In this document: positions 1-64,000 of the stretch, in pieces
How positions within the stretch are numbered: position 1 is the first letter of the stretch
Layout of the letters: the number at the start of each line of letters is the position of its first letter
Assembly: GCA_020631905.1 (NCBI GenBank)
Contig: JACKGQ010000001.1
Location: forward strand, 229,854 to 293,853
Reading direction: 5' to 3'
Length of the DNA stretch: 64,000 bases
Source: Candidatus Nomurabacteria bacterium
Lineage (GTDB): Bacteria > Patescibacteriota > Saccharimonadia > Saccharimonadales > VXPC01
Translations under genes and position numbers: made by a program
Notes under the pieces: generated by a model
Told to the model about the DNA's origin: nothing
What the model saw: the letters and a program-made list of their open reading frames with translations, nothing else
The model's database searches: none

Positions 1-6
1 TTAGGT

Positions 7-1359
7 ATGAAGAAGGCGGTCAAACAACTAGCCGAGAAGGCGCTACGTGGTGGGCTTTATAACAAAGTGGTTTTGCCGAAACACTATGCGAACGCCGTCG
101 CCCAAAACATCAAGCACGGGTTTCCGGCCCGCCGGCTCAAGGTAATTGGTGTAACCGGTACCAATGGTAAAACCAGCACCTGTTATTTAATCCATAGCAT
201 GCTACTGGCAGCGGGCTACAAAGCTGGCCTAATGACCACGGTGGCTTACGGAGTGGGTAAGAATATTCAGCCGCAAATTCACCACATGACTAGCCAGCCG
301 ATTGGTCTGCTGCTGGAGCGGATAGAAAAGATGAAAGCCGAGGGCATGGACATCTTAGTATTAGAAGTCACCAGCCACGCCTTGGCTCAGTTCCGCACCA
401 TGGGTGTGCCGTTCGATATTGCGGTAATGACCAACGTCACCCACGAGCATCTCGATTACCATGGTACTTTTGGCGCCTATCTGGGGGCTAAACTCAAGCT
501 GTTTAAATTGGCCAATCGGAATAAGCACGGGCACCGGATTGGAATAGTTAACGCCGACGACGAAAACGCCGCTGTTTTTGCCGATGCGATTGAAAATGTC
601 CTGGCTTATACGCTAGATCCTAAAGCAACAGGTGCTGTCGCGGCGCCGCGCAAGCTCAAGCTAACCCCGCGCGGTAGTACCTACGAAACCGAGATCAAGG
701 GAGTCAAACTTAAGCTCAAGTGCAATTTACCAGGCAGTTTTAATGTGGCCAACAGTTTGGCCGCGGCGAGTGTGGGCGTGGCCTTGGGCCTCGAGGCCAA
801 GCAGATCGAGGCAGGCATCGCCAATCTCGACAACGTCGAAGGCCGAATGACTAGGGTCGACGAAGGCCAAAGTTTTGACGTAATTGTCGATTTTGCCCAC
901 ACACCAGATAGTTTCGAGAAGTTATTCAAAGATTTGCGACCAGTGGTCAAGGGCAGACTAATTGCTTTGTTTGGTAGCGCTGGCCGGCGCGACGAATCCA
1001 AGCGAGCCATTCAAGGCCGACTAGCCGGCAAATATGCCGATTTGGTCGTGGTGACCGAAGAGGACGACCGCGATATCGACGGTACCGAGATTATGAATCA
1101 GATTGCTCACGGGGCCGAGGAGTCGGGCAAGGTTCGTGATCAAGATCTATTTTTGGTACATAACCGCACCCAGGCGATCGAGCTTGCCCTCATGCAGGCC
1201 AAAAAGGGCGATACAGTCATTTTGCTAGGCAAGGGCCACGAGAAGACCATCGAGCGAGCTGTCGGTAGTGGCGGTACTAAAGACCCCGATAACCCATGGG
1301 AAGAGCACCCATGGGACGAGATCGGCACCACCCGCAAACTTCTTAAGACTATAAAATAG
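7..1359 (+). CDS. murE: Mur ligase family protein, MurE-like (UDP-MurNAc-L-Ala-D-Glu:diamino-acid ligase)
   Basis: 450-aa ORF. ATP-binding GVTGTNGKTST, DFAHTPDSFEKLF and GSAGRRDESKR...VVVTEEDDRD motifs match MurE-type Mur ligases. N-terminal domain is short. Confidence 0.8.
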   Translation: MKKAVKQLAEKALRGGLYNKVVLPKHYANAVAQNIKHGFPARRLKVIGVTGTNGKTSTCYLIHSMLLAAGYKAGLMTTVAYGVGKNIQPQIHHMTSQPIGLLLERIEKMKAEGMDILVLEVTSHALAQFRTMGVPFDIAVMTNVTHEHLDYHGTFGAYLGAKLKLFKLANRNKHGHRIGIVNADDENAAVFADAIENVLAYTLDPKATGAVAAPRKLKLTPRGSTYETEIKGVKLKLKCNLPGSFNVANSLAAASVGVALGLEAKQIEAGIANLDNVEGRMTRVDEGQSFDVIVDFAHTPDSFEKLFKDLRPVVKGRLIALFGSAGRRDESKRAIQGRLAGKYADLVVVTEEDDRDIDGTEIMNQIAHGAEESGKVRDQDLFLVHNRTQAIELALMQAKKGDTVILLGKGHEKTIERAVGSGGTKDPDNPWEEHPWDEIGTTRKLLKTIK

Positions 1360-1361
1360 TA

Positions 1362-1390
1362 TTGTAAAATAAGCATAAGTAGTGTATAAT
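1362..1390 (+). promoter_or_regulatory. sigma70-type promoter TTGTAA-N17-TATAAT upstream of G+C-rich ORF A
   Basis: TTGTAA at 1362-1367, exact 17-nt spacer, TATAAT at 1385-1390, in AT-rich DNA directly after the murE stop. Confidence 0.55.
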
Positions 1391-1473
1391 AGTGTTATTG
1401 ATCATGAGAGTGGTCATGAATTTTTGACAATGTGTGAAAAAAAAGCCGCGGTTTTCCGGAGGTGTGTGTTTAA

Positions 1474-2280
1474 GTGGTTTTAACACAGACCCCCGGAAAG
1501 CCAACAGGCGGCTTACTTCTACCCGGGAAATTGATTGGAACTACTACAGCCATGACCATGACCATGACCGACTCGACCGTCAGCACCGACAACCTGCTCC
1601 AGCAGGTTGGTGCCATCACCAGCCACAAGTTCTACGAAGTGGTGATTGGCGATGCCAGGGTCATCCTGGACATCGCAACCATCCACGGGATCGGCAGCAG
1701 GCAGGACGCCAACAACGCGAATTCCATCTGCTGGGCCATCCGCGTGGCCGAAGGCAAGATCAACGCCCTCGAGGGCTTCTACCGCAAGGTGGAGGCCCAG
1801 CTGGCCGCGGTGCGCGAGCACCCACAGAGCGAGCACCTCTACGGGCGGGTCCGCGCCGACATCGACGCCGGCATGCCGGCGATCGGTCAAGAGCTTCAGC
1901 ACCAGCTGCAGTTCGCGCAGGAGAGGCTCTTGCCGGGCCTCGAGAAGCGCCAGGTCAGCCTGGACAAGGCCCTGCAGATCCTGGCGCGAGTGCGCCAGGA
2001 AGAGGCTTACGCCGACTTCGTGGACCAGCGCGGCCCGGCACCGGCCGAGTGCTTCGAGAACCTCGATGTTCTCTGGGCGCATCTCCACGCCTACAGGGAG
2101 TGGAACAGCGTTCTGCCCGACAACCCCGCCTTGCGGCACATGGGGCTCGACCCCAGTGTGACCCACCAGGGTCACCGGCCGCACAGCTCCGCCAGCCGGC
2201 GGGGTGCCGGTCCGCGTGACGACGTCCGCCCGAAGGCCCGCAACCCCAAGGGGAAGCGGGGCAAGGGGAACAAGCAGTAG
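1474..2280 (+). CDS. hypothetical protein, strongly G+C-rich ORF (island A)
   Basis: GTG start 11 nt after GGAGG (1459-1463); alternative ATGACC x3 start at 1551. This frame gives balanced amino-acid composition and G/C-dominated third codon positions. C-terminal tail is basic (KARNPKGKRGKGNKQ). No family recognised. Confidence 0.6.
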   Translation: MVLTQTPGKPTGGLLLPGKLIGTTTAMTMTMTDSTVSTDNLLQQVGAITSHKFYEVVIGDARVILDIATIHGIGSRQDANNANSICWAIRVAEGKINALEGFYRKVEAQLAAVREHPQSEHLYGRVRADIDAGMPAIGQELQHQLQFAQERLLPGLEKRQVSLDKALQILARVRQEEAYADFVDQRGPAPAECFENLDVLWAHLHAYREWNSVLPDNPALRHMGLDPSVTHQGHRPHSSASRRGAGPRDDVRPKARNPKGKRGKGNKQ

Positions 2281-2309
2281 CCGCCAGGCCAGGGCTTAAG
2301 CCAAGGGTG

Positions 2310-2364
2310 GGAGAGGTGCGACAAGTAGGCATTTGTCTACTTGCTAAGAGCGCAATACCTCTCC
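2310..2364. terminator. nested hairpin between convergent genes
   Basis: Outer stem GGAGAGGT (2310-2317) / ACCTCTCC (2357-2364). Inner stem CAAGTAG (2322-2328) / CTACTTG (2337-2343). Lies between the ORF A stop and the stop of the minus-strand gene at 2436. Confidence 0.4.
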
Positions 2365-2435
2365 TGCCCGGGGCAATCAACACACATTGTCACTTCACCA
2401 AAGGTTTTACTAGAAATTTAAAACTTTTGACGAAG

Positions 2436-3293
2436 TTAAAGAGTCAGACTAACACAGCGGATAAAACCACCGCCCTTAACTAGCTCGGTTACGTTCGGAC
2501 TAAGCACGTTGTAACCTCTATCACGTAACTCACTTGCCAGATTATGAGCGTGATTGCTCATAATTACGGTTTTTCCTGTACTAACTAGGTTGCACGCGAA
2601 ACCAGTTTTAGCTTCGTCGAAGCTAACCTCGATTTTATCAATATCTGTTAGTGCACGGATTTTGGCTTGGCTTTCGGGCAGCAAGGCATCCGGGCAATAC
2701 GCGATGGTGTGGTCGTCGATGACCGCAAGCGCAAGATCGAGATCGTAAAAGAAGCTATCTGGCCAGCCGGTGACCGGATTGATGACCGGTTGGTTGTCGG
2801 CACCTAGCTCTGGAATAGCTTGCACACCGATAACAGTTTTACCAAATTCGCGTCCGAGCATGTCGTGCACCTCGGGGCTGGTGCGGTACTGACTACCAAC
2901 AAAAATGTAGTTACCGCAGGGTAGGGCATCGCCCTGGCCACTAAAGTGGAGATCATCTGGCAATTTAACTGTCTCGAAACCAAGCTTTTGCAGCGTTTCG
3001 AGCGCATAGGGCTCTTCTGAGGCGCGTTGCTCTGGCAAATTACTCATGACTGCCTTATCGCCAATTACCAGCGCCCAGTTGGCCGTATAAACCCCGTCTT
3101 GGCTAGTAGGTGGTGCGGGTACTTGAATAACCTCTATACCAGCTTGCTCGAACAAACTTTTGATTTCGGCATGTTCGGCTTGGGCTCTGGCTAGATCGAC
3201 AGGCTTGGAGGCATCCATATGCGAGTTGATCGCGAATCCGTCGTTAAAGTAGTTGGCATCGGACATCAAGACGCGTTGGTTAATCAGACTCAT
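2436..3293 (-). CDS. guanidino-group-modifying enzyme superfamily protein (amidinotransferase/DDAH-like)
   Basis: 285 aa. C-terminal GGGFIRCVSLTL resembles the catalytic-Cys motif of the amidinotransferase/DDAH/arginine-deiminase fold. The size fits DDAH-like proteins rather than ArcA. Confidence 0.65.
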   Translation of the reverse strand: MSLINQRVLMSDANYFNDGFAINSHMDASKPVDLARAQAEHAEIKSLFEQAGIEVIQVPAPPTSQDGVYTANWALVIGDKAVMSNLPEQRASEEPYALETLQKLGFETVKLPDDLHFSGQGDALPCGNYIFVGSQYRTSPEVHDMLGREFGKTVIGVQAIPELGADNQPVINPVTGWPDSFFYDLDLALAVIDDHTIAYCPDALLPESQAKIRALTDIDKIEVSFDEAKTGFACNLVSTGKTVIMSNHAHNLASELRDRGYNVLSPNVTELVKGGGFIRCVSLTL

Positions 3294-3644
3294 AGAAAAG
3301 TAGTATATAGGCCGAAGGCCTTAGGGGCTAGTTTTAAGGAAAGCAAAGCATTAAATCTTTACTAATATTTTCAAGAAAGCAAAGCTTTCCATCTCACTCT
3401 TCTATTTTTGAAGAGACCAAAAACAGAAGCAAAAAAAGTCTTCCCAGCCACCCAAACATCCAGACTATCAAGCTTACAGCTCTTAAATCTGGTAACTTGC
3501 GGAACTTGCTGGCAAAGCCAGCTGCATACAGTCCTCGTTACCATACTTAAGAACTACAAGCTTGCTAATCTCGAGTTTGGGTGATGCTGGATATACAAGA
3601 CCGACAGACATCTAATATCCGAGTTCTAAGATCTATCTCATATC

Positions 3645-3680
3645 AATAAACGAGAAAACCCCGAGCCCCTGAGAGGGCTC
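3645..3680 (-). terminator. rho-independent terminator of G+C-rich ORF B1
   Basis: On the minus strand, stem GAGCCC-TCTCAG-GGGCTC is followed by GGGGTTTTCTCGTTT, directly after the stop at 3693. Confidence 0.55.
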
Positions 3681-3692
3681 TAGGGCTCTCGA

Positions 3693-4127
3693 TCAGAAGC
3701 TCGGGGTAGTTGCCCCAAGTCGACGTCGCTCGAAGCGTCGCCGTTTTCCATGTTGCGAGCCATGCATTTCGCAGGTGTGCTGCGGGTTGGCTTCTGTCAG
3801 CCAGTAGCAGAGCAGAAGCTGCAGGAACTCGCACGACCGTCGTGTCAGCAACTGCTCGGGGCAGTTACGATCCAGGCTGGTCACGTAGTAACCAAAGGAA
3901 TCTTGGTTAACCAGTAGCGAGTGATGAACTTCACCACTCAGATCGGCCAAAACCCGAAGGTCTGGTAGCTGGCAGTTGGAGTTCAGCCGGATGCGAAGGT
4001 AACCACCTGGCGGTGTATACTTGCCGGCGAGACTCACCGTCCGGTTGTCGAAGTGAATGGTAGGAGGTAGGTCGGTAGCAGACATGTCGAGCATTTGGAG
4101 CGACAGTCTGTTGAGGGTCGGGCTCAC
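3693..4127 (-). CDS. hypothetical protein, G+C-rich ORF (island B1)
   Basis: GTG start preceded by AAAGGA. 144 aa with a Cys-containing, Arg-rich C-terminus. Has its own promoter and terminator. No family recognised. Confidence 0.55.
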   Translation of the reverse strand: MSPTLNRLSLQMLDMSATDLPPTIHFDNRTVSLAGKYTPPGGYLRIRLNSNCQLPDLRVLADLSGEVHHSLLVNQDSFGYYVTSLDRNCPEQLLTRRSCEFLQLLLCYWLTEANPQHTCEMHGSQHGKRRRFERRRLGATTPSF

Positions 4128-4161
4128 TTGAGATCCTTTGTTGGCGTGTGGGACGAACGAC

Positions 4162-4190
4162 TATTATGCCAAATTTATTGATAATGTCAA
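4162..4190 (-). promoter_or_regulatory. sigma70-type promoter for ORF B1 (TTGACA-N16/17-CATAAT/ATAATA)
   Basis: Minus strand reads TTGACATTATCAATAAATTTGGCATAATA, in a short AT-rich gap between two G+C-rich ORFs. Confidence 0.55.
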
Positions 4191-4195
4191 CCCAT

Positions 4196-4227
4196 AAAAG
4201 CGGAAACCCCAGGCTACTTGCCTGGGG
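4196..4227 (-). terminator. rho-independent terminator after ORF B2 and its tRNA-like 3' element
   Basis: Minus strand: CCCCAGG-CAAGTAG-CCTGGGG followed by TTTCCGCTTTT. Confidence 0.6.
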
Positions 4228-4271
4228 CGTTGTAGTGCGGAGCGACGGCTCGACGCACAATTCAAAAGGAG

Positions 4272-4360
4272 AAGGTTCGAAGTGGGCGAACCCGGGTTTG
4301 AACCCGGACCGAGGAAACCTCGGTGTATTGGCGGTTAATCCGCCCACTACTCGAAACCTT
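4272..4360 (-). other. tRNA-like structured element (acceptor-like stem plus T-arm-like hairpin plus extra hairpin); not a canonical tRNA
   Basis: Minus strand starts 3 nt after the ORF B2 stop. Acceptor-like pair GTGGGCG/CGCCCAC is extended to about 17 bp. Hairpins are CCGAGG-TTT-CCTCGG and TCCGGG-TTCAAA-CCCGGG (T-loop-like). No D-arm or 7-nt anticodon loop can be drawn. Confidence 0.4.
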
Positions 4361-4363
4361 GAG

Positions 4364-4807
4364 CTACTCCGACATCGCGGGCGGCAGCCCCGCCTCGTGG
4401 GTGGCGTACCACTCACGGTGGGGATCGATCACCCCAGGCTCTTCAGAGTTGTTGCCATCTTCGATCAGGCCGAGACCCTTCGGCCAAGTCCTGATCAACC
4501 CCACGATGGTTGCGATGACCTCCTGCTCCTTCCGGGTTGAGGCGTCCGTGACGGGCGCATCGTGGGCTCCGAGCAGGATTTTCACCGTTGCGGTGTCCGG
4601 GTAGTAGACCCAGTCGTCAGCGCTGATGCCGGCGACTTGACCCATGTCGGCAATCAGCTGGTCGAGGCCGGCAGATGTCAACGGCTGGAAGAACTCGATC
4701 TCGCCGAAGTGACTGTTGGGATGGACTGCAATTCGCAACCAACCACAGCCGTCACCAAGCGTGGTGAGCTCCCTATCCGAACCCTCAGTGAAGGTTGAAG
4801 GTTTCAA
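4364..4807 (-). CDS. hypothetical protein, G+C-rich ORF (island B2)
   Basis: TTG start 5 nt after AGGAGA. 147 aa with balanced composition. Has its own promoter. No family recognised. Confidence 0.6.
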   Translation of the reverse strand: MKPSTFTEGSDRELTTLGDGCGWLRIAVHPNSHFGEIEFFQPLTSAGLDQLIADMGQVAGISADDWVYYPDTATVKILLGAHDAPVTDASTRKEQEVIATIVGLIRTWPKGLGLIEDGNNSEEPGVIDPHREWYATHEAGLPPAMSE

Positions 4808-4851
4808 GGTGTCTCCTTGTAAAGGGCCCGGACTTGTTTCCGAGCTTGGGC

Positions 4852-4880
4852 ATCTTACACAATCTATATCACATTGTCAA
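4852..4880 (-). promoter_or_regulatory. sigma70-type promoter for ORF B2 (TTGACA-N17-TAAGAT)
   Basis: Minus strand: TTGACA (4875-4880), 17-nt spacer, TAAGAT (4852-4857). Confidence 0.6.
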
Positions 4881-4892
4881 ATTTATGAATAT

Positions 4893-5498
4893 ATGTTAAA
4901 AATATATATGTTTATGACTGAAGGAGTCTTAGCCGAACAAAACTTGACCTTACGGGTCGGCTTATTGCTCAAAAAAATTACTAAATACGGCCTAGGCGCA
5001 TTCCAAGATGGCCCCGAATTCTTTAAGCGCTCGATTGAAGATGGCCATGCCGTTGGTAAGTTTGCGCTAAAGGCAAGGCCGGGGGTCAATCTAGAAGCGG
5101 TTAAGCCGGAGTTTCGCATGGTTGTATCAGTCCCAGTCCGCGAAACTGGCGAAATTATTCTGGACGAAGAGACGCTTAATGTTGCATGGTGTAGCTTGCG
5201 CTCATTCCTAACCCCAGAAATAGTCGGTGGCGAACAACGCGACCCTAAAGAATGGGTGGTTAATTCCGGCACCGGCATAACCGATGAACAAACAGGCACC
5301 ACCGACAATGAAATTAAAGATTTATTAGACACAGTCACCGATTCTTCGTTAGTTGTGGCCGGCCAAACCTTGATAGAGGCTCCAGACCTCGAGCAGGAGG
5401 TTATAGCAGCCCTTAATCGTCAGCTAAGCTTAGCTGATCGACTTAATCAGTTGCTGGGCAACTATCTAGAACTGACTAGATTCGACGATATTTATTAG
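4893..5498 (+). CDS. hypothetical protein
   Basis: The long ORF 4716-5498 overlaps ORF B2 upstream, so the likely start is one of ATG 4893, 4908 or 4914 in the AT-rich divergent promoter region. No family recognised. Confidence 0.5.
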   Translation: MLKIYMFMTEGVLAEQNLTLRVGLLLKKITKYGLGAFQDGPEFFKRSIEDGHAVGKFALKARPGVNLEAVKPEFRMVVSVPVRETGEIILDEETLNVAWCSLRSFLTPEIVGGEQRDPKEWVVNSGTGITDEQTGTTDNEIKDLLDTVTDSSLVVAGQTLIEAPDLEQEVIAALNRQLSLADRLNQLLGNYLELTRFDDIY

Positions 5499-5506
5499 TC
5501 TATTGG

Positions 5507-5773
5507 TTAAGAGAGCGAGCAGACAGGTCGACCGTCGTTATCTATAGCTGTATCTGCGAAAGAAGCCATGCTTGGCTCAAACTGAAAAGTATAAGACTGG
5601 CCTTCTTCGTCAACACAGGTAACTCTAACTAGACCGTCATTATCGTGGTGGAATGTTGGTTCACCAATCACCCTACCGTTTAAAGAAACTGTACGCTGCA
5701 GAACTAACGCGACCACCGCATCTATACCTGCAACACGTGGGTCGCAAAGTTCATGCATTGACAAACTACTCAT
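5507..5773 (-). CDS. hypothetical protein (88 aa)
   Basis: ATG-initiated ORF filling the gap between flanking genes, with ordinary composition. No family recognised. Confidence 0.45.
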   Translation of the reverse strand: MSSLSMHELCDPRVAGIDAVVALVLQRTVSLNGRVIGEPTFHHDNDGLVRVTCVDEEGQSYTFQFEPSMASFADTAIDNDGRPVCSLS

Positions 5774-5826
5774 AATCTGTTAAATTTTAACACATAAGTA
5801 ATTAAAACGCAAACGATAAACATCTT

Positions 5827-6834
5827 ATGACTTCACCACTAGATAAAGTTAACGAACAAGACCCCGTGTTAAGTAGGCGGGCATTTGACCCGCTCGAAAT
5901 AGAGTTTGGCGATAAAAACTTAAGACGCCAAGCTTTAAATCTCGACATTGAAGCGCTGAATACATCGTTAGATCCTAATGAAAGAATCGAACTGTTAGTT
6001 GATGCATGTTATTTGATGTTTCGAGATGAGGAACTGGTTGAACGTGCAACTGGGCTAGCCCGTAGTACCATGGATATGGTTGTCGAGAGGTTAGATGTTG
6101 CACTGACTCCCACAGAGCGGCTTAGAATGCGTATGCGTTTACTCGATCTAGGTGAGTTGCACTCACTTGGACTAATCCGTCAAACCGAGCTCGATCACTA
6201 CGATGGTGATAGCCTAGAGGAATTTGATGCGAAGCACACTAAAGCTATGGTCGCTCGTGAGTCTCGATTAGTGCTTTCGGTTCGAGCGGGCATTGATATG
6301 CTGGAAGAAGCCCATAAAGCCCACGAAGCCTCGGAAGCCGAACCGGTGCTACAGAGAGATTTGCGCGGAATGATGTTTGAAGCCCTTGTTATGACATACG
6401 CCAGGTATCTCTTATATGAAGATGAGAACACTCTAGATGGTGTGTTCGGCAGTAGCTATTTTAGCGATAAAAGCTCAGCACACGACGCAACAACTAAGAA
6501 CCACGACATGGTCGTTCGAGATATAGACGGTAATCCAATATCGATCATACAGACAAAAAACTACCATATGGGACATAATCACTACGATCGGCGTATCGAC
6601 CCTGTCGAGGCGCACAATTTTGGACTGTTTATGCGCGAACCCGGTAAATATATACATGCTCTAAGGCTACTTATTGACAATAACCCGATGACATCAGAAA
6701 AGATGCTGGTCGAAGCGAAGGCCCGACTAGAAGAGATTACTGGGCTCAGGGCTCTTTTAGAGGCCCGACGCCAATCGCGCAGGGTGGCCTCGGGTATTGG
6801 TATGGCAGTTGAAGCTGCTGACGTAAGATTGTGA
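5827..6834 (+). CDS. hypothetical protein (335 aa)
   Basis: Long ORF with protein-like composition. No motif recognised. Confidence 0.6.
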   Translation: MTSPLDKVNEQDPVLSRRAFDPLEIEFGDKNLRRQALNLDIEALNTSLDPNERIELLVDACYLMFRDEELVERATGLARSTMDMVVERLDVALTPTERLRMRMRLLDLGELHSLGLIRQTELDHYDGDSLEEFDAKHTKAMVARESRLVLSVRAGIDMLEEAHKAHEASEAEPVLQRDLRGMMFEALVMTYARYLLYEDENTLDGVFGSSYFSDKSSAHDATTKNHDMVVRDIDGNPISIIQTKNYHMGHNHYDRRIDPVEAHNFGLFMREPGKYIHALRLLIDNNPMTSEKMLVEAKARLEEITGLRALLEARRQSRRVASGIGMAVEAADVRL

Positions 6835-6863
6835 TTGACACATTATTAGCACTCGGTTAGTAT
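6835..6863 (+). promoter_or_regulatory. groESL promoter TTGACA-N17-TAGTAT
   Basis: TTGACA at 6835-6840, 17-nt spacer, TAGTAT at 6858-6863. Overlaps the CIRCE operator. Confidence 0.65.
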
Positions 6864-6872
6864 GAGTGCCAG
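6846..6872 (+). promoter_or_regulatory. CIRCE inverted repeat (HrcA operator)
   Basis: TTAGCACTC-GGTTAGTAT-GAGTGCCAG versus consensus TTAGCACTC-N9-GAGTGCTAA, located upstream of groES. Confidence 0.85.
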
Positions 6873-6926
6873 AAACTGCGACGCAGTTTGTTATCAATAG
6901 CAATTCGTAAGAGGGAGTAAGACAGA

Positions 6927-7196
6927 ATGTCGAAATTAAGCATTGTACCGCTAGCCGACTTGGTGCTAGCCAAAAACGACGAAGCTCAGGCCAAGACTGC
7001 CAGTGGCTTGTTCTTGCCAGAAAATGCTCAAGAAAAACCAAAGACTGCCACTGTCGAGGCAGTTGGTCCAGAAGTTAAGGGTATTAAAGCTGGTGATCAG
7101 ATAATCTTTAAAAGCTATAGCACGACCGACATCAAACATGGTGGAGTTGATTACATTTTAGTAAAAGAAGAAGATGTTCTAGCAAAGGTAGGCTAG
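6927..7196 (+). CDS. groES: co-chaperonin GroES
   Basis: 89 aa. Contains the mobile-loop pattern TASGLFLPE... Sits immediately upstream of groEL. SD GAGGGAG lies 9 nt from the ATG. Confidence 0.95.
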   Translation: MSKLSIVPLADLVLAKNDEAQAKTASGLFLPENAQEKPKTATVEAVGPEVKGIKAGDQIIFKSYSTTDIKHGGVDYILVKEEDVLAKVG

Positions 7197-7246
7197 GACA
7201 CACTCAGAATAAGAACTAATAGTAAGAAAGGAGAAGTCTTAGGGCT

Positions 7247-7281
7247 CTAAGATCTAAGCTCTAAGATCCAAGATCTAGAAT
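7247..7281 (+). repeat. heptanucleotide tandem array (CTAAGAT-like, 5 units) in the groEL 5' UTR
   Basis: Units CTAAGAT CTAAGCT CTAAGAT CCAAGAT CTAGAAT end at the groEL ATG. Preceded by GGCTCTA. Confidence 0.85.
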
Positions 7282-8899
7282 GAGTAAACGAATATACTAC
7301 GATGCAGATGCCAGAGAGCGCTTACTGGGCGGTGCGAGGGCCCTGTACGAAGCTGTAAAAACAACTATGGGCCCCAAAGGTCGCAATGTGATTATCGCTA
7401 AAAGCTACGGCGCACCTACGATTACTCACGACGGTGTAACTGTTGCCAAAGGCATTGATTTACCAGATAACGATCCAGCTACTTTAGGCTATAAGGTGGG
7501 TGCCGAGCTGATCAAGCAAGCTGCCAACAAAATGAACGATGTTGCCGGCGACGGCACAACCACTGTAACTGTTCTGACCTACCATATTTTAAATGAAGCC
7601 AACAAACTAATTGCGGCTGGCCACAACCCAATGCAACTCCGCAAAGGCTTGGAAAAGGCTGCCGAAGAGGTAATTGCTGCTCTCGAAGGTATGCGCGAAG
7701 ATATCGGCAACGATAAAAAGCGGGTGGCTCAGGTAGCTACTATCTCGGCCGGCGACTCGACGATTGGCGACATGATTGCCGAAGTTATGGAAAAGGTCGG
7801 TCGCGAAGGTGTGGTAACTGTCGAAGAAGGCCAAGGACTGGCCATGGAAAGCGAAGTTGTCGAAGGCTTTACCTTTGACCGTGGTTTTGTTAGCCCCTAT
7901 ATGGTTACCGACAGCGGTCGCATGGAAGCAGTCTACGACAAGCCAAGTATCGTAATTACCGACAAGAAAATCTCGAGCATTCAAGAATTTTTACCAGTTC
8001 TTGAAAAGCTTGCCCAAGCTGGCAAAAAAGACGTAGTACTGATTGCCGAAGATGTTGAAGGCGAGGCTCTGGGAGCGCTGATTTTGAACAAGCTTAAAGG
8101 TGTGCTCAACACCGTTGCGGTTAAGGCTCCATCTTTTGGTGACCGCCGCAAAGATATTTTGAACGACATTGCCATTTTGACTGGTGCAACTGTGATTTCC
8201 GAAGACCAAGGCTATACCTTTGAGTCGGCCGACCTAAGCATGATCGGTAGTGCTCGCCGAGTAATTGTAACTGCCGACGAAACTACAATCATTGAGGGTG
8301 CCGGCAATCCGGTTGAATTAGCCTCGAGGATTGATCAGATCAAAACTCAGAGCACCAACGCAAGCAGCGAGTTCGACAAAGAAAACCTAGACAAACGAGC
8401 GGCTGCCCTAAATGGCAAAGTTGCGGTGATCAAAGTTGGTGGTGCCACCGAAACCGAGATCGAAGAGAAGAAATACCGAGTCGATGACGCTGTGGCTGCC
8501 GTCAAAGCCGCCCTCGACGAAGGCATCGTGCCTGGTGGTGGCGTAACACCTGTAAACTTAGCTGTTGCGATCGACGACACCGACTCTGGTGCCGCTATCT
8601 TGAAAAATGCTCTCGAACAACCATTCCGAATCTTACTAACCAACAGTGGTTTGAATGCCGACGAGTGGCTGCCGCAAGTTAAGGCCGGTAAGCCGGGTAT
8701 GGGACTAGACGTCAATAATCCAAGTAAATTGGTAGACATGAAGGCCAGTGGAATCGTCGACCCTGCTCGGGTAACACGCGAAGCCATCCAGAACGCAGTC
8801 TCGATTGCCGGCACCAGCATGACCATGGGTGCGCTTGTAGTCGACGAGCCAGAAGACAAGTCGGCTGGTGGTGCTCCTGATATGTCTGGCATGATGTAA
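7280..8899 (+). CDS. groEL: chaperonin GroEL
   Basis: 539 aa. Contains TMGPKGRNV, AGDGTTTVTVL and a C-terminal GGAPDMSGMM tail. Confidence 0.98.
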   Translation: MSKRIYYDADARERLLGGARALYEAVKTTMGPKGRNVIIAKSYGAPTITHDGVTVAKGIDLPDNDPATLGYKVGAELIKQAANKMNDVAGDGTTTVTVLTYHILNEANKLIAAGHNPMQLRKGLEKAAEEVIAALEGMREDIGNDKKRVAQVATISAGDSTIGDMIAEVMEKVGREGVVTVEEGQGLAMESEVVEGFTFDRGFVSPYMVTDSGRMEAVYDKPSIVITDKKISSIQEFLPVLEKLAQAGKKDVVLIAEDVEGEALGALILNKLKGVLNTVAVKAPSFGDRRKDILNDIAILTGATVISEDQGYTFESADLSMIGSARRVIVTADETTIIEGAGNPVELASRIDQIKTQSTNASSEFDKENLDKRAAALNGKVAVIKVGGATETEIEEKKYRVDDAVAAVKAALDEGIVPGGGVTPVNLAVAIDDTDSGAAILKNALEQPFRILLTNSGLNADEWLPQVKAGKPGMGLDVNNPSKLVDMKASGIVDPARVTREAIQNAVSIAGTSMTMGALVVDEPEDKSAGGAPDMSGMM

Positions 8900-8982
8900 G
8901 TATTCAGGAGGGAATGACTTTCCCTCCTGACGCGCAGGCAAATCGAAGATTTGTCTGGCTGTCCTCCCTTCGCAAAGGATCT

Positions 8983-9019
8983 AATAAACCCGGAGTAAAT
9001 CCGGGTTTATTAGTGTTTT
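8983..9019 (+). terminator. hairpin terminator downstream of groEL
   Basis: AATAAACCCGG-AGTAAAT-CCGGGTTTATT followed by AGTGTTTT. It is one of at least five hairpins between 8900 and 9130. Confidence 0.55.
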
Positions 9020-9231
9020 AAATGGTTATCTAGATGTTACTTATTCTTAAACTGGGAAGGTTGAGCGTTCTCGGGCTGCTCATATCCCAAAGCGGAATAA
9101 AGAGATCGGAGTGGATCCGATCTCTTCGCGGTTTTTGAGGAGGTGTGCTAGCCCTTCAACCAAAGACTTATAGCCTCTGATCAAATCCAGATTTATTTAA
9201 TTTTATGAAAATTGGGTGTTGTAAGTAAAAC

Positions 9232-9260
9232 TTGCAATACTTTAATACTTGTGGTATACT
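9232..9260 (+). promoter_or_regulatory. promoter TTGCAA-N17-TATACT (extended -10 TGG)
   Basis: TTGCAA at 9232-9237, 17-nt spacer ending in TGG, TATACT at 9255-9260. Upstream of the LPXTG protein gene. Confidence 0.6.
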
Positions 9261-9295
9261 ACAGTTACTAATTGGAAGGTTAGGAGTTGGATTAA

Positions 9296-9793
9296 ATGCC
9301 ATACAAGAAAAAAGATACCAAGATTTCTAATGCGCAAGCATATTTGAAGTCGACCGACACAGTCAGTCGACCGACTGCCATTATTATGAGCTTGTTAACG
9401 TTTTTGGCTGTATTTGCGGTTGTCTTGAGCCTATTCTTGGGTGGAAAGTGGTTGTACGACCGTCAGAACAATAATTCGAGCTCCTCGACCAGTACAACTC
9501 AGAGCACTTCTAGTAACACAGAAACAGACAATTCAAGCAAAGTTACCTCGAACTCAGCTGGCAACGACGGGCTTGGGATTACAGTTATCGACGGCGACGG
9601 CGAAAAGATTGCTAGTCGCGTGGGTGAGCAGTTTAACAAGTCGACCACTACCTCGACCGACAAGCCAGCTTCGACACCAGTCGTTAAAACCGATACTTTG
9701 CCTCGGACTGGTCCAGCCAACAATCTTCTGATTGCAGTCGGAGTTGTCGTAATTGTATCAGCTAGCCACAGCTTGTATGCTCGCCGCAGATAA
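9296..9793 (+). CDS. LPXTG-anchored Ser/Thr-rich surface protein
   Basis: N-terminal TM or signal anchor, S/T-rich spacer, then C-terminal LPRTG plus a hydrophobic stretch plus RRR, which is a sortase sorting signal. Confidence 0.8.
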   Translation: MPYKKKDTKISNAQAYLKSTDTVSRPTAIIMSLLTFLAVFAVVLSLFLGGKWLYDRQNNNSSSSTSTTQSTSSNTETDNSSKVTSNSAGNDGLGITVIDGDGEKIASRVGEQFNKSTTTSTDKPASTPVVKTDTLPRTGPANNLLIAVGVVVIVSASHSLYARRR

Positions 9794-9822
9794 CTCATAA
9801 AAATACGGAATTATCAGAATTT

Positions 9823-9848
9823 AGAGAGCTCGCCATGAGCTCTCTTTT
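9823..9848 (+). terminator. rho-independent terminator
   Basis: AGAGAGCTC-GCCAT-GAGCTCTCT followed by TTT. Confidence 0.7.
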
Positions 9849-9865
9849 GGTTTATGCTTATATAT

Positions 9866-10891
9866 ATGTTAGACGATCTTAAATATATTCACACCAAAGA
9901 TTCTGGCGATGCCTTGGGTATGGCCGAAAAGCAATGGCAGCAGCTCGAGCACGAGTTTCCTGTACCCGACCTAAATAAACCCGATAAAGTGGTCTTTGCG
10001 GGCATGGGCGGCTCAGCACTAGAGGCGCTGGTTTCGATGACCTGGCCTGGGTATAACGTGCCATTCGAGCTGGTTCGCGATTACGACTTACCTAAGTATG
10101 TCGACGATAAAACCTTGGTGATTGTCTCGAGCTATTCGGGTAATACCGAAGAGGCAGTTTCGGTGCTCGAACAGGCAATTGCCAGCCCGGCCCAGGTGGT
10201 CGTGCTAGCTGGTGGTGGCGAATTGGCTGATTTGACCCGCGATAAACATCAGATATATGTTGATTTGCCTAAAGCCAGCCAACCACGTTATGCAGTTTTT
10301 TATGCCCTTAAAGCACTAGTTACAATGCTCGAGCGAGCGGGTTTGGTAGCCGAGGCAGAAGCCGAGAAGGCTTTGCATAACAGTGCTGAATTTTTGCGCG
10401 AAGAAGTTAAAAATTGGCTACCCGATGTGCCAACTAGCAACAACCCGGCCAAGCGCTTGGCGCGTGAGCTGGTCGGTAAGTCACCAGTTGTTTATGCTGG
10501 CAAAGTCCTTGCGTCAGCTGCCTATAAATGGAAAATAAGTTTTAACGAAAATGCCAAGAACGTCGCTTGGTGGGGGCAATACCCGGAGTTTAATCATAAT
10601 GAGTTTATGGGCTGGAGCTCGCACCCACATGATAAGCCTTATGAGGTGATCGATTTGCGCAGTAGTTTTGACCACCCACGGGTTCGAAAACGTTTTGAAC
10701 TCAGCGACAAGCTACTAAGTGGCAAGCGACCTAAAGCCCATGTAGTAGAGGCCAAAGGCGCGACTATCTTAGAGCAAATTTTGTGGACGATAAGCTACGG
10801 AGATTTTGTTTCGATCTATCTTGCACTACTAAATGGGGTTAACCCAACCCCGGTCGACCTGATAGAAAAGTTCAAACACGAGCTTGGCTAA
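9866..10891 (+). CDS. bifunctional phosphoglucose/phosphomannose isomerase family protein (SIS domain)
   Basis: Contains GMGGSALEA and VIVSSYSGNTEE SIS motifs, and a PGI/PMI-type C-terminal half. An alternative ATG lies at 9854. Confidence 0.75.
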   Translation: MLDDLKYIHTKDSGDALGMAEKQWQQLEHEFPVPDLNKPDKVVFAGMGGSALEALVSMTWPGYNVPFELVRDYDLPKYVDDKTLVIVSSYSGNTEEAVSVLEQAIASPAQVVVLAGGGELADLTRDKHQIYVDLPKASQPRYAVFYALKALVTMLERAGLVAEAEAEKALHNSAEFLREEVKNWLPDVPTSNNPAKRLARELVGKSPVVYAGKVLASAAYKWKISFNENAKNVAWWGQYPEFNHNEFMGWSSHPHDKPYEVIDLRSSFDHPRVRKRFELSDKLLSGKRPKAHVVEAKGATILEQILWTISYGDFVSIYLALLNGVNPTPVDLIEKFKHELG

Positions 10892-10956
10892 AGCCCTCAT
10901 GCTTGCTTGAATGCAAGGCGGCATGTGTCTTAACTTAATGACAGTAAGGAGAGTAT

Positions 10957-11286
10957 ATGGCGTTAAGTATTGAAGCGGGCGAGATAGGATTTGAACATGC
11001 TGTGCTGGCTTACCAGGTGTGGCCAGATGGGCAAAGTATATCAAGTCTGAAGCTGCCAATTCGGGAATCGTCGGCCATGGCAGTCGAAGAGATCGATATG
11101 CCGGAAACAACAGCCTGGGTGACATTTTTTGTCGCAGCTGTTTGTGTAGCTAGAGTCCGGGACGAAAGTGCAGGTGTCGACAGACAGATGATTTTGAGCT
11201 CTAACACCAGTATCCCGGAGCTCGAGCTAGAAGATCACGTTGTGATTGAGAGAAGTGGCAAAAGGGTGAAGTTAGCACCATTATAA
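10957..11286 (+). CDS. hypothetical protein (109 aa)
   Basis: ATG ORF in an otherwise empty gap. No motif recognised. Confidence 0.4.
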   Translation: MALSIEAGEIGFEHAVLAYQVWPDGQSISSLKLPIRESSAMAVEEIDMPETTAWVTFFVAAVCVARVRDESAGVDRQMILSSNTSIPELELEDHVVIERSGKRVKLAPL

Positions 11287-11431
11287 CTGATACTAGAGCA
11301 AGGCGAGTTACCAGATTTTGTTCGGGACTGGCTGGTGCCTTACGTTGAACTTGGTAGCAGTGGTAATCCGACCGCGTCAGCCCTTAAGAGACTTCTATAA
11401 AAAATCTGGCCGGGACTTGATTTAGCTAATA

Positions 11432-12658
11432 CTATGAGCGGAGGGCGTCGATTGGTTTTTTGCGACTTGCTTTCCAGGCTGGGCCAGCCCCGAATAAGAC
11501 ACCGACAATAACCGACATAGCAATCGCCAGTAATATAACTGTTGGGCTGAAAGCTGGCTTAATGTTCGTAGTGGTACGAATGACTAATCCGGCTAGCTGC
11601 GATACAAATACACCGATAAAGCCGCCAGTTACACTGAGTACAATCGATTCCGACAAGAATTGACTCAGGACTTGCCAATTACTAGCACCAATCGCTTTAC
11701 GAATGCCGATTTCGCGGGTACGCTCGGCGACATTTACGAGCATGATGTTCATGATACCAATTCCACCAACAATCAACGAGATGGCGGCCACTGCGGCCAC
11801 TAAAGCCGTGACTAACTGAAAAATATCCTCGGTTACATACTCGAGTTCGCTCAGGCGTAATACACTGTAATCTTCTTGGTTATGGAGCTCATGGAGCTTC
11901 TGGTTGATAGTTTGCATAAGTTGATTAAGATCGGTTTGGCCTCGCACCAATATTTCTTTGATCTTGGTGTTTTCGGCTTGGAGTTTGTGCAAGGCCGAAA
12001 AATCTACAAAAACGGTGTTGTTGTAGTCTATGCCCAGGTTGATCGGGTTGGCTGGGAACCGTTCAAAGACACCTTTGATGACAAAATCTTGTCCGCGGAC
12101 TTTAATAATCGAGCCAATTGGCGAAGGATCACCAAATAACTGATCGGCTACCGAAGCACCGATCAGAACTGTCCTATCTGATGGTGTCGAGCTAAAATCG
12201 GAACCATAACTTATCTGGCGGCCAAGTAATCCGGAAACATTACTATTTGTGGCTATCAAGTAGCCATTGCTTAATAAGTTGCCATCACGGTCGGTGATTT
12301 CGGCGCTAATATCGGCTAGTGGCGAAGTTGCCGTAACCCCAGGTATGGCGTTGACTGCATCAAGGTCTGCTTGTGTCAGGCTATTTGAGCTAAGTGCACG
12401 GTTGAGGTTGTATCGGGCGATAGTGCCGTCTGGATTACGGTCGATCACATGACCCGAACGTATGCTAATCACATTGGCACCGCTGGCCTCTACCTGCGAC
12501 AGAACTTGATTCTTAACTCCTTGACCAACGTTGATTGCCAGCACTATCGAAGCTACACCAATGACTACGCCCAAGATTGTTAAGCCACTACGGACACGCG
12601 CACCACGTATATTGTGCATTGCGATTCGGACATTCGAACTAGTGTTGCTAAAAATCAT
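11432..12658 (-). CDS. ABC transporter permease, MacB/FtsX family
   Basis: 408 aa. N-terminal TM helix, large extracytoplasmic domain and C-terminal FtsX-type 3-TM bundle. Overlaps the upstream ATPase gene by 4 nt. Confidence 0.9.
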   Translation of the reverse strand: MIFSNTSSNVRIAMHNIRGARVRSGLTILGVVIGVASIVLAINVGQGVKNQVLSQVEASGANVISIRSGHVIDRNPDGTIARYNLNRALSSNSLTQADLDAVNAIPGVTATSPLADISAEITDRDGNLLSNGYLIATNSNVSGLLGRQISYGSDFSSTPSDRTVLIGASVADQLFGDPSPIGSIIKVRGQDFVIKGVFERFPANPINLGIDYNNTVFVDFSALHKLQAENTKIKEILVRGQTDLNQLMQTINQKLHELHNQEDYSVLRLSELEYVTEDIFQLVTALVAAVAAISLIVGGIGIMNIMLVNVAERTREIGIRKAIGASNWQVLSQFLSESIVLSVTGGFIGVFVSQLAGLVIRTTTNIKPAFSPTVILLAIAMSVIVGVLFGAGPAWKASRKKPIDALRS

Positions 12659-13497
12659 TTCTTCTTACCTTTTTGTTTAGAGGTACGTTTCTTGCTGGCG
12701 ACATGTTTCGGGTCGACTTGGTCTGCTTTTTTATGCTTTTTGCCAGACTTGCGGGCCTCGTAATCTTCGCGTTCGACAACGTCCTGGACCTTGGTTAGAT
12801 CGATTTGCTGATTTTCTTTCAAGGCTTGGTCGATTCGAATCAGTCCATCTTGCATGTATATGACTCGGCTGGCATAGCGGGTCAGCTCTGGGTTATGGGT
12901 GACCATCAAAATAGTATTGCCTTGCTTATTGATAGTTCGAAGTAAGTCCATAATCACTTTGCTGGAAGCTGTGTCGAGATTGCCGGTTGGTTCGTCGGCC
13001 ACAATCAGGGAGGGGCGGTTAACAAGGGCTCTGGCGATTGCGGCTTTCTGAGTTTGACCACCACTGAGTTGTTTTGGTAGGTAGTATTCCTTGTTGCGAA
13101 TCCCGAGTCTTTCCAAAAGATCGCTAGCTCGCTTAAGACTGTTGATGTGGGTGGTGCCCTTGTAGGTGAGTGGCAAGGCTACGTTTTCTAACACGGAAAT
13201 ATTCGGCAAAAGGTTAAAAGATTGGAAAACAAAGCCAATGTGGTCGCGACGAATTTTGGCTTTGCCACGGGCAGAGAGATCATTTATATGGACACCCTCG
13301 ACTTCGTAGATACCATCAGTGGGATCGTCGAGTAGGCCGATGACATTTAGTAATGTTGTTTTACCCGAACCACTTGGGCCCATAATAGCGAGGAACTCAC
13401 CCTGATCGATTTCGAGACTAACATCATCGAGAGCAATGGTGGTGGCGTCGCCAAGGCCGAAAACCTTGCGGATGTTTTGTAGTTTTACTATCTGCAT
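12655..13497 (-). CDS. ABC transporter ATP-binding protein (MacB/LolD-like) with Lys-rich C-terminal tail
   Basis: Walker A GPSGSGKTT, signature LSGGQ, Walker B LIVADEPT. About 45 aa of K-rich extension. Confidence 0.95.
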   Translation of the reverse strand: MQIVKLQNIRKVFGLGDATTIALDDVSLEIDQGEFLAIMGPSGSGKTTLLNVIGLLDDPTDGIYEVEGVHINDLSARGKAKIRRDHIGFVFQSFNLLPNISVLENVALPLTYKGTTHINSLKRASDLLERLGIRNKEYYLPKQLSGGQTQKAAIARALVNRPSLIVADEPTGNLDTASSKVIMDLLRTINKQGNTILMVTHNPELTRYASRVIYMQDGLIRIDQALKENQQIDLTKVQDVVEREDYEARKSGKKHKKADQVDPKHVASKKRTSKQKGKKK

Positions 13498-13577
13498 TCT
13501 GGACTATTATTGTAGATTGAAGATTGCTTTTCGAGCAAGCATAAGAACCAGAATTTTGTTCTGGTATAATAGAAGGC

Positions 13578-13871
13578 ATGAGTGAAGTGAGTATCGATCC
13601 CATTGACACAAGAGGCATGGTGGCGGGTTGCTATGCGACGTTTATTAGTTGGAATGACCATCCAGACACGGCTCCTATTACAGAATTTCTAGATCAGCAG
13701 GGTGTCGACTACTTACCAGTTTTGCTCGACCCAGAGAGAGAAACGTGGCTGGGGACTAGGCCAAGTCTCGATGTGCCAGGGTATGGAACATATGTTGGTC
13801 GAGAAGAGATTGAGGTGGCAGTCACTCATCTTAATCTCGGGTCTGCTGCAACTATGGCCGCTGGGCTCTAG
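13578..13871 (+). CDS. hypothetical protein (97 aa)
   Basis: ATG ORF. No motif recognised. Confidence 0.4.
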   Translation: MSEVSIDPIDTRGMVAGCYATFISWNDHPDTAPITEFLDQQGVDYLPVLLDPERETWLGTRPSLDVPGYGTYVGREEIEVAVTHLNLGSAATMAAGL

Positions 13872-13894
13872 CTTATGTGAAAAAATAATACTTT

Positions 13895-13921
13895 GGTTCG
13901 CGGTTTGTCGCCGAATCCCGT
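13895..13921 (+). repeat. degenerate copy of the tRNA-Ser T-arm region
   Basis: GGTTCG-cggtttgtcgc-CGAATCCCGT compared with GGTTCGAATCCCGT in the tRNA. The 10-mer CGAATCCCGT is identical to 14119-14128. Confidence 0.5.
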
Positions 13922-14049
13922 AAAATAGTTTGGCCGCACCAAATTCAAACCTTTTGGATTTGAGAGTAACAGCAATGACCTGTCAGACTAATACTTTTAC
14001 CACTTGTTTTGCAAAAGTAGTGATCCGACAGTCGTCATTGACTGCGACT

Positions 14050-14139
14050 AGGAGAGGTGTCCGAGTGGTTGAAGGAGCACGCTTGGAAAGCGTGTATGCG
14101 GGCAACCGTATCACGGGTTCGAATCCCGTCCTCTCCGCC
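14050..14139 (+). tRNA. tRNA-Ser (anticodon GGA), CCA encoded
   Basis: Acceptor GGAGAGG/CCTCTCC, anticodon arm CACGC-TTGGAAA-GCGTG, long variable arm, T-arm GGGTTCGAATCCC, 3' GCCA. Confidence 0.9.
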
Positions 14140-14300
14140 AGTGAGAAATAATTGAACCAAGGCAGTAAGTATTTAGTTACGCCTTGTTACAGGAGTACTG
14201 GATGCGAACCCGTAGGGTTACGAATCTTGTCATAATCTACTGATTTGACGAGATATAGTAGATGGTGGAATAGCTTTAGCTAGTCTACCACCGTACGTTT

Positions 14301-14318
14301 ATCCCGTCCTCTCCGCCA
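14301..14318 (+). repeat. perfect 18-nt direct repeat of the tRNA-Ser 3' end (att-like)
   Basis: ATCCCGTCCTCTCCGCCA at 14301-14318 is identical to 14122-14139. The two copies are separated by 161 bp of hairpin-rich non-coding DNA. Confidence 0.85.
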
Positions 14319-14325
14319 AATATTT

Positions 14326-15024
14326 ATGAAGACAAAACAACATAAAATCGCCCTTGTCCTGGCTCTAGTGGCTGCCGCTTGCGTAGCCTTGAGCATAGTT
14401 CGCTATATTTACTCAGGCACGATCAGACATTTGTATTTACCCTGGAATTTACTACTAGGTTCTTTACCTTTGTATCTTGCCTACATCTTGAGCCAGTATC
14501 GTGGACGCTGGTTTTGGGTATTGTTCATAGTCTGGCTACTTTTCTTGCCAAACGCTTTTTATATAGTCACTGATTTACTGCATCTTAACCCGATTGAAGC
14601 CAATCTTGAACACTACTGGGTAGGCAATTACCGTTATGCCCTAGAACCAAATAGCCCAGGCATTTTATTCGACACGGCACTCCTATTTATGTATTCGAGC
14701 TATGGCTTTTTGTTGGGGTTGATATCTACTGGAGTAGTCCATGATCAACTTCTCGACAAGAAGAGATTCAAGCCAAATGCAGCTTGGCTTACAATTTTGG
14801 GTTCGTTATTTTTGAGTGGCTTGGCGATCTTTATCGGGCGACGACTCAGACTAAATAGCTGGGACATAGCCACCGATCCAGTTGGGCTAGTAAAGTTAAT
14901 TGCCAATATATTTTTGCACCCAATAGCAAACGCCGAGGCTTGGGCTGTAACGTTACTATTCTTCTATGTTAGTGCTTGTTTTTATCTACTTTACCGAAGT
15001 TTGATATACTTAACTAAACCATGA
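14326..15024 (+). CDS. integral membrane protein (DUF1361-like)
   Basis: 232 aa with multiple hydrophobic helices. The resemblance to DUF1361 is from memory, not from a search. Confidence 0.65.
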   Translation: MKTKQHKIALVLALVAAACVALSIVRYIYSGTIRHLYLPWNLLLGSLPLYLAYILSQYRGRWFWVLFIVWLLFLPNAFYIVTDLLHLNPIEANLEHYWVGNYRYALEPNSPGILFDTALLFMYSSYGFLLGLISTGVVHDQLLDKKRFKPNAAWLTILGSLFLSGLAIFIGRRLRLNSWDIATDPVGLVKLIANIFLHPIANAEAWAVTLLFFYVSACFYLLYRSLIYLTKP

Positions 15025-16697
15025 ACTACCTTGAGGAGCTAGTAGCCGACCTAGAGCATTTTGGCGTAAAACCAGAGCTTATTCAGTTTGGCAACGACCA
15101 GATTGGCAGCGACATAGCGATGCCATGCTTTAGCTTAGCTCAAGAGCTGCGTCAGAGTCCCCAGGCGATTGCCCAAGATATTGCCGGCCGCCTAAATCAC
15201 CCCGACATCAACAGGACAGAAGCTCTGGGTGGTTATGTGAATATTTGGCTAAACGAAGAGTCGATGGTCCGAGGCTTAATTGCGCAAGGAGCAGAGAATC
15301 CTGATTATGGGTCGGTCGAACCAAATAATCGAACAGTAATCGTTGAATATGTGTCGCCGAACCTTGCTAAACCGCTTTCAATCGGACATCTGCGAAATGC
15401 GCTTCAGGGGAGAGCCTTGACTAACTTATATCGGTCGCAGGGCTACAAGGTTATTACCGATAGCCATTTGGGTGACTGGGGAACTGTGTTTGGTATGTGG
15501 GTAGTTGGTTTTCAGACATTTAGTAGCTACGAAGCCTTAGGCTCGGGAGGCAACAAAGAACTCGGCAGAGTTTATGTCGAAATGAGGAAAAGCTTGAAGG
15601 CCGAGGCCGAAGCCGGGCGGGATGAATTGAAGCAATCCGTCCAAGACTGGCTAATTAAGTTAGAGGCTGGTGACGAAGAGGCTTGGAAATACCATGAATT
15701 GTTTAAAAACATTTCACTGGCCGATACCAACCGGGTACTTGCAAAACTAAATATTGTTTTCGATGAAACTCTAGGGGAGGCATTTTATTACCAGCAAGCT
15801 CGTCAGTTAATCGAACAGTTGCTGTCAGATGGGGTTGCGACTAAACAAGATGATAATTCAGTTATTGTTGATTTGTCATCTGAGAATCTTGAAACACCAC
15901 TGTTATTGCAGAAGAGCAACGGAGCCCTGTTATATGCGTCGACGGATATAGCCACGATCAAGTACCGCGAGGAACGTTGGGATCCAACGGCAGTTTTGTA
16001 TGTGGTTGGCGCAGAGCAACAATTTCACTTTAGGCAACTTTTTGCATTTAATAAACTGGCTAAATATAGCGATGCCGACCTGGTCCATTATTGGTATGGT
16101 TTGGTCGAAGAGATTGGCGAAGATGGCCAGAGGCAAAAAATGAGCTCGAGGCGAGGTGCAGTCTATCTAGAAGATGTCTTAGACCTCGCCCTCGAGAAAG
16201 CAAAAGCTCAGGCCGAGCCAAACATGAGCACAGAAGATATTACAAAGGTCGCCTACGGAGCAATTAGCTACAGAGAGTTTCTGCAAGGACACCAGAGCAA
16301 TGTCTTATTTAACTGGGAAGAAATGTTTAGTCTAACCGGTAAATCCGGGCCATACGTCCAGTATGCGGCTGTTCGATTAAACTCAATTTTGGCTAAATCG
16401 TCGCTTCAGCCAGCAAGAACAGACGGTTATGATTGGCGAGCAGAACACAGTTTATTACACAAACTGCTCGGCTATCCAGCCCTCGAAAGACAGGCCCGAA
16501 CAGAGCTCGAGCCCAGCAAATTAGCTTTTTATATTTATGATTTAGCCAAAGATCTTAACCGATATTACGAGACAACAATAGTACTGGACGAAGATGAACA
16601 AGTTCAGGCAAACAGACTTTGGTTAATGCAAATCGTTAAGCAGAATCTGGCGCATGCTCTTGGTATTTTGGGCATCGACATTCCAGAGAAGATGTAA
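15021..16697 (+). CDS. argS: arginine--tRNA ligase
   Basis: 558 aa. Contains the class I motifs SPNLAKPLSIGHLRN (HIGH-like) and MSSRRG (KMSK-like) and a C-terminal anticodon-binding domain. Confidence 0.93.
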   Translation: MNYLEELVADLEHFGVKPELIQFGNDQIGSDIAMPCFSLAQELRQSPQAIAQDIAGRLNHPDINRTEALGGYVNIWLNEESMVRGLIAQGAENPDYGSVEPNNRTVIVEYVSPNLAKPLSIGHLRNALQGRALTNLYRSQGYKVITDSHLGDWGTVFGMWVVGFQTFSSYEALGSGGNKELGRVYVEMRKSLKAEAEAGRDELKQSVQDWLIKLEAGDEEAWKYHELFKNISLADTNRVLAKLNIVFDETLGEAFYYQQARQLIEQLLSDGVATKQDDNSVIVDLSSENLETPLLLQKSNGALLYASTDIATIKYREERWDPTAVLYVVGAEQQFHFRQLFAFNKLAKYSDADLVHYWYGLVEEIGEDGQRQKMSSRRGAVYLEDVLDLALEKAKAQAEPNMSTEDITKVAYGAISYREFLQGHQSNVLFNWEEMFSLTGKSGPYVQYAAVRLNSILAKSSLQPARTDGYDWRAEHSLLHKLLGYPALERQARTELEPSKLAFYIYDLAKDLNRYYETTIVLDEDEQVQANRLWLMQIVKQNLAHALGILGIDIPEKM

Positions 16698-16746
16698 CCA
16701 GACCAATATCTGGTAAAAAAGCTTATGTTCATGCTAAGCTTTTAGT

Positions 16747-18246
16747 ATGTTTGGAAGCAAAAAAGTAGAGGCTGGCAAGAAAGCCCTCGTTCTATTTCCG
16801 GATCAGTTATTCAAAATTGATGATTTGCCAAGCGTCGACAGAATATATTTTATTGAAGATCCGCTTTACTTCGGCAACGACAAGACATATCCCTACAAAA
16901 TACATGGCTCAAAGATAATCTTTTTACGGGCCAGCATGCAAGCCTATCTGGGCGAAGAATTGTGGCCAGCAAAATTAGAAATTGACTACATGGAGAACCA
17001 CCCAGATTTATGGTCTGGTGCAGCAGTTGCCAGAGCAGCACTCGATGGCTACGAAACAATTTATGTGTTCAAGCCCAATGATCACCGGCTCAAAGAGAGG
17101 TTGATTAAGGCCGAACAGGAGCTTACTGATGAGTATTCGGTTGTCTGGCTAGATCTACCTAATTTTTATCTACAGACGCAAGAAATACGCGAGTTTTTCG
17201 ATGCTAAAAAGACTGACTTTAAGAACTTTTACCAGTGGCAACGAGAGCGTTTTAACATACTTATCGGCAAAGACTATAAGCCTGTTGGTGGCGACTGGAT
17301 GCTACCCGAACCAAAACCCGTAAAGCAGGCTAGCGTAGGTATGCGTTCATTCGGTAACAATAAATATGTTGCCGAGGCCTATCATTATGTCGAGAATCGC
17401 TTTAGTCATTATCATAATCTTCCAGAAGATTTTATCTGGCCGGTTACTCGCGAAGAAGCTGGCCAATGGCACGAGGACTTTTTGTCTACACGACTAGCTG
17501 GCTATGCGGCCGGGTCTCATCAGTTAGATCTGGAGTCTTCTTGGAGTGGACGTTCGTTGATTGGTACACTTCTTGAGTCTGGCTTGGTTTACCCTCAAGA
17601 GGCGCTGAAATTAGCTACACAAAATCATAGCAAAAAGCCTGGAGAGTTGGTCGATCTAGAGCTCTATGTGCGAAATATATTGGGCTGGCGAGAGTACATG
17701 CGTGGTTATTACCTGGAGCGCTGTGTTGACTTGCCGGGTAAAAATGAACTCCAGGCGTCAAGGGTAATGACATCGGCCTGGATCGACGCTCAAACCGGAC
17801 TCGAGCCAGTCGACGCAATTATCAGAAAAGCTCGACGTACTGGCTACATATCTTCACAAGAACGAGTAGTAATGGCTAGTTTGATGCAAATTATCGGATT
17901 TCACCCCCAGAACGTTATTGCTTGGTTCCGGGAAATGTCGATCGATTCTAGTGAATGGCAATTGGTTACTAATGTTTTAGCGGTGACCCAGTTTGCTGGG
18001 GGCAAGAACCTATTAACAGCCCAGCCAGTATTGTTGTCTAGTAGTCAGTTAGTTGATATGGGCGCTCATGCCGATCAGACATGGCAAGAAATATGGGATG
18101 GGCTGTACAGCCGTTTTATCGACATGCACCGGACACGCCTAGATAAGAATGTCGTCAAACTTCATGACGCACTGGGCGAAGATATTAAGCGAGTGCTTGG
18201 CTACAGGGCGGGCGACTTCTTGGCCGAATATACAGTCCGCGGCTAG
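16747..18246 (+). CDS. photolyase/cryptochrome-related protein (PhrB/CryB-like, COG3046-type)
   Basis: FYQWQRERF...KPVGGDWM and ILGWREYMRGYY resemble PhrB-type proteins. The C-terminal half has only one Cys. Confidence 0.6.
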   Translation: MFGSKKVEAGKKALVLFPDQLFKIDDLPSVDRIYFIEDPLYFGNDKTYPYKIHGSKIIFLRASMQAYLGEELWPAKLEIDYMENHPDLWSGAAVARAALDGYETIYVFKPNDHRLKERLIKAEQELTDEYSVVWLDLPNFYLQTQEIREFFDAKKTDFKNFYQWQRERFNILIGKDYKPVGGDWMLPEPKPVKQASVGMRSFGNNKYVAEAYHYVENRFSHYHNLPEDFIWPVTREEAGQWHEDFLSTRLAGYAAGSHQLDLESSWSGRSLIGTLLESGLVYPQEALKLATQNHSKKPGELVDLELYVRNILGWREYMRGYYLERCVDLPGKNELQASRVMTSAWIDAQTGLEPVDAIIRKARRTGYISSQERVVMASLMQIIGFHPQNVIAWFREMSIDSSEWQLVTNVLAVTQFAGGKNLLTAQPVLLSSSQLVDMGAHADQTWQEIWDGLYSRFIDMHRTRLDKNVVKLHDALGEDIKRVLGYRAGDFLAEYTVRG

Positions 18247-18279
18247 TGTATACTGGCAGAATAAACAGAGGAGCGAGTT

Positions 18280-18705
18280 ATGGACTATCTTAGTGAGTTG
18301 GGCAATGTGAACATCATCGCGGTGTTATGTGCGACGTTTGTTTCTCTAGTGCTCGGTTTTATTTGGTATAACATGAATGTATTTGGAGCTAGATGGGCCA
18401 AATTGGCTGGCATTAAGAAAAAGGATTTAGACAAACCCAAGGGCATTGGCCTAAATATGTTGATTATGTCGATCGGGGCTTTTGTCGCGGCCAGCGTAAT
18501 TGCGGTGATTATGCAAGCAACAGATATGGATACAGGCTTAGATGGGTTTACGCTAGGCTTTTTGTTTGGTTTGGCTTTTCGACTCTCGTCCCATTTCATG
18601 CACAATGCCTTCGTTGGCAGAAACCATGAGCTATCGGTTATCGACGGCATGCATGATACTTTACAGCTCGCCCTGATGGGTCTAGTTATTGGTTTGTGGC
18701 TCTAA
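18280..18705 (+). CDS. small membrane protein (DUF1761-like)
   Basis: 141 aa with 4 hydrophobic helices. The N-terminal pattern LVLGFIWYNMNVFGARWAKLAG is typical of DUF1761 (from memory). Confidence 0.6.
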   Translation: MDYLSELGNVNIIAVLCATFVSLVLGFIWYNMNVFGARWAKLAGIKKKDLDKPKGIGLNMLIMSIGAFVAASVIAVIMQATDMDTGLDGFTLGFLFGLAFRLSSHFMHNAFVGRNHELSVIDGMHDTLQLALMGLVIGLWL

Positions 18706-18706
18706 G

Positions 18707-19036
18707 TTATTGCTTTGGCTTATCGAGTTTGTCTAAGCCAAGTTTTTTGACCATCAAGTAGATAACCAGAGCGGTTGCGACAAGGGTGATTATCGAATCG
18801 AGAATCGCTCCCCAGCCGATTGTTAGCTCGCGACCGCTTTTGAGTGATACGACTGTCCAGCTTAACCCAGACAAGCTTTCATTACCTAGAATGAAACCAA
18901 CGATTGGGCTTATAAGGTTGTTTACAATCGACGAAACAGCCCCGCTGGCTGCTACACCAATTGCTAAACCAACTGCTAAACCTACAACTCCCTGAACTCT
19001 TACGAAGTCGACGAATTCTTTGACTGTTTTATTCAT
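18707..19036 (-). CDS. mscL: large-conductance mechanosensitive channel MscL
   Basis: 109 aa. KEFVDFVRVQGVVGLAVGLAIGVA matches the MscL TM1 signature. Second TM helix and basic C-terminus present. Confidence 0.85.
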   Translation of the reverse strand: MNKTVKEFVDFVRVQGVVGLAVGLAIGVAASGAVSSIVNNLISPIVGFILGNESLSGLSWTVVSLKSGRELTIGWGAILDSIITLVATALVIYLMVKKLGLDKLDKPKQ

Positions 19037-19113
19037 AATACTTCCTCCTTTTTTTGCTTACTCATAGATTAGCATATATCGGCAACTCGGCATGCTCGAT
19101 GTATAATCATGCT

Positions 19114-19407
19114 ATGAAATCTGAGCCAAAATTATGGTTTAAAGCGAAACGCTACGGCTGGGGATGGCGACCTGTCAGCAAGGAGGGTTGGTTGGTTACA
19201 GTTATCTTCGCTGGCTACCTTGGAGTTATTGGTGTCGGGTATGGTAGAGTTGCCGAGAAACTAGAGCTAATCGATACAGGCAGTGGTTCGCTAATTTGGC
19301 TGACAGCCTTATATTTTACGAGTATCGCTGGTTCGGTGGCTGGTTTAATATGCCTAATAAGATCGAAGAGCGAAAAACCAGGCTGGCGCTGGGGAAATAA
19401 AAAGTGA
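19114..19407 (+). CDS. small membrane protein, hypothetical
   Basis: ATG lies 6 nt after TGTATAAT (19100-19107), so the mRNA may be leaderless. Two TM helices. The track ORF starts at TTG 19054. Confidence 0.5.
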   Translation: MKSEPKLWFKAKRYGWGWRPVSKEGWLVTVIFAGYLGVIGVGYGRVAEKLELIDTGSGSLIWLTALYFTSIAGSVAGLICLIRSKSEKPGWRWGNKK

Positions 19408-19796
19408 ACAACAATCTAAGTCCTCGCCAAAAGTATATACTCGAAGATGCTGGAACAGAGTTACCTGGCAGTGGGCAATTGCTTCACGTCGATAAAACTG
19501 GGGTATACCACTGTGCAAAATGCGATACGCCACTTTTTTTGAGTAGCTCGAAATATGACTCAAGCACACCCGGATTAATTGGTTGGCCTAGTTTTGATCA
19601 AGCCATTCAAGATTCGGTTGAGTTCCGCGAAGATAAATCTCTTGGACAGTTGCGGACAGAGGTTATCTGCAAGCAGTGCGGCGGCCATTTGGGCCATGTC
19701 TTTGCTGCGAATGATTCGAGCACAGGTCAACACTTCTGTATTAATTCGGCAGGTTTATGTTTTGAAGGCCAAGATGGCGAGAGAATCGATGGCTGA
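19404..19796 (+). CDS. msrB: peptide-methionine (R)-S-oxide reductase MsrB
   Basis: Two CxxC pairs (HCAKCDTPLF, ICKQCGGHLGHVF) and the GWPSF motif. Confidence 0.93.
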   Translation: MNNNLSPRQKYILEDAGTELPGSGQLLHVDKTGVYHCAKCDTPLFLSSSKYDSSTPGLIGWPSFDQAIQDSVEFREDKSLGQLRTEVICKQCGGHLGHVFAANDSSTGQHFCINSAGLCFEGQDGERIDG

Positions 19797-21129
19797 TAAG
19801 CAAAAAGATATTAAGCAGACGGGTAGATTGATAGATGTAGATCACATAAGTCTTGAGGAAATGATTGATGTACGTCAACCAACCGCACCCGTCCAGACTT
19901 TGGCAGCTCCATTGGTGTCAAAACCTAGACATCATTTTCTTAGGGCAACGATATTGGCAGTAATTTCTGTCGGACTGGCATTAAGCTATACGCTATATAA
20001 CCAGCATCTGGCTGTCTCGCCTGGTGTTGATCAAACCGTAACTCAACCTCAGCCATTAGATGAAATCGTAAAAGTTGAAGGTCGATATTTGTTTTCTGGA
20101 ACCTTGGTCTGGGACCGCAATGTGGAAGAGTGGAGCAAGGACGCCAACGGCAATATCGACCCAGCCCAGCCGTTCTCGTTGCTCGACAGTTATAATCCAG
20201 ATCAATATGGCGCCTGGATAGCCGACTTAGAATGTCCAACTATCGAAGCCGATATTCCTTTTGAGGCAGGTATGCAGCTACTCCAATTTAATTGTCGCCA
20301 AGAGTATTTGCCCTATGCCGCCAAGTATTTCGATTATTTTGATTTTGCCAATAATCACTCCGACAATTTAGGCCGCGATAAACTAATTGAGACCAAAGCT
20401 GCTCTCGAAGAAAATGGTATTGGTTATTTTGGCGACCCCGACCCAAGCCTAACCGACGAGACATGCAAGGTGGTTGCGTTGCCGGTTACAGTAACCATGA
20501 GTAATGGGATCACTAGCCACGAAGAAGATGGCCGGATGCCGATTGCCTTATGCGCCTGGCATTATTTCTATCGACTGCCAAGAGCTGGCGAGATAGAACA
20601 GATGCAAAAATATGCAGAAATTATGCCGGTGTTTGCTTTTTTGCACATGGGCACTGAGTACCAGACGCACTCCAACGCCTACCAGCAAAATGTAGCCCAC
20701 AAAATTATCGATGCTGGCGCCGATTTTGTGATTGCGAACAACCCACATTGGGTTCAGGAGTCAGAAAGTTATAAAGGCAAGTTAATAGTCTATTCAACTG
20801 GTAACTTTATTTTTGATCAAGCTTGGAGCCAAGAGGTCTCCAGTAGTGTTAGTATCGATGCTTTAACCGAATTTACGCTTGCTCCAGATGTTGAAAACTG
20901 GCTAGAGGTTGGCAAAAATTGCCCCGATAAGGCTGACTGTTATCAGCAAGTTCTGGAAGCTGGATTAAGTAAAATGTCCGCCTCTTATAGCTATACTCCG
21001 ATTGCTGGTTATATAAGCAAGACCACACCACAAGCTAGAGCCGACGCTGCTGGTCAAGCTTTTATCGAGAAGCGTCTCAACTGGGCCGAAGTGAGTAGTT
21101 TGCTTGAAAACAATCCACTAGAGCCCTAA
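19774..21129 (+). CDS. CapA/PgsA-family metallophosphatase-like protein, membrane anchored
   Basis: Contains ANNHSDNLG, FLHMGTEYQ and ANNPHWVQ motifs of the PGA_cap (CapA) family. The start could be ATG 19774 or 19789. Confidence 0.7.
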   Translation: MARESMADKQKDIKQTGRLIDVDHISLEEMIDVRQPTAPVQTLAAPLVSKPRHHFLRATILAVISVGLALSYTLYNQHLAVSPGVDQTVTQPQPLDEIVKVEGRYLFSGTLVWDRNVEEWSKDANGNIDPAQPFSLLDSYNPDQYGAWIADLECPTIEADIPFEAGMQLLQFNCRQEYLPYAAKYFDYFDFANNHSDNLGRDKLIETKAALEENGIGYFGDPDPSLTDETCKVVALPVTVTMSNGITSHEEDGRMPIALCAWHYFYRLPRAGEIEQMQKYAEIMPVFAFLHMGTEYQTHSNAYQQNVAHKIIDAGADFVIANNPHWVQESESYKGKLIVYSTGNFIFDQAWSQEVSSSVSIDALTEFTLAPDVENWLEVGKNCPDKADCYQQVLEAGLSKMSASYSYTPIAGYISKTTPQARADAAGQAFIEKRLNWAEVSSLLENNPLEP

Positions 21130-21140
21130 ACTAGAGTCTC

Positions 21141-21671
21141 ATGGAATTAAAAAAATTACTCTGGATTGATCTTGAGATGACTGGTCTGAGGCCGCAGACC
21201 GATATTATTCTTGAAGTTGCCTGCAAGGTTACCGACCTGGACTACAAGACCTTAGATGAGTACCAAGCAGTCGTTAAGCCAGACATAGATATCCAAGATT
21301 TACTCAACGATTTCAGTCGCCAGGCTCACACCGACAGCGGGCTGCTAGATAAGCTTTCGAGTGGCCAGACCTCGGACGCAGTTGAGGCTGCACTAATTGA
21401 TTTTGTTGAGCGGCATTTTGGCCAAGAAAAGGTGGTTATCGCTGGCAATAGTATCTATATGGATAGGCAATTTATTAACTATTGGTGGCCACAGCTAGCA
21501 GCAAGACTGCACTACCGGATGCTTGATGTAAGTGCCTTTAAGATTTTAGCCCAGGCCAAGTATGGACTTTTTTATACCAAAAAAGAAGCTCATCGAGCTC
21601 TCGACGACATTCAAGAATCGATCGATGAACTAGTTTTTTACGAGCAGCATATGGATTTAAAACATGAGTAG
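21141..21671 (+). CDS. orn: oligoribonuclease
   Basis: DEDDh exonuclease pattern: WIDLEMTGL, NSIYMDRQF, HRALDDI. Confidence 0.9.
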   Translation: MELKKLLWIDLEMTGLRPQTDIILEVACKVTDLDYKTLDEYQAVVKPDIDIQDLLNDFSRQAHTDSGLLDKLSSGQTSDAVEAALIDFVERHFGQEKVVIAGNSIYMDRQFINYWWPQLAARLHYRMLDVSAFKILAQAKYGLFYTKKEAHRALDDIQESIDELVFYEQHMDLKHE

Positions 21672-21993
21672 GAAAGAATTACACGACTTTTTACTCAGTT
21701 TCCCAAATACACGCCTCGACTATCCTTTTGGTGAGAGCGTGGCCGTCTACAAACTAAAGCATGGCGAAGAAGAAAAGATGTTTGCCCTGATGAGCGAAGG
21801 CAAAGAACCAATAAATTTGAGTCTAAAATGTGATCCAAATCTAGCCACACATCTGCGCGAAAAATACGAAAGTGTAATGCCCGGGTATCATTTAAACAAA
21901 AAACATTGGAATACGATCATACTGAGCGGGCAGTTGAGTCGGCAAGAGATCGAAGACTTAATCGCGCACAGCTATCAATTGGTTTCCGCCTAG
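21664..21993 (+). CDS. MmcQ/YjbR family DNA-binding protein
   Basis: 109 aa. YPFGESVAVYKL...MFALM...LSLKCDP...HLNKKHWNTI is typical of the YjbR family. Confidence 0.75.
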   Translation: MSRKELHDFLLSFPNTRLDYPFGESVAVYKLKHGEEEKMFALMSEGKEPINLSLKCDPNLATHLREKYESVMPGYHLNKKHWNTIILSGQLSRQEIEDLIAHSYQLVSA

Positions 21994-22589
21994 TTAGTGG
22001 CAGCTACATCGTAGCCTAGAAGAATTGATATGTTCGCGTAGGCTTGATTAATTGTCTCGCGCTGCGAAGTTGAATCAGTACCGGCGTATGCTTCCGCTAA
22101 TTGGCTGCGGTATTCAAGCAATTTGTTTGTGTACAGTTCATAGAACGAGGTGTCGTAGGTGTTGGCACTCGTAGCCGCATTGAGCTCGTCGCGTATGGTT
22201 TGATCGACAGCATTTTGAAGTTCTAGTTTTGTTACCTCACGACCGAGTTTTTCGAGTAAGCTGTTAATTGCAAAATGATCACTATTTAGCAGAACAACAG
22301 AACCTGCCAGAAGTTCCTGAGATTCTGAACTACGAATTTTGCTTTTTGCACCACTAGCTATATCTAGTAAGTCGGCTTGCTCGCTGTAGATCTCTGCCAG
22401 TCGATCTGCAGGGCCAGTATCTGGCTTGAGCACTATCCCGAATACTACCCAGGCTATAACTATCAGTAAGCAAATCCCACCAACCACCACCATCAACCGT
22501 TTGAGCATGCTTGGCTGGCCATTGGGGCTAAAACTACGTTTTGGTGACGTCTGAGTTTGGGGATTCAAAAAAAAGTCGTATTCACTCAT
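21990..22589 (-). CDS. membrane-anchored hypothetical protein
   Basis: 199 aa with a single N-terminal TM helix followed by a helical domain. Confidence 0.55.
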   Translation of the reverse strand: MSEYDFFLNPQTQTSPKRSFSPNGQPSMLKRLMVVVGGICLLIVIAWVVFGIVLKPDTGPADRLAEIYSEQADLLDIASGAKSKIRSSESQELLAGSVVLLNSDHFAINSLLEKLGREVTKLELQNAVDQTIRDELNAATSANTYDTSFYELYTNKLLEYRSQLAEAYAGTDSTSQRETINQAYANISILLGYDVAATN

Positions 22590-22751
22590 GCCATAAGCTT
22601 AACCGATAATCTCTGAATTTTAAATCCTCTAACAGCCGGGATTTAATTTGGGTTTCTGGGTGCGCTATAAAGTACAGTACCATCATAAACTGCCACTCGC
22701 GACAAGCTTCTGATTTGTTATCTGTTGGTAACAGAAGTAAAATAACCGCAT

Positions 22752-24515
22752 ATGAGTGAAGGCAAGGATCTGGTGTTCGATGTTAAGCAACGGCTCGGTA
22801 TCGAGGATGTAGTTGGCGACTACCTTGAGCTTAAGCGAGCTGGCCGTAATCTTAAAGCCTTAAGTCCGTTCAACCCAGAGAAAACAGCTAGCTTTATGGT
22901 CAGTCCAGAAAAACAGATCTGGCACGACTTTAGTTCGGGCAAGGGTGGTGACATGCTAAGTTTTATTATGGAGGTCGAAGGGCTAGATTTTAAAGAAGCG
23001 CTCGATTTATTAGCGCGCAAGGCCGGCTTAGATCCAACGGCGTATCGAAGCTCGGGCGACCAGGCTGCTGGCAAACTCAAAAAACGGGTAAGCGAGGCGT
23101 TAGAACAGGCAACTAAGTTTTATCAGACACAACTTCTGCATAACCCGGCGGCACTAAACTATGTAACCCAGCGTCGAGGTTTCACAAAGCAGTCTCTAAT
23201 CGACTTTAGAATTGGTTATGCGCCGGATAAGCTCAATGCTTTAAGTAGCTACCTCAGAGATAAGGGTTTTAAAGACACCGAGATAACTGGTGCCGGGTTG
23301 GCTGTGTTGCGATCTCGTGGTCCAATAGACATGTTTCGTGGGCGAATGATGGTGCCGTTGATGGACACTCAGGGTATGGTAATTGGCTTTACGGCAAGAT
23401 TGGTCAAAGATGGCCAGGACGGGCCAAAATACATCAATACACCTCAGACCTTAGTTTACGATAAATCACGACACGTGTTTGGCTTTTCGCAGGCAAAAGA
23501 CGCAATCCGAAGAGCTGGCTACGCGGTTGTTACAGAAGGTAACTTAGACGTTGTTTCGAGCCACCAAGCTAGCGTAAAGCAGGTAGTGGCAACTGCCGGT
23601 ACTGCCATGACAATCTACCACCTTAAAACAGTGGGCCGATTGACCAGTGATATTAGGTTAGCTTTCGATGCCGATCGAGCGGGTATCGCAGCAACGGAAA
23701 GAGCTATCGAGTTAGCCCAAGATCAGGACTTGCAACTTTCGGTAGTCAACATTCCATCGGGCAAAGATCCTGACGACATAGTTCGAGAAGATTCAGCCTT
23801 ATGGCAAGAAATTATTACCAAGCCTGTTTACGCAGTCGATTGGTTAATCGATCGTTATAAGAATATACTCGATATCGAAACAGCCCCAGGGAAGCGTGAG
23901 TTTACAGATGTAATTTTAAGACTCATAAAAAAACTCCAAGATCCGGTCGAAAAAGATCATTATTTAAGGGTCTTGGCCGAAATGGTAGATATCTCGCTTG
24001 ATTCGATAAAGCTAAAGCTCGATCAGATTAAGTTAGACAGTCAACCGACTAAGCGCCGGGTTGTCGAAAATTTGTCGAGCACAAATATTAAACCCGACGC
24101 CAGTGTAATCGAAGATAACTTCTTGGGTTTGCTAATTCTATACCCAACTACTCGGAGGGTGGCCGAAACTACTGCTGGACAGTTGTTGTTCTCGCGACCC
24201 GGCCGACAGCAGATATACGACTACATCTTGGCCAACCCACACGCGAGCATCGACGACATGTCGCCGCCAGAAGAGTTGCAAGAAGTTAGCGAGCATGTTA
24301 AACTTGCCGCGTTTACGGCAGAGCACAATTATCAAGATTTCGATTCGAACGAACGCCTGCGCGAAGCGAGTGATCTCGCACAAAAACTTATCAAAAATAG
24401 CAAACAACACACCAAAAATGAACTTATCAATCAACTTCGTCACGCCGAGACACAAGGCGACGACGACATGGTTAGTCAAATTGTTCAGGCTATCGACCGC
24501 CTCAACAAACAGTAA
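22752..24515 (+). CDS. dnaG: DNA primase DnaG
   Basis: 587 aa with primase core and TOPRIM (VTEGNLDV, DADRAG). The zinc-binding-domain region aligns but lacks the CHC2 ligands. Confidence 0.95.
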   Translation: MSEGKDLVFDVKQRLGIEDVVGDYLELKRAGRNLKALSPFNPEKTASFMVSPEKQIWHDFSSGKGGDMLSFIMEVEGLDFKEALDLLARKAGLDPTAYRSSGDQAAGKLKKRVSEALEQATKFYQTQLLHNPAALNYVTQRRGFTKQSLIDFRIGYAPDKLNALSSYLRDKGFKDTEITGAGLAVLRSRGPIDMFRGRMMVPLMDTQGMVIGFTARLVKDGQDGPKYINTPQTLVYDKSRHVFGFSQAKDAIRRAGYAVVTEGNLDVVSSHQASVKQVVATAGTAMTIYHLKTVGRLTSDIRLAFDADRAGIAATERAIELAQDQDLQLSVVNIPSGKDPDDIVREDSALWQEIITKPVYAVDWLIDRYKNILDIETAPGKREFTDVILRLIKKLQDPVEKDHYLRVLAEMVDISLDSIKLKLDQIKLDSQPTKRRVVENLSSTNIKPDASVIEDNFLGLLILYPTTRRVAETTAGQLLFSRPGRQQIYDYILANPHASIDDMSPPEELQEVSEHVKLAAFTAEHNYQDFDSNERLREASDLAQKLIKNSKQHTKNELINQLRHAETQGDDDMVSQIVQAIDRLNKQ

Positions 24516-24557
24516 GTTATTGATCTAAACAAATTATTCAAGAAAGGCTTATGACTA

Positions 24558-25679
24558 ATGGCAGGCAAGAAGAAAGAAAAAGTATTTGGCAAAAAAGAAA
24601 TTGAGACTATCAAGCAAAGTCTAATCGAAAAAGCGGGCGAAGAAGCTAGCTTGGACTACAAACTTATAGTTGCCGAAATACCAGATACACCAAAGAATCT
24701 TAAAGCTATCGACAAAGTAGTCAAAGGTTTAACCGATGCTGGTGTTGAGGTAATTATGCCCGAAGAGCCAAGCGAAGACGACCTAAGTGACGATTGGGAT
24801 GGTGAAGACGAAGAAATTGTTCTCGACGAAAAAACCTACCTCGACGATGTTTCCGACGACTCAGTACGCTTGTATTTGCGCGAAATCGGCAAAATACCTC
24901 TGTTGAGTCCAGAAGAAGAACTCGAACTAGCCTACAAAGTAAAAGAAGGCAATAAGCGCGCCAAAGATAAAATGGCCGAAGCCAACATGCGTTTGGTAGT
25001 GAGCATTGCAAAGCGCTACGTCGGACGTGGTCTAGATCTGCTTGATCTAATCCAAGAAGGCAACACCGGTCTGCTGCGTGCTGTTGAGAAGTTCGAACCA
25101 GACAAGGGTTTTAAGTTTAGCACCTATGCGACCTGGTGGATTCGCCAGGCTATTACCCGCGCAATTGCCGACCAAGCTCGGACGATTCGAATTCCGGTAC
25201 ACATGGTCGAAACGATTAATAAATTGTTGCGCACCCAACGTCGACTAGCCCAAGACCTCAACCGTGAACCAACTTTCGAAGAGATTGCCGAAGAGATGGA
25301 GATTGATGTCGACAAAGTTGAGCACATTATGAAGATCAAGCAAGATATTCATAGCCTCGACCAAACCATCCGCGACGACGAAGACGACAGCTCTTTAAGC
25401 GATTTTATCGAAGACACCGACACCATTACTCCCGAAGAATCAGCCACGAATCAGTTACTCAAAGAACATGTTAAAGAACTGCTTGCCGGCTTGTCTGAAC
25501 GTGAACAAAAAATTATTCGCATGCGCTTTGGCCTAGACGATGGCAAGAACCACACTCTCGAAGAAGTTGGCCAAGAGTTCCAAGTGACCCGCGAACGCAT
25601 ACGCCAGATCGAAGCCAAAGCTCTAACCAAACTGCGCAAGCACAAAGACAGCAAGAAGCTCCTCGACTATATTAAATAG
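24558..25679 (+). CDS. rpoD: RNA polymerase sigma factor RpoD (sigma70)
   Basis: Region 2 [14 protein letters not shown] and region 4.2 [24 protein letters not shown]. Confidence 0.97.
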
Positions 25680-25684
25680 GCTCA

Positions 25685-25710
25685 AGTTTATATAATTGAT
25701 TATATAAACT
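25685..25710. terminator. AT-rich palindrome between convergent rpoD and msrA (bidirectional terminator candidate)
   Basis: AGTTTATATAAT-TG-ATTATATAAACT. A T-run follows on the + strand. Confidence 0.5.
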
Positions 25711-25716
25711 GCTTTC

Positions 25717-26304
25717 CTATTTTTTGCCGGATTGGATTTGTTGCCAGACTAGCTCTTTGAACTCTTTGCGACCACTGGCGTTTTTGTAGATTTCGTAGCG
25801 GGCGGCGCTCTTCTTGTAGAACTCTTGGTGATACTCCTCAGCCTCGTAAAAGGTCGTAAACGGGAGTATCTCGGTAACGATTGGCTTGTCGAACTTGCCA
25901 GAGTCCTGCAGAGTTTGTTTACTGGTTTCGGCTTGAGACTTCTGCTCGTCGGTTTCGTAGAAAATGGCAGCAGTATACGATGGTCCTTGATCGATAAATT
26001 GACCAAAGGCGTCGGTGGGGTCGATGTTTTGCCAGAAGATATCGAGCAGTTGCTGGTAGGTAATCTTGGCAGGGTCGTAGTAGACCATCACTGATTCACG
26101 GTGGCTTGTACGCCCCGTGTAGGTATCTTCATATGTTGGGTTATATTCGGTGCCACCGCCGTAGCCACTGATAGCATGTTTAACTCCAGGAGTCTCCTGA
26201 AAAACTGCCTCCATACACCAGAAGCAACCCGTCGCAAAAATTGCCCGTTTCAAGCCTGGCTCGATCTGTTCACGAACAATCACTTTAGTTTGATTTAATT
26301 CCAT
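25717..26304 (-). CDS. msrA: peptide-methionine (S)-S-oxide reductase MsrA
   Basis: Contains the GCFWCME active-site motif. 195 aa. Confidence 0.93.
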   Translation of the reverse strand: MELNQTKVIVREQIEPGLKRAIFATGCFWCMEAVFQETPGVKHAISGYGGGTEYNPTYEDTYTGRTSHRESVMVYYDPAKITYQQLLDIFWQNIDPTDAFGQFIDQGPSYTAAIFYETDEQKSQAETSKQTLQDSGKFDKPIVTEILPFTTFYEAEEYHQEFYKKSAARYEIYKNASGRKEFKELVWQQIQSGKK

Positions 26305-26368
26305 GGCTCAACTCCGTAAAGTACCTAAAATTATACAACTTTCTTAATCAAGACTAGCCATAAGCAAG

Positions 26369-26397
26369 TTGACAAATGTCTGTCTGTATGCTAATAT
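26369..26397 (+). promoter_or_regulatory. promoter TTGACA-N17-TAATAT
   Basis: TTGACA at 26369-26374 and TAATAT at 26392-26397. ATG 26407 lies only 9 nt after the -10. Confidence 0.55.
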
Positions 26398-26406
26398 ATA
26401 TGCACT

Positions 26407-26607
26407 ATGACAGAAATAAAAATCACAGTAGTAGAAGAAGAAAATAATCAACCATCTACGGTAACCGTTAGACGTCTAGGCGGAGCCTCACTACCTAAAG
26501 ATTATGGTAGTGGTAACTGGGATCCAGATGCTGGTGGCTACAACGACCCCGGTAGTGATCGCGCCATTGCAGCTAATAATGGTGCTGAAATCGACGGCGG
26601 TTTCTAG
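26407..26607 (+). CDS. small hypothetical protein (66 aa)
   Basis: Supported mainly by the consensus promoter directly upstream. The protein is Gly/Asp-rich. Confidence 0.4.
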   Translation: MTEIKITVVEEENNQPSTVTVRRLGGASLPKDYGSGNWDPDAGGYNDPGSDRAIAANNGAEIDGGF

Positions 26608-27515
26608 GCTACTTTTGCAAGTGCTTGTTTGCGAGCGGCAATCGACTCGTAAACCTGGTTTTCGACCATTCGACGGTGGGCTTCTTCTGGATTGCCTAGA
26701 TATTGCCAATGCCAAGGTTCGTATATTATCCCGGCATGACTGATGGTCGATAAAGGGTTATCTGGATTAGGGTGATATGGCAGCCAGTAGCCACAGTCTG
26801 GCCCAAATTTTAAGAGTGCCTCAAATTCTAGGGATTGCTCAAAACTAGCAACATTATCTCTATAACCTGTCTGGGGATTTAGTAACAGTTTGCCAAATTG
26901 ATCGCCGATAATCATAAAGTCCACAGCCGGGTGCCGGTAGTCGCTGTGTTGTGAACTGCCTGGCACCGAGCAACGCTTCAGCGCATCGCCGAGGCCATAT
27001 TCAACAATCGCACGTAGCAAAGTTATTGCTTGGTATGAAGGCGATCGGTAGCCTGAATCGATAATTATTCCAGGACGTTCTGGCCAGTTGCGAATAGATA
27101 TTTGTTCGACGATATACTGGTTGCAATTTGCCTGAAGGCTTAATAAATCGGAGTAAGTATGGCGGGGCATGAATTTTGTGTTCGGTTGCCGGTATTTACC
27201 GTCGGCACCAACATACGCTTGCTGGATTTCTGCAAATGCAGCATCTGGCGGCACGTCGGCAAATATCTCTATCGGTGATTCGGTGCCAGTTTGAGGTTTT
27301 TCTAGCAAGAGCACATCTTGAAAGATTCTTGCTGCGTGCGGATGAGAATCGAGCATGGCCAAGAGTTGAGTTTTTGAGTAAGTAGGAGCAAATTTATTGT
27401 CCGGCTGGCTCAATATACTAATAATCCAAGCGTTGGCCTCGCTCAGCTCTTCGCTAGACCAGCGCCCAGAGAACTCCTCTGGGGTTATTTTGTCGACTGT
27501 GTATGTTTCGGTCAT
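26604..27515 (-). CDS. LAS-family (peptidase M15, VanY-like) D,D-carboxypeptidase-like protein
   Basis: SGYRSPSYQ, SQHSDYRHPAVD and EPWHWQY resemble the VanY/M15B metal-binding and catalytic motifs. Confidence 0.6.
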   Translation of the reverse strand: MTETYTVDKITPEEFSGRWSSEELSEANAWIISILSQPDNKFAPTYSKTQLLAMLDSHPHAARIFQDVLLLEKPQTGTESPIEIFADVPPDAAFAEIQQAYVGADGKYRQPNTKFMPRHTYSDLLSLQANCNQYIVEQISIRNWPERPGIIIDSGYRSPSYQAITLLRAIVEYGLGDALKRCSVPGSSQHSDYRHPAVDFMIIGDQFGKLLLNPQTGYRDNVASFEQSLEFEALLKFGPDCGYWLPYHPNPDNPLSTISHAGIIYEPWHWQYLGNPEEAHRRMVENQVYESIAARKQALAKVA

Positions 27516-27549
27516 TGCTCATACTCTAGCATACGCGTAAGATTCAATC

Positions 27550-27891
27550 ATGTCAGAAGAATTAGACAGAACAGACCTAGATCGTGTTAGAGAGGCGATC
27601 GGCTTACACAAACTCGTAGCTGGTGAAACAAGTACTTGGTATCAAACAGATTGGCCAGGCTATAGGATTTCCATAACCGAAGGATGGGGTTCGATAGAAA
27701 TTAGCGGTCAGTATCCTGCACCAGTTGAGCCCAATAGGGTCATTGAAGTGCCGGACAGATCATTCAGGCTGCTTGCAGATATTGACGGGTTATCGTACAA
27801 AATCGAAGAAATATTGTTCGGTAACTGGCGTGATGATGTCGATGGGCATGGCTATCGAGTAGGCGATAGTGATGAAATCTACTACGATTAG
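27550..27891 (+). CDS. hypothetical protein (113 aa)
   Basis: ATG ORF. No motif recognised. Confidence 0.4.
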   Translation: MSEELDRTDLDRVREAIGLHKLVAGETSTWYQTDWPGYRISITEGWGSIEISGQYPAPVEPNRVIEVPDRSFRLLADIDGLSYKIEEILFGNWRDDVDGHGYRVGDSDEIYYD

Positions 27892-28700
27892 ATTGTCGTT
27901 CTGAGTCTACGAATAGCAACAAACTGGTGCGGATTACTGAGTTTCGTGCAGTCGATGCCAGCACGAGTTATCGGGAGTGTTTCGCGTACGACTCCTCCCA
28001 GATATTGGGGATTCTTACGGCTAGAATGAGCAAGTTCTATGGAGTTGTTTTCTGTGTTCACAATAACGGCGATATGTTGGCGTTTATCGGCACCATCTAG
28101 CATATGCACCAGATCTCCTATCTGGGCATCCTCAGGACTTACAGCGTAGCTAGAAAAATCCGATGTGAGTGTGCGAACGTTACATAAATTGGCTGGCTTT
28201 CGGTTGAAATTATCGACTACCCAACTAATTGGTACGTCGTTCGGAAGGTTTTTAATCTCTTCGGGCGTAAGCTTATGCTTTTCTTGCCATTCTTTATAGT
28301 TTAGGGCTCCGTTCATGACAGCTTCTTTAGGCATTGCAAGCATGTCTGACAGTCGTACTCCATGAACAACTTCAAGCACTTCAGACATAACATAATATAC
28401 AAACCCTGAGCACTCGATTGCCTTATAGTTCATCGACTTATCTGGGAGGCTTCCATCTATTAGCTTTTGCCGGATTTGCTGACCATTTAGATCTGGGTAA
28501 TTCGCCTTAATGTAGTCGACAGATCTCTTGATTTCATCTGGACTAGTTTTGCCAAGACCTCGGATTGCTTGCTTGGTCTCTATATATAGGTCATTGCGTA
28601 AATAGGGAGCCCAAAAAACTTCGCCGGTGTTTGTGGTGTAAGAGAATCTGGAAATTGCTCGATTCAGAGCATTTTGAATATCTTTCTGTTGACCCGTCAT
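27888..28700 (-). CDS. NlpC/P60-like cysteine peptidase
   Basis: ECSGFVYYV (catalytic Cys context), GDLVHM...HIAVIV and ELAHSS resemble the NlpC/P60 Cys-His-His arrangement. Confidence 0.55.
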   Translation of the reverse strand: MTGQQKDIQNALNRAISRFSYTTNTGEVFWAPYLRNDLYIETKQAIRGLGKTSPDEIKRSVDYIKANYPDLNGQQIRQKLIDGSLPDKSMNYKAIECSGFVYYVMSEVLEVVHGVRLSDMLAMPKEAVMNGALNYKEWQEKHKLTPEEIKNLPNDVPISWVVDNFNRKPANLCNVRTLTSDFSSYAVSPEDAQIGDLVHMLDGADKRQHIAVIVNTENNSIELAHSSRKNPQYLGGVVRETLPITRAGIDCTKLSNPHQFVAIRRLRTTI

Positions 28701-28721
28701 CAGGTATAATATCTTAACACA

Positions 28722-29642
28722 ATGATACCAATAGCAGATATCTACGAGGCCCGGAAACGGATTTCACGGGTAGCCAAACTTACACCTGTTCTTACTTCGA
28801 ACAGTATCAATCTAGAACTTGGACGTAAATTATTTTTTAAGTCAGAGCATCTGCAGACAACAGGAAGCTTTAAAATACGGGGGGCTTTAAACGCGGTCTT
28901 GCAAGCACCTGAAAATGCGCCAGGGATTATCGGTTTTTCCTCTGGTAATCACGCCCAGGGCTTGGCCTACGCAGCCAGCATATCGTCAAGGCCAGCAATT
29001 GTAATTATGCCTAGCGACTCCTCGAAGCTAAAGGTAGAAGCCACCAAACGATATGGCGCCAAGGTTGTTACTGAGGGGGTAACAGTCGAGAATCGTTACG
29101 AGATATTAAGCAAGATGATTGTCGAAACCGGGTATCATCCGATTCCACCTTTTGATGACTATCGAGTTATGGCAGGTCAGGGTACGATAATGCTTGAACT
29201 GCTCGAGCAAGTTTCGGATCTGGATGCAGTGCTTGTTCCGGTAGGTGGTGGTGGGCTGATTAGTGGCATAGCATCCGTAGTAAAGCAGTTAAAGCCATCG
29301 ATCGAAGTTATTGGTGTTGAGCCTGTTGGTGGCGACGATACCTACCAGAGCTTACAGAAAGGTGAAAGGGTTCAGCTAGATAAACCACCGACAACAATCT
29401 GTGACGGTATCCGGACGATCATACCTGGCGAAAAAACCTTTCCGATCATTCAAGAGACAGTCGATAGAATCATAGTTGTCCCTGATGAGGCAACAATCAG
29501 GGCTCAAGCGTTGATCATGCAGAGAATGAAACAAATAGTTGAACCTACGGCGGCGATCACCCTAGGTGCTGTGCTTGTCGACAAAGATTTGCCAAGTAAC
29601 GTCGGCTTAATCTTGACCGGCGGAAATTGGATGCCACAATGA
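28722..29642 (+). CDS. PLP-dependent threonine/serine dehydratase family protein (serine racemase-like fold type II)
   Basis: SFKIRGA PLP-lysine motif, GGGGLISG glycine loop. 306 aa with no regulatory ACT domain. Confidence 0.85.
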   Translation: MIPIADIYEARKRISRVAKLTPVLTSNSINLELGRKLFFKSEHLQTTGSFKIRGALNAVLQAPENAPGIIGFSSGNHAQGLAYAASISSRPAIVIMPSDSSKLKVEATKRYGAKVVTEGVTVENRYEILSKMIVETGYHPIPPFDDYRVMAGQGTIMLELLEQVSDLDAVLVPVGGGGLISGIASVVKQLKPSIEVIGVEPVGGDDTYQSLQKGERVQLDKPPTTICDGIRTIIPGEKTFPIIQETVDRIIVVPDEATIRAQALIMQRMKQIVEPTAAITLGAVLVDKDLPSNVGLILTGGNWMPQ

Positions 29643-30472
29643 GCTTAAACAACATTAATCCAGATATTTTAAACTTACCCATACCTAGTTTTGAGGCAAA
29701 GCGTAAACAAAAAACGACCAATGGCTACGCCGACATATCACTCAACCACGACCACCCATTATTCAATGATCCAGTGGTTAAGTTGAGTGCTTACGATGTT
29801 CGATGTCAAAGTTATTATGCAAACAATAGTTGGCTCGGCGAAGGGAGTGGTTTTGAGGCGGCGATGCGAGATGTCTATGTTCGTCAGGACATAGCTGAGC
29901 GGCTACAACGTATCAACGCTTTTCTCGGATCGACAACCGCAGACTTTATTCACGAAGCACTTGGTGGAAGGGTCGATATTTTTGTAACAGATGGTCTTAG
30001 ACCAGTGGCATTGATAGAGGAGCTCTATCACCGACTAGTTCCAGATTCAATCCGCAGAGATCACCCTGAGTTGAGTGAGGCCGAAGTTATGCGCTGGCGT
30101 GACCATCGTATGGCCAAACCAGATTCGAATGCGCCACACTCTACCGGTGGTGCTATCGATATAGCGCTTTCGTATCCCGCAACAAATCAAAAAGTACCAA
30201 ATGGCTTTGAAAGAGATAATATGGAAACAATGATTCCAGAATATCTAGAGATTCTGGAGTTAAGCCAACCACTTTCACCCGAGCAGAGACTAGCCCAGCT
30301 TAATCGACGGATACTCTATTATTTAATGACATCTGCCAGTTCCGAACGTGGTGGGGCAGATTTTGTTAATAATGGACTTGAGCTCTGGCATTTTGGAACA
30401 GGTGACAAACTCTCTGGTTTAATTGGCGATAGAGACGCTTATTACGATCAGGTTGCGGAGCTTCCAGAGTAA
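29627..30472 (+). CDS. D-Ala-D-Ala dipeptidase-like protein (VanX/DdpX, peptidase M15D)
   Basis: HSTGGAID (HxxGxAxD) and ELWHFG (ExWH) motifs. Overlaps the upstream dehydratase gene. Confidence 0.65.
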   Translation: MDATMSLNNINPDILNLPIPSFEAKRKQKTTNGYADISLNHDHPLFNDPVVKLSAYDVRCQSYYANNSWLGEGSGFEAAMRDVYVRQDIAERLQRINAFLGSTTADFIHEALGGRVDIFVTDGLRPVALIEELYHRLVPDSIRRDHPELSEAEVMRWRDHRMAKPDSNAPHSTGGAIDIALSYPATNQKVPNGFERDNMETMIPEYLEILELSQPLSPEQRLAQLNRRILYYLMTSASSERGGADFVNNGLELWHFGTGDKLSGLIGDRDAYYDQVAELPE

Positions 30473-30483
30473 GCAGCATACTA

Positions 30484-30512
30484 TTGACAGACGTAAGAAA
30501 ATAATTTATAAA
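30484..30512 (+). promoter_or_regulatory. promoter TTGACA-N17-TATAAA (probable leaderless transcript)
   Basis: TTGACA at 30484-30489 and TATAAA at 30507-30512. ATG 30522 lies 9 nt after the -10. Confidence 0.55.
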
Positions 30513-30521
30513 CATATACCT

Positions 30522-30884
30522 ATGAATACTGAAGCAGGCAATTTATCTCAGCCCACTACTTACGGGCTATTAGACACACTTTGGTTTGATGAAGATCTGC
30601 CAACAACCCCAGTAATATCTAATGGTATGGGTGACATACTACGAGCAGATAGCTTCGAGTTGCCACCGGATGAAACAGTCGGCGACAGTAGGCCTATGCA
30701 GGTTATCCGTGTTCAAATGCAAGATGGCTCTGTGCATTTTCATATTGGCGATGGTACATTCGGTGATACCAATCAGAATGCTGTCACACTGAGAAAAGGC
30801 GATGTACTAGAAGGGGTGCCAGACCCAGAGAGATCTGCCGAACGTTTAGTCAAAATTGGTCGCTATGTGCACCGAGCAATTTAA
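30522..30884 (+). CDS. hypothetical protein (120 aa)
   Basis: In-frame ATG of track ORF 30423-30884, positioned right after a consensus promoter. Confidence 0.45.
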   Translation: MNTEAGNLSQPTTYGLLDTLWFDEDLPTTPVISNGMGDILRADSFELPPDETVGDSRPMQVIRVQMQDGSVHFHIGDGTFGDTNQNAVTLRKGDVLEGVPDPERSAERLVKIGRYVHRAI

Positions 30885-30996
30885 TTCTTATCCAAAAAAA
30901 TAACTTACTAATTAGAACTTCGCATATAAAAGTTGCTTGGTAGTTTGCTTTAAAACAAAGCCCGAATACCTATATGTTATGGTATAATATTTACAG

Positions 30997-33639
30997 ATGA
31001 GCAAGAGGTTAGTGATTATCGATGGCATGTCCGTCTTCTACCGGGGCTACTATGCCATGCCTAGCCTGAGCACCAAAGACGGCACACCGACAGGGGGTGT
31101 TTATGGTTTTACAAGCCTGGCACTCGAGATTATCAAGCAACTCGAACCAAATTATGTATGCGTAGCATGGGACAAGTCAAAAACAAGTACTCGCAAGCGC
31201 CTAGATCTATATCCGGAATACAAAGCTGGCCGCAAACCACCTCCACCAGATTTTTATGCTCAGATACCAATTTTAAAAGAATTGCTCGAAGCATTCAGTT
31301 GGCCGCTGTATGAATGCGATGATTATGAAGCCGACGATATCATTGCGACCCTTGCCAAGAAAGCCGAGGCCAAAGACATCCAAACAATTATTATCGGTTC
31401 GGATTTGGACTTGCTCCAAGCGGTGACCGCTAAGACACACATGTACGCGCTCAAGAAAGGCTTTAGTAACATTCAACAGTTCGACGAAGCCGAATTCGAG
31501 AATAAATATGGTATTAAAGTTGAGCAGTTTATTGATCTAAAAGCAATCATGGGAGATGGCAGCGACAATATCCCAGGTGTTTCCGGTATCGGCAAAAAAG
31601 GCGCTGCCGAGTTATTGCAACAGTTTGGCACGCTCGAGAATGTTTACGAAAATCTTGATCTTGTAAAAGAGTCGATGCGTAAAAAACTAGAAGCTAGTCG
31701 AGACATGGCTTTCTTGAGCAAAAAAATCGTCACCCTTATGCTCGACGCACCGGTCGATCTGGATTTAAAAGCTATGGATGTGAATGATGTCGATGCAGCT
31801 AGGGTGCGGGCAGATCTCCAAAAACTTGAATTTCATAGTCTGCTGCGTAGTTTGCCAAAGACGATGGTAGACGCAGCGGCTCCAATTTTGGCACCGCAAT
31901 CTAGCAGTAAGCTTACTTTACCCAAAGTGCACATACACAATCGTCTCGACAATTTTTCGGATATCGACACAAGCAAACCTGTGTTTACGCACGTTTTTTG
32001 TAAGGGTAGATTTGGTGATGACCCTCAGGCTGTGCTCCTAGCCAACGACAACAAATCTCTACATATCTACAAGTCCGTCGGCCCAGAACTCAGAACTCAG
32101 AACTCAGAACTCAGAATCTATGGTTATGCCACTAAGCATAGCTTACAGATGTTGATCAGGCATGGTTTTGAGCAAGTCGAAGTCGAGCACGATATTAAAG
32201 TCGGAGCATTTTTAATAAATCCTTTGATTCGTGAACAATCGTTGAGTGCAATCGCTCTGAGCGATGCAGGCTACGATATCGAGCTGGATGATCTAGATGT
32301 TCAGGAGTTTATTTCGAAAGCACCAGAAATGTGCGCGATTATCCATGCAGTTGTCGACAAGCAAAAAGATGTAATGCAGAAGACAGGCCGACTTAAAAAG
32401 CTCGCAGAGGATATCGAGTGGCCAGTAATACCAGTATTAGCGCGAATCGAGCTCGCTGGCATGAAACTCGACGCCGACTATTTACGTAAAATGGGCGAAG
32501 AGATGTCTGGCAAGATTAGCGATCTTGAGCAAACTATTTACGGCTACGCCGACGAACAGTTCAATATCAGCAGTCCAACTCAGCTTGCCGATATTCTATA
32601 CGACAAATTAGGTCTACCAACTCAAGGCGTAAAAAAAGGCAAAACAGGCTACAGCACGGCTGCCAGCGAGCTGTCTAAACTCCGTAACCTTCATCCAATT
32701 ATCGAATACATTAGCGAATATCGGGAGCTTACAAAGCTCAAGAGTACATATATAGATACCTTGCCAGAACACCAAGGTGCCGATGGCCGAGTACGTAGCG
32801 ATTTACGCCTGACTGTGGCGGCTACCGGACGCTTGAGCAGCAGTGAACCGAACCTCCAGAATATCCCTGTTCGTAGCGAAGTTGGCAAAAAAATTCGGAA
32901 TGCGTTTGTTGCCGAACCAGGTAACTTGCTTGTTAGTGCCGACTATAGCCAGTTCGAGCTGCGTCTAGCAGCCGTACTTGCCGGCGATAACGACATGGTC
33001 GAAGCTTTTAATAGTGACGAAGACATCCATACACTTACCGCAAGCCAGGTATTTGGCGTGGCACTAGAAGATGTGACGCGCGAGATGCGCTACGATGCCA
33101 AGACTGTTAACTTTGGTATTCTTTACGGCCAGGGTAGTCATGGTCTAGCCCAACAAACGGGTATGAGCTATGGGGAGGCCAAAGAGTTTATCGACAAATA
33201 TTTCGAAAAGCGGGCTGCTATACGCGAGTACATCAAGCACCTGCGCGAGCAAGCCAAAGAGCAGGGCTACGTCGAAACGATGTTTGGCAGACGTCGGCCA
33301 ACACCAGATGTTGCCAGCAGTAACTTTATCGTCCGCGAGGCAGCTTACCGCCAGGCAGTTAATATGCCAATTCAGGGGAGTGAAGCCGATTTAATGAAGA
33401 TGGCGATGATTAAACTCGAGAACGAGTTTAATCATAGTTCTGAGTTCATGGTTCTAAGTTCTAAGCAGAAACCACGGCAGATTATGCAGGTCCATGACTC
33501 GATCATCGTAGAATGTCGTGAGCAAGATGCCGAAAAGGTTAGCAAGTTAATGAAAGAAACTATGGAAAACATCTACCCAAGCCTCGAGATTAAACTCAAG
33601 GTAGATGTATCCGTAGGCACCAATTGGGGAGATCTTTAA
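30997..33639 (+). CDS. polA: DNA polymerase I
   Basis: 880 aa. 5' nuclease domain, central domain, and polymerase motifs DYSQFELRLAA, RYDAKTVNFGILYG and QVHDS. Confidence 0.97.
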   Translation: MSKRLVIIDGMSVFYRGYYAMPSLSTKDGTPTGGVYGFTSLALEIIKQLEPNYVCVAWDKSKTSTRKRLDLYPEYKAGRKPPPPDFYAQIPILKELLEAFSWPLYECDDYEADDIIATLAKKAEAKDIQTIIIGSDLDLLQAVTAKTHMYALKKGFSNIQQFDEAEFENKYGIKVEQFIDLKAIMGDGSDNIPGVSGIGKKGAAELLQQFGTLENVYENLDLVKESMRKKLEASRDMAFLSKKIVTLMLDAPVDLDLKAMDVNDVDAARVRADLQKLEFHSLLRSLPKTMVDAAAPILAPQSSSKLTLPKVHIHNRLDNFSDIDTSKPVFTHVFCKGRFGDDPQAVLLANDNKSLHIYKSVGPELRTQNSELRIYGYATKHSLQMLIRHGFEQVEVEHDIKVGAFLINPLIREQSLSAIALSDAGYDIELDDLDVQEFISKAPEMCAIIHAVVDKQKDVMQKTGRLKKLAEDIEWPVIPVLARIELAGMKLDADYLRKMGEEMSGKISDLEQTIYGYADEQFNISSPTQLADILYDKLGLPTQGVKKGKTGYSTAASELSKLRNLHPIIEYISEYRELTKLKSTYIDTLPEHQGADGRVRSDLRLTVAATGRLSSSEPNLQNIPVRSEVGKKIRNAFVAEPGNLLVSADYSQFELRLAAVLAGDNDMVEAFNSDEDIHTLTASQVFGVALEDVTREMRYDAKTVNFGILYGQGSHGLAQQTGMSYGEAKEFIDKYFEKRAAIREYIKHLREQAKEQGYVETMFGRRRPTPDVASSNFIVREAAYRQAVNMPIQGSEADLMKMAMIKLENEFNHSSEFMVLSSKQKPRQIMQVHDSIIVECREQDAEKVSKLMKETMENIYPSLEIKLKVDVSVGTNWGDL
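32084..32118 (+). repeat. heptanucleotide tandem array (CAGAACT x4 plus 1 degenerate) inside polA
   Basis: CAGAACT CAGAACT CAGAACT CAGAACT CAGAATC, translated as PELRTQNSELRI. Confidence 0.9.
33436..33463 (+). repeat. heptanucleotide tandem array (AGTTCTN-like, 4 units; reverse complement of the AGAACT core) inside polA
   Basis: AGTTCTG AGTTCAT GGTTCTA AGTTCTA, translated as SSEFMVLSS. Confidence 0.8.
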
Positions 33640-34200
33640 ATGAATGAAGACATAGCATTTAAAGGAAGATTGTTTGAGATTGTACATCTTCTGCAGGCCG
33701 ACGGCCGAGTGTTCGAGGTTGCTAGGCGAGCACCTGGGGTGCGATTAATTGTTGCAAATCAAAATGAAAAGAAGATTTTACTTACTAAAGAATTCAGGCG
33801 TGAGCTAGATGCCTGGGATTATCGTTTGCCTGGCGGCAAAGTATTCGATTCACTCGACGAATACGAAGCTTTTCGACAATCTGGTAAAGACATTCTAGTG
33901 GCTGCCAGATCCAAAGCTACTCAAGAAGGTGCCGAAGAAGCTGGGGTTGATATAAAAGACGTCGAGCTATTTGAAAAGTCTACTCTTGGGGCAACTGTAG
34001 AATGGGATTTGTTTGTGTTCGAAGTCACCAACTGGCAAGCACATAAAGATGGCCAAAAATTGGAAGATGGCGAGAACATCGAAGCCGACAACTGGTTCAG
34101 TTACGGGCAAGCTAAACAAATGATTTTAAATGGTGAAATGCAAGAACACCGCATCGCTTTGCTACTACTACAATGGCTGGAGAAACAAAATGACCGATAA
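33640..34200 (+). CDS. NUDIX hydrolase
   Basis: The Nudix-box region GGKVF...ATQEGAEEAGV is degenerate but recognisable. 186 aa. Confidence 0.75.
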   Translation: MNEDIAFKGRLFEIVHLLQADGRVFEVARRAPGVRLIVANQNEKKILLTKEFRRELDAWDYRLPGGKVFDSLDEYEAFRQSGKDILVAARSKATQEGAEEAGVDIKDVELFEKSTLGATVEWDLFVFEVTNWQAHKDGQKLEDGENIEADNWFSYGQAKQMILNGEMQEHRIALLLLQWLEKQNDR

Positions 34201-34606
34201 AGATTTTCTAAGAATTGCTGTAGAAGAGTCAAAGAAAGTTCCTGCGCCTTACGGTTTCGGTGCTGTAATAGTTAAAGATGGCGAATTAATTATTGCAGAG
34301 CATAATCATGTAGCCGAGTATAACGACCCTTCGGCACACGCTGAAGTAACTGCTATTCGAGCAGCATGTTCAAAGCTTGGTGATTGGCACATCCATGGCA
34401 CGACAATGTATACGTCCCACGAACCATGCATGATGTGTTTATGTTGTGCTGCCTGGGCACAGATTGACAGGATTGTGTTCGCAACTCGTGCTGATGAGCT
34501 TACGGAAGATATGTATGAGTTCAGAAACGCCGAATTCAAGAATATTGCTAGCAAGCTACAGAGACAAATTGAGGTTCAGTATTTGCCTTTAAGGATCGAG
34601 GAATAA
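34190..34606 (+). CDS. CMP/dCMP-type zinc deaminase (guanine deaminase/TadA-like)
   Basis: HAEVTAI and PCMMCLCCAAWA (HxE...PCxxC). ATG 34190 overlaps the upstream stop. Confidence 0.85.
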   Translation: MTDKDFLRIAVEESKKVPAPYGFGAVIVKDGELIIAEHNHVAEYNDPSAHAEVTAIRAACSKLGDWHIHGTTMYTSHEPCMMCLCCAAWAQIDRIVFATRADELTEDMYEFRNAEFKNIASKLQRQIEVQYLPLRIEE

Positions 34607-35250
34607 TGGAAGTACCGTATAACTTACATTTTGAGCCGAGTTGCGAAGAAGTGGTGTTGATTGCCCCGGGTAGCTCAGGCGGTATGAAGCAGAGCTTAAT
34701 TAGGGCCGTGTTTGAACGTGCTGTCGAGCAGAGGCTGACAGTCCTAGCCTTTGACTATCCGTATTACTACCGCGGTGACGAGCAACCATCAAGTCAACTA
34801 AGAGAAGAAGTTGAGGCTATGGCCGAAGCCACGGATTTACTATCTGAGGCTGGAGCAAAGAGTCTGCATATTATAGGGAAGTCGTTGGGAGGAGTTGTTG
34901 CCAGCATACTGCTCAGACACACTAGGCAGATGGAGCGTGAAGCCGATAAGCTAGGTGAAATAACTGAACCAGATGGCCCTTGGTCTTCGCTGTCGGATAG
35001 AGTTCGACTTACAGTAATGGGTTTTGTTATGCCTGATATAACAATCGAAGACCTAGCTGCCTATCGGGTCGATATTATTCAAGGACAGTTCGATCGATTT
35101 GCGAATGTCATGGATATCCGCGACATGCTCGACAACGCAGATAGGCCTGATATTGGCGTAACAGAAGTTGTTGGCGCTGATCATAGTTTTCGTGATTCTA
35201 GTGGCGACGATATCTATGTGCAAGCAGCTGTTAATCTGATCGAGTGGTGA
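34606..35250 (+). CDS. alpha/beta hydrolase fold protein
   Basis: GKSLGG nucleophile elbow (GxSxG) and C-terminal DH pair. 214 aa. Confidence 0.6.
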   Translation: MEVPYNLHFEPSCEEVVLIAPGSSGGMKQSLIRAVFERAVEQRLTVLAFDYPYYYRGDEQPSSQLREEVEAMAEATDLLSEAGAKSLHIIGKSLGGVVASILLRHTRQMEREADKLGEITEPDGPWSSLSDRVRLTVMGFVMPDITIEDLAAYRVDIIQGQFDRFANVMDIRDMLDNADRPDIGVTEVVGADHSFRDSSGDDIYVQAAVNLIEW

Positions 35251-35660
35251 TGACTAGCTTGATTCATAAAGTTGCTGGGATAATAATAAAAGACAGGCAG
35301 TTACTGGTGGTGCGTGAGTTTGGTAAGAGCGTGTTTTTTAGCCCGGGTGGTAAGATTGAGCCCGGCGAAAGCAAAGAGCGGGTGCTAATGCGCGAGCTGG
35401 CCGAAGAACTCGGAATTCAGACAACCCCCAAAGATTTCAGGCCTTTTGGCCATTACAAGGCCGAAGCTGCCGGGAAGGTAGGCGCGATGCTCGAGATGGA
35501 TGTACTGATGGTTACGAACTACGAAGGCCAAATAAGGGCTGGTAGCGAGATCGAAGAGCTAGCTTGGGTCGACAGCCAGAACCAAGCCGGCTTAGAGCTT
35601 GGCAGTATATTTGAACATCATGTTATTCCCGAGCTAAAATCGAAAAACTTAATTGACTAG
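35244..35660 (+). CDS. NUDIX hydrolase (MutT-like)
   Basis: Nudix box GGKIEPGESKERVLMRELAEELGI. Confidence 0.85.
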   Translation: MVMTSLIHKVAGIIIKDRQLLVVREFGKSVFFSPGGKIEPGESKERVLMRELAEELGIQTTPKDFRPFGHYKAEAAGKVGAMLEMDVLMVTNYEGQIRAGSEIEELAWVDSQNQAGLELGSIFEHHVIPELKSKNLID

Positions 35661-37201
35661 CGTCTAGATAAGTCGAGCAGATCAGACCAATACAAGATTG
35701 AGCCACTGGCTAATAGTCGGTTAACTTCGGGTATTAGATCGTTGTCATTAAAATAGCCACTCCAAACTGCTATCGGGCTGTGGTTGACTGCTATCAGACC
35801 ATCTTCTATATGTACTGAGTCGAACGAACTAGTTTCAAGCAGACTTGGGTTACCTGCAGCGATTAGTGTAATCTTGCCTGGATCGTATGGTACGAGTCGT
35901 AGGTCGTACAGCTCACCAGATATGACCGAGTAAGAGCCAATAAAAGCTATTTGATCAAAAGCATTGCGTATTACGAGCGGGTTTTGGATGGTCGTAAAAG
36001 CGTATGCACCTTCGTATGCTTCGTCTATCTGATAAAAGTAAACAGCTGTAACATTATTTAAGTACTCAATTGACCCCTCGCCATTTAACACCGACTCGAT
36101 ACTCGATTGTGCTGCCTCTTGTGGACTTGGCTCTTGCTCTAGGTAGTTAAGCGTATTAAAGTTTGAATTCATGTATTTGTTGTAGTAGCTGGCGGGGCAG
36201 ATTCGGTAATAATTGGTTAAGTCGACCAAGCCAGACTTGAAGCCAGGGTATTTAGCCTCGATATCTTCGATAATCGCATATTGCTTGAGCTGGTAAACCG
36301 AGCCCCAATCTACATCTCCCGGTAATACCATGCCTCGAGAAGTGAGCATTTCCGTAACAAGCGTAGCCCAATCTTCATGCTCACTTTGAGCACCGTAGGC
36401 GACCGCAAACTGACGAAACTCTGAAGGTTCGATTAACCATGGAGCTGGATCTAGATAGCGATCATTCAGGTAGCTGATTTGTCTCTGACTAGACTGCAGC
36501 TCGGCAATAAGTTGATGGTATCTACTGCCTGAGTTGCATAATTCGGTCTGAAGCGCATGAGCAATCTCGTGTACGAATGTGTCTGGCCCGGCCGATTCGT
36601 CAACCGCAATATCTTGGATGCCAATGTTGAACGCAGATTTGTTGAAAGTCACTCCAGCTGCGTCGCCCAAATTTGGGTTATCCGGGATAGAGTCAATCGA
36701 GGCAAAGACCGAAATGCGCAGATCGAGTGAGCGGACTAATTCGCTTGGGTAAAATCCTGGCCCGAGAATCGGTCCACTCGGGTCTGGATAAGGCAGGTTA
36801 TCGTACAGTGGCTGATAGATGGGATCATTCAGGCCGGCTGGGGCGTCTTCGGGAGTGTATACCGGGTTATATTCAACCCCACGTGCAACCAATGTTTGCT
36901 GGATGTAATCGGCTTGTAGACCGGTGTCAAAATACGCGTTTCTCAGTTTTAAGGATTCAAGTATTTGTTCAAACATGCCGCCAACAGGTATCGGCGTTTT
37001 CTCGATACATACTTGGCTGCCTGGACTCGTTTGGACGGTCGACTCGACGGATGGTTGCTGGTTTGAGTCTGCCATACTTGCAGCTGTATCGGTCGAGCTG
37101 TAGTCACCATCTAAGGCTAGTCCAAACATGCTCGATAACACTAAACCAAAGGCTACAAAGCGGCGGCGCACAAAGGGCTGCTCGTATCTTGTTATTTTCA
37201 T
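35657..37201 (-). CDS. secreted or membrane-anchored putative zinc metallopeptidase (HExxH)
   Basis: N-terminal hydrophobic anchor and the FVHEIAHALQ motif. No family otherwise recognised. Confidence 0.5.
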   Translation of the reverse strand: MKITRYEQPFVRRRFVAFGLVLSSMFGLALDGDYSSTDTAASMADSNQQPSVESTVQTSPGSQVCIEKTPIPVGGMFEQILESLKLRNAYFDTGLQADYIQQTLVARGVEYNPVYTPEDAPAGLNDPIYQPLYDNLPYPDPSGPILGPGFYPSELVRSLDLRISVFASIDSIPDNPNLGDAAGVTFNKSAFNIGIQDIAVDESAGPDTFVHEIAHALQTELCNSGSRYHQLIAELQSSQRQISYLNDRYLDPAPWLIEPSEFRQFAVAYGAQSEHEDWATLVTEMLTSRGMVLPGDVDWGSVYQLKQYAIIEDIEAKYPGFKSGLVDLTNYYRICPASYYNKYMNSNFNTLNYLEQEPSPQEAAQSSIESVLNGEGSIEYLNNVTAVYFYQIDEAYEGAYAFTTIQNPLVIRNAFDQIAFIGSYSVISGELYDLRLVPYDPGKITLIAAGNPSLLETSSFDSVHIEDGLIAVNHSPIAVWSGYFNDNDLIPEVNRLLASGSILYWSDLLDLSRR

Positions 37202-37246
37202 GTCACACTAGTAAAGCACCCGTTCACCTGATCGACAAGCATAAGC

Positions 37247-38458
37247 TTAGGCGCGTCTAGGCTTAATGCCAAGAGCACTAATAGTTACGAATACAAATAA
37301 AAACGCCAAAAATGCGTAAGACGACCGAGCTCCGAACAGACTAATAAACACGGCGATGCCAAGCTTAGCGACCAGCGATCCTGCAAATGTCGATGTGTAA
37401 TATGTAGGGTAGGCCATGTCTTCTTCGTGGCGATCAACTTGGTCGAACACAAATAGTTCGCAGATTGGCTCTAGGAAAGATAAAGCCAGCGAACAAGCAA
37501 TCGTAACCCCGATCACAACATGTATGTCATTGGCAATTAACATTAGTATTGAGGCAATTGTGAGCAACGAAAAACCGGTGGCAAATATCTTTCTATACCC
37601 GAAAAATCGGACGGTTTTAACTGTCAAAAATTCGAACAAAAACAGCGGCAACTGCGTTGCTCCAACTACCAACCCGACACTAGTTGGGCTGTAACCGTTA
37701 TCGAGCATAAACAAAGGCAAAAATGCCCAGACGTAACCCCACCACAATCTAACTCCTAAGCTCTGGATATAGGCAATGGTTAAGTTTTTTCGAGATAAGT
37801 AAAACTTAATGTTGGCTAGCGGATCGGTATCGAGCTTGACGCGTCGTTTGCCCTTAACATGTATCGGTAACAAAACGATTATTATTGCCGAAATCATGAT
37901 AAAACCACCGCTTAGTAATAGGGTGTTTCTTGTACCTAACTGACTTAATGCTAGTCCTCCAAGGATTGGTCCCACAAACCAACTAAAGTTAATCAGCGAG
38001 CCAAAGATACCCTGAAGGTTTGTGAATTCACGCTTAGAGCTTGTAGTGTCTTTAAGGGCGATATTGATTGCGTTGCCGCCAAACATCAATAATATATTGG
38101 TTAAACAGTAGGTAATAATCGCGACTGGCACAACTTTTGTAAGACCCAAAAAAATGGTTGCAAACGACAGGAGTATTCCCGAAACCACATATATAACAAT
38201 CTCGCTATATTTTTCGAGCAGATACGGCGCGACCATGGTAAACACAATCGCCAGTAGCGAGCCGAGTGCGGCTACGTACCCAACCGCAGCATCGGTTAGA
38301 CCGATGTTATGAAAATATATCGAGGCAATCGCGGTTAATATCGATGTGCCCATCGATAGGGCAATCCTAGATACCAAGATCTCGCCACTGGCTTTTATAT
38401 GGATTGGACTTTTTAAGAAATCGCTCATGAAGTCTGAGTATAAACCAAGCGTGTACAA
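37247..38458 (-). CDS. MFS transporter
   Basis: 403 aa with about 12 TM helices and a basic loop (HVKGKRRVK) between the two halves. Confidence 0.85.
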   Translation of the reverse strand: MYTLGLYSDFMSDFLKSPIHIKASGEILVSRIALSMGTSILTAIASIYFHNIGLTDAAVGYVAALGSLLAIVFTMVAPYLLEKYSEIVIYVVSGILLSFATIFLGLTKVVPVAIITYCLTNILLMFGGNAINIALKDTTSSKREFTNLQGIFGSLINFSWFVGPILGGLALSQLGTRNTLLLSGGFIMISAIIIVLLPIHVKGKRRVKLDTDPLANIKFYLSRKNLTIAYIQSLGVRLWWGYVWAFLPLFMLDNGYSPTSVGLVVGATQLPLFLFEFLTVKTVRFFGYRKIFATGFSLLTIASILMLIANDIHVVIGVTIACSLALSFLEPICELFVFDQVDRHEEDMAYPTYYTSTFAGSLVAKLGIAVFISLFGARSSYAFLAFLFVFVTISALGIKPRRA

Positions 38459-38465
38459 TATAGCT

Positions 38466-39044
38466 ATGATAAAAGCAGTTTTGTTTGATTGCTTCGGGGT
38501 TTTGGTCGAAGATGGGCTGGGGATTATGAGCCGTGAATTTCAGCCCACGCAAAATCAGTGGCAAGAAATGCAAGTTTACCGATTGCAGGCCGACCAAGGC
38601 AAAATCGATAGCCAGCAAGTTCAGCAAGAGTTTGCCCGGATTCTGAATGTTAGCTACGAACAGATCGCCAATTCTTTTGGTCGTCTTCACAAGAACTATT
38701 CAATGTTCGAAATAGTTAAAAGTATCAAGAAGCAAAATTTAAAAACCGGACTCCTCAGCAATGTGAGTCCTGGCTTTATTGAACGTTATTTTAGCCCCGA
38801 CGAAAAAGGACTGTTCGACACAATGCTACTAAGTTTTGAACTCGGTTTCACTAAGCCAGACAAACGCTTTTTCCAAGAGGCAGAGTTACGGCTTGGAGTC
38901 GATTCGAGTGAGTGCATATTTATCGATGACAACCAGCAAAACGTAGCCGCTGCGGAAGCCTTAGGCATGCTCGGGCATGTTTATGGCAACTTGAATGATC
39001 TCGGTTCGTTTCTTCGAGTTAATGGGGTTGGTGTTGAGCTTTAA
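38466..39044 (+). CDS. HAD-superfamily hydrolase
   Basis: Motif I LFDCFGVLV (DxF/D variant), motif IV FIDDNQQNV. ATG 38466 is taken within the longer track ORF. Confidence 0.8.
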   Translation: MIKAVLFDCFGVLVEDGLGIMSREFQPTQNQWQEMQVYRLQADQGKIDSQQVQQEFARILNVSYEQIANSFGRLHKNYSMFEIVKSIKKQNLKTGLLSNVSPGFIERYFSPDEKGLFDTMLLSFELGFTKPDKRFFQEAELRLGVDSSECIFIDDNQQNVAAAEALGMLGHVYGNLNDLGSFLRVNGVGVEL

Positions 39045-39281
39045 TTAGCGGATTTTGACGTAGAGTTTACGAGTTAGTTGGCAACGAGTTTTAACCTCGT
39101 AGTAGCGCATTCGCAAGATGCTAGCAGTGGCAGCGTTGGGCATATAAACTGTTAACATGTTTGGCTGAATCCGGATTTCTGGAGTTAGCTCGAACTCTTG
39201 GCGAATAAATTCTCGGAGTGCGGTTACTTCTGTTGGCTCCTCCATGTTCTTCTGCAATAAAAGATCTTTAAGCGAATCCAT
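39045..39281 (-). CDS. hypothetical protein (78 aa, possibly DUF721/DciA-like)
   Basis: Small basic protein. The family assignment is a weak recollection only. Confidence 0.4.
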   Translation of the reverse strand: MDSLKDLLLQKNMEEPTEVTALREFIRQEFELTPEIRIQPNMLTVYMPNAATASILRMRYYEVKTRCQLTRKLYVKIR

Positions 39282-39298
39282 GAGCTAAGTATATAGTA

Positions 39299-39327
39299 TT
39301 GAAGAAATCGTCTAAGTATTGTAGAAT
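39299..39327 (+). promoter_or_regulatory. promoter TTGAAG-N17-TAGAAT upstream of G+C-rich ORF C
   Basis: TTGAAG at 39299-39304, 17-nt spacer, TAGAAT at 39322-39327. Confidence 0.55.
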
Positions 39328-39373
39328 ATGCATCTGGACAATCCGGTCCAATTACCCAAAAAGGGGTACGTAC

Positions 39374-39901
39374 ATGAACGAAGATTTCCATTCTGATATC
39401 GGTGGGGTTCGTGACCAGCTCAACAGCTTGTTACGGGAAATCAGGGAGCTTCAGGCAAGAGCTGCCCAGTTCCAGTCTGATCTCGATCGCCGTCGTTCCG
39501 TGCAGCTCGACCCTGGCATCACCTCTGTTGACGCACAACTCGCGGAGTTCAGGTTGAAGATCATGTTCCTCCGCACAGAGTTGCTCGATGTCGCTGAGGG
39601 GGGCATCACCGAGGCCTATGCCAGCAGAGTCGACGAGAGCATGCCCGGTGTCGTGGAGTTCTACAACGAGTTCTTCGAAGCTCTCCAGACCTACGTCTTC
39701 GAGCCCGACTGGTTCCCGTTGAGGTTGGTCTTGGTGCCGAAGCCATCGAGCTGGCACACGCCCTCGGTGTCTCACACCCAACTGGTAGACAGTTTCAAGC
39801 AGGAACTCGCTGAGTTGTTCGCCAAGCACGGTGTGACCAGTGGACGCGTCGACGTCCGTAGAGGTCAGATCGTGGCCTTCACCCTGGATCCCCAGCGGTA
39901 G
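39374..39901 (+). CDS. hypothetical protein, G+C-rich ORF (island C)
   Basis: ATG lies 8 nt after AAAAAGGGG. 175 aa with a coiled-coil-like N-terminus and G/C-rich third codon positions. The antisense ORF 39431-39973 is a GC artefact. Confidence 0.6.
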   Translation: MNEDFHSDIGGVRDQLNSLLREIRELQARAAQFQSDLDRRRSVQLDPGITSVDAQLAEFRLKIMFLRTELLDVAEGGITEAYASRVDESMPGVVEFYNEFFEALQTYVFEPDWFPLRLVLVPKPSSWHTPSVSHTQLVDSFKQELAELFAKHGVTSGRVDVRRGQIVAFTLDPQR

Positions 39902-39980
39902 ATGGCTAGAAGCGGATCGGATTACCACTCCGGGGTGTGGAGCGTTAAGTTCCACCCCGGGGTGCCGATTCATGAAAACG

Positions 39981-40004
39981 ACACTCCGACAGGAGTGTTT
40001 TTTG
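39981..40004 (+). terminator. rho-independent terminator
   Basis: ACACTCC-GACA-GGAGTGT followed by TTTTTT. Confidence 0.75.
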
Positions 40005-40049
40005 CTACAAGAACTATGAACAGAAGTCTCCGGACTATATACTAGCTGT

Positions 40050-40913
40050 ATGCCGGAGTTACCAGAAGTCGAGACGGTTGTTTTGGGTTTGCGCAGCCTT
40101 TTACCTGGACATAAGTTTGTGCGGGTCGAGTTTGACTGGTCAAAAAGTTTCCCGAATACGCAAGCCGATGTCGAGAAGTTTTTGTTTGGTAGCGATGTAA
40201 TCGATGTCCGACGTCGCGGTAAGGCAATTTTAATCGATCTTAGCAGTGATTATACATTGGTAATTCATCTCAAGATGACCGGTCAACTTGTATATCGTGG
40301 TGAGTCCGATTTCGGCGGCGGTCACCCAAGCGACAGCCTAGTCGACAAACTGCCCGACAAGTCGACTCGGGTTGAGTTTGAGTTCGAAAACGGTCATAAA
40401 TTATTCTTTAATGATCAGCGAAAGTTTGGCTGGGTCCGGCTGTTACCAACTCTCGAGGTTGGCGAAATAAATTTTATGAAAAATCTTGGCCCAGACGCGC
40501 TAACAGTCACTGACACAGAGTTTGTAAAAAGATTTAAATCTCGCCACAAAAGTATTAAAGCCTGTTTACTCGATCAGACTATCTTGGCGGGTTGCGGTAA
40601 TATCTATGCCGATGAGGCTTTGTGGGCTAGCCAAATACACCCAAAAACTACCGCCAGTAAACTGACAGACAAGCAGCTTGCCGAGCTGCATAGATGCCTC
40701 CAACAAGTCCTAAAACTCAGCATTAGCTTGGGTGGCAGTAGTAGCAAAAACTATGTTAACGCTCAAGGCGAACGCGGCAGTTATTTAACTTTTGCGAACG
40801 CTTACGGGCGTGATGGTTTGCCATGCAATCGTTGTGGGCAGGAGATGACTAAAATGGTGGTCGCTGGTCGAGGTACACACGTCTGCCAGGGCTGTCAGCG
40901 AGTCAAAAAATGA
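40050..40913 (+). CDS. mutM: formamidopyrimidine-DNA glycosylase
   Basis: N-terminal MPELPEVE, H2TH region and C-terminal zinc finger CNRCG...CQGC. Confidence 0.95.
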   Translation: MPELPEVETVVLGLRSLLPGHKFVRVEFDWSKSFPNTQADVEKFLFGSDVIDVRRRGKAILIDLSSDYTLVIHLKMTGQLVYRGESDFGGGHPSDSLVDKLPDKSTRVEFEFENGHKLFFNDQRKFGWVRLLPTLEVGEINFMKNLGPDALTVTDTEFVKRFKSRHKSIKACLLDQTILAGCGNIYADEALWASQIHPKTTASKLTDKQLAELHRCLQQVLKLSISLGGSSSKNYVNAQGERGSYLTFANAYGRDGLPCNRCGQEMTKMVVAGRGTHVCQGCQRVKK

Positions 40914-41815
40914 GCGTAACGACATTAGTCGGTAGCCCTCAACGTGTCCTAGATGAGCTTACCAAGATCAGGACAAATTTTATCGATCAGTACGGCGAAT
41001 TAGCTGTCGAAGTTATTGATGATCCTGAGCTGCCACTAGAAACTATCCTGGCGGCAGCTGCTAGTTTGCCGTTTTTGGTCGAGCGAAAACTGGTAATAAT
41101 TAAGGATCTAAGTAGGTTTAGCGACGCACAAGACCTACAGAACTTATTGGCAGCCACTAGTGATAGCGTGGAGTTAGTGCTCACGGATCGCAATCTAGAT
41201 AAACGTAGTAAGTTATATAAAACTCTCCAGAAAACTACCGAATTTAATGAATTACGTCCTGCCAGTGGACAAAACCTAGTTCGACAAATTATCGCTTGGT
41301 CGCAAGAGATCGACTTACGGCTGAGCCCGCAAGCAGCCGAGTATTTGATCGACCAGGTAGGTGAAAACGAGGCGATGCTAAAGAGTGAGCTCCATAAGCT
41401 TGCGATTGTCGGCAAAGCCGATAAATCTACGATCGACGAGTTGGTCGAGAAACAGGTTCATAGTCGGGTTTTCGATTTACTTGATGCAGCCATGAACAAG
41501 CAACTGGCGCTAGCCGATCAACTTTACGCCGAACAACGTGCCCAAAAAGTTGAGCCACAGGCAATCTGGGCTCTAATTGTTTGGCAACTTCAGGTGCTGG
41601 CACTTGCCAAGACCACTAAAGACCCGGAGGCCATTGCAAAGCAGGCTGGTATAAATGTCTACCCAATCAAAAAGGCCTTAAAGCTAGCTAAAAGTATGGA
41701 TTATGCGCGAATGCTAGACTTAACAAATCAAGCAGTTGAGCTAGACTTATCGATAAAAAACGGTATCGACCCAGACTCAGCAATTAGACTATTTCTTGCG
41801 AACCTAGCGACCTAA
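40910..41815 (+). CDS. holA: DNA polymerase III subunit delta
   Basis: 301 aa. ATGA overlap with mutM. The clamp-loader delta-like three-domain length and pattern are a moderate match judged by eye. Confidence 0.7.
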   Translation: MSVTTLVGSPQRVLDELTKIRTNFIDQYGELAVEVIDDPELPLETILAAAASLPFLVERKLVIIKDLSRFSDAQDLQNLLAATSDSVELVLTDRNLDKRSKLYKTLQKTTEFNELRPASGQNLVRQIIAWSQEIDLRLSPQAAEYLIDQVGENEAMLKSELHKLAIVGKADKSTIDELVEKQVHSRVFDLLDAAMNKQLALADQLYAEQRAQKVEPQAIWALIVWQLQVLALAKTTKDPEAIAKQAGINVYPIKKALKLAKSMDYARMLDLTNQAVELDLSIKNGIDPDSAIRLFLANLAT

Positions 41816-41861
41816 AAAGCCTCTGCTAGAGAGGCTTTAGATGTGTTTGGTGGTTTTGAGA

Positions 41862-42242
41862 CTATTTATTAGCTGGTGCCTTTTTAGGAGCAGCTTTTTT
41901 TGGAGCTGGCTTAGCAGCTGGAGTTTTCTTAGCTGGTGCCTTTTTGGCAGCCGGTTTCTTAGCTGTTGAGCTAGGCTTTGAGCCGGCTTGCTTGGCCGCA
42001 TTGGCAACTTGGGCCTTTTTGCGGGCGGCTTTATTTTTGTGAATCACGTTCTTTTTGGCAGCTTTATCGATTGCACTGTCGACGGCAACTTTAGTGGCCT
42101 GGATATCGGCAGATTTTCCACCCTTTATGGCTGCCTGGAAAGCTTTTAATGCATCACGGACTCGACGCTTGGCAACACTGTTGCGTTTGGTGGCCGCGTT
42201 AGTCTGCTTAACACGCTTTTTTGCAGATTTTATGATTGGCAT
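41862..42242 (-). CDS. rpsT: 30S ribosomal protein S20 with Lys/Ala/Pro-rich C-terminal extension
   Basis: N-terminus MPIIKSAKKRVKQ...; the last roughly 40 aa are AKKPAAKKAPAKKTPAAKPAPKKAAPKKAPANK. Confidence 0.9.
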   Translation of the reverse strand: MPIIKSAKKRVKQTNAATKRNSVAKRRVRDALKAFQAAIKGGKSADIQATKVAVDSAIDKAAKKNVIHKNKAARKKAQVANAAKQAGSKPSSTAKKPAAKKAPAKKTPAAKPAPKKAAPKKAPANK

Positions 42243-42375
42243 TTTATTCCTTTTGACATTAGTTATTATCTTATAACCGGTGTAATATACACTAAAATCT
42301 TACTTTAAGCAAAAACTACTTGAATAAACAAAACGTTTATGGTAATGTACCAGGAGTAAAACTAAAAATAAAAAT

Positions 42376-43977
42376 ATGGATCAAAATTCACCCAATCCTA
42401 AGCAACAAATAGTCGAAAAGCTAAAATCGTCCGAGAACGTTTTAGTAACTGTGAGCACTAACCCAAGTGTCGATCAGCTAGCAGCCGCCATAGGCATGAC
42501 CTTACTGCTAGACAAACTTGGAAAACGAGTAACCGCTGTCTATAGCGGAGAAACTCCAAGTACAATCGAATTTCTTAATCCAGAGGGAAATCTGCATAAA
42601 GGTATCGACAGCCTTCAGGATTTTATTATTTCACTCGACGCCAGTAAGGCAGACAAGCTGCGCTATAAAAGAGATGGCGATGTTGCAAAGATCTTTATTA
42701 CTCCCAATAAAATCGCGATTTCCGAAGACGACCTCAGTTTTAGTAAAGGTGATGTAAATGTCGACACTGTGGTTGCGCTCGGAGTTGATCAGCGCGAACA
42801 CCTCGATCAGGCGATAGTTGCCCATGGCCGAATACTCCACGATGCCAGTGTGCTGACTATGATGGCTGGCAATGCTACTAGTGATGTTGGATCAATCAAT
42901 TGGCAAGATCCGGCTGCTAGCAGTTTGTCGGAGATGATTGTTAGCATCAGCGAAGCTTTTCAGAGTGGTTTGCTTGATGCACAGATGGCAACAGCCTTCT
43001 TAACGGGCATTGTAGCCGAAACAGATCGGTTCAAGAATAGCAAGACCACGCCAAAAGTCATGACAATGTCGGCTCAGTTGATGTCGGCTGGAGCAAACCA
43101 GCAATTGATAGCCGATAATCTGAGTCAGCCACCCGTAGAGCCAGAAAAGACCGAACCAGAAAAGGTCGAACCTGAAGTTGCACCAGCAGAGTCAGAGCCA
43201 CAACAAGAGCAGCCGGAACAACAGTCTGCCGAAAGAGTCGATTTTAATAACGCACCTACCGAAGAAAAAAAGCCCGCCCAATCTTCTGATGTGCTGAACT
43301 TTAATATGCACGACATCGAAGGCAACGTGACTTACGGCGACGAGGCTGGCGGGGCCCAGAAGGCCAAAGCAGATGACGAAGTTGAGGTAGACTTACGTAC
43401 CGATCGAATTCATATCGATAACGAAGGCAATATGCAGGCCGTCGACAAAGAAAACCCCGATTCAAATTCGAGTGAAAATGCCGGTGTGTCCGAGAACCCA
43501 GCCAACCTTGGTCAAGCATCTACTGCAACTAGTCCAGAGCCCGAAGCCGAGAACCAGTCACCGGAAGCCGAACGTCACGCCGAAGGTGGCGAGAGCTTTG
43601 CTCTCAATAAGCGCATGAAGGTCATCCAACCACTACCACCAGAACCAGAAGAAAAGCCTGACGCAACATCTGCTCCAGAGGTGTCGGACAGGACAATCGA
43701 CGATATCGAGACTCGTATCCAGCAGAATAATATACCAGAAGCAGACCAGGCAGTCATCGAACCTGCGTTGCCGGTTTCCCAAGATAATGCTCGCGAACAA
43801 GTTTATGATGCAATTAAAGCCGATTTACCAAACGAGGCTCCAGAGCCTATCAAAGCCCTCAACGCAATGCCTCTTAACGAAGGTGATACCGAACCGTTAA
43901 GTGAGCCAACTCAGCCTCAAGTAGAGTCGACAGCACCACCGCTACCACCTCCGCCAATCGCTCCCGATGGCGCTTAA
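42376..43977 (+). CDS. DHH/DHHA1-like protein with long acidic low-complexity C-terminal region
   Basis: The N-terminal ~230 aa resemble NrnA-type phosphoesterases, but no DHH motif is visible. The C-terminal ~280 aa are E/P/D-rich. Confidence 0.45.
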   Translation: MDQNSPNPKQQIVEKLKSSENVLVTVSTNPSVDQLAAAIGMTLLLDKLGKRVTAVYSGETPSTIEFLNPEGNLHKGIDSLQDFIISLDASKADKLRYKRDGDVAKIFITPNKIAISEDDLSFSKGDVNVDTVVALGVDQREHLDQAIVAHGRILHDASVLTMMAGNATSDVGSINWQDPAASSLSEMIVSISEAFQSGLLDAQMATAFLTGIVAETDRFKNSKTTPKVMTMSAQLMSAGANQQLIADNLSQPPVEPEKTEPEKVEPEVAPAESEPQQEQPEQQSAERVDFNNAPTEEKKPAQSSDVLNFNMHDIEGNVTYGDEAGGAQKAKADDEVEVDLRTDRIHIDNEGNMQAVDKENPDSNSSENAGVSENPANLGQASTATSPEPEAENQSPEAERHAEGGESFALNKRMKVIQPLPPEPEEKPDATSAPEVSDRTIDDIETRIQQNNIPEADQAVIEPALPVSQDNAREQVYDAIKADLPNEAPEPIKALNAMPLNEGDTEPLSEPTQPQVESTAPPLPPPPIAPDGA

Positions 43978-44008
43978 TTAACCTTTGTCTAGTTAGCCTA
44001 TTTTATGT

Positions 44009-44042
44009 ATTCAGATTATATAATCGATTATATAATCTGAAT
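44009..44042. repeat. perfect 34-bp AT-rich palindrome immediately upstream of truB
   Basis: ATTCAGATTATATAATC|GATTATATAATCTGAAT. Shares the core TTATATAAT-N-GATTATATAA with 25685-25710. Confidence 0.85.
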
Positions 44043-44047
44043 AAGCA

Positions 44048-44881
44048 ATGGAATTAGACAGAATCTTACTAATTGATAAACCTCAAGGTTGGACATCGTT
44101 CGATGTTGTCGCCAAAATTCGTGGCTCTATGCAAAATAAGTACAACTTGGCTTTGCGGGATACACCCGAGCTTTGTGGTTGCGAAGAGTGCAAGGCAGAA
44201 GTGAAGCGCAGAGCAAGCCTTACATCAGTAAGGCGCGCGAGCACTGGAACTTCTAACGCGGCAATCACGCACCAGACGACTGGGAATGATCAGATTCATT
44301 CTGATTATCCAAGGCGTCGACACAAAATTCGGGTGGGTCACACAGGTACATTAGACCCTATGGCTACGGGTTTGCTGGTGATTGTGACTGGCAAGAACAC
44401 AAAAATGGTCTCCGAGATGATCAAGCACGACAAAACCTACGAGGTCGAACTAACTTTGGGTTCGATAAGTGACACAGGTGATGCCGAAGGTAAGCTGACC
44501 AATCTAAATAAGCTTGTACCAGATGCACTGGCGGTAGACGAAGCAGTCTTAAGTTTTGTTGGCGAAATTATGCAGACACCGCCCGCTTATTCGGCGATAA
44601 AGATTAACGGCAAGCGGGCTTATCAGCTAGCCCGAGAGGGCAAAGAAGTAAGGTTAGAGCCACGCAAAGTGAACATTTACTCAATCTTAGACATAAAGTA
44701 CGAGTATCCAGTAGTAAGTTTTGTGGCCGAGGTGAGTAGTGGCACCTATATTCGCTCACTGGTGCAAGATATCGGCCAGATGCTTGGCACAGGTGCTTAC
44801 ATGAGTGGCCTCAGGCGCACCAAAGTCGGCGAATATGATATTGATGACGCCACAGAACCTGAATCGCTTGAGCTTGCATAA
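44048..44881 (+). CDS. truB: tRNA pseudouridine(55) synthase TruB
   Basis: LLIDKPQGWTSFDVV and GHTGTLDPMATG (catalytic Asp). Contains an insertion of about 67 aa between these motifs. Confidence 0.9.
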   Translation: MELDRILLIDKPQGWTSFDVVAKIRGSMQNKYNLALRDTPELCGCEECKAEVKRRASLTSVRRASTGTSNAAITHQTTGNDQIHSDYPRRRHKIRVGHTGTLDPMATGLLVIVTGKNTKMVSEMIKHDKTYEVELTLGSISDTGDAEGKLTNLNKLVPDALAVDEAVLSFVGEIMQTPPAYSAIKINGKRAYQLAREGKEVRLEPRKVNIYSILDIKYEYPVVSFVAEVSSGTYIRSLVQDIGQMLGTGAYMSGLRRTKVGEYDIDDATEPESLELA

Positions 44882-44910
44882 GCCAGAGTATGGAGTATAA
44901 GTAACGGCTT

Positions 44911-45810
44911 ATGAGTGCAAGAAGCCGTCATACACCTACTTTGAGTGGCAGACTAGATATGGTCTTCCCGAATGACCCGATGTCCGAGGCCCGTAGCAGT
45001 GGGCGAATGGTGGTTCAGGAATTTACCTGGGGCGATGCATTGAGTAAAGTTGTCGAACAACTAGATATTAGCGTAGCAGATGCCCTAAAAATGCTCGGCA
45101 TATCTTTGGAGACCGTCCAGAACAGTGGCGTGATCAAGCTGACCGATGGGGCATATGCCGAATATCAGGAAGACCGGGTCGATGAACTGGCTAGAACAAT
45201 CGCTACGCAGATACAGCCAGAAATCGAAAGAATTGGGTTGCGATTCGAGGAGCTTAAGGCTGGTTGGCGTGTTGAGGAGGATCGTCTGGATAGCTACCAA
45301 AAACTAGCTGAGATGCTCCTAAATTATGCTAGTGAGACAGATAATCTGCATGAAGACCTTAACTCTCAAGCAAGACATTTTCCACCTCGCACAGCTCTAA
45401 GATATGCAATTTATGAACTCAGGGATTTTAATGACGATCTTCAGGCTAGACTCCGGGATATGGCCGGTCGCTTAGAAAAAAGTGCACACCTACTATCGTT
45501 AGCCGATCTGGCGACAGGTGTACTTGAAGCCGGTCTCTCAAGTTCTTACGGACAACTAATTACCTCTAGGGCTCTAGCTTCGACCATAGAAGCTATTTTG
45601 CAGGGGCATCGTTACGACGTTTCGCGCGTCTTGGTTGATCGACTTCTGGTTGGTGACACTCAGCTAGATGTTTTTAGGAGACAACTACGAACCGAAGCAT
45701 ATGAGTACTGCTTGGCCGAAGCTCGAGACAGGTGGCAGCAGGTTGCCGAAGTTGTCTTTCTAGCCGAAGATCCATACTACTTAAGAGTTAAAAACGGTCA
45801 AGAACAATAA
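44911..45810 (+). CDS. hypothetical protein (299 aa)
   Basis: Long helical-looking ORF. No motif recognised. Confidence 0.55.
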   Translation: MSARSRHTPTLSGRLDMVFPNDPMSEARSSGRMVVQEFTWGDALSKVVEQLDISVADALKMLGISLETVQNSGVIKLTDGAYAEYQEDRVDELARTIATQIQPEIERIGLRFEELKAGWRVEEDRLDSYQKLAEMLLNYASETDNLHEDLNSQARHFPPRTALRYAIYELRDFNDDLQARLRDMAGRLEKSAHLLSLADLATGVLEAGLSSSYGQLITSRALASTIEAILQGHRYDVSRVLVDRLLVGDTQLDVFRRQLRTEAYEYCLAEARDRWQQVAEVVFLAEDPYYLRVKNGQEQ

Positions 45811-45816
45811 AATAAC

Positions 45817-45845
45817 TTGCATAATATTTACACATATGTTATAAT
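45817..45845 (+). promoter_or_regulatory. promoter TTGCAT-N17-TATAAT driving the G+C-rich non-coding locus
   Basis: TTGCAT at 45817-45822, exact 17-nt spacer, consensus TATAAT at 45840-45845. Confidence 0.65.
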
Positions 45846-45852
45846 GATGTAA

Positions 45853-46410
45853 TCAACCTGAGGTGAGGTGTTTAACCCCTTGAGTTGAACATTTACAATC
45901 AGGTACTAGAAAAAAAATCGCGGTGGCGAGGCAGACGACGGTGTTGGATTACCGTATGGCGCCTTAGCCCCAGTTGGCATGTTGCAAGCAGCAATTCTGC
46001 AGCGTCATCTGACGTGCACCACATTTGTTGGCCGGCAAAGATTAGCCGGACTTGCCAAACTTCTCCGAGGTGCGCGTCGCGTGCTTTGGGGTGCGTGCGG
46101 GCTCACCCGCAACCGAATGGGCGATGCCGGATCCGCTGGCCGCCGAATAGACCCTAGTGAAAGGGGTAAGCTGTGGTCCCACCGGGCCTCTAGGCCGTAC
46201 CGGTCCAAGATGCTACCACCCGAAAGGGGGAGCTATATCAGACTGGTACGGCTATCTTCAGTCAAAATCTGGTGCTCCGCTACAGGCTTGCGTCCACTAC
46301 GTGGCCACCTGGGGCGGAGCACCGAGACCCAATGAAAACCGCCGCCCCGACCTCGTGCAATCGGCCGCAAGGCAGCATGGGGTCGGGGCACAGGTTATCT
46401 AGTACCTGAA
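45853..46410 (+). ncRNA. candidate large structured ncRNA, class unassigned
   Basis: Consensus promoter upstream. An 11-bp closing inverted repeat (45899-45909 / 46399-46409) encloses a core of about 61% G+C. The core has perfect 9-13 bp helices and GNRA loops on the + strand. Only R/W/C-rich overlapping ORFs are present. Confidence 0.55.
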
Positions 46411-46457
46411 TTTCCACTAAATCTTAAAAGAGTTAAGGTTTGATGGAGATTAAATAC

Positions 46458-46485
46458 TTGCCACATCTGTTATTTGTGGTACAAT
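46458..46485 (+). promoter_or_regulatory. rpsO promoter TTGCCA-N16-TACAAT with TG extension
   Basis: TTGCCA at 46458-46463 and TGgTACAAT at 46477-46485. Confidence 0.6.
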
Positions 46486-46554
46486 TTAGGCTAACGCCAT
46501 CACTCTTATCTGAATAATTAGAAGAGTACAAAGTAATAAAGGAGTAATACCTGC

Positions 46555-46821
46555 ATGATTTCAGCTGATAAGAAAGCTAAAACCATCAAAGCCCACGCCC
46601 GCAAAGATAGCGACGTCGGCTCACCAGAAGTTCAGGCAGCTGTGCTGACAGAACGCATTAAAGAAGTTACTGAACATCTTAAAGTTAATAAAAAAGATAA
46701 TATGGCTCGCCGTGGTCTGCTTCAGATGGTCGGCAAGCGACGTCGATTATTGAGCTACTTGGCCCGCAAAGATGCTGCTGGCTACCAAGCTTTGATTAAA
46801 AAGCTCGGCATTCGCAAGTAG
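46555..46821 (+). CDS. rpsO: 30S ribosomal protein S15
   Basis: 88 aa. [48 protein letters not shown]. Confidence 0.97.
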
Positions 46822-46897
46822 TTAGGCTTAGTTAGTTTGGGGTGAACCCCCGAACTCTAGTGAGCCTAACTATAAGTCTCACAAGAACATTATTAAA

Positions 46898-46976
46898 AGT
46901 CAGCTTTTGTAAGTAATAGATCTAGACTACTCGGATAGTAATCTCGGAGTATTTAAATCTGTTACTTAAGCTGACT
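46898..46976 (+). promoter_or_regulatory. long hairpin in the rpsO-pnp intergenic leader
   Basis: AGTCAGCTT (46898-46906) pairs with AAGCTGACT (46968-46976), extended by TAAGTAA/TTACTTA. Its position matches the known pnp leader stem of other bacteria. Confidence 0.45.
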
Positions 46977-46992
46977 ACTTAGAAGGAGATAT

Positions 46993-49110
46993 ATGGATAT
47001 TATCAATCCTAAAGGCGACAAGACTTTACGTGTAAGTACAGAATTTTGTGGCCGCGAATTAAGCCTAGAAGTTAACCGTTTGGCTTTCCGCTCGGAGGCT
47101 GCCGTCTTGGTAACTTACGGCGACACTGTTGTGCTTGGCAACGTCAATGTTGGCGACCCGATTTCGGGTATGGACTATTTTCCGCTTACAATCGACTACG
47201 AAGAGCGCTTTTATGCAGCCGGCAAGATAAGTGGCTCGCGCTACATTAAACGCGAAGGTAAGCCAAGCGACGACGCTGTGCTTATCGGGCGACTTATCGA
47301 TCGGCCAATTCGACCACTGTTTCCGAAAGGTTATCGTAACCAAGTGCAGGCAGTAGCGACTGTCTTGAGCCTCGATCCAGAGGTTCGACCAGACGCTGTA
47401 GCCATGATTGCCATCAGTACCGCCATGACACTAACCGGAGTGCCGTTTGACGGCCCTGTAGCTGGAGTGCGTGTTGGTTTGGTTGATGGCAAGCTAGTAG
47501 CTTATCCAAATACCAGCGACATCAAGACAAGCGATCTAGATATTATGGTTGCTTGTGTCAAAGACGGTGTAATGATGGTCGAGGCCGGGGCAAACGAAGT
47601 TAGTGAGGCGACAATCGTCGAAGCTATGGAGGTTGCGCTAAAGGCCGTACAACCAGTCCTCGAGCTGCAAACCAAACTAGCCAAAGATCTAAAAGTTCAG
47701 GCTCAAGAATACGAGCTGTTGCTGCCAGATGCCGATATCGACGAAGCTGTAACCGACTTTTTGAAGGGTAAACTAGGCGATAAGGTCCAAGGTGGTTACT
47801 TTGAGCGCAAAGCTAGCTTAGACGAATTACGTCAGCAGATGGTCGACAAATTTAGTGCCGATTTAGGTGAAGATGCATGGGGGGCTGTAAAAGGTCAGTA
47901 TCTCGATGCTTTCGAACTAATCGTTAATAAAGATGTTCGAGAACAAATTATTACCAAAGGCGTGCGCCCCGATGGCCGCGAACTTACCCAGGTTCGACCA
48001 TTAAGCAGCCAGGTAGGTGTATTGCCGCGAACTCACGGCAGCGCCATTTTTACTCGTGGTGTAACCCAGGCGTTAAACATTACAACCTTGGCGCCCCTAT
48101 CTTACACACAAGCGGTTGATACAATGGAAAAAGACGAAGAGCGACGCTACTTCCATCACTACAATGCCCCTGCCTATACTTTAGGCGAGACTGGCCGTAT
48201 GGGTAGCCCAGGCAGGCGCGAGATTGGCCACGGTTATTTGGCCGAGCGAGCGGTTAGCCCGATGCTTCCTAGTGAAGAAGATTTCCCATATGCAATCAGA
48301 ACAGTTACCGAGATTATGAGCCAGCATGGTAGCACCAGCATGGCCGCTACTTGTAGTAGTGTACTTAGCCTGATGGATGCCGGCGTGCCTCTAAAGCGGC
48401 CAGTCAGTGGTGTGGCTATGGGTCTGATTATGGATGGCAAGAAGCCGGTTGTGCTAACCGATATTCAAGATGCCGAAGACTTTGCTGGTGATATGGACTT
48501 TAAAGTCACTGGCACCACCGAAGGCGTAACCGCCCTACAGATGGACATGAAAGTTCATGGCCTGCCAGTCGATGTATTAGCTAAAGCCATTGAACAGGCT
48601 AAGCAAGGCCGCGCCGATATCTTGGCTCACATGCTCAGCGTGATCAAGGCGCCACGAGCCGAACTCAGCCAATATGCACCACGTGTCGAAACCATCAAGA
48701 TTAATCCAGACAAGATCCGCGATGTGATTGGCAAGGGTGGCGAAACCATCCAGAGGATTATTGCCGAAACAGGTGCCGATATCGACATCAAAGACGACGG
48801 CACAGTCTTCTTAGCCAGCAACGACGGCGAGATGATGGCCAAAGTTAAGCAGATGATTGCCGACCTAACCGAGGAGCCAGAAGTTGGCAAAATCTACCGC
48901 CAGCGTCCGGTTGTTAAGGTGATGGATTTCGGGGCATTCGTAAATCTCTTCCCAGGTACCGACGGCATGGTTCACGTGAGTGAAATGGCCGAAGAGAGGG
49001 TTGAGAGCCCAAGCGATGTAGTTAAAGAAGGTGATCTTGTCGACGTTAAACTGATGGCGATTGACGACCGAGGACGACTTAACCTAAGCATGAAGAAGGC
49101 CAAAGGCTAG
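46993..49110 (+). CDS. pnp: polyribonucleotide nucleotidyltransferase (PNPase)
   Basis: 705 aa. Two RNase PH domains, KH (IGKGGETIQRI) and an S1 domain. Confidence 0.98.
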   Translation: MDIINPKGDKTLRVSTEFCGRELSLEVNRLAFRSEAAVLVTYGDTVVLGNVNVGDPISGMDYFPLTIDYEERFYAAGKISGSRYIKREGKPSDDAVLIGRLIDRPIRPLFPKGYRNQVQAVATVLSLDPEVRPDAVAMIAISTAMTLTGVPFDGPVAGVRVGLVDGKLVAYPNTSDIKTSDLDIMVACVKDGVMMVEAGANEVSEATIVEAMEVALKAVQPVLELQTKLAKDLKVQAQEYELLLPDADIDEAVTDFLKGKLGDKVQGGYFERKASLDELRQQMVDKFSADLGEDAWGAVKGQYLDAFELIVNKDVREQIITKGVRPDGRELTQVRPLSSQVGVLPRTHGSAIFTRGVTQALNITTLAPLSYTQAVDTMEKDEERRYFHHYNAPAYTLGETGRMGSPGRREIGHGYLAERAVSPMLPSEEDFPYAIRTVTEIMSQHGSTSMAATCSSVLSLMDAGVPLKRPVSGVAMGLIMDGKKPVVLTDIQDAEDFAGDMDFKVTGTTEGVTALQMDMKVHGLPVDVLAKAIEQAKQGRADILAHMLSVIKAPRAELSQYAPRVETIKINPDKIRDVIGKGGETIQRIIAETGADIDIKDDGTVFLASNDGEMMAKVKQMIADLTEEPEVGKIYRQRPVVKVMDFGAFVNLFPGTDGMVHVSEMAEERVESPSDVVKEGDLVDVKLMAIDDRGRLNLSMKKAKG

Positions 49111-49156
49111 AGCTGCCAAATAGCATCCATTTTGGGCACTAGAAAGACGTGAGAGT

Positions 49157-49711
49157 ATGGCAAAAAATTTACACGAAACAGGTTACGAGCATCGGTTTGT
49201 GGCATTTGATTTCAGTGGCTTTCCTTCTGTGATTGAGGTCGATGGTATAACCCTAAATTTCTTTAATCTCGAAGATGCCGAACGACTAGATGAGATAACG
49301 TCTGATGACACCGTCCAGAGGTACATTCCTTGGGCAGCTGAAGATAAGCGTGCATATATTGAAAGGACGACTACGGCCAGGCAGAACAGAGGCCCCCGAT
49401 ATGCCATAAGGCTAGGAGAAATTCTGATTGGCCATTTTGCCATTTTTCCTAGTCCTGACGTACAAGGTGTTATTGAACTAGGCTACGTTATTGATAAGGC
49501 TTACAGGGGCCAAGGAATCATACCTAAGGTTTTGCTTGAATGTGAGTCAATAATTAGAGAGCAAATGCCTAAAGCAAGAATAGGCTTAGCAATAAACGAT
49601 GAAAACGAGGCGAGTATACGTGTTGCCCAAAAAGCAGGTTTCGAACGTACCGATACTATCAGTGATGGAGATAGGTTGTATATAAAAGTAGGGGATCAGA
49701 TTGGTCAATAA
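49157..49711 (+). CDS. GNAT family N-acetyltransferase (RimJ/RimL-like)
   Basis: YRGQGI acetyl-CoA-binding-loop pattern. 184 aa. Confidence 0.8.
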   Translation: MAKNLHETGYEHRFVAFDFSGFPSVIEVDGITLNFFNLEDAERLDEITSDDTVQRYIPWAAEDKRAYIERTTTARQNRGPRYAIRLGEILIGHFAIFPSPDVQGVIELGYVIDKAYRGQGIIPKVLLECESIIREQMPKARIGLAINDENEASIRVAQKAGFERTDTISDGDRLYIKVGDQIGQ

Positions 49712-50300
49712 GCAACAGCAACTAGATCAGATTGCGGCAGATATTATCAAAAATAATGTCTGCCATGAGCTAGCGGCTGGGGCAATTCAGTTGGTGATGG
49801 GAGTGGGTGACCCAAATGCCGATATTGTTTTGATAGGTGAAGCCCCGGGCAAGAAAGAAGATGAGCAAGGCGAACCATTTGTCGGTGCCTCTGGTAAATT
49901 TTTGAACGAAATGTTAGAATCTATACACCTAAACCGTTCTCAAATATACATAACGAACATCGTCAAGTACCGGCCACCGAACAATCGCGACCCGTCACCA
50001 ATTGAGAAAAAGGAGTTTACACCATATCTAGAACGCCAACTGGAAGTTATAAAGCCAAAAATTGTTGTAACTTTAGGTCGGCATTCTGGGGAATATTTTT
50101 TACCAGATTTAAAAATTAGCCGAGATCATGGCCAAGCTTTCCGGATGTCCTGGAAACCAAGCGATGGTAGCGAAGGATTAAATCTAATAGTTTTACCTCT
50201 GTACCATCCGGCAGCCGCCCTTTATAACGGTGGTATGCGCCAAACCTTGTTATATGACTTTGCCAAGATCCCAATCATTATTAAGAAAATGAATAAATAA
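49701..50300 (+). CDS. uracil-DNA glycosylase, family 4-like
   Basis: GEAPGKKED, FVGASGKFL and LYHPAAAL motifs. Only one Cys in the whole protein. Confidence 0.8.
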   Translation: MVNKQQQLDQIAADIIKNNVCHELAAGAIQLVMGVGDPNADIVLIGEAPGKKEDEQGEPFVGASGKFLNEMLESIHLNRSQIYITNIVKYRPPNNRDPSPIEKKEFTPYLERQLEVIKPKIVVTLGRHSGEYFLPDLKISRDHGQAFRMSWKPSDGSEGLNLIVLPLYHPAAALYNGGMRQTLLYDFAKIPIIIKKMNK

Positions 50301-50319
50301 TTAATTAAAAGGAAGATTA

Positions 50320-52404
50320 ATGAATCAAAATCCTAACCAGCGTCCAAGACAAAACAATCGGCGCCCAAATCAAAATCGACAACCTAACCAAAAGAACCAA
50401 GCTCAGAAATCCGGAGAACAAAGTAACCGGAGTCAGGCTTTAAGTTTAAAAAATTCAGAAACAAGCCGTGGACAAGCTATTCGAGCTTCGCGACGAAGTC
50501 GAGATTTAGCCGACAAAGTCCTAGATGGCGCAAACTTAGCCGATCAAAACAGCACGCGAAAACGAGCCAACCTATTGCCTATAAAGAACGAGAATAAACT
50601 TAGAGTTACGCACCTTGGCGGTCAAGACGGTATCGGCGAAAAGAACATGATCGTTATCGAGTATGGCGACGAAGCTATCGTTACCGACTGCGGTAATGAG
50701 CTTGGTCTAGATTTGCCTGGCATTAACTACTCTGTTCCAGATGTCAGCTATTTAGAGACTATCAAACACAAGATTAAGGCATATGTGATTAGCCACGGTC
50801 ACCTTGACCACATTGGTGGTTTACCGCATATATTGCCAAAGTACCCGGCACCAATTTATGGTTCGATATTTACAATTGGTATGGTTCAGAAAACTCTTGG
50901 TAATCATCAAAATACAGCCGATATCTTAGACGAGTTCAGTTATAACGAAATGAATATGGATAATCATGAAAGACTGATGGTCGGTAAGCATTTTACAATC
51001 GAACTTGTGCGAATCACACACTCTATACCAGAGAGCAGCCTGATAGTTGTTGATACACCGCTTGGTCGAGTGATCAACACGGGTGATTTTCGTCTTGACC
51101 CAGAGCCGCTAGACAGCCGCCCGAGTGATCTTGAGCGGATTAAAGAACTCGGTAAAGACGGCGTTTTGCTACTGATGAGTGATAGCACAAATTCACAGCG
51201 CCCAGGTCGCACACCTACCGAACATACACTTCAAGATAGCTTCCACGATGTCATCAAGAATGCTCCCGGACGTATCATGGTGGCCAGTTTTTCGAGCAAC
51301 ATTAACCGCGTCCAAATGATTATAAATAGTGCTAGCGAAGCTGGCCGAAAAGTAGCTATCGATGGTCGAAGCATGATTCAACACGTCGAACTTGCAGTTA
51401 AACTTGGCTTGCTCCGAGTGCCTAAAAATACGATCGTGGCGATGGCTCAGGCCGTCAACCTACCAGATGAAAAGGTCTTGGTAATGTGTACTGGTGGTCA
51501 GGGAGAGAACGGGGCAGCTCTGCCACGCATGAGTATTGGCGAACACAAACACATCAAGCTACGTGAAGGCGACACTGTTGTAATTAGTTCGACCCCAATT
51601 CCAGGTAACGAAGTCGCTTATGAGCAACTTGGCAACGATTTGATTAAGCTTGGTGTTTTCTTGTTTAGAGCACCTACATGGGAAGTTGATGGCTGTAGCG
51701 GTCCACTTCATGTTTCTGGACATGCTTTCCGAGATGAGCATAAAGATATGATCGAAATGTGTAAGCCAAAGTACTTTACGCCAATTTATGCTGGCGCCTT
51801 TAACCGCAAACATCATCAAAATGTTGCAATCGAAATGGCTACGATGCCGCGTGATCGAACTTTTATGGTTGATAATGGCGATGTGCTCGAGATTGACGAG
51901 AATCTGGCTGCCAAACTCCACAAAGACGCTGTTAGCCATGGCTCGGTGTTAGTCGATGACTCTGGCCAGACAGTGCCTAGCGTAGTCGTTAAAGATCGCT
52001 TGCTCTTAAGCGAGACTGGCCTAGTAGTAGTTGTGCTTACAATCGACCGCCGTACTGGTGGGTTACTGACCAGCCCAGACATCATCACCCGAGGTTTCAT
52101 TTATATTCGTGACAACGAAGAGCTAATGAATCTATTCCGCGGCGAACTACGTCGGGCGGTATCTCAGCGCTACAAGCGCGTCGATCTAGATCGCTTTAAA
52201 GCCGAGCTCAAAGATCATGTTACTCACTTCTTGTTCGATCAGACCCAGCGAAGCCCGATAGTAATACCAGTCATCAACGTCGTTGGAGGCCGTAAGGGCT
52301 CTGACGGCAAAGAACAGCCAGCAACTAACAAAGACGTCGAAGACCAGCAGAAACGTTTTGCCGAGCTGCGGGCAGCTATCCGCAGCCAAGACCAACGCGA
52401 TTAA
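50320..52404 (+). CDS. rnj: ribonuclease J with Q/N/R-rich N-terminal extension
   Basis: HGHLDHIGG metallo-beta-lactamase motif and beta-CASP architecture. The first ~70 aa are NQNPNQRPRQNNRRPNQNRQPNQKNQ... Confidence 0.93.
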   Translation: MNQNPNQRPRQNNRRPNQNRQPNQKNQAQKSGEQSNRSQALSLKNSETSRGQAIRASRRSRDLADKVLDGANLADQNSTRKRANLLPIKNENKLRVTHLGGQDGIGEKNMIVIEYGDEAIVTDCGNELGLDLPGINYSVPDVSYLETIKHKIKAYVISHGHLDHIGGLPHILPKYPAPIYGSIFTIGMVQKTLGNHQNTADILDEFSYNEMNMDNHERLMVGKHFTIELVRITHSIPESSLIVVDTPLGRVINTGDFRLDPEPLDSRPSDLERIKELGKDGVLLLMSDSTNSQRPGRTPTEHTLQDSFHDVIKNAPGRIMVASFSSNINRVQMIINSASEAGRKVAIDGRSMIQHVELAVKLGLLRVPKNTIVAMAQAVNLPDEKVLVMCTGGQGENGAALPRMSIGEHKHIKLREGDTVVISSTPIPGNEVAYEQLGNDLIKLGVFLFRAPTWEVDGCSGPLHVSGHAFRDEHKDMIEMCKPKYFTPIYAGAFNRKHHQNVAIEMATMPRDRTFMVDNGDVLEIDENLAAKLHKDAVSHGSVLVDDSGQTVPSVVVKDRLLLSETGLVVVVLTIDRRTGGLLTSPDIITRGFIYIRDNEELMNLFRGELRRAVSQRYKRVDLDRFKAELKDHVTHFLFDQTQRSPIVIPVINVVGGRKGSDGKEQPATNKDVEDQQKRFAELRAAIRSQDQRD

Positions 52405-52417
52405 AGGGTGTGTCTTG

Positions 52418-53002
52418 ATGATAAACCAGTTTAATCGCCCGGATAGAAGCTACGATATTCTGCCGTACGATCCTGTGTGGGCTATAAAATTTAAAGAATT
52501 ACGCGAAAGGCTCAAGGCGGTCCTTGGAGATATAGCGATATTAGTAGAGCATATTGGTAGTACGGCAGTTCCAGGTATGGCGGCCAAGCCACAAATTGAT
52601 GTCATAGTTGGAGTAAACAACCTAGAAGATGTGCGCACACTTAAAGACAAAATGGCAGATGCCGGTTTTAGCGCCAGAGGCGATTTCGTTGGTAACGGTG
52701 AAGAGTACTTTACTGAAGATGATCAGGCTGGTCACAGACTAGCGAGTATTCATATTCAAAAAATAGATAGTCCGGAAATTCCTAAACAAATTCGTTTTCG
52801 TGAATACATGCGGCTGAATATCAATGGCGATCGAGATTTATACGAGCTGAAGAAACAAGAACTAAAACAACTCTTCCCAGATAGCTATAATGCCTATGGC
52901 GACGGTAAACGTCTGCTACTCGAAGAAATTCATCAACGCTGTAAAAAGTGGGCCGAAGAAGCTAACTTTCACTATGAAGATTACATAAATAGAGATGAGT
53001 AG
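52418..53002 (+). CDS. GrpB family protein (UPF0157)
   Basis: EHIGSTAVPGMAAKPQIDV signature. ATG 52418 is taken within the longer track ORF that overlaps rnj. Confidence 0.8.
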   Translation: MINQFNRPDRSYDILPYDPVWAIKFKELRERLKAVLGDIAILVEHIGSTAVPGMAAKPQIDVIVGVNNLEDVRTLKDKMADAGFSARGDFVGNGEEYFTEDDQAGHRLASIHIQKIDSPEIPKQIRFREYMRLNINGDRDLYELKKQELKQLFPDSYNAYGDGKRLLLEEIHQRCKKWAEEANFHYEDYINRDE

Positions 53003-53004
53003 AT

Positions 53005-53667
53005 GTGGATTTGTTTACATCTAACCTAGACGCCTTGCATCATGTGCAGCGCGAGGTGCTGAGAAAGCTTACTTACAGCCCATTCGTACTGTCGCACGCA
53101 GCATTGCTACCAGAAGGAATGGCTGGCAATTCTTTTAACTATCATTTACGTACTCTGATTCGCCAGAAGCTTATACAGAAGAACGAAGAGGGCTACCTTC
53201 TAACACCACTAGGCAGGCTGGTGATTGATTCGATGTCTCTCGACGACAAACGCTTTAAGTTACGACCAAGTGTCGGTATCATGCTAATTATTAAATCAGG
53301 CCGCAAGACCTTACTTTATAAGAGTAGTCGGCAGCCTATGCCAGGTTTTGTAGCTCTGCCATATGGCAAATTAAGAATATCGCAAACCTTTTTTGAAACA
53401 GCCGAGCGTATAATCAAGCGCCGTGGAATAGACCCACGAGCTATTAAGGATCTAGAGTTTAGAGAACCATTTAACCTTCGTTATTACCAGGGCGAACAAC
53501 TGGTTGCGCATCGGGTGGGTGAAATATGGACAGCAAATTACTCAGGCACCTTAAGTGATTTTCAGACAGAAAACGGGCAGACATTCTGGAGCGATCAACT
53601 AGTCGAATCTAAAGAGCTAGATCTGCTGACTAGTACTGGCTTACATGATGCTCGGATAGACATCTAG
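53005..53667 (+). CDS. hypothetical protein with N-terminal winged-helix-like domain
   Basis: GTG start. FNYHLRTLIRQKLIQKNEEGYLLTPLGR resembles a wHTH. The C-terminal domain is unassigned. Confidence 0.4.
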   Translation: MDLFTSNLDALHHVQREVLRKLTYSPFVLSHAALLPEGMAGNSFNYHLRTLIRQKLIQKNEEGYLLTPLGRLVIDSMSLDDKRFKLRPSVGIMLIIKSGRKTLLYKSSRQPMPGFVALPYGKLRISQTFFETAERIIKRRGIDPRAIKDLEFREPFNLRYYQGEQLVAHRVGEIWTANYSGTLSDFQTENGQTFWSDQLVESKELDLLTSTGLHDARIDI

Positions 53668-53737
53668 GTAAAAAGTTTTACTTACCTACGCAGGCTTGGG
53701 TTGCTATCGTTTTGCCATAAACGAAAGGATAGAAATA

Positions 53738-54610
53738 ATGGCAGTCGAAACAAGATTTCCAAATTCAGATATGAAAGAACGCTGGGAGATTATGAACGAA
53801 GCCCTGCGAGTCTGTACACACTTGGCGATGCGAGCCTTTGCTGAAGGTTACGATTTACAGGTGGAATATAAGCCTGATGGCAGTAAAGTCACCGAGTTAG
53901 ACGTAGCCTTAAACGAGAAGTTGATAGAGCTAATCAAACAACACTTACCCCAGGACACAGTACTAGGCGAAGAAGTAAAGTATCTACCAGCCCAACCTAA
54001 TGGCTTTGTTTGGCTCCACGATCCCATAGATGGAACAAGTGGCTTTGTGCGTAATTCTCGTAATAAAACTCCAGGTCTTTGCACCTCGGCGGGCATGATC
54101 GCACTGATACCTCCTGGACAAAAGCAGCCCTGCATGGCTGGTGTCGATCGAATATCTGACGAGCCAGAAACATATGCACTGAGTGATTGGTCGAATTGGG
54201 GAGTCGACATGCCAGAAGCATACCGGGTCAGAACTGAGGTTGAGTCTTTAGCCCAAGTCGAGCGTTACGACTGGAACCACTGGGACGGCGCTGAACTTGA
54301 TTTAAGAAGGTTAGACGCACATCTGCCAAAGACCGCAAAAAGAATCAAGATTTCTTCGCTAGGAATTATGGCGGGTAGGGTGGCGACTGGCTTGCTCGAC
54401 TTTGCAGTGTTTCCGGGACCTCGCAGCAACCCACATGACTACGTACCGTCAATGTATTTGCTAGACAATAACCCATACGAACCGTGGGTAACCAACTTAG
54501 ACGGAGAGACCATTGTAAACATAGATTGCCTGAGACCAACCAACGGCGTGATACTTGCTAGCTCTCAGCACCTGGGCGCTGAGCTACTAGAGCTATGTGC
54601 TAATTTGTAA
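53738..54610 (+). CDS. inositol monophosphatase family protein (SuhB/CysQ-like)
   Basis: LGEE and WLHDPIDGTSGF motifs. RBS GAAAGGA lies upstream of ATG 53738. Confidence 0.8.
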   Translation: MAVETRFPNSDMKERWEIMNEALRVCTHLAMRAFAEGYDLQVEYKPDGSKVTELDVALNEKLIELIKQHLPQDTVLGEEVKYLPAQPNGFVWLHDPIDGTSGFVRNSRNKTPGLCTSAGMIALIPPGQKQPCMAGVDRISDEPETYALSDWSNWGVDMPEAYRVRTEVESLAQVERYDWNHWDGAELDLRRLDAHLPKTAKRIKISSLGIMAGRVATGLLDFAVFPGPRSNPHDYVPSMYLLDNNPYEPWVTNLDGETIVNIDCLRPTNGVILASSQHLGAELLELCANL

Positions 54611-54699
54611 CGAACACTTTACGAACATGACTTTTTGTGATACAATATAGGCCGACTGATATTAGCAACAAAAACATAACTAACCTATAATAAGAAGCC

Positions 54700-56964
54700 A
54701 TGGCAAAAAAGAAATCTAAAAAGAAATCTGCTGCAAAAAAGAAAGCAGAAGTTACCGAGAAGAAGTCTTCACCACTCCTAAGGCAATCGTTTGCGTTCAT
54801 ATTAATTATTATTGCGCTGTTTGTCTTGTTTGGGAGTTTTGGTCAAGGAGGGGCGCTACCGGTAGGTCTATTTAAGATGTTCTCCTGGCTGGTCGGCTAT
54901 ACTGCCTATATAGTCGTTCCAACGGTGATTGTTTATCTGGCTATCCAGAAGTTTAAGCACGAGGACAATATCATCCCGTTCTCGAAATTAGCCTCTGCGG
55001 TTGTGGCCGTCAGCATGTTAGCAGGGATGCTACACGTCTATGTAGACCGCAAAGACGCCGCCAGTTTAGCTGGCGATGGTTCGTATGGAGGCCAGATTGG
55101 GCATTTTGTTAGCTCAGTTTTACTGACAATGCTTGGTAGTAACACGGCGTTCATATTGCTGGTTGCACTGACTATTATATTTTTCTTATTCACTTTTGGC
55201 GTCTCGCCGAAAAGATTCTTCGGTGCATTTATAAAATTATTCAAACGCACAAAAGCTGAAGACAGCGAAGAGTCAGATGAAGTTACCGATTTAGCTCAGC
55301 TCAAAGGGCATAAGCAAGCCAAGTTTGAACTCCACGAAGGTGTTCCAGTCGAGAATCATCACGATGAACCTGCAGATGGCAAGCGATTATCTAGCTTTAA
55401 GAATAGTGTTGAACAACTCGCCAAAGATGAGAATCATGAGGCCTTAACAATCGCTGCCGACGAAGACTGGCAGTTCCCAAATATTGACTTACTAAACCAA
55501 AAACAAGACAAGGCCGATGCTGGCGATGTCCAGGAGAATGCCGAAATTATCCGAGAAACATTGGCCAATTTCAACATCGATGCCCAGATGGAGGGAGCTA
55601 ACATCGGTCCACGCGTGACCCAATATACACTCCGACCGCCATCAGGCACCAAGCTTACCCGGATCACAGGTCTCGAGAGCAACATCGCTCTCGATTTGGC
55701 GGCTCAGTCGATCCGAATCGAAGCTCCAATTCCAGGTAAGCGAGCGGTTGGTATAGAAGTCCCGAATAAAAAAGCTGCAACTGTACGCTTGAGTGGGGTA
55801 CTGTCTTCTAAAGAATGGGCTGCCGAGAAAAATGGCCTGGCTTTCGCGATTGGTCGAGATATCTCGGGGTCACCAATTGTTGAAAGACTTGAGCAAATGC
55901 CACACTTGTTAATCGCTGGTCAAACAGGCTCCGGTAAATCAGTCATGATCAACAACTTGCTAACCAGCTTGCTTTTCCATAAGAGCCCAAGCCAGATGAA
56001 GCTAATTTTGGTCGATCCTAAACAAGTCGAATTAACTCCTTACAGCGACATACCGCATCTACTCACACCGGTTATCCACGAACCAGAGAAGTGTGTTAGT
56101 GCCCTCAAATGGGCGGTTGCCGAGATGGAGCGTCGCTTACGGGCGTTTGCAGAAGTTAGTAAACGCAACATTGTTGATTACAATAGTCTAAAAACTGATG
56201 CTCAGATGCCTTACATCGTGATTGTTATCGATGAGCTGGCCGACCTTATGATGGTGGCGGCTCGCGATGTCGAGGCGCTAGTTGTTCGACTTGCCCAAAA
56301 AGCCCGTGCTGCCGGTATACACTTGGTACTTGCGACCCAGCGACCAAGTGTTGATGTAATCACCGGTCTTATCAAAGCAAACGTACCTGCCCGAATTGCC
56401 TTCACGACTGCTAGCCAGGTAGATAGCCGCACGATTCTTGACCAAATCGGTGCCGAGAAGTTACTTGGCCTGGGAGATATGTTGTTCACTACGGCAACAA
56501 TGCCAAAGCCAAAACGAGTTCAGGGTGCCTTTATCGGTGACGAAGAAACGGTTAAAGTATGTGATTTCTTGCGCGATCAACGAACTCCGCAGTATGACGA
56601 CGAGGTTGTCAGTATGCCAGTTCAGCTACACGGACGTGGTAGCACTGTCGTGGGTTACGGCGAGGGTACCGATACAGAAGACGACATGTGGCGAGACGCC
56701 GTTCAGGTTGTAATCGACAGCGGCAAAGCTAGTACAAGCTTATTGCAACGACGTCTGCGAATTGGTTATGCCAGGGCAGCCCGAATTATCGAAGCCATGG
56801 AAGAACAGGGCATAATCGGCCAGGCAGATGGTTCACGTCCGCGTGATGTGCTCGTAAGCAGTGCCGATGATGTATTTGGCGGCGGTGGGTCACACGAGTT
56901 CGATGATTTTAACGAACCCAGTGTCAACGATGATGGTGAACAAATCGATGTTCATGTTGGCTAA
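54700..56964 (+). CDS. ftsK: DNA translocase FtsK
   Basis: N-terminal TM helices, Walker A GQTGSGKS, Walker B VIVIDELADL and a gamma domain (LLQRRLRIGYARAARIIEAME). Confidence 0.95.
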   Translation: MAKKKSKKKSAAKKKAEVTEKKSSPLLRQSFAFILIIIALFVLFGSFGQGGALPVGLFKMFSWLVGYTAYIVVPTVIVYLAIQKFKHEDNIIPFSKLASAVVAVSMLAGMLHVYVDRKDAASLAGDGSYGGQIGHFVSSVLLTMLGSNTAFILLVALTIIFFLFTFGVSPKRFFGAFIKLFKRTKAEDSEESDEVTDLAQLKGHKQAKFELHEGVPVENHHDEPADGKRLSSFKNSVEQLAKDENHEALTIAADEDWQFPNIDLLNQKQDKADAGDVQENAEIIRETLANFNIDAQMEGANIGPRVTQYTLRPPSGTKLTRITGLESNIALDLAAQSIRIEAPIPGKRAVGIEVPNKKAATVRLSGVLSSKEWAAEKNGLAFAIGRDISGSPIVERLEQMPHLLIAGQTGSGKSVMINNLLTSLLFHKSPSQMKLILVDPKQVELTPYSDIPHLLTPVIHEPEKCVSALKWAVAEMERRLRAFAEVSKRNIVDYNSLKTDAQMPYIVIVIDELADLMMVAARDVEALVVRLAQKARAAGIHLVLATQRPSVDVITGLIKANVPARIAFTTASQVDSRTILDQIGAEKLLGLGDMLFTTATMPKPKRVQGAFIGDEETVKVCDFLRDQRTPQYDDEVVSMPVQLHGRGSTVVGYGEGTDTEDDMWRDAVQVVIDSGKASTSLLQRRLRIGYARAARIIEAMEEQGIIGQADGSRPRDVLVSSADDVFGGGGSHEFDDFNEPSVNDDGEQIDVHVG

Positions 56965-57026
56965 ATCTTAGTCTATATTGCAAGTGGTGTATCAACGGAG
57001 TATGCTGGCCTTTAGAGGCACGCACG

Positions 57027-57800
57027 ATGCAAGACACCAGAATAGAAGCACCACTCGATAAATACAAAATGCCACTGCCGGTAATTACGCCAGCTTATAT
57101 TGCTCGAACACTAGGGCGTTCAGGCGTGGATGGGCATCATTCAAATTTTAACCGGCGTCGAGCAGAGCTAAATACGCCTGGTGGTCGGGCGCTACGAGCG
57201 CTTAGGGTTCAAGATATTCTAGTGCCTGTGCATCGTCGATTTAACGAAGTTTGTCGACAACCAGACTTAAGTTTTCTTGATCACCCCATACCGGGGCAAC
57301 CAGTGTTTGAGCGAGTCCCGCTTTACCACGCCGCCTATATTCCAACTCACGGCATAAACCCATATGCTGATGATCCAAGCAAATTCGTCAGTCTCAGTCC
57401 TAAGCAGCGCGCTTTGCTCGGTGAAGACGTAGAGCTCGAAGGCAGATTCGACCGAGACAACAGATACGTCCTATCTGAGCATATCGGTAATTTTATGTTT
57501 GGCTTTATGCTTGATAATTTTACCGACGAAACTGATCTAGAAAATGTGTCCGCCTTAAGTCTCAAGAAAGCCAAACAAGCTAGATTAATCCGAGAAATTA
57601 TGAAGCGTGTGGTTGGAGATGCTGCAGCATTGGCTCAGCCAATGTATAAGCGGGCTAGGCTTGATCGCCGAACGACTCGTATGCGTCACTGCATACACGC
57701 AGTCGAAGTCTTAGTTGATTTACTCGACAGGGCTTATGTCAATCGTAGCGCAGAAGATGTTTTTGGTTTCGAACTCAAAGCACGGGCTGGGTTGAGTTAA
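57027..57800 (+). CDS. hypothetical protein (257 aa)
   Basis: Long ORF with protein-like composition. No motif recognised. Confidence 0.55.
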   Translation: MQDTRIEAPLDKYKMPLPVITPAYIARTLGRSGVDGHHSNFNRRRAELNTPGGRALRALRVQDILVPVHRRFNEVCRQPDLSFLDHPIPGQPVFERVPLYHAAYIPTHGINPYADDPSKFVSLSPKQRALLGEDVELEGRFDRDNRYVLSEHIGNFMFGFMLDNFTDETDLENVSALSLKKAKQARLIREIMKRVVGDAAALAQPMYKRARLDRRTTRMRHCIHAVEVLVDLLDRAYVNRSAEDVFGFELKARAGLS

Positions 57801-57835
57801 TCAGATATATTCAAGCTCACTTAAAAGAATAAATG

Positions 57836-57862
57836 GAAAAGCCCGGATAAAGTATCCGGGCT
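57836..57862 (-). terminator. 10-bp hairpin terminator (U-run on the minus strand)
   Basis: AGCCCGGATA-(AAG/CTT)-TATCCGGGCT at 57840-57862. On the minus strand it is followed by TTTTCC. It also sits after the + strand ORF 57027-57800. Confidence 0.7.
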
Positions 57863-58319
57863 GGGTAGTCTTTTTACGAGCATACCCGAAGGCTCGACTG
57901 GGATAGCATCTCTTTTCTTCGAGATGTTGACCATTTTTAGGCGGTTGCAAGCGGTTAAACGCGCTTCGGCCTAAAAAGGTGAGGTCTCTCAGTGTAACCT
58001 CAGCGAACCTGTGGAACGTGTCACTAGGGCTATTGCCACCGGACTTGCGTCCAGTATCTACGTTCCAAGGTGTGCGCCGCCTATCCGGTAAGGTCCTGGC
58101 GTCGGCCTCAGCGTTGCATGCAGTAGCCCATTCGGGCTAAAGGCTTCGCATCTTGGTCGGGGCCATGCTTTCGAAGCGCACAAAATTCTTGCCGAGTTAC
58201 CCCTCGGCAGGGTGGAGGCGTTACAGCTACTCGTAGCCGAAAGCCTTCTGCAGCCAGCGTAGCTGGGCTGCAATCATCTCTCCCCCCTTTCGATAGACGT
58301 AGGAATTTGGATGATGACA
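57836..58319 (-). ncRNA. candidate large structured ncRNA, class unassigned
   Basis: Minus-strand promoter at 58326-58354 and terminator at 57836-57862. The ~480 nt between have no plausible ORF but many perfect helices: 9-bp 57934-57942/57969-57977, 7-bp 58013-58019/58060-58066, and GGAC-GCAA-GTCC at 58041-58052. Confidence 0.55.
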
Positions 58320-58325
58320 AGACAT

Positions 58326-58354
58326 ATAGTAACATAACATAGAAAAATAGTCAA
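58326..58354 (-). promoter_or_regulatory. promoter TTGACT-N17-TACTAT (minus strand)
   Basis: Reverse complement of 58349-58354 is TTGACT. A 17-nt spacer follows. Reverse complement of 58326-58331 is TACTAT. Confidence 0.6.
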
Positions 58355-58379
58355 TATATTTTTAAAGATTGCAAAACAT

Positions 58380-58408
58380 TTGCATGCGACCACTGTTAGT
58401 GATACAAT
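58380..58408 (+). promoter_or_regulatory. rpsF operon promoter TTGCAT-N17-TACAAT
   Basis: TTGCAT at 58380-58385 and TACAAT at 58403-58408. Divergent from the ncRNA promoter. Confidence 0.6.
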
Positions 58409-58473
58409 TTCACACGCAAACTTCAGCTTGTGGCTCAAAGTGCACAGGCATTAACCAAAGGAAGGAGTCTTTA

Positions 58474-58848
58474 GTGGATACATACGAAGTTGCGGTTTTG
58501 TACCATCCCGATCTCGAGCTTGACCTCGACAAAGGTGCAACCAAAGTTAAACAAATAATTAGCGACGCCGGCGGCAAATTAGTTGCCGAAGATGTCTGGG
58601 GGAAGCGCAAGCTAGCTTACCGAATCGCCGGTAACGAGCACGCGGTTTATGCCTTTTACGAGGTGCAGATGCCTGGTACAGCGATTGCCAAGATAGAGGC
58701 TAGTCTGAATATCACCGACGAAGTGATCCGTTTTTTGATATCAAAGAACGACACCGAAGCAGTCGAAAAGGCCCGAATTTTTAAAGAAAAACGCAAGCGT
58801 GAAGAGTCTGACGACGAACAAAAAGCAGAAGATAACAACGACAACTAA
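58474..58848 (+). CDS. rpsF: 30S ribosomal protein S6 with acidic tail
   Basis: GTG start after AAGGAAGGAG. YEVAVLYHPDLE...WGKRKLAYRI. The track ORF extends further upstream (TTG 58369). Confidence 0.9.
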   Translation: MDTYEVAVLYHPDLELDLDKGATKVKQIISDAGGKLVAEDVWGKRKLAYRIAGNEHAVYAFYEVQMPGTAIAKIEASLNITDEVIRFLISKNDTEAVEKARIFKEKRKREESDDEQKAEDNNDN

Positions 58849-58974
58849 CTTTTAAGAATGGAAAGGAGGCTTCGCTAGCAGAGGGAAAAGAGCAGCCGGA
58901 AGTTTGGATTCATTCCAAACACCGCGCGCCGAGAAAAACCGTAGGTTTGTCTTGGATAGCGAAGCGAAAATAGT

Positions 58975-59436
58975 ATGGCGAGAAGTTTTAACCAGGTAAC
59001 ATTAATGGGCAACCTGACTCGGGATCCAGAGCTACGCTCAACCCCAGGCGGCCAAAGCGTTTGCAGCTTTAGTCTAGCGCTTAATCGCAGCTACAAAGAC
59101 AACAGTAGTGGTGAGTGGAAAGAAGCCACCGACTTTGTCGATGTTACTGCATGGGCTGGTCTCGCTGAGCGAGTGGCTCAGTATTGCCAAAAAGGTAAAC
59201 AAGTACTTGTGAGCGGTCGTTTACAGTCGAGCTCTTGGGAGCAAGACGGTGCTAAGCGTAGCAAGGTAGAGGTTGTAGCTAACGATGTAACCTTCTTGGG
59301 TGGCGGTGGCCAGTCTGAAGATGGTGGAGCGGGTGGTGGCGCTAGCCAGGCTCGATCTAGCAAGCCAACCGACGAAGATGTAGTCATCAACGACGTCCCC
59401 GACGGCGAGATCGACCTCAGCGAGATACCCTTTTAG
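58975..59436 (+). CDS. ssb: single-stranded DNA-binding protein
   Basis: OB-fold N-terminus (NQVTLMGNLTRDPELR), Gly-rich linker and acidic tip DLSEIPF. Confidence 0.95.
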   Translation: MARSFNQVTLMGNLTRDPELRSTPGGQSVCSFSLALNRSYKDNSSGEWKEATDFVDVTAWAGLAERVAQYCQKGKQVLVSGRLQSSSWEQDGAKRSKVEVVANDVTFLGGGGQSEDGGAGGGASQARSSKPTDEDVVINDVPDGEIDLSEIPF

Positions 59437-59472
59437 TAAGTAAAATCTAAACACGGTGGATTAAGGAAATAC

Positions 59473-59751
59473 ATGAGCGAACACGAGAATTTAATATGTG
59501 TCGAAGGCAAAAGGTGCTCGAACTGTCCATTTGTGGGTAATGTTGCCGTGAAAGCAGTTATCGTTGATCGTCGTGATGGTTCGTTAACAGTTGACTATGT
59601 CGACGGCACCGAACCGGCACCTGAAAGAGATCAAGCTGATTCTGCGAATGCTAAGGATGCAAAGATGCTGATTCGTTTTGGTGTATGCTCGAGCCATGGC
59701 TCATGGGACACTGAAAAATACAGCGAACTAAATGAAAATATGATGGGCTAA
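59473..59751 (+). CDS. hypothetical protein (92 aa) inserted between ssb and rpsR
   Basis: ATG ORF with a CxxC-containing N-terminus (CVEGKRCSNCPF). No family recognised. Confidence 0.45.
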   Translation: MSEHENLICVEGKRCSNCPFVGNVAVKAVIVDRRDGSLTVDYVDGTEPAPERDQADSANAKDAKMLIRFGVCSSHGSWDTEKYSELNENMMG

Positions 59752-59782
59752 ATAACTAGAATTAAATTAAGAAAGGAGATGA

Positions 59783-59824
59783 GGCTCTAGCTCTATGAAC
59801 TTAGAACTATGAACTCAGAACTAA
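59783..59824 (+). repeat. heptanucleotide tandem array (GAACTNA-like, 6 units) in the rpsR 5' UTR
   Basis: GGCTCTA GCTCTAT GAACTTA GAACTAT GAACTCA GAACTAA, ending 3 nt before ATG 59828. Confidence 0.85.
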
Positions 59825-59827
59825 AAC

Positions 59828-60040
59828 ATGAAAGATGCTAAGAAAATTAAAAGTGATCACACTGGGTCAATCTATTTCGACCACAAAGACGTCAAAGCGT
59901 TACAGCGCTTTACCGACCAGTTTGGTCAGATACACCCACGCAAAAAGACAGGGCTAACAGAGATGCAGCAGCGTCGATTAAGCCGTGCAGTTAAGCGGGC
60001 TAGGCACCTAGCACTATTACCATTCGTTTCACGAGGATAG
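59828..60040 (+). CDS. rpsR: 30S ribosomal protein S18
   Basis: 70 aa. RRLSRAVKRARHLALLPF. Confidence 0.92.
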   Translation: MKDAKKIKSDHTGSIYFDHKDVKALQRFTDQFGQIHPRKKTGLTEMQQRRLSRAVKRARHLALLPFVSRG

Positions 60041-60044
60041 ATCG

Positions 60045-60602
60045 ATGAATCCAACAGATTTAAAAAAGGGTACACTTTTTACACTCGACGGCGAGCCTTA
60101 TCAATCGATCGAATATCGGCAAAAGGTGATGGGACGAGGTAGTAGTGTAGTGACTGTTCGTGGACGGAGCCTAAAAGATGGCCGAATTATCGAGAAGACA
60201 TTCCGAGGCAGCGAAGATTTAGGCTACGCTGACATTGCCAAGCAAAATGCTCAATACTTGTACGCTGACGACTCGACACTCTACTTCATGAATGAAGATA
60301 ATTACGAGCAGATAGAGCTCAGCCGTGAGATGGTTGGCGATTACGCCAGCTACCTCAAAGAAGGTTCACGCGTAATTGTCCAGTTTTTTGAGGGTCAACC
60401 GATTACAGTGGAGTTGCCAAAAAATGTCTGGCTGCAAGTTGAGTATACCGAGCCAGCTGTCAAAGGCGATACCAGTAGCAGCGTTCAAAAAGATGCCAAA
60501 CTAGAGACTGGTTTGGTTATTAAGGTGCCAATATTTATCAAAACCGGCGACGTGATCTCGGTAGATACCGAAACTGGCGCTTACCGCGAACGTCAGAAAT
60601 AA
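60045..60602 (+). CDS. efp: elongation factor P
   Basis: 185 aa. LDGEPYQ...EPAVKGDT...KVPIFIKTGDVISVDTETGAYRER. The loop tip is Arg (MGRGSS). Confidence 0.95.
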   Translation: MNPTDLKKGTLFTLDGEPYQSIEYRQKVMGRGSSVVTVRGRSLKDGRIIEKTFRGSEDLGYADIAKQNAQYLYADDSTLYFMNEDNYEQIELSREMVGDYASYLKEGSRVIVQFFEGQPITVELPKNVWLQVEYTEPAVKGDTSSSVQKDAKLETGLVIKVPIFIKTGDVISVDTETGAYRERQK

Positions 60603-60623
60603 ACAGGTTCGAGGATAGCGCAG

Positions 60624-61175
60624 ATGCCCCTGCATAAATATTTGGAAACTGGTGCAAGCACAGCAGGTTTTGAACCAGCCAATGAGTTGATGGTGTTAGT
60701 GCCTCTGGCCAAATTTCCAGATGAGTTTGGTGGTGATAACCAGCCTTGGCCGCGGCATATCACGGTCTTGGCACCAGCCAAGATTCCTGCCGAGCAGCAA
60801 CTAACAGCAATTGGAGTAGTGGCCGAAGTGGCCCATGCAAATCTTGCTAGTGTTATCCAGTTCGGTGAATCCGAAGATTTCTCTGGCTCAGATGCTCAGC
60901 CGGTTGCAGTTGAGCGCGCCAGATTAAGGTTGCTTCATATAGATTTGCTCCAAGCACTCAAGAATGCCGGTGTAGACTGGCCAATCGGCGAGTGGGCCGG
61001 GGCATTTTATAACCCTCACTCCAGTGGTCAGCGAGAGATAGACCCAGCGCTAACGATACCTGTCTGGACACTGATGGTGATTGGTAAATACGCACTCGAG
61101 CAAGGCGGCTCGACTAAGCGAGTCTTAGACGCTTCGCGGATGCAATGGCCAGAAAGTCAGGCCTCTAGATTATGA
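60624..61175 (+). CDS. hypothetical protein (possible 2H phosphoesterase-like)
   Basis: RHITVLAP and NPHSSG could be the two HxT/S motifs of the 2H fold. The evidence is weak. Confidence 0.35.
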   Translation: MPLHKYLETGASTAGFEPANELMVLVPLAKFPDEFGGDNQPWPRHITVLAPAKIPAEQQLTAIGVVAEVAHANLASVIQFGESEDFSGSDAQPVAVERARLRLLHIDLLQALKNAGVDWPIGEWAGAFYNPHSSGQREIDPALTIPVWTLMVIGKYALEQGGSTKRVLDASRMQWPESQASRL

Positions 61176-61888
61176 GACTAGACGAATATCTAGTGTATAA
61201 AAAACTTGTTGACTCGCGGTCGCAGGCTCAAGACCTGATCAAACGCGGTAAAGTTCGAGTCGACACAAAGTTTATTGCTAAGCCAGCTTGGCGAGTGAAT
61301 GGCAACGAACGGGTTCAGCTTACCGAAAAAGACAAGTTTGTTTCTCGCGCAGGCCATAAACTAGCATCTGTAGTCGAGGCATTTAAACTCGATTTTAAGA
61401 ATAAAATTGTGCTCGATGTCGGCAGTAGCACGGGCGGTTTCACCGAGTTAGTCCTCAAGGCTGGCGCCAAAAAGGTGATTGCTGTCGATGTTGGTAGCAA
61501 TCAAATGCGGCCACACTTAGCGACAGACCCACGGGTAGACCTGCGCGAGAAAACAGACATTCGAGATGTGCGGCTATCAGAGCTCGAACTGCCAGACTTG
61601 GTTGTGGCCGATGTGTCATTCATTAGTCTGACGAAAATTCTGCCATCGCTAAAACAGAACCTAAAGTCCACCACCATCTTGGCGGTGATGGTTAAACCTC
61701 AGTTTGAGTCCGAGGGCTATAAATTAAATGATGGTGTGGTTAAAAATAGCAAACAACGCCGGGAGATTTTAGAGCGTTTTGAGTTGTGGCTAAATCAGAA
61801 TCGCTGGTTAATCCTTGGCAAGCGCGACTCTGGTCTGGCTGGCAGCAAAGGTAACTTAGAGCGATTTTATCTTTTAAGGCAAGCCTAA
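61172..61888 (+). CDS. tlyA: TlyA family rRNA (cytidine-2'-O)-methyltransferase
   Basis: N-terminal S4 domain (RLDEYLV) and the SAM motif VLDVGSSTGGFT. Confidence 0.9.
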   Translation: MRLDEYLVYKKLVDSRSQAQDLIKRGKVRVDTKFIAKPAWRVNGNERVQLTEKDKFVSRAGHKLASVVEAFKLDFKNKIVLDVGSSTGGFTELVLKAGAKKVIAVDVGSNQMRPHLATDPRVDLREKTDIRDVRLSELELPDLVVADVSFISLTKILPSLKQNLKSTTILAVMVKPQFESEGYKLNDGVVKNSKQRREILERFELWLNQNRWLILGKRDSGLAGSKGNLERFYLLRQA

Positions 61889-61938
61889 AAGACTCATCTT
61901 GCTTTGTTCTCGTTACTTAAATCTTTATACTATTAAGC

Positions 61939-63639
61939 ATGAGCAAAAAGCAGGCGGTGGTAGCTTTTATACGGCGAGTTTATTGGTTTCGCATATTGCT
62001 CGTATTAACCGCGATCTGCATACTCGACATTCTCTTTCAGCTTGGTCTACCAACTAACACTACTAGCTCAAACGCTCGGCTCGGAGAAAACAATATTGTA
62101 TCGATGAAAGCCAGCGATATCGAACATATGCTCTCGGTTTACGAAGATAGTTCGTACATTTATATCAAGGTAGGCGATGAGCAGTATATTAAAAAGTTTA
62201 AGGACGTCGGTATTACAATCGATATCGACAAGGCCAAGACTCTTGCAAACTATGGCTTGTCGAAGAAGCTGATTCCGTTTAGCGCTCTGTATCGATTTAC
62301 AAATAGTTATCATGACTTGCCATTGATTTACAATTCCGAAACCGCCAGGCCCTTTATCGAAGAAATTGCCGCCTATGGTAATGTCGAACCCGAGCCGGCT
62401 CGCCTAATCGCCAATAATGGCCAAGTTGGAGTTGTGGCCGACGTACCTGGCACGAATGTCGATGTCGAAGATGCGCTACAGGCGCTTGGCCATGTAGAGT
62501 ACGTTGACCGAATCGAATTCTATGCCGATCAATACGCGGTCCGCAGTGAGTTAACCGAGGCAAAGGCTTCTGAGTTTGCCAATCAGGCCAACCAATTTAT
62601 TAAAACCCCACCCGTATTTGAGCTTGATGGTCAGGTGGTTAATGTTGCGCCCACCAATATGGCCGATTGGTTTAATATCGAACAAGTCAATAGCAAATAT
62701 CAGCTAGCCCTTAATCAAGACGCAGTTGGCGAGTATTTAGACCAAGTTGCTCATGAACTTTTTGTTCCGTCTGTTGGTACTAAGGTAACCTTACTGGATG
62801 GTCAGGAAACAACTCGAGTAAATGGAGTCGCAGGTAAGGTCTTAGATAAGCAGAAGGCTCTTGCCGATATCGAAGCGGCACTCAGTAAGGGTGATGTGGG
62901 TCAGTCGATTGATCTTCGGTTAACTGATGTCACGCCTGGAGTAACATACGAACGCACATATTCACGCACTATTAGTGGCCTAAAGGTATTTGTCGCCGAC
63001 ACTGCCGCCCGAGGAAATTTCTATGTAAGCTTAGTTGGCATAGACAATCCTAGCATGAAGGCTGAATACCGAGGTGGCACGAGCATAACTGCCGCTAGCA
63101 CCTATAAAGTCTACGTTGCATATTACATTATGCGCGAGATTGAGCAGGGTCGAGCCGAATGGTCGGACAAGCTTCCTAGTGGACGCCAAGTAGAATCGTG
63201 TATGGAAGATATGATAGTCGTCTCGAGCAATTCGTGTGGTATCGAACTGCGAGATTACTTTGGCATAAGCAAGATTAATAATCAGTTACGAGCAATTGGT
63301 TTACCCAAGGCTCAAGTTGGCCCAGCCCAAACATCTGCCGACGACTTGTCTAACTTCTTCTACAAGCTGACTACCCAGAATATTCTTAGTAGTACTAATC
63401 GAGATAAACTGATTGATATGCTTAAGCGCCAAATACACCGTTTGGCAATACCAGCTGGCGTAGCCCCAACGCCAGTGGCCGACAAAGGTGGTTTTTATGG
63501 CACCTATAATCATGACACCGGAATTGTGTACGCCACCAATGGTCGATATGCATTAACGATCATGAGTGCCGGAGGCTATAGCAAAGCTGACCTTGCCAAT
63601 CTTGCTAGAGATATCCATAATTTTGTAATCAAACTATGA
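61939..63639 (+). CDS. membrane-anchored serine hydrolase (class A beta-lactamase/DD-peptidase-like C-terminal domain)
   Basis: N-terminal TM helix. C-terminal SxxK (ASTYK), SxN (SSN) and KxG (KGG) triad. Confidence 0.6.
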   Translation: MSKKQAVVAFIRRVYWFRILLVLTAICILDILFQLGLPTNTTSSNARLGENNIVSMKASDIEHMLSVYEDSSYIYIKVGDEQYIKKFKDVGITIDIDKAKTLANYGLSKKLIPFSALYRFTNSYHDLPLIYNSETARPFIEEIAAYGNVEPEPARLIANNGQVGVVADVPGTNVDVEDALQALGHVEYVDRIEFYADQYAVRSELTEAKASEFANQANQFIKTPPVFELDGQVVNVAPTNMADWFNIEQVNSKYQLALNQDAVGEYLDQVAHELFVPSVGTKVTLLDGQETTRVNGVAGKVLDKQKALADIEAALSKGDVGQSIDLRLTDVTPGVTYERTYSRTISGLKVFVADTAARGNFYVSLVGIDNPSMKAEYRGGTSITAASTYKVYVAYYIMREIEQGRAEWSDKLPSGRQVESCMEDMIVVSSNSCGIELRDYFGISKINNQLRAIGLPKAQVGPAQTSADDLSNFFYKLTTQNILSSTNRDKLIDMLKRQIHRLAIPAGVAPTPVADKGGFYGTYNHDTGIVYATNGRYALTIMSAGGYSKADLANLARDIHNFVIKL

Positions 63640-64000
63640 GTCGTCGAAAAACATATCTTGGTCTGGCCATTTTTGGAATGTTGATTGCCGCCAGTCTTGG
63701 CTACATACTGATTGCAACTTTTCGCGTAAGCAAGTTGCCCGATATTGAGCAGACCAATCAAGAGCCGACCACACACCAACAAACGTCGGACTCCGAGCCA
63801 GAACTGCCCGAGCCAACCCACTTTAATGCTCATGTATTGCAGCAAACTATCGACGATTGGGTCACCAACCATGCCGGAACATATGGAATTGTCGTCCAGG
63901 ACCCGCGCACCAAGGATACGTTAGCAACTTATAATCAGCACCAAACTTTTTTTACGGCAAGTCTATACAAGTTGTATATGGCTTTTCTGGTCTGGCAAGA
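63636..64000 (+). CDS. membrane-anchored serine hydrolase paralog, 3'-truncated by the window end
   Basis: ATGA overlap with the previous gene. Translation MSRRKTYLGLAIFGMLIAAS... reaches TASLYKLY (SxxK). No stop codon before position 64000. Confidence 0.55.
   Translation, partial: MSRRKTYLGLAIFGMLIAASLGYILIATFRVSKLPDIEQTNQEPTTHQQTSDSEPELPEPTHFNAHVLQQTIDDWVTNHAGTYGIVVQDPRTKDTLATYNQHQTFFTASLYKLYMAFLVWQ

Follow-up and report, generated by a model that had tools for sequence, protein, structure and literature searches.

ORFan islets are single, lineage-specific genes that have been acquired horizontally at variable chromosomal slots, and bacterial ORFans usually are A+T-richer than the genomes in which they reside. 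Phage ‘morons’ are independent transcription units which have been added between conserved phage genes, each with its own promoter and terminator, and with a GC content unlike that of its neighbours (PMC3594210). Engineered promoter-ORF-terminator cassettes, too, have been placed, by natural transformation, into intergenic neutral sites of Saccharibacteria (PMC10633639). The locus considered here, island C, is found in a 64-kb stretch of a Candidatus Saccharibacteria chromosome (‘the window’, at its full length), just ahead of mutM. Island C probably is a single foreign gene that was gained recently by horizontal transfer, and that lies as an independent transcription unit between the promoters of mutM and of its divergently oriented neighbour, s78.

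Island C resembles a phage moron in several respects. It consists, so far as sequence evidence goes, of one ORF with its own promoter-like site and its own factor-independent terminator. Its GC content is 0.576, versus 0.44-0.47 in neighbouring genes and 0.468 for the window. It sits between genes which are adjacent in relatives, with 69-76 bp separating them in the closest two, and the function of its product presumably is accessory. Unlike a moron, however, island C resides within a bacterial chromosome, among s78, mutM, holA, rpsT, and a HAD hydrolase gene, and a search for a phage context returned no PHROGs, phage, or viral-contig match. Lying outside of any phage, island C therefore is not a member of the phage moron class.

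To the left of island C is s78 (39045-39281, minus strand), a conserved 78-aa gene with homologues located before mutM in relatives, i.e., in 66 related loci, though without a match in Pfam, NCBIfam, or PHROGs; most relatives have it as the gene adjoining mutM in divergent orientation. The s78 protein is 79% identical to that of L164, the nearest relative found. A putative -10 element of s78 falls within 39288-39297; it reads TATACT on the minus strand and is 6 nt away from the ATG. The cassette itself then begins with a consensus-level match to a sigma-70-like promoter, TTGAAG-N17-TAGAAT (39299-39327, plus strand, as are all of the cassette parts that follow). Next is a leader (39328-39373) possessing a Shine-Dalgarno-like AAAGGGG (39360-39366), which is found 7 nt ahead of the ATG, with that ATG, at 39374, being located 46 nt from the promoter. 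The ORF (39374-39901) encodes 175 aa and is followed, in the 3' untranslated region, by a long and imperfect hairpin that is rich in G+C (39914-39971; inverted repeat I4). An intrinsic terminator (39980-40004) comes last, ACACTCC-GACA-GGAGTGT, consisting of an 8-bp stem at 39980-39999 plus a T run. To the right is mutM, or fpg (40050-40913, plus strand), encoding formamidopyrimidine-DNA glycosylase (Pfam Fapy_DNA_glyco, H2TH, and zf-FPG_IleRS). Its own putative -10 element (40034-40043, plus strand) includes TATACT at 40038-40043, 6 nt ahead of the ATG at 40050.

Promoter, leader, ORF, an antisense ORF, hairpin, and terminator all are found where a preliminary description of this DNA had placed them. 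The G+C-rich hairpin of that description also exists, but with a stem that is longer than had been suggested, i.e., that of 39914-39971, all of which is still within the block of foreign composition. The 3' structure is a substantial one, with the fold of 39896-40012 reaching -53.9 kcal/mol (z = -5.4, with 0 of 200 shuffles equally stable). The structure of the leader is ordinary (z = -0.49).

The cassette's promoter lies in A+T-rich sequence which can be aligned to the ancestral s78-mutM spacer, and the -10 part of that promoter falls within a 12-nt direct repeat (39295-39306 and 39315-39326). Promoter-type sites are present at chance frequency, with 1 seen versus 1.4 expected, and it is with this frequency in mind, and from sequence alone, that the cassette may be judged to be an independent transcription unit. 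The two flanking genes, s78 and mutM, probably both keep their own, leaderless-type promoters beside the cassette. That is, the mutM -10 element is found 3' of the cassette's terminator, so that mutM would retain its own promoter, and the mutM gene of L164 has an equivalent -10 element, TAGACT, 7 nt before its ATG. These same two elements account for a perfect 10-bp inverted repeat (I5; 39288-39297 and 40034-40043, 100% complementary) which brackets the insert. That the arms of I5 might be the terminal repeats of a mobile element was considered and rejected, as they are instead the two native, divergent -10 boxes of s78 and mutM.

Might island C nevertheless be the cassette of a dedicated site-specific system, that is, of something integron-like or of a small integrative element? 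Like an integron cassette, it has just one ORF, with an imperfect inverted repeat after it, and several similarly G+C-rich units are present within the same 64-kb window. Unlike an integron cassette, however, island C lacks attC core sites (RYYYAAC/GTTRRRY) at the ends of its hairpin. There is a single GTTRRRY match, at 39944-39950, and this is located in the apical loop, with no 5' partner on the plus strand; an attC identity for the hairpin was rejected on that basis. Unlike integron cassettes also, island C has a promoter and a T-run terminator of its own, there is no array, with the housekeeping neighbours collinear with those of relatives, and no integrase is nearby. Indeed, no recombinase domain was found among the unusual ORFs neighbouring island C. 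Nor is this a classical genomic island, as it lacks an integrase, a nearby tRNA gene, and direct repeats at its ends. The insert instead is of about 0.7 kb, it has one ORF, and the only repeat flanking it is the above-noted inverted pair of native -10 boxes. With islands A and B, the other G+C-rich units, island C has no DNA in common. Origin via a site-specific system is, on this evidence, extremely improbable.

It is in its composition that island C stands out most. The ORF has GC1/2/3 values of 0.61/0.38/0.74, versus a GC3 of about 0.47 for the adjoining genes, which bears out the preliminary description of this gene as G+C-richer than its neighbours. Among the 57 ORFs of the window that are at least 120 aa in length, GC3 is greater than 0.62 in just 3, i.e., those of islands A, B, and C, with the remaining 54 ranging from 0.35 to 0.60. 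Codon statistics, which that description had proposed as a check, likewise make the ORF an outlier, as its relative synonymous codon usage (RSCU) correlates with that of host genes at r = 0.07 but with that of islands A and B147 at 0.7. The ratio of arginine to arginine plus lysine is 0.79 in the encoded protein, versus a host median of 0.46.

That the plus-strand ORF is a protein-coding gene can be seen from its frame-specific composition. The difference between GC3 and GC2 is 0.36, versus a top value of 0.23 among 2000 shuffles, and codon phase is uniform along the full 528 nt. A lack of any coding signal would have counted against the initial interpretation of the locus, and in its frame-specific composition the ORF does have such a signal. 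The full-length antisense ORF that had also been reported (39431-39973, minus strand, 180 codons) is present as well, and has GC1/2/3 values of 0.75/0.41/0.60, mirroring the plus frame and with GC1 the highest; a Pfam search with it was without a match. Given a codon-phase signal that is beyond all 2000 shuffles, it is the plus strand which codes, with the antisense ORF being no more than a ‘shadow’. As a true gene the latter was rejected, on the basis of both its mirror codon-position composition and its lack of a family.

ORF length in itself is only marginal evidence, as dinucleotide shuffling of the G+C-rich segment produces an uninterrupted reading frame of 175 codons or more in 4.4% of cases. 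That frequency is one reason for considering that the ORF might be a chance one in a G+C-rich, non-coding insert, e.g., a structured RNA like that of the region at 45.9-46.4 kb (region D). Region D indeed is an example, within the window, of G+C-rich, structured, non-coding DNA, and without homologues no frame-specific conservation of the ORF of island C can be demonstrated. The GC3-GC2 difference is never matched in shuffles, however, and its phase is steady throughout. In addition, the Shine-Dalgarno sequence is correctly spaced, there is no Rfam match at E <= 1, and the RNA of the ORF is not unusually structured (fold z = -0.9, versus -7.7 for region D). A structured RNA identity for the ORF was rejected given the ordinary fold, the absence of an Rfam match, and the steady codon phase, and a non-coding insert more generally is very improbable.

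An abrupt change in GC content is a classic sign of assembly chimerism. As such a change occurs at island C, and as the source of the sequence is a metagenome-assembled genome (MAG), an assembly chimera or a contaminant fragment has to be considered. Against this, assemblies from three separate sequencing runs carry the cassette at 100% identity to the window, and together they cover both of its junctions: One locus (L002; HAD-s78-ORF-mutM) crosses the left junction while two others (L001 and L003; ORF-mutM, with or without holA) cross the right. The protein, moreover, is present in two NCBI assemblies, and the flanks of the insert correspond to the two halves of an ancestral spacer. An artefact is, in light of these observations, so improbable as to be nearly negligible.

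The surroundings of island C are otherwise conventional. The gene order MFS (minus strand), HAD, s78 (minus), mutM, holA, and rpsT (minus) is common across Saccharibacteria. Relatives from among GTDB species representatives and JGI metagenomes had MutM identities of at most 67%, while a protein database supplied the nearest relatives found, L164 and L165, with MutM identities of 77% and 73%. In both of the latter the slot between s78 and mutM is empty, with s78-mutM spacings of 69 bp and 76 bp, respectively. In the window, the sequence to the left of island C (39282 to about 39330) can be aligned to one half of just such a spacer and that to the right (about 40005 to 40049) to the other half, and it is the block between, at about 39.33-40.00 kb, which is missing from these closest relatives. 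Insertion before mutM, as had been proposed, agrees with this direct adjacency of s78 and mutM, and the cassette was found in none of about 165 related loci. Presence in all relatives at this site, which would have counted against the preliminary interpretation, thus was not observed. Absence of the gene from relatives may represent, in principle, either insertion here or loss there, with the nearest empty slot being that at 77% MutM identity.

What the preliminary description did not include is how variable this slot is. Across the 66 Saccharibacteria loci surveyed that have s78 (minus strand) upstream of mutM, slot sizes are bimodal, with 43 of the 66 slots empty (23-129 bp) and the other 23 occupied (508-1362 bp). 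Occupants typically consist of one plus-strand ORF encoding an acidic protein of 145-318 aa. Save for two pairs, no relationship is seen among these occupants, nor is any seen with the gene of island C; comparison of the island C protein with the slot proteins by tblastn and blastp gave nothing, while hhalign probabilities did not exceed 1.6%. The s78-mutM gap, as these comparisons indicate, is a site of recurrent gene turnover across Saccharibacteria.

Such turnover raises the question of whether the gene of island C is not foreign at all, but instead a resident gene, a positional orthologue of those 23 slot genes which evolves very rapidly and has diverged past recognition. Its position, plus-strand orientation, size, and acidity all are as seen with the slot genes of relatives, and those genes already are unrecognisable to one another. 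A resident gene would be expected to possess a native composition, however, as do those of relatives, for which the GC3 of the occupant minus that of its own mutM is -0.09 +/- 0.06, with a maximum of +0.03. For island C this difference is +0.27. Only in the window, among the slots surveyed, is the occupant compositionally foreign. The slot is empty, too, in the two nearest relatives, and the ORF of island C stops 148 bp ahead of mutM and has its own terminator, whereas most occupants end 4-44 bp ahead of mutM. Descent from a resident slot gene consequently is to be viewed as highly unlikely.

The encoded protein is identical to NCBI entries MCA9348790.1 and MCB9821192.1, and its gene is carried by a 770-kb contig. 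It is acidic (pI 5.0) and without cysteine, and has 15 arginines versus 4 lysines. Beyond these identical entries it is an orphan: No relatives were found among about 15 billion proteins, with neither a search of 5.8 billion clusters nor a full HMMER search over 1.84 billion representatives returning a true relative. Pfam, PHROGs, NCBIfam, and PADLOC supplied no family at E <= 0.1, and the best match to PDB sequences had an E-value of 2.5. By tblastn there was nothing in phages and nothing in IMG/VR viral contigs, with a best E-value of 0.3 against plasmids, and blastn with the whole cassette gave no match in phage and plasmid collections. The original reading, that this protein belongs to no recognisable family, holds across the family and structure collections, and the homology check which had been suggested, phage proteins included, has found no relative in general protein or phage collections.

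The sole non-self sequence match is to a protein, P0002, consisting of 25 tandem plant Rx_N domains, each repeat of which scores 27.7 bits against ORF residues 9-52. With 25 tandem repeats contributing, the E-value of this match is inflated, and Pfam Rx_N is silent on the orphan; an Rx_N coiled-coil identity was rejected. Single-sequence AlphaFold2 (AF2) modelling of the full protein (pLDDT 55) predicts helices at residues 3-43 and 49-83 (pLDDT about 70-80), followed by a poorly defined C-terminal part, and two long helices are in keeping with the coiled-coil-like N-terminus that had been described. The C-terminal 92 aa, when modelled separately, are predicted to form alpha-beta-beta-alpha-beta-beta (pLDDT 61). 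Foldseek searches with these low-confidence models found generic helical hairpins only (best E-values of 0.098 for PDB and 0.07 for BFVD), and these matches are to be regarded as uninformative. Tentatively, the product may be a soluble, acidic protein in which two N-terminal helices form a hairpin and are followed by a small C-terminal domain of alpha/beta type. Most likely it is a dispensable, lineage-specific accessory factor rather than a housekeeping enzyme. That it might be a binding protein which is employed in host or phage conflict is a guess, and an unlikely one to prove right.

Other than at five extra segments, the window is collinear with L164. Of these five, island C is G+C-rich throughout while a fourth segment holds the non-coding region D, which is the fourth G+C-rich stretch of the window and, as noted, a highly structured one. 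Island A consists of an ORF (1552-2280; GC3 0.85) which is a total orphan and which has a consensus promoter. In island B there are two ORFs on the minus strand, both G+C-rich and both having a strong promoter, with a tRNA-like fragment between them. The preliminary description had seen one architecture in all three islands. This is a description that fits island A, as a single orphan with a promoter, but not island B, given its two ORFs and tRNA-like fragment. With respect to island C itself, that description stands in its main points, i.e., a foreign, isolated, monocistronic orphan that has been inserted when the nearest relatives are taken as reference, whereas its treatment of island B as a single-gene unit does not.

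Island C shares no DNA with the rest of the window, islands A and B included. Between the proteins of A and C there is a weak BLASTP match (pairwise E = 0.018), for which hhalign gives a probability of 1.1% in a comparison to which A, an orphan too, contributed no profile. Kinship of these two proteins thus is not supported. What A, B147, and C do have in common is a usage of C- or G-ending codons (r of about 0.7), along with GC3 values of 0.74-0.85. Separate acquisitions of A, B, and C, as had been suggested, are plausible, though this common codon usage is equally compatible with a single kind of donor and with several.

The donor of island C presumably was of high GC content, i.e., an actinobacterial host, that host's mobile elements or phages, or instead a high-GC Saccharibacterium. 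An actinobacterial host or its phages may be viewed as the favoured, though unproven, source. Here host DNA, or that of a phage or mobile element of the host, would be freed in the course of epibiotic parasitism and then taken up via competence. Consistent with such an origin are the just-noted GC3 values and C- or G-ending codons in C, A, and B147, along with the preference for arginine over lysine, and Saccharibacteria in cultivation live upon Actinobacteria and possess natural competence (PMC10633639). Homologues from actinobacteria or phages, however, were not found, and composition by itself does not identify a phylum. An actinobacterial source consequently is a real possibility, but one to be held with some doubt.

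A G+C-richer Saccharibacterium could also have been the donor, with the slot gene being swapped between lineages. Related loci range up to 55-59% GC, five of them (L005, L025, L060, L072, and L117) have a G+C-rich, orphan-like slot gene of their own, and the codon usage of island A correlates with that of the genes of those loci at r = 0.7-0.8. For island C, though, the equivalent correlations are only 0.1-0.5, and, as indicated above, none of the slot proteins shows any detectable similarity to that of island C. Flank identity, with MutM at 55-60%, furthermore is too low for homologous exchange. A saccharibacterial donor therefore is unlikely.

For the preferred reading, that of one foreign gene gained by horizontal transfer, the following course of events may be proposed. 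DNA would have entered by natural transformation and then inserted in an illegitimate or microhomology-mediated manner, which is the most plausible route, and the point of insertion would have been the spacer, of roughly 70 bp, that separates the divergent promoters of s78 and mutM. As experiments have demonstrated both natural competence and the acceptance of intergenic cassettes in Saccharibacteria (PMC10633639), uptake followed by illegitimate insertion is plausible. Transcription would then initiate from the sigma-70-like promoter at 39299-39327, translation would occur via the Shine-Dalgarno sequence 7 nt ahead of the ATG, and the long hairpin together with the intrinsic terminator would end the transcript and insulate mutM. 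That the acquisition was a recent one is suggested by a single property, the unameliorated composition of the gene.

Engineered saccharibacterial cassettes are similar to island C in layout, and similar as well in the proposed route of uptake (PMC10633639). They differ in having employed homology arms of about 0.5-1 kb and a chosen site (PMC10633639), whereas island C would represent a natural event and shows no sign of homology arms. Of the classes considered, the best filing for island C instead is that of a horizontally acquired ORFan islet. As with such islets, it is a short orphan which is absent from relatives, which is atypical in its composition, which has no mobility genes, and which occupies a variable intergenic site. 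It is unusual for this class only in being higher in G+C than its genome (the +0.27 in GC3 as noted), whereas the slot occupants of relatives follow the A+T-rich trend (-0.09). Island C, that is, most likely has arisen by ordinary horizontal gene transfer and is not a new kind of element.

A more ambitious possibility is that the s78-mutM spacer, along with similar spacers elsewhere in the window, serves as a preferred site of gene capture in Saccharibacteria that are naturally competent, with A, B, and C being host-derived (actinobacterial or actinophage) or otherwise unsampled genes which have been recruited as lineage-specific factors for use in conflict between epibiont and host or epibiont and phage. 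Though quite unlikely, this, if true, would mean that a reduced CPR genome innovates in the manner of morons, but on the chromosome. Under the preferred reading, by contrast, island C at present is one further orphan gene, the chief use of which is to mark a variable slot. It nonetheless supplies a clean, junction-verified case of a single foreign gene that has been positioned, as its own transcription unit, between housekeeping promoters. Saccharibacteria have tiny genomes and are dependent on host bacteria, and it is given such genomes that gene gain by these organisms is of interest. Should the donor have been an actinobacterial host, then island C would document a flow of genes from host to epibiont through competence.

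As the left flank of island C, the cassette with the G+C-rich orphan ORF 39374-39901 (plus strand), there is a gene for a 78-aa protein, s78 (39045-39281, minus strand), which is kept beside mutM, the right flank, across Saccharibacteria, with identities of 25-79%. The s78 protein has no match in Pfam, NCBIfam, PHROGs or PADLOC, and thus can be described as a conserved small protein without an assigned function. The start codons of s78 and mutM are just 23-60 bp apart in many relatives. Upstream of both genes TATATACT is found, in each case 6 nt 5' of the ATG (within 39282-39298 and 40030-40049 in the window; the corresponding spacer of L164, the closest relative found, is 7932-8000), with no Shine-Dalgarno sequence before either start. 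Together, that is, the position of this motif, the missing Shine-Dalgarno sequences and the closeness of the starts suggest, as read from sequence, that this conserved divergent pair would be transcribed back to back and leaderless. Directly 3' of the island C gene there is as well a 47-codon ORF (39902-40045, plus strand), the ATG of which overlaps the stop codon of the island C orphan (TAGATG). This ORF spans both hairpins plus the terminator, ends within the mutM promoter, and most likely is not a gene.

Island A (1362-2280) also carries a G+C-rich ORF (1552-2280; GC3 0.85), which is a complete orphan, that is, searching gave only one cluster, the two members of which are nearly identical and come from two assemblies. 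Ahead of this ORF there are a promoter-like site (TTGTAA-N17-TATAAT, 1362-1390) and a leader of about 160 nt, and the likeness of its protein to that of island C is weak and unsupported. Island B (3600-4880) contains two G+C-rich ORFs (4364-4807 and 3693-4127, both minus strand), and a strong promoter precedes each of them, the first at 4880-4852, the second, with 11/12 matches, at 4190-4163. Between these ORFs lies a tRNA-like fragment (4284-4355, minus strand), made up of a T-arm, GGTTCAAACCCGG, together with the 3' strand of an acceptor stem. ARAGORN calls no tRNA there, and the sole Rfam match, to tRNA-like (mascRNA), is weak (E = 0.76). This fragment could be the leftover of an integration site.

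Possibly of greater interest than island C is region D, a G+C-rich stretch of about 510 nt (G+C about 0.6) found within 45811-46554, i.e., between a 299-aa orphan (44911-45810) and rpsO (from 46555). No coding periodicity is seen over these roughly 510 nt; there is a promoter at 45818-45846 (TTGCAT-N17-TATAAT), and 45899-45910 pairs with 46399-46410 to form a closing stem of 12 bp, with RNA folding giving -250 kcal/mol (z = -7.7). Region D matches nothing in Rfam at E <= 1 nor any phage sequence, and it is missing from L164, where truB and rpsO are separated by a spacer of 144 bp. The region may be regarded as a candidate for a large structured non-coding RNA.

Other segments of the window as well are absent from L164, namely 34189-34605, 35657-37201 (minus strand), 44852-45810 and 49111-49757. 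These include ORFs of 514, 299 and 184 aa that are native in composition, and neither the 514-aa nor the 299-aa ORF has a Pfam domain. Turnover of genes between conserved housekeeping genes is frequent in this lineage. An 88-aa window protein (5507-5773, minus strand) furthermore resembles the gene which, in another relative (L079), occupies the site between s78 and mutM (5516-5977; 28% identity over 78 aa, E about 2e-4), and some of the genes occupying that site therefore may belong to small families that move among variable sites.

Follow-up and report, generated by a model that had tools for sequence, protein, structure and literature searches.

A candidate IVS-like structured insertion between two tandem promoters upstream of rpsO in a Saccharimonadales genome

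Intervening sequences (IVS) are known from bacterial rRNA, where they occupy helices 9, 25 and 45 of the 23S rRNAs of Salmonella, Campylobacter and Leptospira, and the Coxiella IVS is 428 nt long (PMC4990558). The 23S genes of CPR bacteria contain short IVS-like insertions, and many insertions in these bacteria lie at the top or the base of an rRNA stem-loop, with the Saccharibacteria reported as an exception in having few long rRNA insertions (PMC11270868). Patescibacteria also often carry group I introns, not all of which are recognized by the Rfam model (PMC13011429). Here we describe a block of about 0.5 kb (45899-46409, + strand) that shares several properties with these elements and lies upstream of rpsO, in the spacer that follows truB.

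The window is the whole 64-kb stretch of DNA analyzed, which the first-pass annotation had guessed, correctly, to come from Patescibacteria. The G+C content of the block is 0.57-0.63 across 45900-46400 and about 60% overall, compared with 0.47 for the window, in agreement with the earlier hand count of 61% for 45961-46380 against lower values in the flanks; there is only one copy of the block within the window. The features of the locus are as follows, with L089 and L088 denoting two relatives whose PNPases are 80% and 85% identical to that of this genome.

44048-44881: truB
44911-45810: the ORFan
45817-45845, + strand: promoter P1, TTGCAT-17-TATAAT with a TGT extended -10 (read directly; L089 and L088 alignments)
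45853-45888, + strand: 5' leader hairpin A, between the predicted P1 transcript start, about 45852, and the closing stem (folds)
45899-45910, + strand: 5' arm of the predicted closing stem, UCAGGUACUAGA (repeat search, fold, L089 alignment)
45911-46397, + strand: putative inserted core, 487 nt, about 60% G+C, non-coding, with about ten predicted hairpins
46398-46409, + strand: 3' arm of the predicted closing stem, UCUAGUACCUGA (fold, L089 alignment)
46411-46455, + strand: hairpin B, apparently ancestral, between the block and P2 (alignment and folds)
46458-46485, + strand: promoter P2, TTGCCA-16-TACAAT with TG (scan, alignment, order-wide pattern)
46492-46554, + strand: rpsO 5' leader, with the conserved first motif TAACGCCATC (alignment, order-wide pattern)
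46555-46821, + strand: rpsO, encoding ribosomal protein S15
46993-49110: pnp

A gene for RNase J is also present within the window, at 50320-52404.

The block is a real sequence. It is 100% identical in five loci (L081, L082, L084, L086 and L087) from four records (NCBI GCA_020428525.1, Logan SRR12358676 and SRR27544760, and ENA ERZ27309388), and the strain is also present in the sample ERZ28655237. Exact matches assign the S15 and ORFan proteins to the Saccharibacteria MAG GCA_020428525.1 and to a 770-kb contig. An assembly artefact or chimera is rejected because assemblies made independently from different samples contain the identical block. A single frame, 45910-46332, stays open over 141 codons, which could be taken to favor a protein-coding gene or a pseudogene, but codon periodicity is missing from the block (three-base G+C periodicity p=0.25, compared with p=6e-9 for the ORFan and p=3e-27 for the G+C-rich gene at 1474-2280), the second-position G+C of the open frame is 0.60, and the frame has no Pfam match. 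Searches with the translated open frames, which were also aimed at spurious ORF calls over homologous RNAs, gave no protein homologue in 5.8e9 sequences or, by full HMMER, in 1.84e9 cluster representatives, and no gene is called in the block in the depositors' annotation. Nor is this a recoded gene, a candidate rejected because five frames contain stops of all three kinds and the composition of the open frame is not that of a protein. The earlier reading of the block as lacking a credible ORF is thus upheld, and an explanation of the block as a gene, pseudogene or artefact is barely credible and already effectively refuted.

The predicted secondary structure is extensive. As the first-pass annotation had reported, the block is closed by a perfect 11-bp inverted repeat, TCAGGTACTAG, which is exact at 11/11 positions and extends to 14/15; the 64 kb contain exactly two copies of it, at 45899-45909 (+) and 46399-46409 (-), where 0.02 occurrences are expected from shuffles. 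In the predicted fold it forms a 12-bp RNA stem with a pair probability of 0.98, and 70% of the bases are paired in the minimum-energy fold of 45899-46409, which comprises the core and the closing stem. The core starts with A8, and CTAG bounds it on either side. Its main predicted elements are listed below; they include every internal helix listed previously, each present where it had been placed.

46032-46036 / 46045-46049, + strand: helix, 5 bp
46063-46091, + strand: hairpin with arms 46063-46075 / 46079-46091, 13 bp, 5 G.U
46193-46253, + strand: 61-nt hairpin with a 13-bp base (46193-46205 / 46241-46253, 2 G.U included) and a GAAA tetraloop at 46222-46225
46257-46336, + strand: 80-nt hairpin with helices of 11 bp (46271-46281 / 46313-46323) and 4 bp
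46337-46396, + strand: 60-nt hairpin with a 15-bp helix (46344-46358 / 46375-46389) and a GCAA tetraloop at 46367-46370

The hairpin at 46063-46091, which was missing from the earlier list, would be specific to the + strand because of its five G.U pairs. Folding z-scores on the + strand are -7.5 for 45852-46440 (589 nt; 100 shuffles) and -10.6 for 45899-46409 (511 nt; 30 shuffles), compared with -4.5 and -3.9 for the corresponding spans of the - strand and +0.1 and -0.75 for native coding controls, and the minimum energies are -249 kcal/mol on the + strand and -226 on the -, a difference of 23 kcal/mol. The block is therefore predicted to fold far better than its shuffles, and best on the + strand, consistent with the helix-dense, + oriented element proposed at first sight. 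The additional argument for this orientation from GNRA loops is weaker than supposed; the GAAA and GCAA loops are present and point in the right direction, but they are only two of 12 predicted hairpin loops (and two of the five tetraloops in the block).

The block belongs to no Rfam family. At gathering thresholds Rfam 15 finds a tRNA-Ser alone in the whole 64 kb, and at E<=10 on 45750-46560 the best match within the block is to xerDC, with 18 bits against a gathering threshold of 72.5 (E=2). RNase P RNA (RF00010/RF00011), tmRNA (RF00023), SRP RNA (RF00169/RF01854) and 6S RNA (RF00013) give no match at gathering over 64 kb or at E<=10 on 45750-46560, and ARAGORN reports no tmRNA, its sole detection being the tRNA-Ser at 14051; the first-pass annotation had likewise failed to recognize RNase P, tmRNA or SRP motifs, and its assignment of the block to no known RNA class survives the Rfam check that it had proposed. 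There is similarly no covariance-model match at the thresholds tried for OLE, GOLLD, ROOL, HEARO, raiA or the other large RNAs of Rfam, none in the window for rRNA models, and none at E<=10 on 45750-46560 for the Rfam S15 leader.

Direct searches for homologues of the block were also negative. No nucleotide match was obtained by blastn and nhmmer against 80 Saccharimonadales loci or by blastn against ten loci of closer relatives, and blastn against the INPHARED phages and PLSDB plasmids returned just two chance matches of 33-34 nt. None of six exact 18-22-mers of the block was found in IMG/VR, one exact 26-mer was not found in the JGI metagenomes, and a leader-anchored degenerate pattern designed for further members of the sub-clade retrieved nothing from the latter. 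Away from the syntenic site, homologues were thus sought through Rfam, the phage and plasmid sets, exact words in IMG/VR and JGI, and protein-level proxies. The block contains no direct or tandem repeat families, and a cluster of REP/BIME palindromes is rejected on this basis. A leader motif common to the block and the G+C-rich gene at 1474-2280 is not significant, as 7 of 300 shuffles equal it.

Clustering at 90% identity among 15 billion proteins leaves S15, PNPase and TruB from this genome as singletons. Species representatives of 80 Saccharimonadales, with PNPases 64-69% identical to that of this genome, mostly keep the order truB-rpsO-pnp; their truB-rpsO gaps vary from 27 to 3174 nt, have a G+C content at most 0.02 above the local value, and in none of the 80 loci is there a homologue of the ORFan. 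A PNPase search yielded closer relatives at 85, 80, 77, 73, 70 and 69% identity. The block is missing at the syntenic site in those at 85, 80, 77, 73 and 69%, in which truB and rpsO are separated by 145, 205 or 85 nt or by unrelated small ORFs; the contig of the 70% relative (L096) begins 84 nt upstream of rpsO and is uninformative. These absences were judged at the syntenic site and in the fetched loci (3-12 kb, mostly about 10 kb) of relatives with 85-64% PNPase identity. The suggestion that the block might be a very divergent housekeeping RNA is consequently rejected, since it is absent, at the loci compared, both from the closest relatives (85-69% PNPase identity) and from 80 other species with the same gene order.

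Alignment with L089, which by PNPase identity lies outside the pair formed by the window and L088, offers a view of the site as it may have been before the core was present. P1 is homologous to a promoter that lies over the truB stop codon in both L089 and L088, and in L089 it is followed by the same start, AATCAACC. In place of the core L089 has the element CCAGTCTAG-CGGGC-TCGT-GCCCG-CGAACCTGAATTTCCAC, predicted to fold as a small hairpin, CAG-UCUA-GCGGGC-UCGU-GCCCGC-GAAC-CUG, with a CAG/CUG base, a 6-bp stem and a UCGU cap. The outer CAG in the 5' arm of the block has its counterpart in the CAG of this hairpin base. From 46404 onward the window and L089 can again be aligned at the nucleotide level, so that the final six bases of the closing repeat, the ACCTGA of the 3' arm, are homologous, as is all of the sequence downstream. 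L089 further carries hairpin B, P2 and a leader opening with AACGCCATC. Because P1, the stem base, hairpin B, P2 and the leader are common to L089, these alignments indicate that this frame is older than the core.

L088, the closest relative, has P1, then about 35 nt, then P2. The simplest history would be that the core was gained in the lineage of the window after its split from L088, with the spacer deleted in L088; the polarity, a gain as opposed to two losses in L088 and L089, is a matter of parsimony with three taxa. The degenerate stem of L089 could equally be the relic of an older element that has been deleted internally.

These comparisons bear directly on the proposal that the block is a functional gene in its own right, encoding a large ncRNA of a new class, about 0.55 kb long, which acts in trans and is transcribed from P1 as its own promoter. 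The perfect extended -10 of P1, the very strong folding signal on the + strand, the GNRA loops and long clean helices, and the non-coding character of the block outside any Rfam family are all as such a gene would have them. Against this, the block is missing in all relatives examined, including those with 85% and 80% PNPase identity, and the searches of phages, plasmids, IMG/VR, JGI, proteins and related loci gave no homologue; moreover, no terminator lies between the block and P2, and with a single sequence there is no evolutionary sign of function. By the L089 and L088 alignments P1 did not evolve for the RNA of the block, both it and the foot of the closing stem being older than the core. 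A new large ncRNA class, as first proposed, is unsupported, with one sequence, no homologues in the searches made and no covariation, the first two of the three signs against it that the first-pass annotation had set out, and we regard a trans-acting RNA gene as unlikely.

The junctions of the core are ACTAG|A and T|CTAGT, placing a CTAG at each of them within the closing repeat. Removal of the core leaves a perfect 18-bp palindrome, TCAGGTACTAGTACCTGA, suggesting insertion at its central CTAG; the core-free junction would read from GGTACTAG to TACCTGA in DNA, and from GGUACUAG to UACCUGA in RNA. Outside the closing repeat, ATTTACAA and ATTTCCAC match at 6/8 positions.

Such an arrangement could reflect a non-autonomous mobile element, either MITE-like or resembling the introns without an ORF that are common in CPR rRNA and tRNA genes, that targets palindromes or the tips of hairpins. 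Termini that form an exact inverted repeat of 11 nt, found nowhere else in the 64 kb, and the CTAG junctions with their restored palindrome are in keeping with this, as are a hairpin-tip site like those of CPR rRNA insertions (PMC11270868) and the frequency in Patescibacteria of group I introns, some of them missed by the Rfam model (PMC13011429). However, there is a single copy in the window, none in 97 other loci and none detected by the phage, plasmid, IMG/VR and JGI probes, and the outer half of each terminal repeat (CAG..., ACCTGA) is ancestral flank common to L089, with no internal terminal repeats beyond the stem. The Rfam group I and II models are silent at E<=10, neither a 5' guide complementary to the upstream exon nor GUGYG...AY ends can be seen by reading, and Saccharibacteria in particular seldom have long rRNA insertions (PMC11270868). 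We therefore consider a mobile element quite unlikely.

The ORFan at 44911-45810 lies in the same truB-rpsO spacer and is flanked by a 9-bp direct repeat, CTTGCATAA; because it has this insertion signature of its own, we treat it as having been gained in an event separate from that of the block. Considered as a potential partner protein of the block, it has no match in Pfam, PADLOC, PHROG or NCBIfam, and a single-sequence AlphaFold prediction (pLDDT 47, all helices) is unusable as a model. Gain of the ORFan at the same place suggests that the truB-rpsO spacer is a hot spot, and other relatives have unrelated small ORFs there. High-G+C Actinobacteria are known hosts of Saccharibacteria, and elsewhere in the window there are genes with 90% third-position G+C. 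Given these genes and the G+C content of the block, a foreign source of the core is plausible on composition alone; the searches made returned no donor sequence.

The core lies between two promoters. P1 consists of TTGCAT (45817-45822), a 17-nt spacer and TATAAT (45840-45845), and was described by the first-pass annotation as near-perfect. Its elements and spacing are confirmed and its -10 is indeed perfect, but the description is overstated in that the -35 matches TTGACA at TTG only (3/6), for which reason P1 is absent from a consensus-scan list. The -10 region of P1, ATATGTTATAAT, resembles the order-wide rpsO promoter pattern ATCTGNTANAAT, which is the -10 region of P2, the canonical rpsO promoter across the Saccharimonadales. 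Hairpin A, which is absent from L089, contains a segment ACCTGA (45857-45862) identical to 46404-46409, where the 3' arm ends, and could therefore pair with the 5' arm as well. The 45-nt hairpin B is kept in L089 with compensatory changes and is no obvious terminator because a U-tract is missing; no terminator-like site was found between the block and P2. Downstream of P2, the native rpsO leader is likely to be the separate TAACGCCATC element at 46492-46554.

Since no terminator precedes P2, the block would form part of the P1-derived 5' leader of rpsO-pnp, and could be a cis-regulatory domain of that leader, either a platform for S15, PNPase or RNase III or a selected 5' stabilizer; the leader ACCTGA, able to pair with the 5' arm in competition with the closing stem, would suit such a role. 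It is nonetheless not kept in the nearest relatives, which retain P1, P2 and the canonical leader, and as it is upstream of the order-wide P2 most rpsO mRNAs would lack it. The closing stem moreover isolates the core from the leader, and the Rfam S15 leader is unmatched, so that we judge a regulatory domain very unlikely.

The explanation that we favor, with about even confidence, is that the block is an orphan IVS-like structured insertion, a lineage-specific passenger in a long rpsO leader. A structured RNA module of about 490 nt, probably foreign, would have entered the spacer that separates the tandem rpsO promoters P1 and P2, by insertion into the tip of a small ancestral hairpin. As no terminator separates the block from P2, P1 transcripts are expected to read through into rpsO-pnp, with the core probably co-transcribed as the 5' part of a long leader; P1 transcription, rpsO read-through and the fold of the core are all predictions. 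The core would fold as an autonomous domain whose ends pair in the 12-bp stem, restoring the geometry of the old hairpin, and such a self-contained core would leave P2 and the canonical leader undisturbed, which would explain its tolerance. The logic would be that of the rRNA intervening sequences, transferred to an mRNA leader. The data can be accounted for without a cellular function of the core; should it have one, the most probable would be that of a bulky 5' structure slowing 5'-end-dependent decay of P1 transcripts.

A counterpoint to the passenger explanation comes from the long and essentially mismatch-free helices and the two GNRA loops among five tetraloops. As modeled, these clean helices look like those of an RNA shaped by selection rather than junk, suggesting that the insertion is either very recent or maintained. 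It is decidedly unlikely, but of interest, that the block is the first-seen member of a new large structured RNA element of the CPR, being either a trans-acting RNA that exploits an existing promoter or a mobile element homing to hairpin tips outside rRNA and tRNA genes; the exact-word and protein-anchored searches may have overlooked relatives of such an element because these were not represented or had diverged too far. If homologues exist, an RNA of 0.5 kb with clean helices in an epibiont genome of about 0.8 Mb would make a good candidate for a large RNA or hairpin-targeting element of a new kind. If the block is a passenger only, it carries the caution that a promoter-proximal, G+C-rich and helix-dense block in a small CPR genome need not be a conserved RNA gene, it would mark the truB-rpsO spacer of the Saccharimonadales as an insertion hot spot, and it would represent a clean natural case of an mRNA leader, rather than an rRNA, receiving an IVS-like insertion, with the hairpin still uninterrupted in a relative. 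The block is real, but it cannot yet be called a new RNA class.

Of the described systems, the large RNAs OLE, GOLLD, ROOL, HEARO and raiA resemble the block in size (about 0.5 kb), in their many helices and GNRA loops, and in being non-coding with a G+C content above the genome average; the block differs in matching none of their models and in being a lone sequence absent from the nearest relatives. It shares with the S15 autoregulatory leaders (RF00114 and relatives) a position upstream of rpsO on the same strand, but it lies upstream of the canonical promoter, is not conserved and has no model match. MITEs and IS derivatives are comparable in having perfect 11-bp inverted termini, a length of about 0.5 kb, no ORF and a CTAG at both junctions, whereas the block is single-copy, has termini that are in part ancestral flank with no recognizable IS-family ends, and has an internal RNA-like structure far beyond the needs of transposition.

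The group I introns and rRNA and tRNA insertions of Patescibacteria belong to the same superphylum, are of similar size, occupy stem-loop tips and include forms without an ORF (PMC13011429, PMC11270868). The block does not match RF00028 at E<=10, although this model is known to miss some members (PMC13011429). By eye, the first ~60 nt of the core contain no complement to the upstream flank, whose sole complement is the 3' arm; a G does precede the 3' junction (CUAG|U), and in a leader splicing would be unnecessary. Group I membership is unlikely. Group II introns are more distant still, as the block has no Rfam match (RF00029) and no GUGYG on either strand, its ends on the + strand being AAAAAAAAUCG... 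and ...GGUUAU where a group II intron has GUGYG and AY, and its GCCGUAC hairpin is 61 nt long with a 13-bp unbulged base, compared with the 34-nt domain V and its 2-nt bulge.

The comparison with rRNA IVS is the one that our preferred explanation draws upon. The block departs from these in that its host is an mRNA leader between two promoters, in the truB-rpsO spacer, and not an rRNA, that its 12-bp stem is short for RNase III, and that it is far more branched than most IVS, with about ten predicted hairpins and no ORF. What the two have in common is that structured extra sequence takes the place of a pre-existing hairpin tip, which is short in L089, that complementary termini pair into a stem (predicted in the block to be 12 bp, with a probability of 0.98), that their distribution is sporadic and lineage-specific, and that the geometry of the host RNA is kept.

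The spacer between truB and rpsO holds a second element besides the G+C-rich structured block at 45899-46409, namely an ORFan (44911-45810, 299 aa) lying between truB and P1, the promoter ahead of the block. Its codon periodicity is clear and its composition is native, and it has no homologues among 5.8 billion proteins. An exact 9-bp direct repeat, CTTGCATAA, is present on both sides of it (44873-44881 and 45816-45824), one copy providing the truB stop and the other the -35 element of P1. The ORFan is taken as an insertion event separate from the block in the same spacer.

Between the block and P2, the canonical rpsO promoter, there is a 45-nt hairpin (46411-46455) that is kept at 1355-1395 of L089 (a relative with 80% identical PNPase) with compensatory changes, AAAUCUUAA/UUAAGGUUU in the window versus AGGCCUUAA/UUGAGGCUU in L089; it is missing in L088, the relative with 85% identical PNPase. 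The rpsO leader itself (46492-46554), which opens with TAACGCCATC directly after the -10 element of P2, is conserved in 30 of 82 Saccharimonadales loci (for example L002, L009, L011, L018, L019 and L028), rpsO being near-leaderless in the remainder. The leader matches no Rfam family, and is put forward as a candidate for S15 autoregulation in Saccharimonadales.

Upstream of this spacer, residues ~34-89 of TruB (44147-44315) contain a 52-residue insertion, including CGCEEC, that follows the N-terminal motif, precedes the catalytic HTGTLD and is missing in three close relatives. A 533-aa protein without a Pfam domain is encoded between rpsT and truB (42376-43977). Syntenic counterparts of 557-595 aa are found in the relatives L088 (2045-3718), L090 (1319-3106) and L095 (485-2209), likewise without Pfam matches, and this combination suggests a conserved lineage-specific gene.

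At the other end of the window, 1434-4810 is G+C-rich and foreign in look within a genome of 47% G+C.

ORFs and edge motifs of the G+C-rich region
1474-2280, + strand, ORF with ~90% third-position G+C and strong periodicity
3693-4127, - strand, ORF, G+C within 54-60%
4364-4807, - strand, ORF, G+C within 54-60%
1424-1434, + strand, motif TTGACAATGTG at the edge of G+C-rich pieces
4870-4880, - strand, motif TTGACAATGTG at the edge of G+C-rich pieces
2383-2393, - strand, motif GTGACAATGTG at the edge of G+C-rich pieces

None of the three ORFs has a match in Pfam, PADLOC, PHROG or NCBIfam; phage and plasmid searches with 1474-2280 and a phage search with 4364-4807 were also negative. Together, G+C-rich ORFs without family matches and the edge motifs suggest recent transfer from a high-G+C donor.

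The same region includes a tRNA-like fragment (4288-4352, - strand) with an acceptor-like stem, a T-arm reading GGGTTCAAACCCGG and a loop of just 4 nt at the anticodon-loop place. ARAGORN makes no call here, and the match to the tRNA-like mascRNA model is weak (25 bits, E=0.04). The fragment may be an integration-site remnant.

Follow-up and report, generated by a model that had tools for sequence, protein, structure and literature searches.

A lineage-specific, strongly folding intergenic locus beside rpsF in a Saccharibacteria genome: a candidate orphan structured RNA

Introduction

Does the long intergenic stretch that adjoins the rpsF operon of a Candidatus Saccharibacteria MAG encode a structured RNA, and does such an RNA belong to a known family? 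The locus occupies positions 57836-58354, minus strand, of the window, i.e. the entire 64-kb stretch of DNA that was analysed, and its promoter-to-terminator body of ~480 nt is GC-enriched and devoid of coding signal. Large structured RNAs lacking an assigned family are a rare, repeated source of new biology, as illustrated by OLE, ROOL, GOLLD and HEARO/omega RNA. With the GC-IGR approach, large bacterial ncRNAs are recovered as long GC-rich intergenic regions (PMC8632094, PMC11109978), and none of the genomes surveyed in these two studies is described there as that of a CPR bacterium. The literature searched contains no report of such an RNA in Saccharibacteria or CPR. The locus is treated here as an unconfirmed candidate for a new RNA gene. 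The tentatively preferred reading, held with somewhat less than even confidence, is a recently acquired, independently transcribed, lineage-specific orphan structured ncRNA of ~480 nt.

Transcription signals and predicted architecture

The initial annotation had described a compact, non-coding, structured minus-strand unit divergent from rpsF, and this description is upheld, with a good intrinsic terminator at one end of the unit and a promoter-like site at the other. Both signals that it had named, TTGACT-N17-TACTAT at 58326-58354 and a 10-bp hairpin plus U-run at 57836-57862, were recovered independently by a consensus scan (Table 1). The -35 element TTGACT (58354-58349) and the -10 element TACTAT (58331-58326) are separated by a 17-nt spacer that ends in TGt, with the TG extension at 58334-58333. 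Such sites occur by chance at a rate of ~2 per 2.2 kb, and the scan found three in the region versus 2.1 expected; as promoter-like sites are this common by chance, what supports the site at 58326-58354 is that it lies at the edge of the GC-rich body. The terminator stem at 57862-57840 is directly followed by UUUUCC on the minus strand. Both signals lie on this strand and bracket exactly the GC-enriched body, which has a GC content of 0.545-0.585 versus 0.468 for the window. Since the start is placed at ~58318, a predicted 5'-3' closing helix (58323-58319 / 57872-57868) probably lies outside the RNA. The public MAG assembly is broken inside the locus, with contig ends at 57940 and 57997.

Table 1. 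Predicted features of the locus, listed from the promoter-like site to the terminator (window coordinates)
Feature	Position	Strand	Basis
Sigma-70-type promoter-like site	58326..58354	-	Consensus scan and sequence
Predicted transcription start, ~G58318	58315..58319	-	Inferred from promoter geometry, 7-8 nt past the -10 element
5' hairpin, outer stem GUCAUC/GAUGAU, burying a G-rich Shine-Dalgarno-like run AGGGGG	58273..58318	-	MFE, pair probability 0.6-0.9
16-codon ORF MIAAQLRWLQKAFGYE plus stop, AUG 5 nt after AGGGGG; possible but unsupported coding element	58227..58277	-	Read from the sequence
Perfect hairpin UGCAGCC(C)AGC-UAC-GCU GGCUGCA	58249..58272	-	Pair probability 0.84-0.99
Hairpin AGGC...GCCU around CGGCUA-CGAG-UAGCUG	58216..58246	-	Pair probability 0.94-0.95
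Perfect 7-bp hairpin UGCCGAG-GGGUAA-CUCGGCA, then AGAAUUUUGU	58182..58209	-	Terminator scan and fold
Hairpin GCUUCG...CGAAGC, 23-nt internal region	58143..58177	-	Pair probability 0.98
Perfect hairpin UAGCCC-GAAU-GGGCUA	58124..58139	-	Fold and perfect-hairpin count
Predicted three-way junction	58002..58078	-	Fold, pair probabilities 0.88-0.98
Hairpin GAGGUU-ACACUGAGA-GACCUC	57981..58001	-	Pair probability 0.94
Hairpin, perfect 9-bp stem UUUUUAGGC/GCCUAAAAA (57977-57969 / 57942-57934), 26-nt interior	57930..57980	-	Fold
Perfect hairpin CAUCUC-GAAGAAAA-GAGAUG	57907..57926	-	Fold and perfect-hairpin count
Local hairpin CGAGC-CUUCGGGUAU-GCUCG, contains C(UUCG)G	57877..57896	-	Sequence and fold
Intrinsic terminator: perfect 10-bp stem AGCCCGGAUA-CUU-UAUCCGGGCU, then UUUUCCAUUUAUUCUUUU	57822..57862	-	Terminator scan; pair probability 0.96

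In the whole predicted fold, short hairpins follow one another in a chain and do not form a rod, and all helices listed in the initial annotation were found in place when sequence and fold were checked. In the three-way junction, the outer helix pairs GGCG/ACCU/UGGAACGU with ACGUUCCA/AGGU/CGCU and encloses the GNRA hairpin ACUGGAC-GCAA-GUCCGGU (58055-58038) together with GGC-AAUA-GCC (58037-58028). The uncertain part is the segment 57877-57896, which in the MFE fold instead pairs long-range with 58121-58101 (pair probability 0.36-0.98). The hairpin at 58182-58209 constitutes an internal terminator-like site.

According to the preferred reading, a dedicated sigma-70-type promoter would drive transcription of the minus strand from a start near 58318, and the transcript would end at the strong intrinsic terminator (57862-57840), while a shorter form of ~135 nt could end at the internal hairpin and U-tract. 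The RNA would fold into about ten short, mostly perfect hairpins and one three-way junction, with GCAA and C(UUCG)G loops. It would most likely be a stable structured RNA that acts in trans, e.g. as a protein-binding scaffold or decoy, and not a message.

Folding statistics and strand

The minus strand reaches an MFE of -192.6 kcal/mol, compared to -157.3 +/- 6.5 in 100 dinucleotide shuffles (z -5.4), and the z-score is -5.9 when the fold starts at G58318. Most local helices have pair probabilities >0.9. The locus contains five perfect Watson-Crick hairpins (stem >=6 bp, loop 3-10), a number not attained by any of 500 shuffles (0.78 +/- 0.80), and its hairpin density is the highest of 513 sliding windows over the 64 kb. 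The z-score is not unique to the locus, as -4.8 is attained by a high-GC foreign protein gene in the window, and -6.5 and -7.2 by two further intergenic regions.

The plus strand folds at least as well as the minus strand, with an MFE of -202.9 kcal/mol, a z-score of -6.7 and 14 G-U pairs, versus eight in the minus-strand fold. Mirroring the plus-strand structure onto the minus strand costs 22 kcal/mol, while the reverse costs only 4 kcal/mol. The minus-strand call is thus based on promoter, terminator and loop content, not on energy. Known structured RNAs contain stable tetraloops such as GCAA or C(UUCG)G and A-rich unpaired positions. Both loop types, GCAA and C(UUCG)G, occur on the minus strand, where unpaired bases are A-rich (0.38), while those of the plus strand are U-rich and its loops lack stable tetraloops.

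Coding potential

The claim that no plus-strand ORF is present had to be corrected, as a 53-aa ORF with a GTG start extends over 57979-58140; its codon usage resembles non-coding sequence. Codon-usage scores of the ORFs in the locus range from -0.40 to 0.14, the latter being the 5th percentile of real genes. A period-3 GC signal is absent from the locus, compared to 0.67/0.42/0.90 in the foreign gene of the window. Six-frame translation against 5.8 billion clustered proteins gave no match with E<=1, the longest open frame (111 codons) had no match among 1.84 billion representatives, and no homologue was found for the 16-codon ORF. A decayed foreign gene was therefore rejected, given the lack of period-3 signal, codon bias and homologue.

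Comparison with known RNA families and elements

At gathering score, Rfam 15 detects only tRNA-Ser at 14051 in the whole window. A second search of 57700-58500 with E<=10 and permissive filters, which displays covariance-model matches only above ~15 bits, revealed no RNase P, tmRNA, SRP, 6S, intron, ROOL, GOLLD, OLE, HEARO or raiA. It returned chance-level matches alone (MicC, twister-P3, anti-hemB, GP20-b and Trp leader; 15-19 bits), far under the gathering scores. The Rfam 15 search to E<=10 and ARAGORN agree with the initial annotation, which had seen no signature of RNase P, tmRNA or SRP by eye.

For RNase P RNA (RF00010/RF00011), there is no covariance-model match to the conserved core (P1-P4, P7-P12, P15) at gathering score, nor at E<=10 above ~15 bits. 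In the P4 helix of RNase P, the 5' strand GAGGAAAGUCCGG is located ~60 nt from the 5' end and the 3' strand ACAGAAnCCGGCUUA near the 3' end. In the locus, the AAGUCCGG string is found at ~position 278 of 480 within GGAC-GCAA-GUCC, and an ACAGAA-type 3' strand is missing. The fold supports the earlier view that this string is part of a local GCAA tetraloop hairpin and not of a P4-like context. CPR bacteria contain diverged RNase P RNAs that require lowered thresholds for detection (Lui et al. 2021, PMC8172020). The locus shares with these RNAs the CPR host, a length of ~0.4-0.5 kb, the AAGUCCGG string and the fact that it is missed by standard annotation. However, the CPR RNase P RNAs retain their core helices and were recovered by RF00010 at lowered thresholds (PMC8172020), whereas the locus gives nothing at E<=10, carries the string mid-molecule in a GNRA hairpin and is a recent insertion absent from relatives.

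A tmRNA, which unites a tRNA-like domain (acceptor stem, T-arm, CCA end) with a tag reading frame, was rejected in the absence of an Rfam match, a GGUUCGA-type T-loop and a tRNA-like domain; ARAGORN detects none at default and gives only implausible permuted calls at 60-80% thresholds. SRP RNA, recognised by its domain IV motif, and 6S RNA, a rod with a central bubble, yield nothing at E<=10, and the fold here is a hairpin chain instead of a rod. Group I and group II introns, which have catalytic cores (P3-P9 and domain V/VI, respectively) and sit in a gene or behind a terminator with intact exon junctions, are likewise rejected, with no match to Intron_gpI, Intron_gpII or D1-D4 at E<=10, and the locus is unlike an intron setting in having its own promoter-like site and terminator and an intergenic position. 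A twister ribozyme has conserved core nucleotides and a double pseudoknot. The twister-P3 match on the plus strand (57934-57977) scores 18.2 bits compared to a gathering score of 39.9 (E=1), with 41 consensus positions collapsed to six; it is a chance fit to one stem and half a loop.

TIGR stem-loop arrays are present in CPR bacteria and consist of regular tandem units, each closed by a palindromic stem and containing two 8-12-nt spacers flanked by box C/D-like motifs, next to a Tas protein that carries a Nop domain (PMC12045711). They are transcribed, variable palindromic stem-loops beside a small protein gene, and the locus similarly consists of stem-loops beside a hard-to-annotate gene for a 257-aa protein. 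In contrast to TIGR arrays, its units are irregular in size (loops of 3-40 nt) and lack repeated CCA...UG motifs around 8-12-nt spacers. A TIGR-Tas guide array was rejected on these grounds and on the occurrence of the neighbour's orthologue without the RNA. The 257-aa protein has no Nop, Pfam, NCBIfam or PDB sequence match, and its AlphaFold model (pLDDT 34.5) is unusable for fold comparison.

Like OLE, ROOL, GOLLD and raiA, the locus is stand-alone, non-coding, several hundred nt long and GC-enriched in an AT-richer genome, with a many-hairpin, multi-domain fold and a patchy distribution consistent with horizontal movement. Unlike them, it is a single known sequence, while these RNAs are defined by covariation across many genomes, and it has no sequence or structure match to any of them in Rfam 15. 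A different resemblance is to hairpin stacks, bidirectional terminators and REP/MITE elements, which are likewise perfect short palindromes in intergenic position between convergent and divergent genes and fold equally on both strands. The locus differs from hairpin stacks and REP/MITE elements in its own promoter-like site, in one three-way junction and in the absence of a repeated unit or a second copy within the 64 kb. Neither terminal inverted repeats nor a convincing target duplication was found at its ends, which show only weak AT-rich similarity (I7, 82% over 11 nt; ATATAT on both flanks).

Absence from relatives

The gene order FtsK-hypothetical-rpsF is kept in four relatives (L003, L004, L006, L012/L030), in which the gap is ~65-95 nt or absent, compared to 674 nt here. 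This short or absent gap indicates that the locus is a lineage-specific insertion of ~0.56 kb, and the rpsF promoter and leader are intact beyond the insert. According to the preferred reading, it would have entered recently as a cassette of this size between the end of the conserved hypothetical gene and the rpsF promoter. The locus is missing even from a relative with ~80% protein identity, and the RNA is therefore not part of the core machinery of this lineage. Three other assemblies cover the locus, on contigs with the same rpsF sequence, and show no difference from it along the RNA (100% identity), which leaves strain variation without covariation information.

The comparison included nine rpsF loci of relatives from JGI metagenomes, and rpsO relatives from Logan, NCBI and ENA. 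Searches with nhmmer --max against the relatives' syntenic loci and ~235 kb of fetched loci (~150 kb of these from contigs of Saccharibacteria relatives) retrieved no homologue, and blastn in distant mode against phages and plasmids gave no match to the locus. A scan of genome contigs with a loop-anchored R/Y pattern found one chance match inside a Chloroflexota coding region. In viral contigs, pattern scans gave 12 GCAAGTCCGGTGGCAAT matches, all by chance and without similarity past the 17-mer; ten of them belong to a single conserved phage sequence, apparently a coding one. The rpsF leader hairpin next to the locus served as positive control and proved conserved, with three compensatory pairs in eight relatives. 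The sole homologue found for the 257-aa neighbour is P0002 (60% identity), and in the closest relative the neighbour's orthologue stands without an array. Conservation or covariation of the helices in relatives, on which the initial annotation had made its proposal depend, is not observed, as the relatives examined lack the locus altogether and no homologue was found anywhere searched. The evidence fits a young, lineage-specific acquisition.

Alternative explanations

The main competitor to the orphan ncRNA, considered somewhat less likely, is that palindrome-rich, GC-richer DNA of horizontal or mobile origin landed in a permissive intergenic site and persists there as a relic without function. 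Its hairpins would be idle, or would act only at the level of DNA or of transcript ends, separating the convergent hypothetical gene from the divergent rpsF promoter as a bidirectional terminator or insulator. The absence of the locus from all relatives examined and from every search result would suit such a relic, and the same window contains a foreign high-GC gene at 1474-2280 (GC3 0.90), a GC-rich island with a tRNA-like fragment at 3700-4750, and, compared to the closest relative, a 30-kb block with ~10 kb of additional lineage-specific segments. Perfect palindromes make up the helices, which fold equally well on either strand, stacks of perfect hairpins also occur in other intergenic regions of the window, and the foreign gene attains its z-score of -4.8 without being an RNA gene. 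Also speaking against an orphan ncRNA, the local stems are mostly flawless Watson-Crick helices with no sign of long-term compensatory drift; such stems would be expected of a young RNA, but no less of DNA palindromes or terminator stacks. On the other hand, an inward promoter-like site and a strong terminator on the same strand bracket the body with a precision that a random relic need not have, and no trace of a decayed coding frame, terminal inverted repeats, convincing target duplication or second copy is seen in the 64 kb. The hairpin density also tops the window, and ~480 nt far exceeds the needs of a terminator or insulator. A function on the plus strand, either as long structured 3' UTR of the 257-aa gene or as far-upstream leader towards rpsF, is improbable. 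It could account for the lower MFE, the better z-score, the additional G-U pairs and the asymmetric mirroring costs, but the lower energy is largely compositional, because the plus-strand shuffles are also ~12 kcal/mol lower. Moreover, no promoter-like site is located upstream of the body on this strand, a conserved promoter and leader further downstream belong to rpsF itself, read-through from the 257-aa gene would be halted before the body by terminator-like hairpins at 57840-57862 and 57904-57929, and the loop content described above is unfavourable.

There is also little reason to favour a small-protein, leader-peptide or dual-function RNA, in which the 16-codon ORF (58277-58227) would be translated, the 5' hairpin and 58209-58182 would form an attenuator-like switch, and the other 340 nt would either form a structured 3' part or be left over from a downstream gene since lost. 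The Shine-Dalgarno-like run, 5 nt from the AUG, is buried in the 5' hairpin and could alternatively pair with CCUCCACCC, and a terminator-like hairpin follows ~17 nt past the stop codon. Yet a 16-codon ORF is near chance expectation, the peptide contains no repeated regulatory codons, the putative attenuator has no downstream gene, and all longer ORFs combine poor codon usage with a lack of homologues. Most improbable of all is an extremely diverged member of a known family that escaped the covariance models, such as a CPR-type RNase P RNA, tmRNA, 6S, SRP RNA, ORF-less intron or TIGR array. The documented need for lowered thresholds in CPR RNase P RNAs (PMC8172020) and the occurrence of TIGR arrays in CPR bacteria (PMC12045711) lend this explanation some plausibility, and on paper AAGUCCGG (58049-58042) could pair with CCGGGCUU in the 3' arm of the terminator. 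Against it, permissive filters at E<=10 reveal no such family, ARAGORN gives nothing at default and junk at relaxed thresholds, the order of elements misfits RNase P, and a tRNA-like domain is absent. The irregular hairpin units without CCA...UG boxes do not fit a TIGR array, the neighbouring protein gave no Nop match and has orthologues in relatives that lack the RNA, and an essential RNA would not be a fresh insertion here while being absent at this site in all relatives.

The 45.8-kb locus and wider implications

The initial annotation had counted two unassigned ~0.5-kb units in 64 kb, and this count is sustained: the 45.8-kb locus has the same general look and no Rfam family at E<=10. It is also absent from relatives, and blastn in distant mode against plasmids gave no match. 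A kinship between the two loci finds no support, as their similarity does not go beyond chance; paralogy via the shared AAUAG(A)CCCUAGUGA motif was rejected, the best local alignment being equalled by 74 of 500 shuffles. Only as a speculative idea, both loci could represent an undescribed class of ~0.5-kb promoter-to-terminator structured-RNA cassettes, gained horizontally by Saccharibacteria/CPR and kept directly upstream of the promoters of ribosomal-protein operons (rpsF, rpsO), each encoding a new large trans-acting ncRNA in episymbiont biology.

If both loci are expressed, even a genome of ~0.77 Mb would spend >1 kb on newly acquired non-coding RNA genes, and horizontal transfer would move such genes as compact cassettes. 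Without expression, the locus would call for caution, as long, GC-rich and strongly folding intergenic regions could then arise from the uptake of GC-rich foreign DNA without RNA genes, and fold z-scores together with promoter and terminator look-alikes would be insufficient for calling an RNA gene.

Another intergenic stack of perfect hairpins is located at 8880-9300 in the window.

Structure and composition of the 57.8-kb locus

The minus strand of the 57.8-kb locus, divergent from the rpsF operon, carries a promoter-like site followed after ~480 nt by a terminator hairpin (see table). The body between them has a GC content of 0.545, reaching at most 0.585 in 200-nt windows, versus 0.468 for the whole window. 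Since the last base of the -10 element is 58326, transcription probably starts near 58318. With such a start, the predicted helix that would join the two ends of the molecule (58323-58319 paired to 57872-57868) would probably lie outside the RNA.

Features of the 57.8-kb and 45.8-kb loci and their surroundings (window coordinates)
Feature	Position	Strand	Basis
Promoter-like site, TTGACT / 17-nt spacer with TGT at its end / TACTAT	58354-58326	minus	sequence and consensus scan
Terminator, perfect 10-bp hairpin with loop CUU, then UUUUCCAUUUAUUCUUUU	57862-57840	minus	sequence and consensus scan
Conserved rpsF 5' leader	58409-58473	plus	same position in L030 (closest relative) and in the relatives' loci L003, L004, L006, L007, L008, L009
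Second structured unit (45.8-kb locus)	45811-46554 (RNA-like body ~45880-46410)	plus	GC, fold, promoter-like site
Extra segments relative to L030 (among others)	35657-37201, 39299-39901 (GC3 0.72), 44911-45810, 49157-49711, 52450-54610		

The 496-nt minus-strand sequence folds with an MFE of -192.6 kcal/mol, whereas dinucleotide-shuffled versions average -157.3 +/- 6.5 (z -5.4; z -5.9 when folded from the likely start G58318). The initial annotation had described a transcript packed with perfect helices. All helices that it listed were found at their coordinates, and the locus contains five perfect hairpins (Watson-Crick stem of at least 6 bp, loop of 3-10). Shuffled sequences contain 0.78 +/- 0.80, and five was reached in 0 of 500. 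Across 513 sliding windows covering the 64 kb, the density of perfect hairpins is highest at this locus. The z-score by itself is unspecific for RNA genes in this genome, because a high-GC foreign protein gene (z -4.8) and two other intergenic regions of the window (z -6.5 and -7.2) also score strongly; two other coding regions gave -1.5 and -1.65. Within the predicted fold, the local hairpins are robust, and so is a three-way junction at 58078-58002 (pair probabilities >0.9); the long-range helices, with pair probabilities of 0.36-0.98 and disagreement between the MFE and centroid folds, are not.

Strand and coding potential

The promoter/terminator pair, the GCAA and C(UUCG)G loops and the A-rich unpaired positions (0.38) of the minus-strand fold, together with a consensus scan that found no promoter-like site for the plus strand upstream of the locus, make minus quite probably the RNA strand. 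An RNA of the plus strand is improbable. That strand does reach a lower MFE (z -6.7) and has more G-U pairs than the minus strand, but its folding advantage is partly compositional.

The earlier statement that there is no plus-strand ORF is slightly off, as a 53-aa GTG ORF is present on that strand at 57979-58140. None of the ORFs and open frames is coding-like: their codon-usage log-odds range from -0.40 to 0.14, and the window's real genes have 0.14 at their 5th percentile. The locus has no three-base GC periodicity; the foreign gene at 1552-2280 gives 0.67/0.42/0.90. The concatenated six-frame open stretches, compared with 5.8 billion clustered proteins, had no match at E<=1, and the longest open frame (111 codons, the first 62 without a start codon) had none among 1.84 billion representatives. 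A 16-codon ORF on the minus strand (58277-58227, MIAAQLRWLQKAFGYE), located 5 nt after a 5'-terminal AGGGGG run, is a possible coding element. A small-ORF or attenuator transcript is an unlikely reading of the locus.

Comparison with known RNA families

At the gathering score, Rfam 15 matched the whole window only at a tRNA-Ser at 14051. With permissive filters and E<=10, region 57700-58500 yielded MicC, twister-P3, anti-hemB, GP20-b and Trp leader, all at a chance-level 15-19 bits. ARAGORN called neither tmRNA nor tRNA at the locus, and relaxed thresholds returned junk alone. Because CPR bacteria carry diverged RNase P RNAs (PMC8172020), the locus was also inspected by eye for RNase P. The fit is poor: AAGUCCGG occurs at about position 278, within a GGAC-GCAA-GUCC hairpin, the elements are not in the matching order, and no ACAGAA-type 3' strand was seen downstream of it. 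A hyper-diverged member of a known family is very improbable.

CPR bacteria also harbour TIGR stem-loop guide arrays (PMC12045711). Unlike these, the units at the 57.8-kb locus are irregular, with no box motif recurring among them, and the orthologue of the adjoining 257-aa protein is present in relatives that lack the RNA; a TIGR array was rejected on these grounds. No Nop signature was found in the 257-aa protein. The predicted model of this protein (pLDDT 34.5) is unusable for structure.

A genome-specific insertion

The 257-aa protein places the source among Candidatus Saccharibacteria, as it is found in MAG GCA_020428525.1 and in Logan assemblies, one of them with a 770-kb contig. Among 5.8 billion proteins it has one homologue cluster (P0002, 60% identity), which means that few members of the lineage have been sampled. 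In the closest relative, whose proteins average ~80% identity across a 20-kb syntenic block, just 90 nt separate the orthologous gene from rpsF. The more distant metagenomic loci L003, L004 and L006 also have the order FtsK-hypothetical-rpsF, the gap being ~95 nt at most or absent, and all four retain the rpsF promoter and leader hairpin. The 57.8-kb locus is therefore a ~0.56-kb insertion specific to this genome, which, as read from the sequence, would consist of exactly promoter, body and terminator.

No homologue was found by nhmmer --max in ~235 kb of fetched loci (~150 kb of them from contigs of Saccharibacteria relatives), by blastn in phages and plasmids, or by a six-frame protein proxy. 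A pattern scan of the genome collection gave one chance match, and five scans of viral sequences were negative. The rpsF leader serves as a positive control: its hairpin, in the layout CUUCAG, hairpin, UUAACC-AAAGGAAGGAG, shows three compensatory base pairs in a comparison of 8 genomes, so comparative analysis is effective within this clade. This leader, without an Rfam match at E<=10, is probably an S6:S18 autoregulatory leader.

The initial observation stands, and its description of an unassigned, structured, ORF-poor unit is correct. The initial annotation had named missing conservation as evidence against its proposal, and by this criterion the lack of conservation speaks against a conserved functional RNA. 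The best, though tentative, explanation is that the locus is an orphan gene, acquired recently, for a structured ncRNA acting in trans. Its main rival, a relic of foreign palindrome-rich DNA that is non-functional or merely terminator-like, is somewhat less probable.

The three other assemblies spanning the locus match it with 100% identity. Within it, the public MAG GCA_020428525.1 is interrupted: JAGQMU010000021 ends at 57940 and JAGQMU010000073 begins at 57997, so that 56 nt (57941-57996) around the 9-bp-stem hairpin are unassembled. Logan assemblies of two other runs (L002, L015) bridge this gap with 100% identity. Population heterogeneity, the hairpin or coverage may have caused the break.

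The 45.8-kb locus

The 45.8-kb locus is a second unassigned RNA-like unit; it has no Rfam match, is strongly structured (z -6.8) and is GC-rich (0.58). It is preceded by a promoter-like site (TTGCAT-17-TATAAT) and closed by a 12-bp stem (AUCAGGUACUAG/CUAGUACCUGAU). None of the seven relatives examined has the unit; in them, the gap from the upstream gene (TruB in four) to rpsO is 46-205 nt and the rpsO promoter and leader are kept. Both units lie just upstream of a ribosomal-protein promoter; their mutual similarity does not exceed chance, and a scan for such gaps in ~120 kb from relatives turned up no long GC-rich intergenic region. Being unassigned, absent from relatives and dissimilar, they constitute two unrelated lineage-specific GC-rich structured units.

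The rpsO promoter/leader (…AACGCCAUCACUCUUA…AAGAGUACAA…AAAGGAGUAA) is shared between positions 46440-46554 here, downstream of the insertion, and L030 9895-10000, and is likely an S15 autoregulatory leader.

Foreign DNA and gene flux

The polA-to-efp block (31000-61000) spans ~30 kb here versus ~20 kb in L030, and extra segments relative to L030 amount to ~10 kb. Together with the foreign high-GC DNA, they therefore mark recent DNA gain as characteristic of this genome, and the sequence comparison indicates a substantial recent gene flux in a small genome. The closest relative also lacks a 92-aa ORF without family match (59473-59751, plus) that has gene-like codon usage and lies between ssb and rpsR, which are 18 nt apart there.

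The plus-strand protein gene 1474-2280 (GC 0.66-0.70, GC3 0.90, within a 47% GC genome) has neither a Pfam nor a phage match and follows a promoter region that is AT-rich and native in appearance. The gene was apparently acquired recently from a high-GC donor, possibly an actinobacterial host. A GC-rich island (3700-4750, GC 0.58-0.61) contains a minus-strand tRNA-like element (4275-4345). The latter has a 7-bp acceptor stem (GUGGGCG/CGCCCAC), a good T-arm (CCGGG-UUCAAAC-CCGGG) and degenerate D and anticodon arms; called by neither ARAGORN nor Rfam, it may be a tRNA pseudogene or an integration-site remnant. Two AT-rich intergenic regions have very strong predicted structure: 3294-3709 (z -6.5) contains one long imperfect hairpin of ~150 nt, and 8880-9300 (z -7.2) consists of five perfect hairpins of 10-14 bp in a stack.
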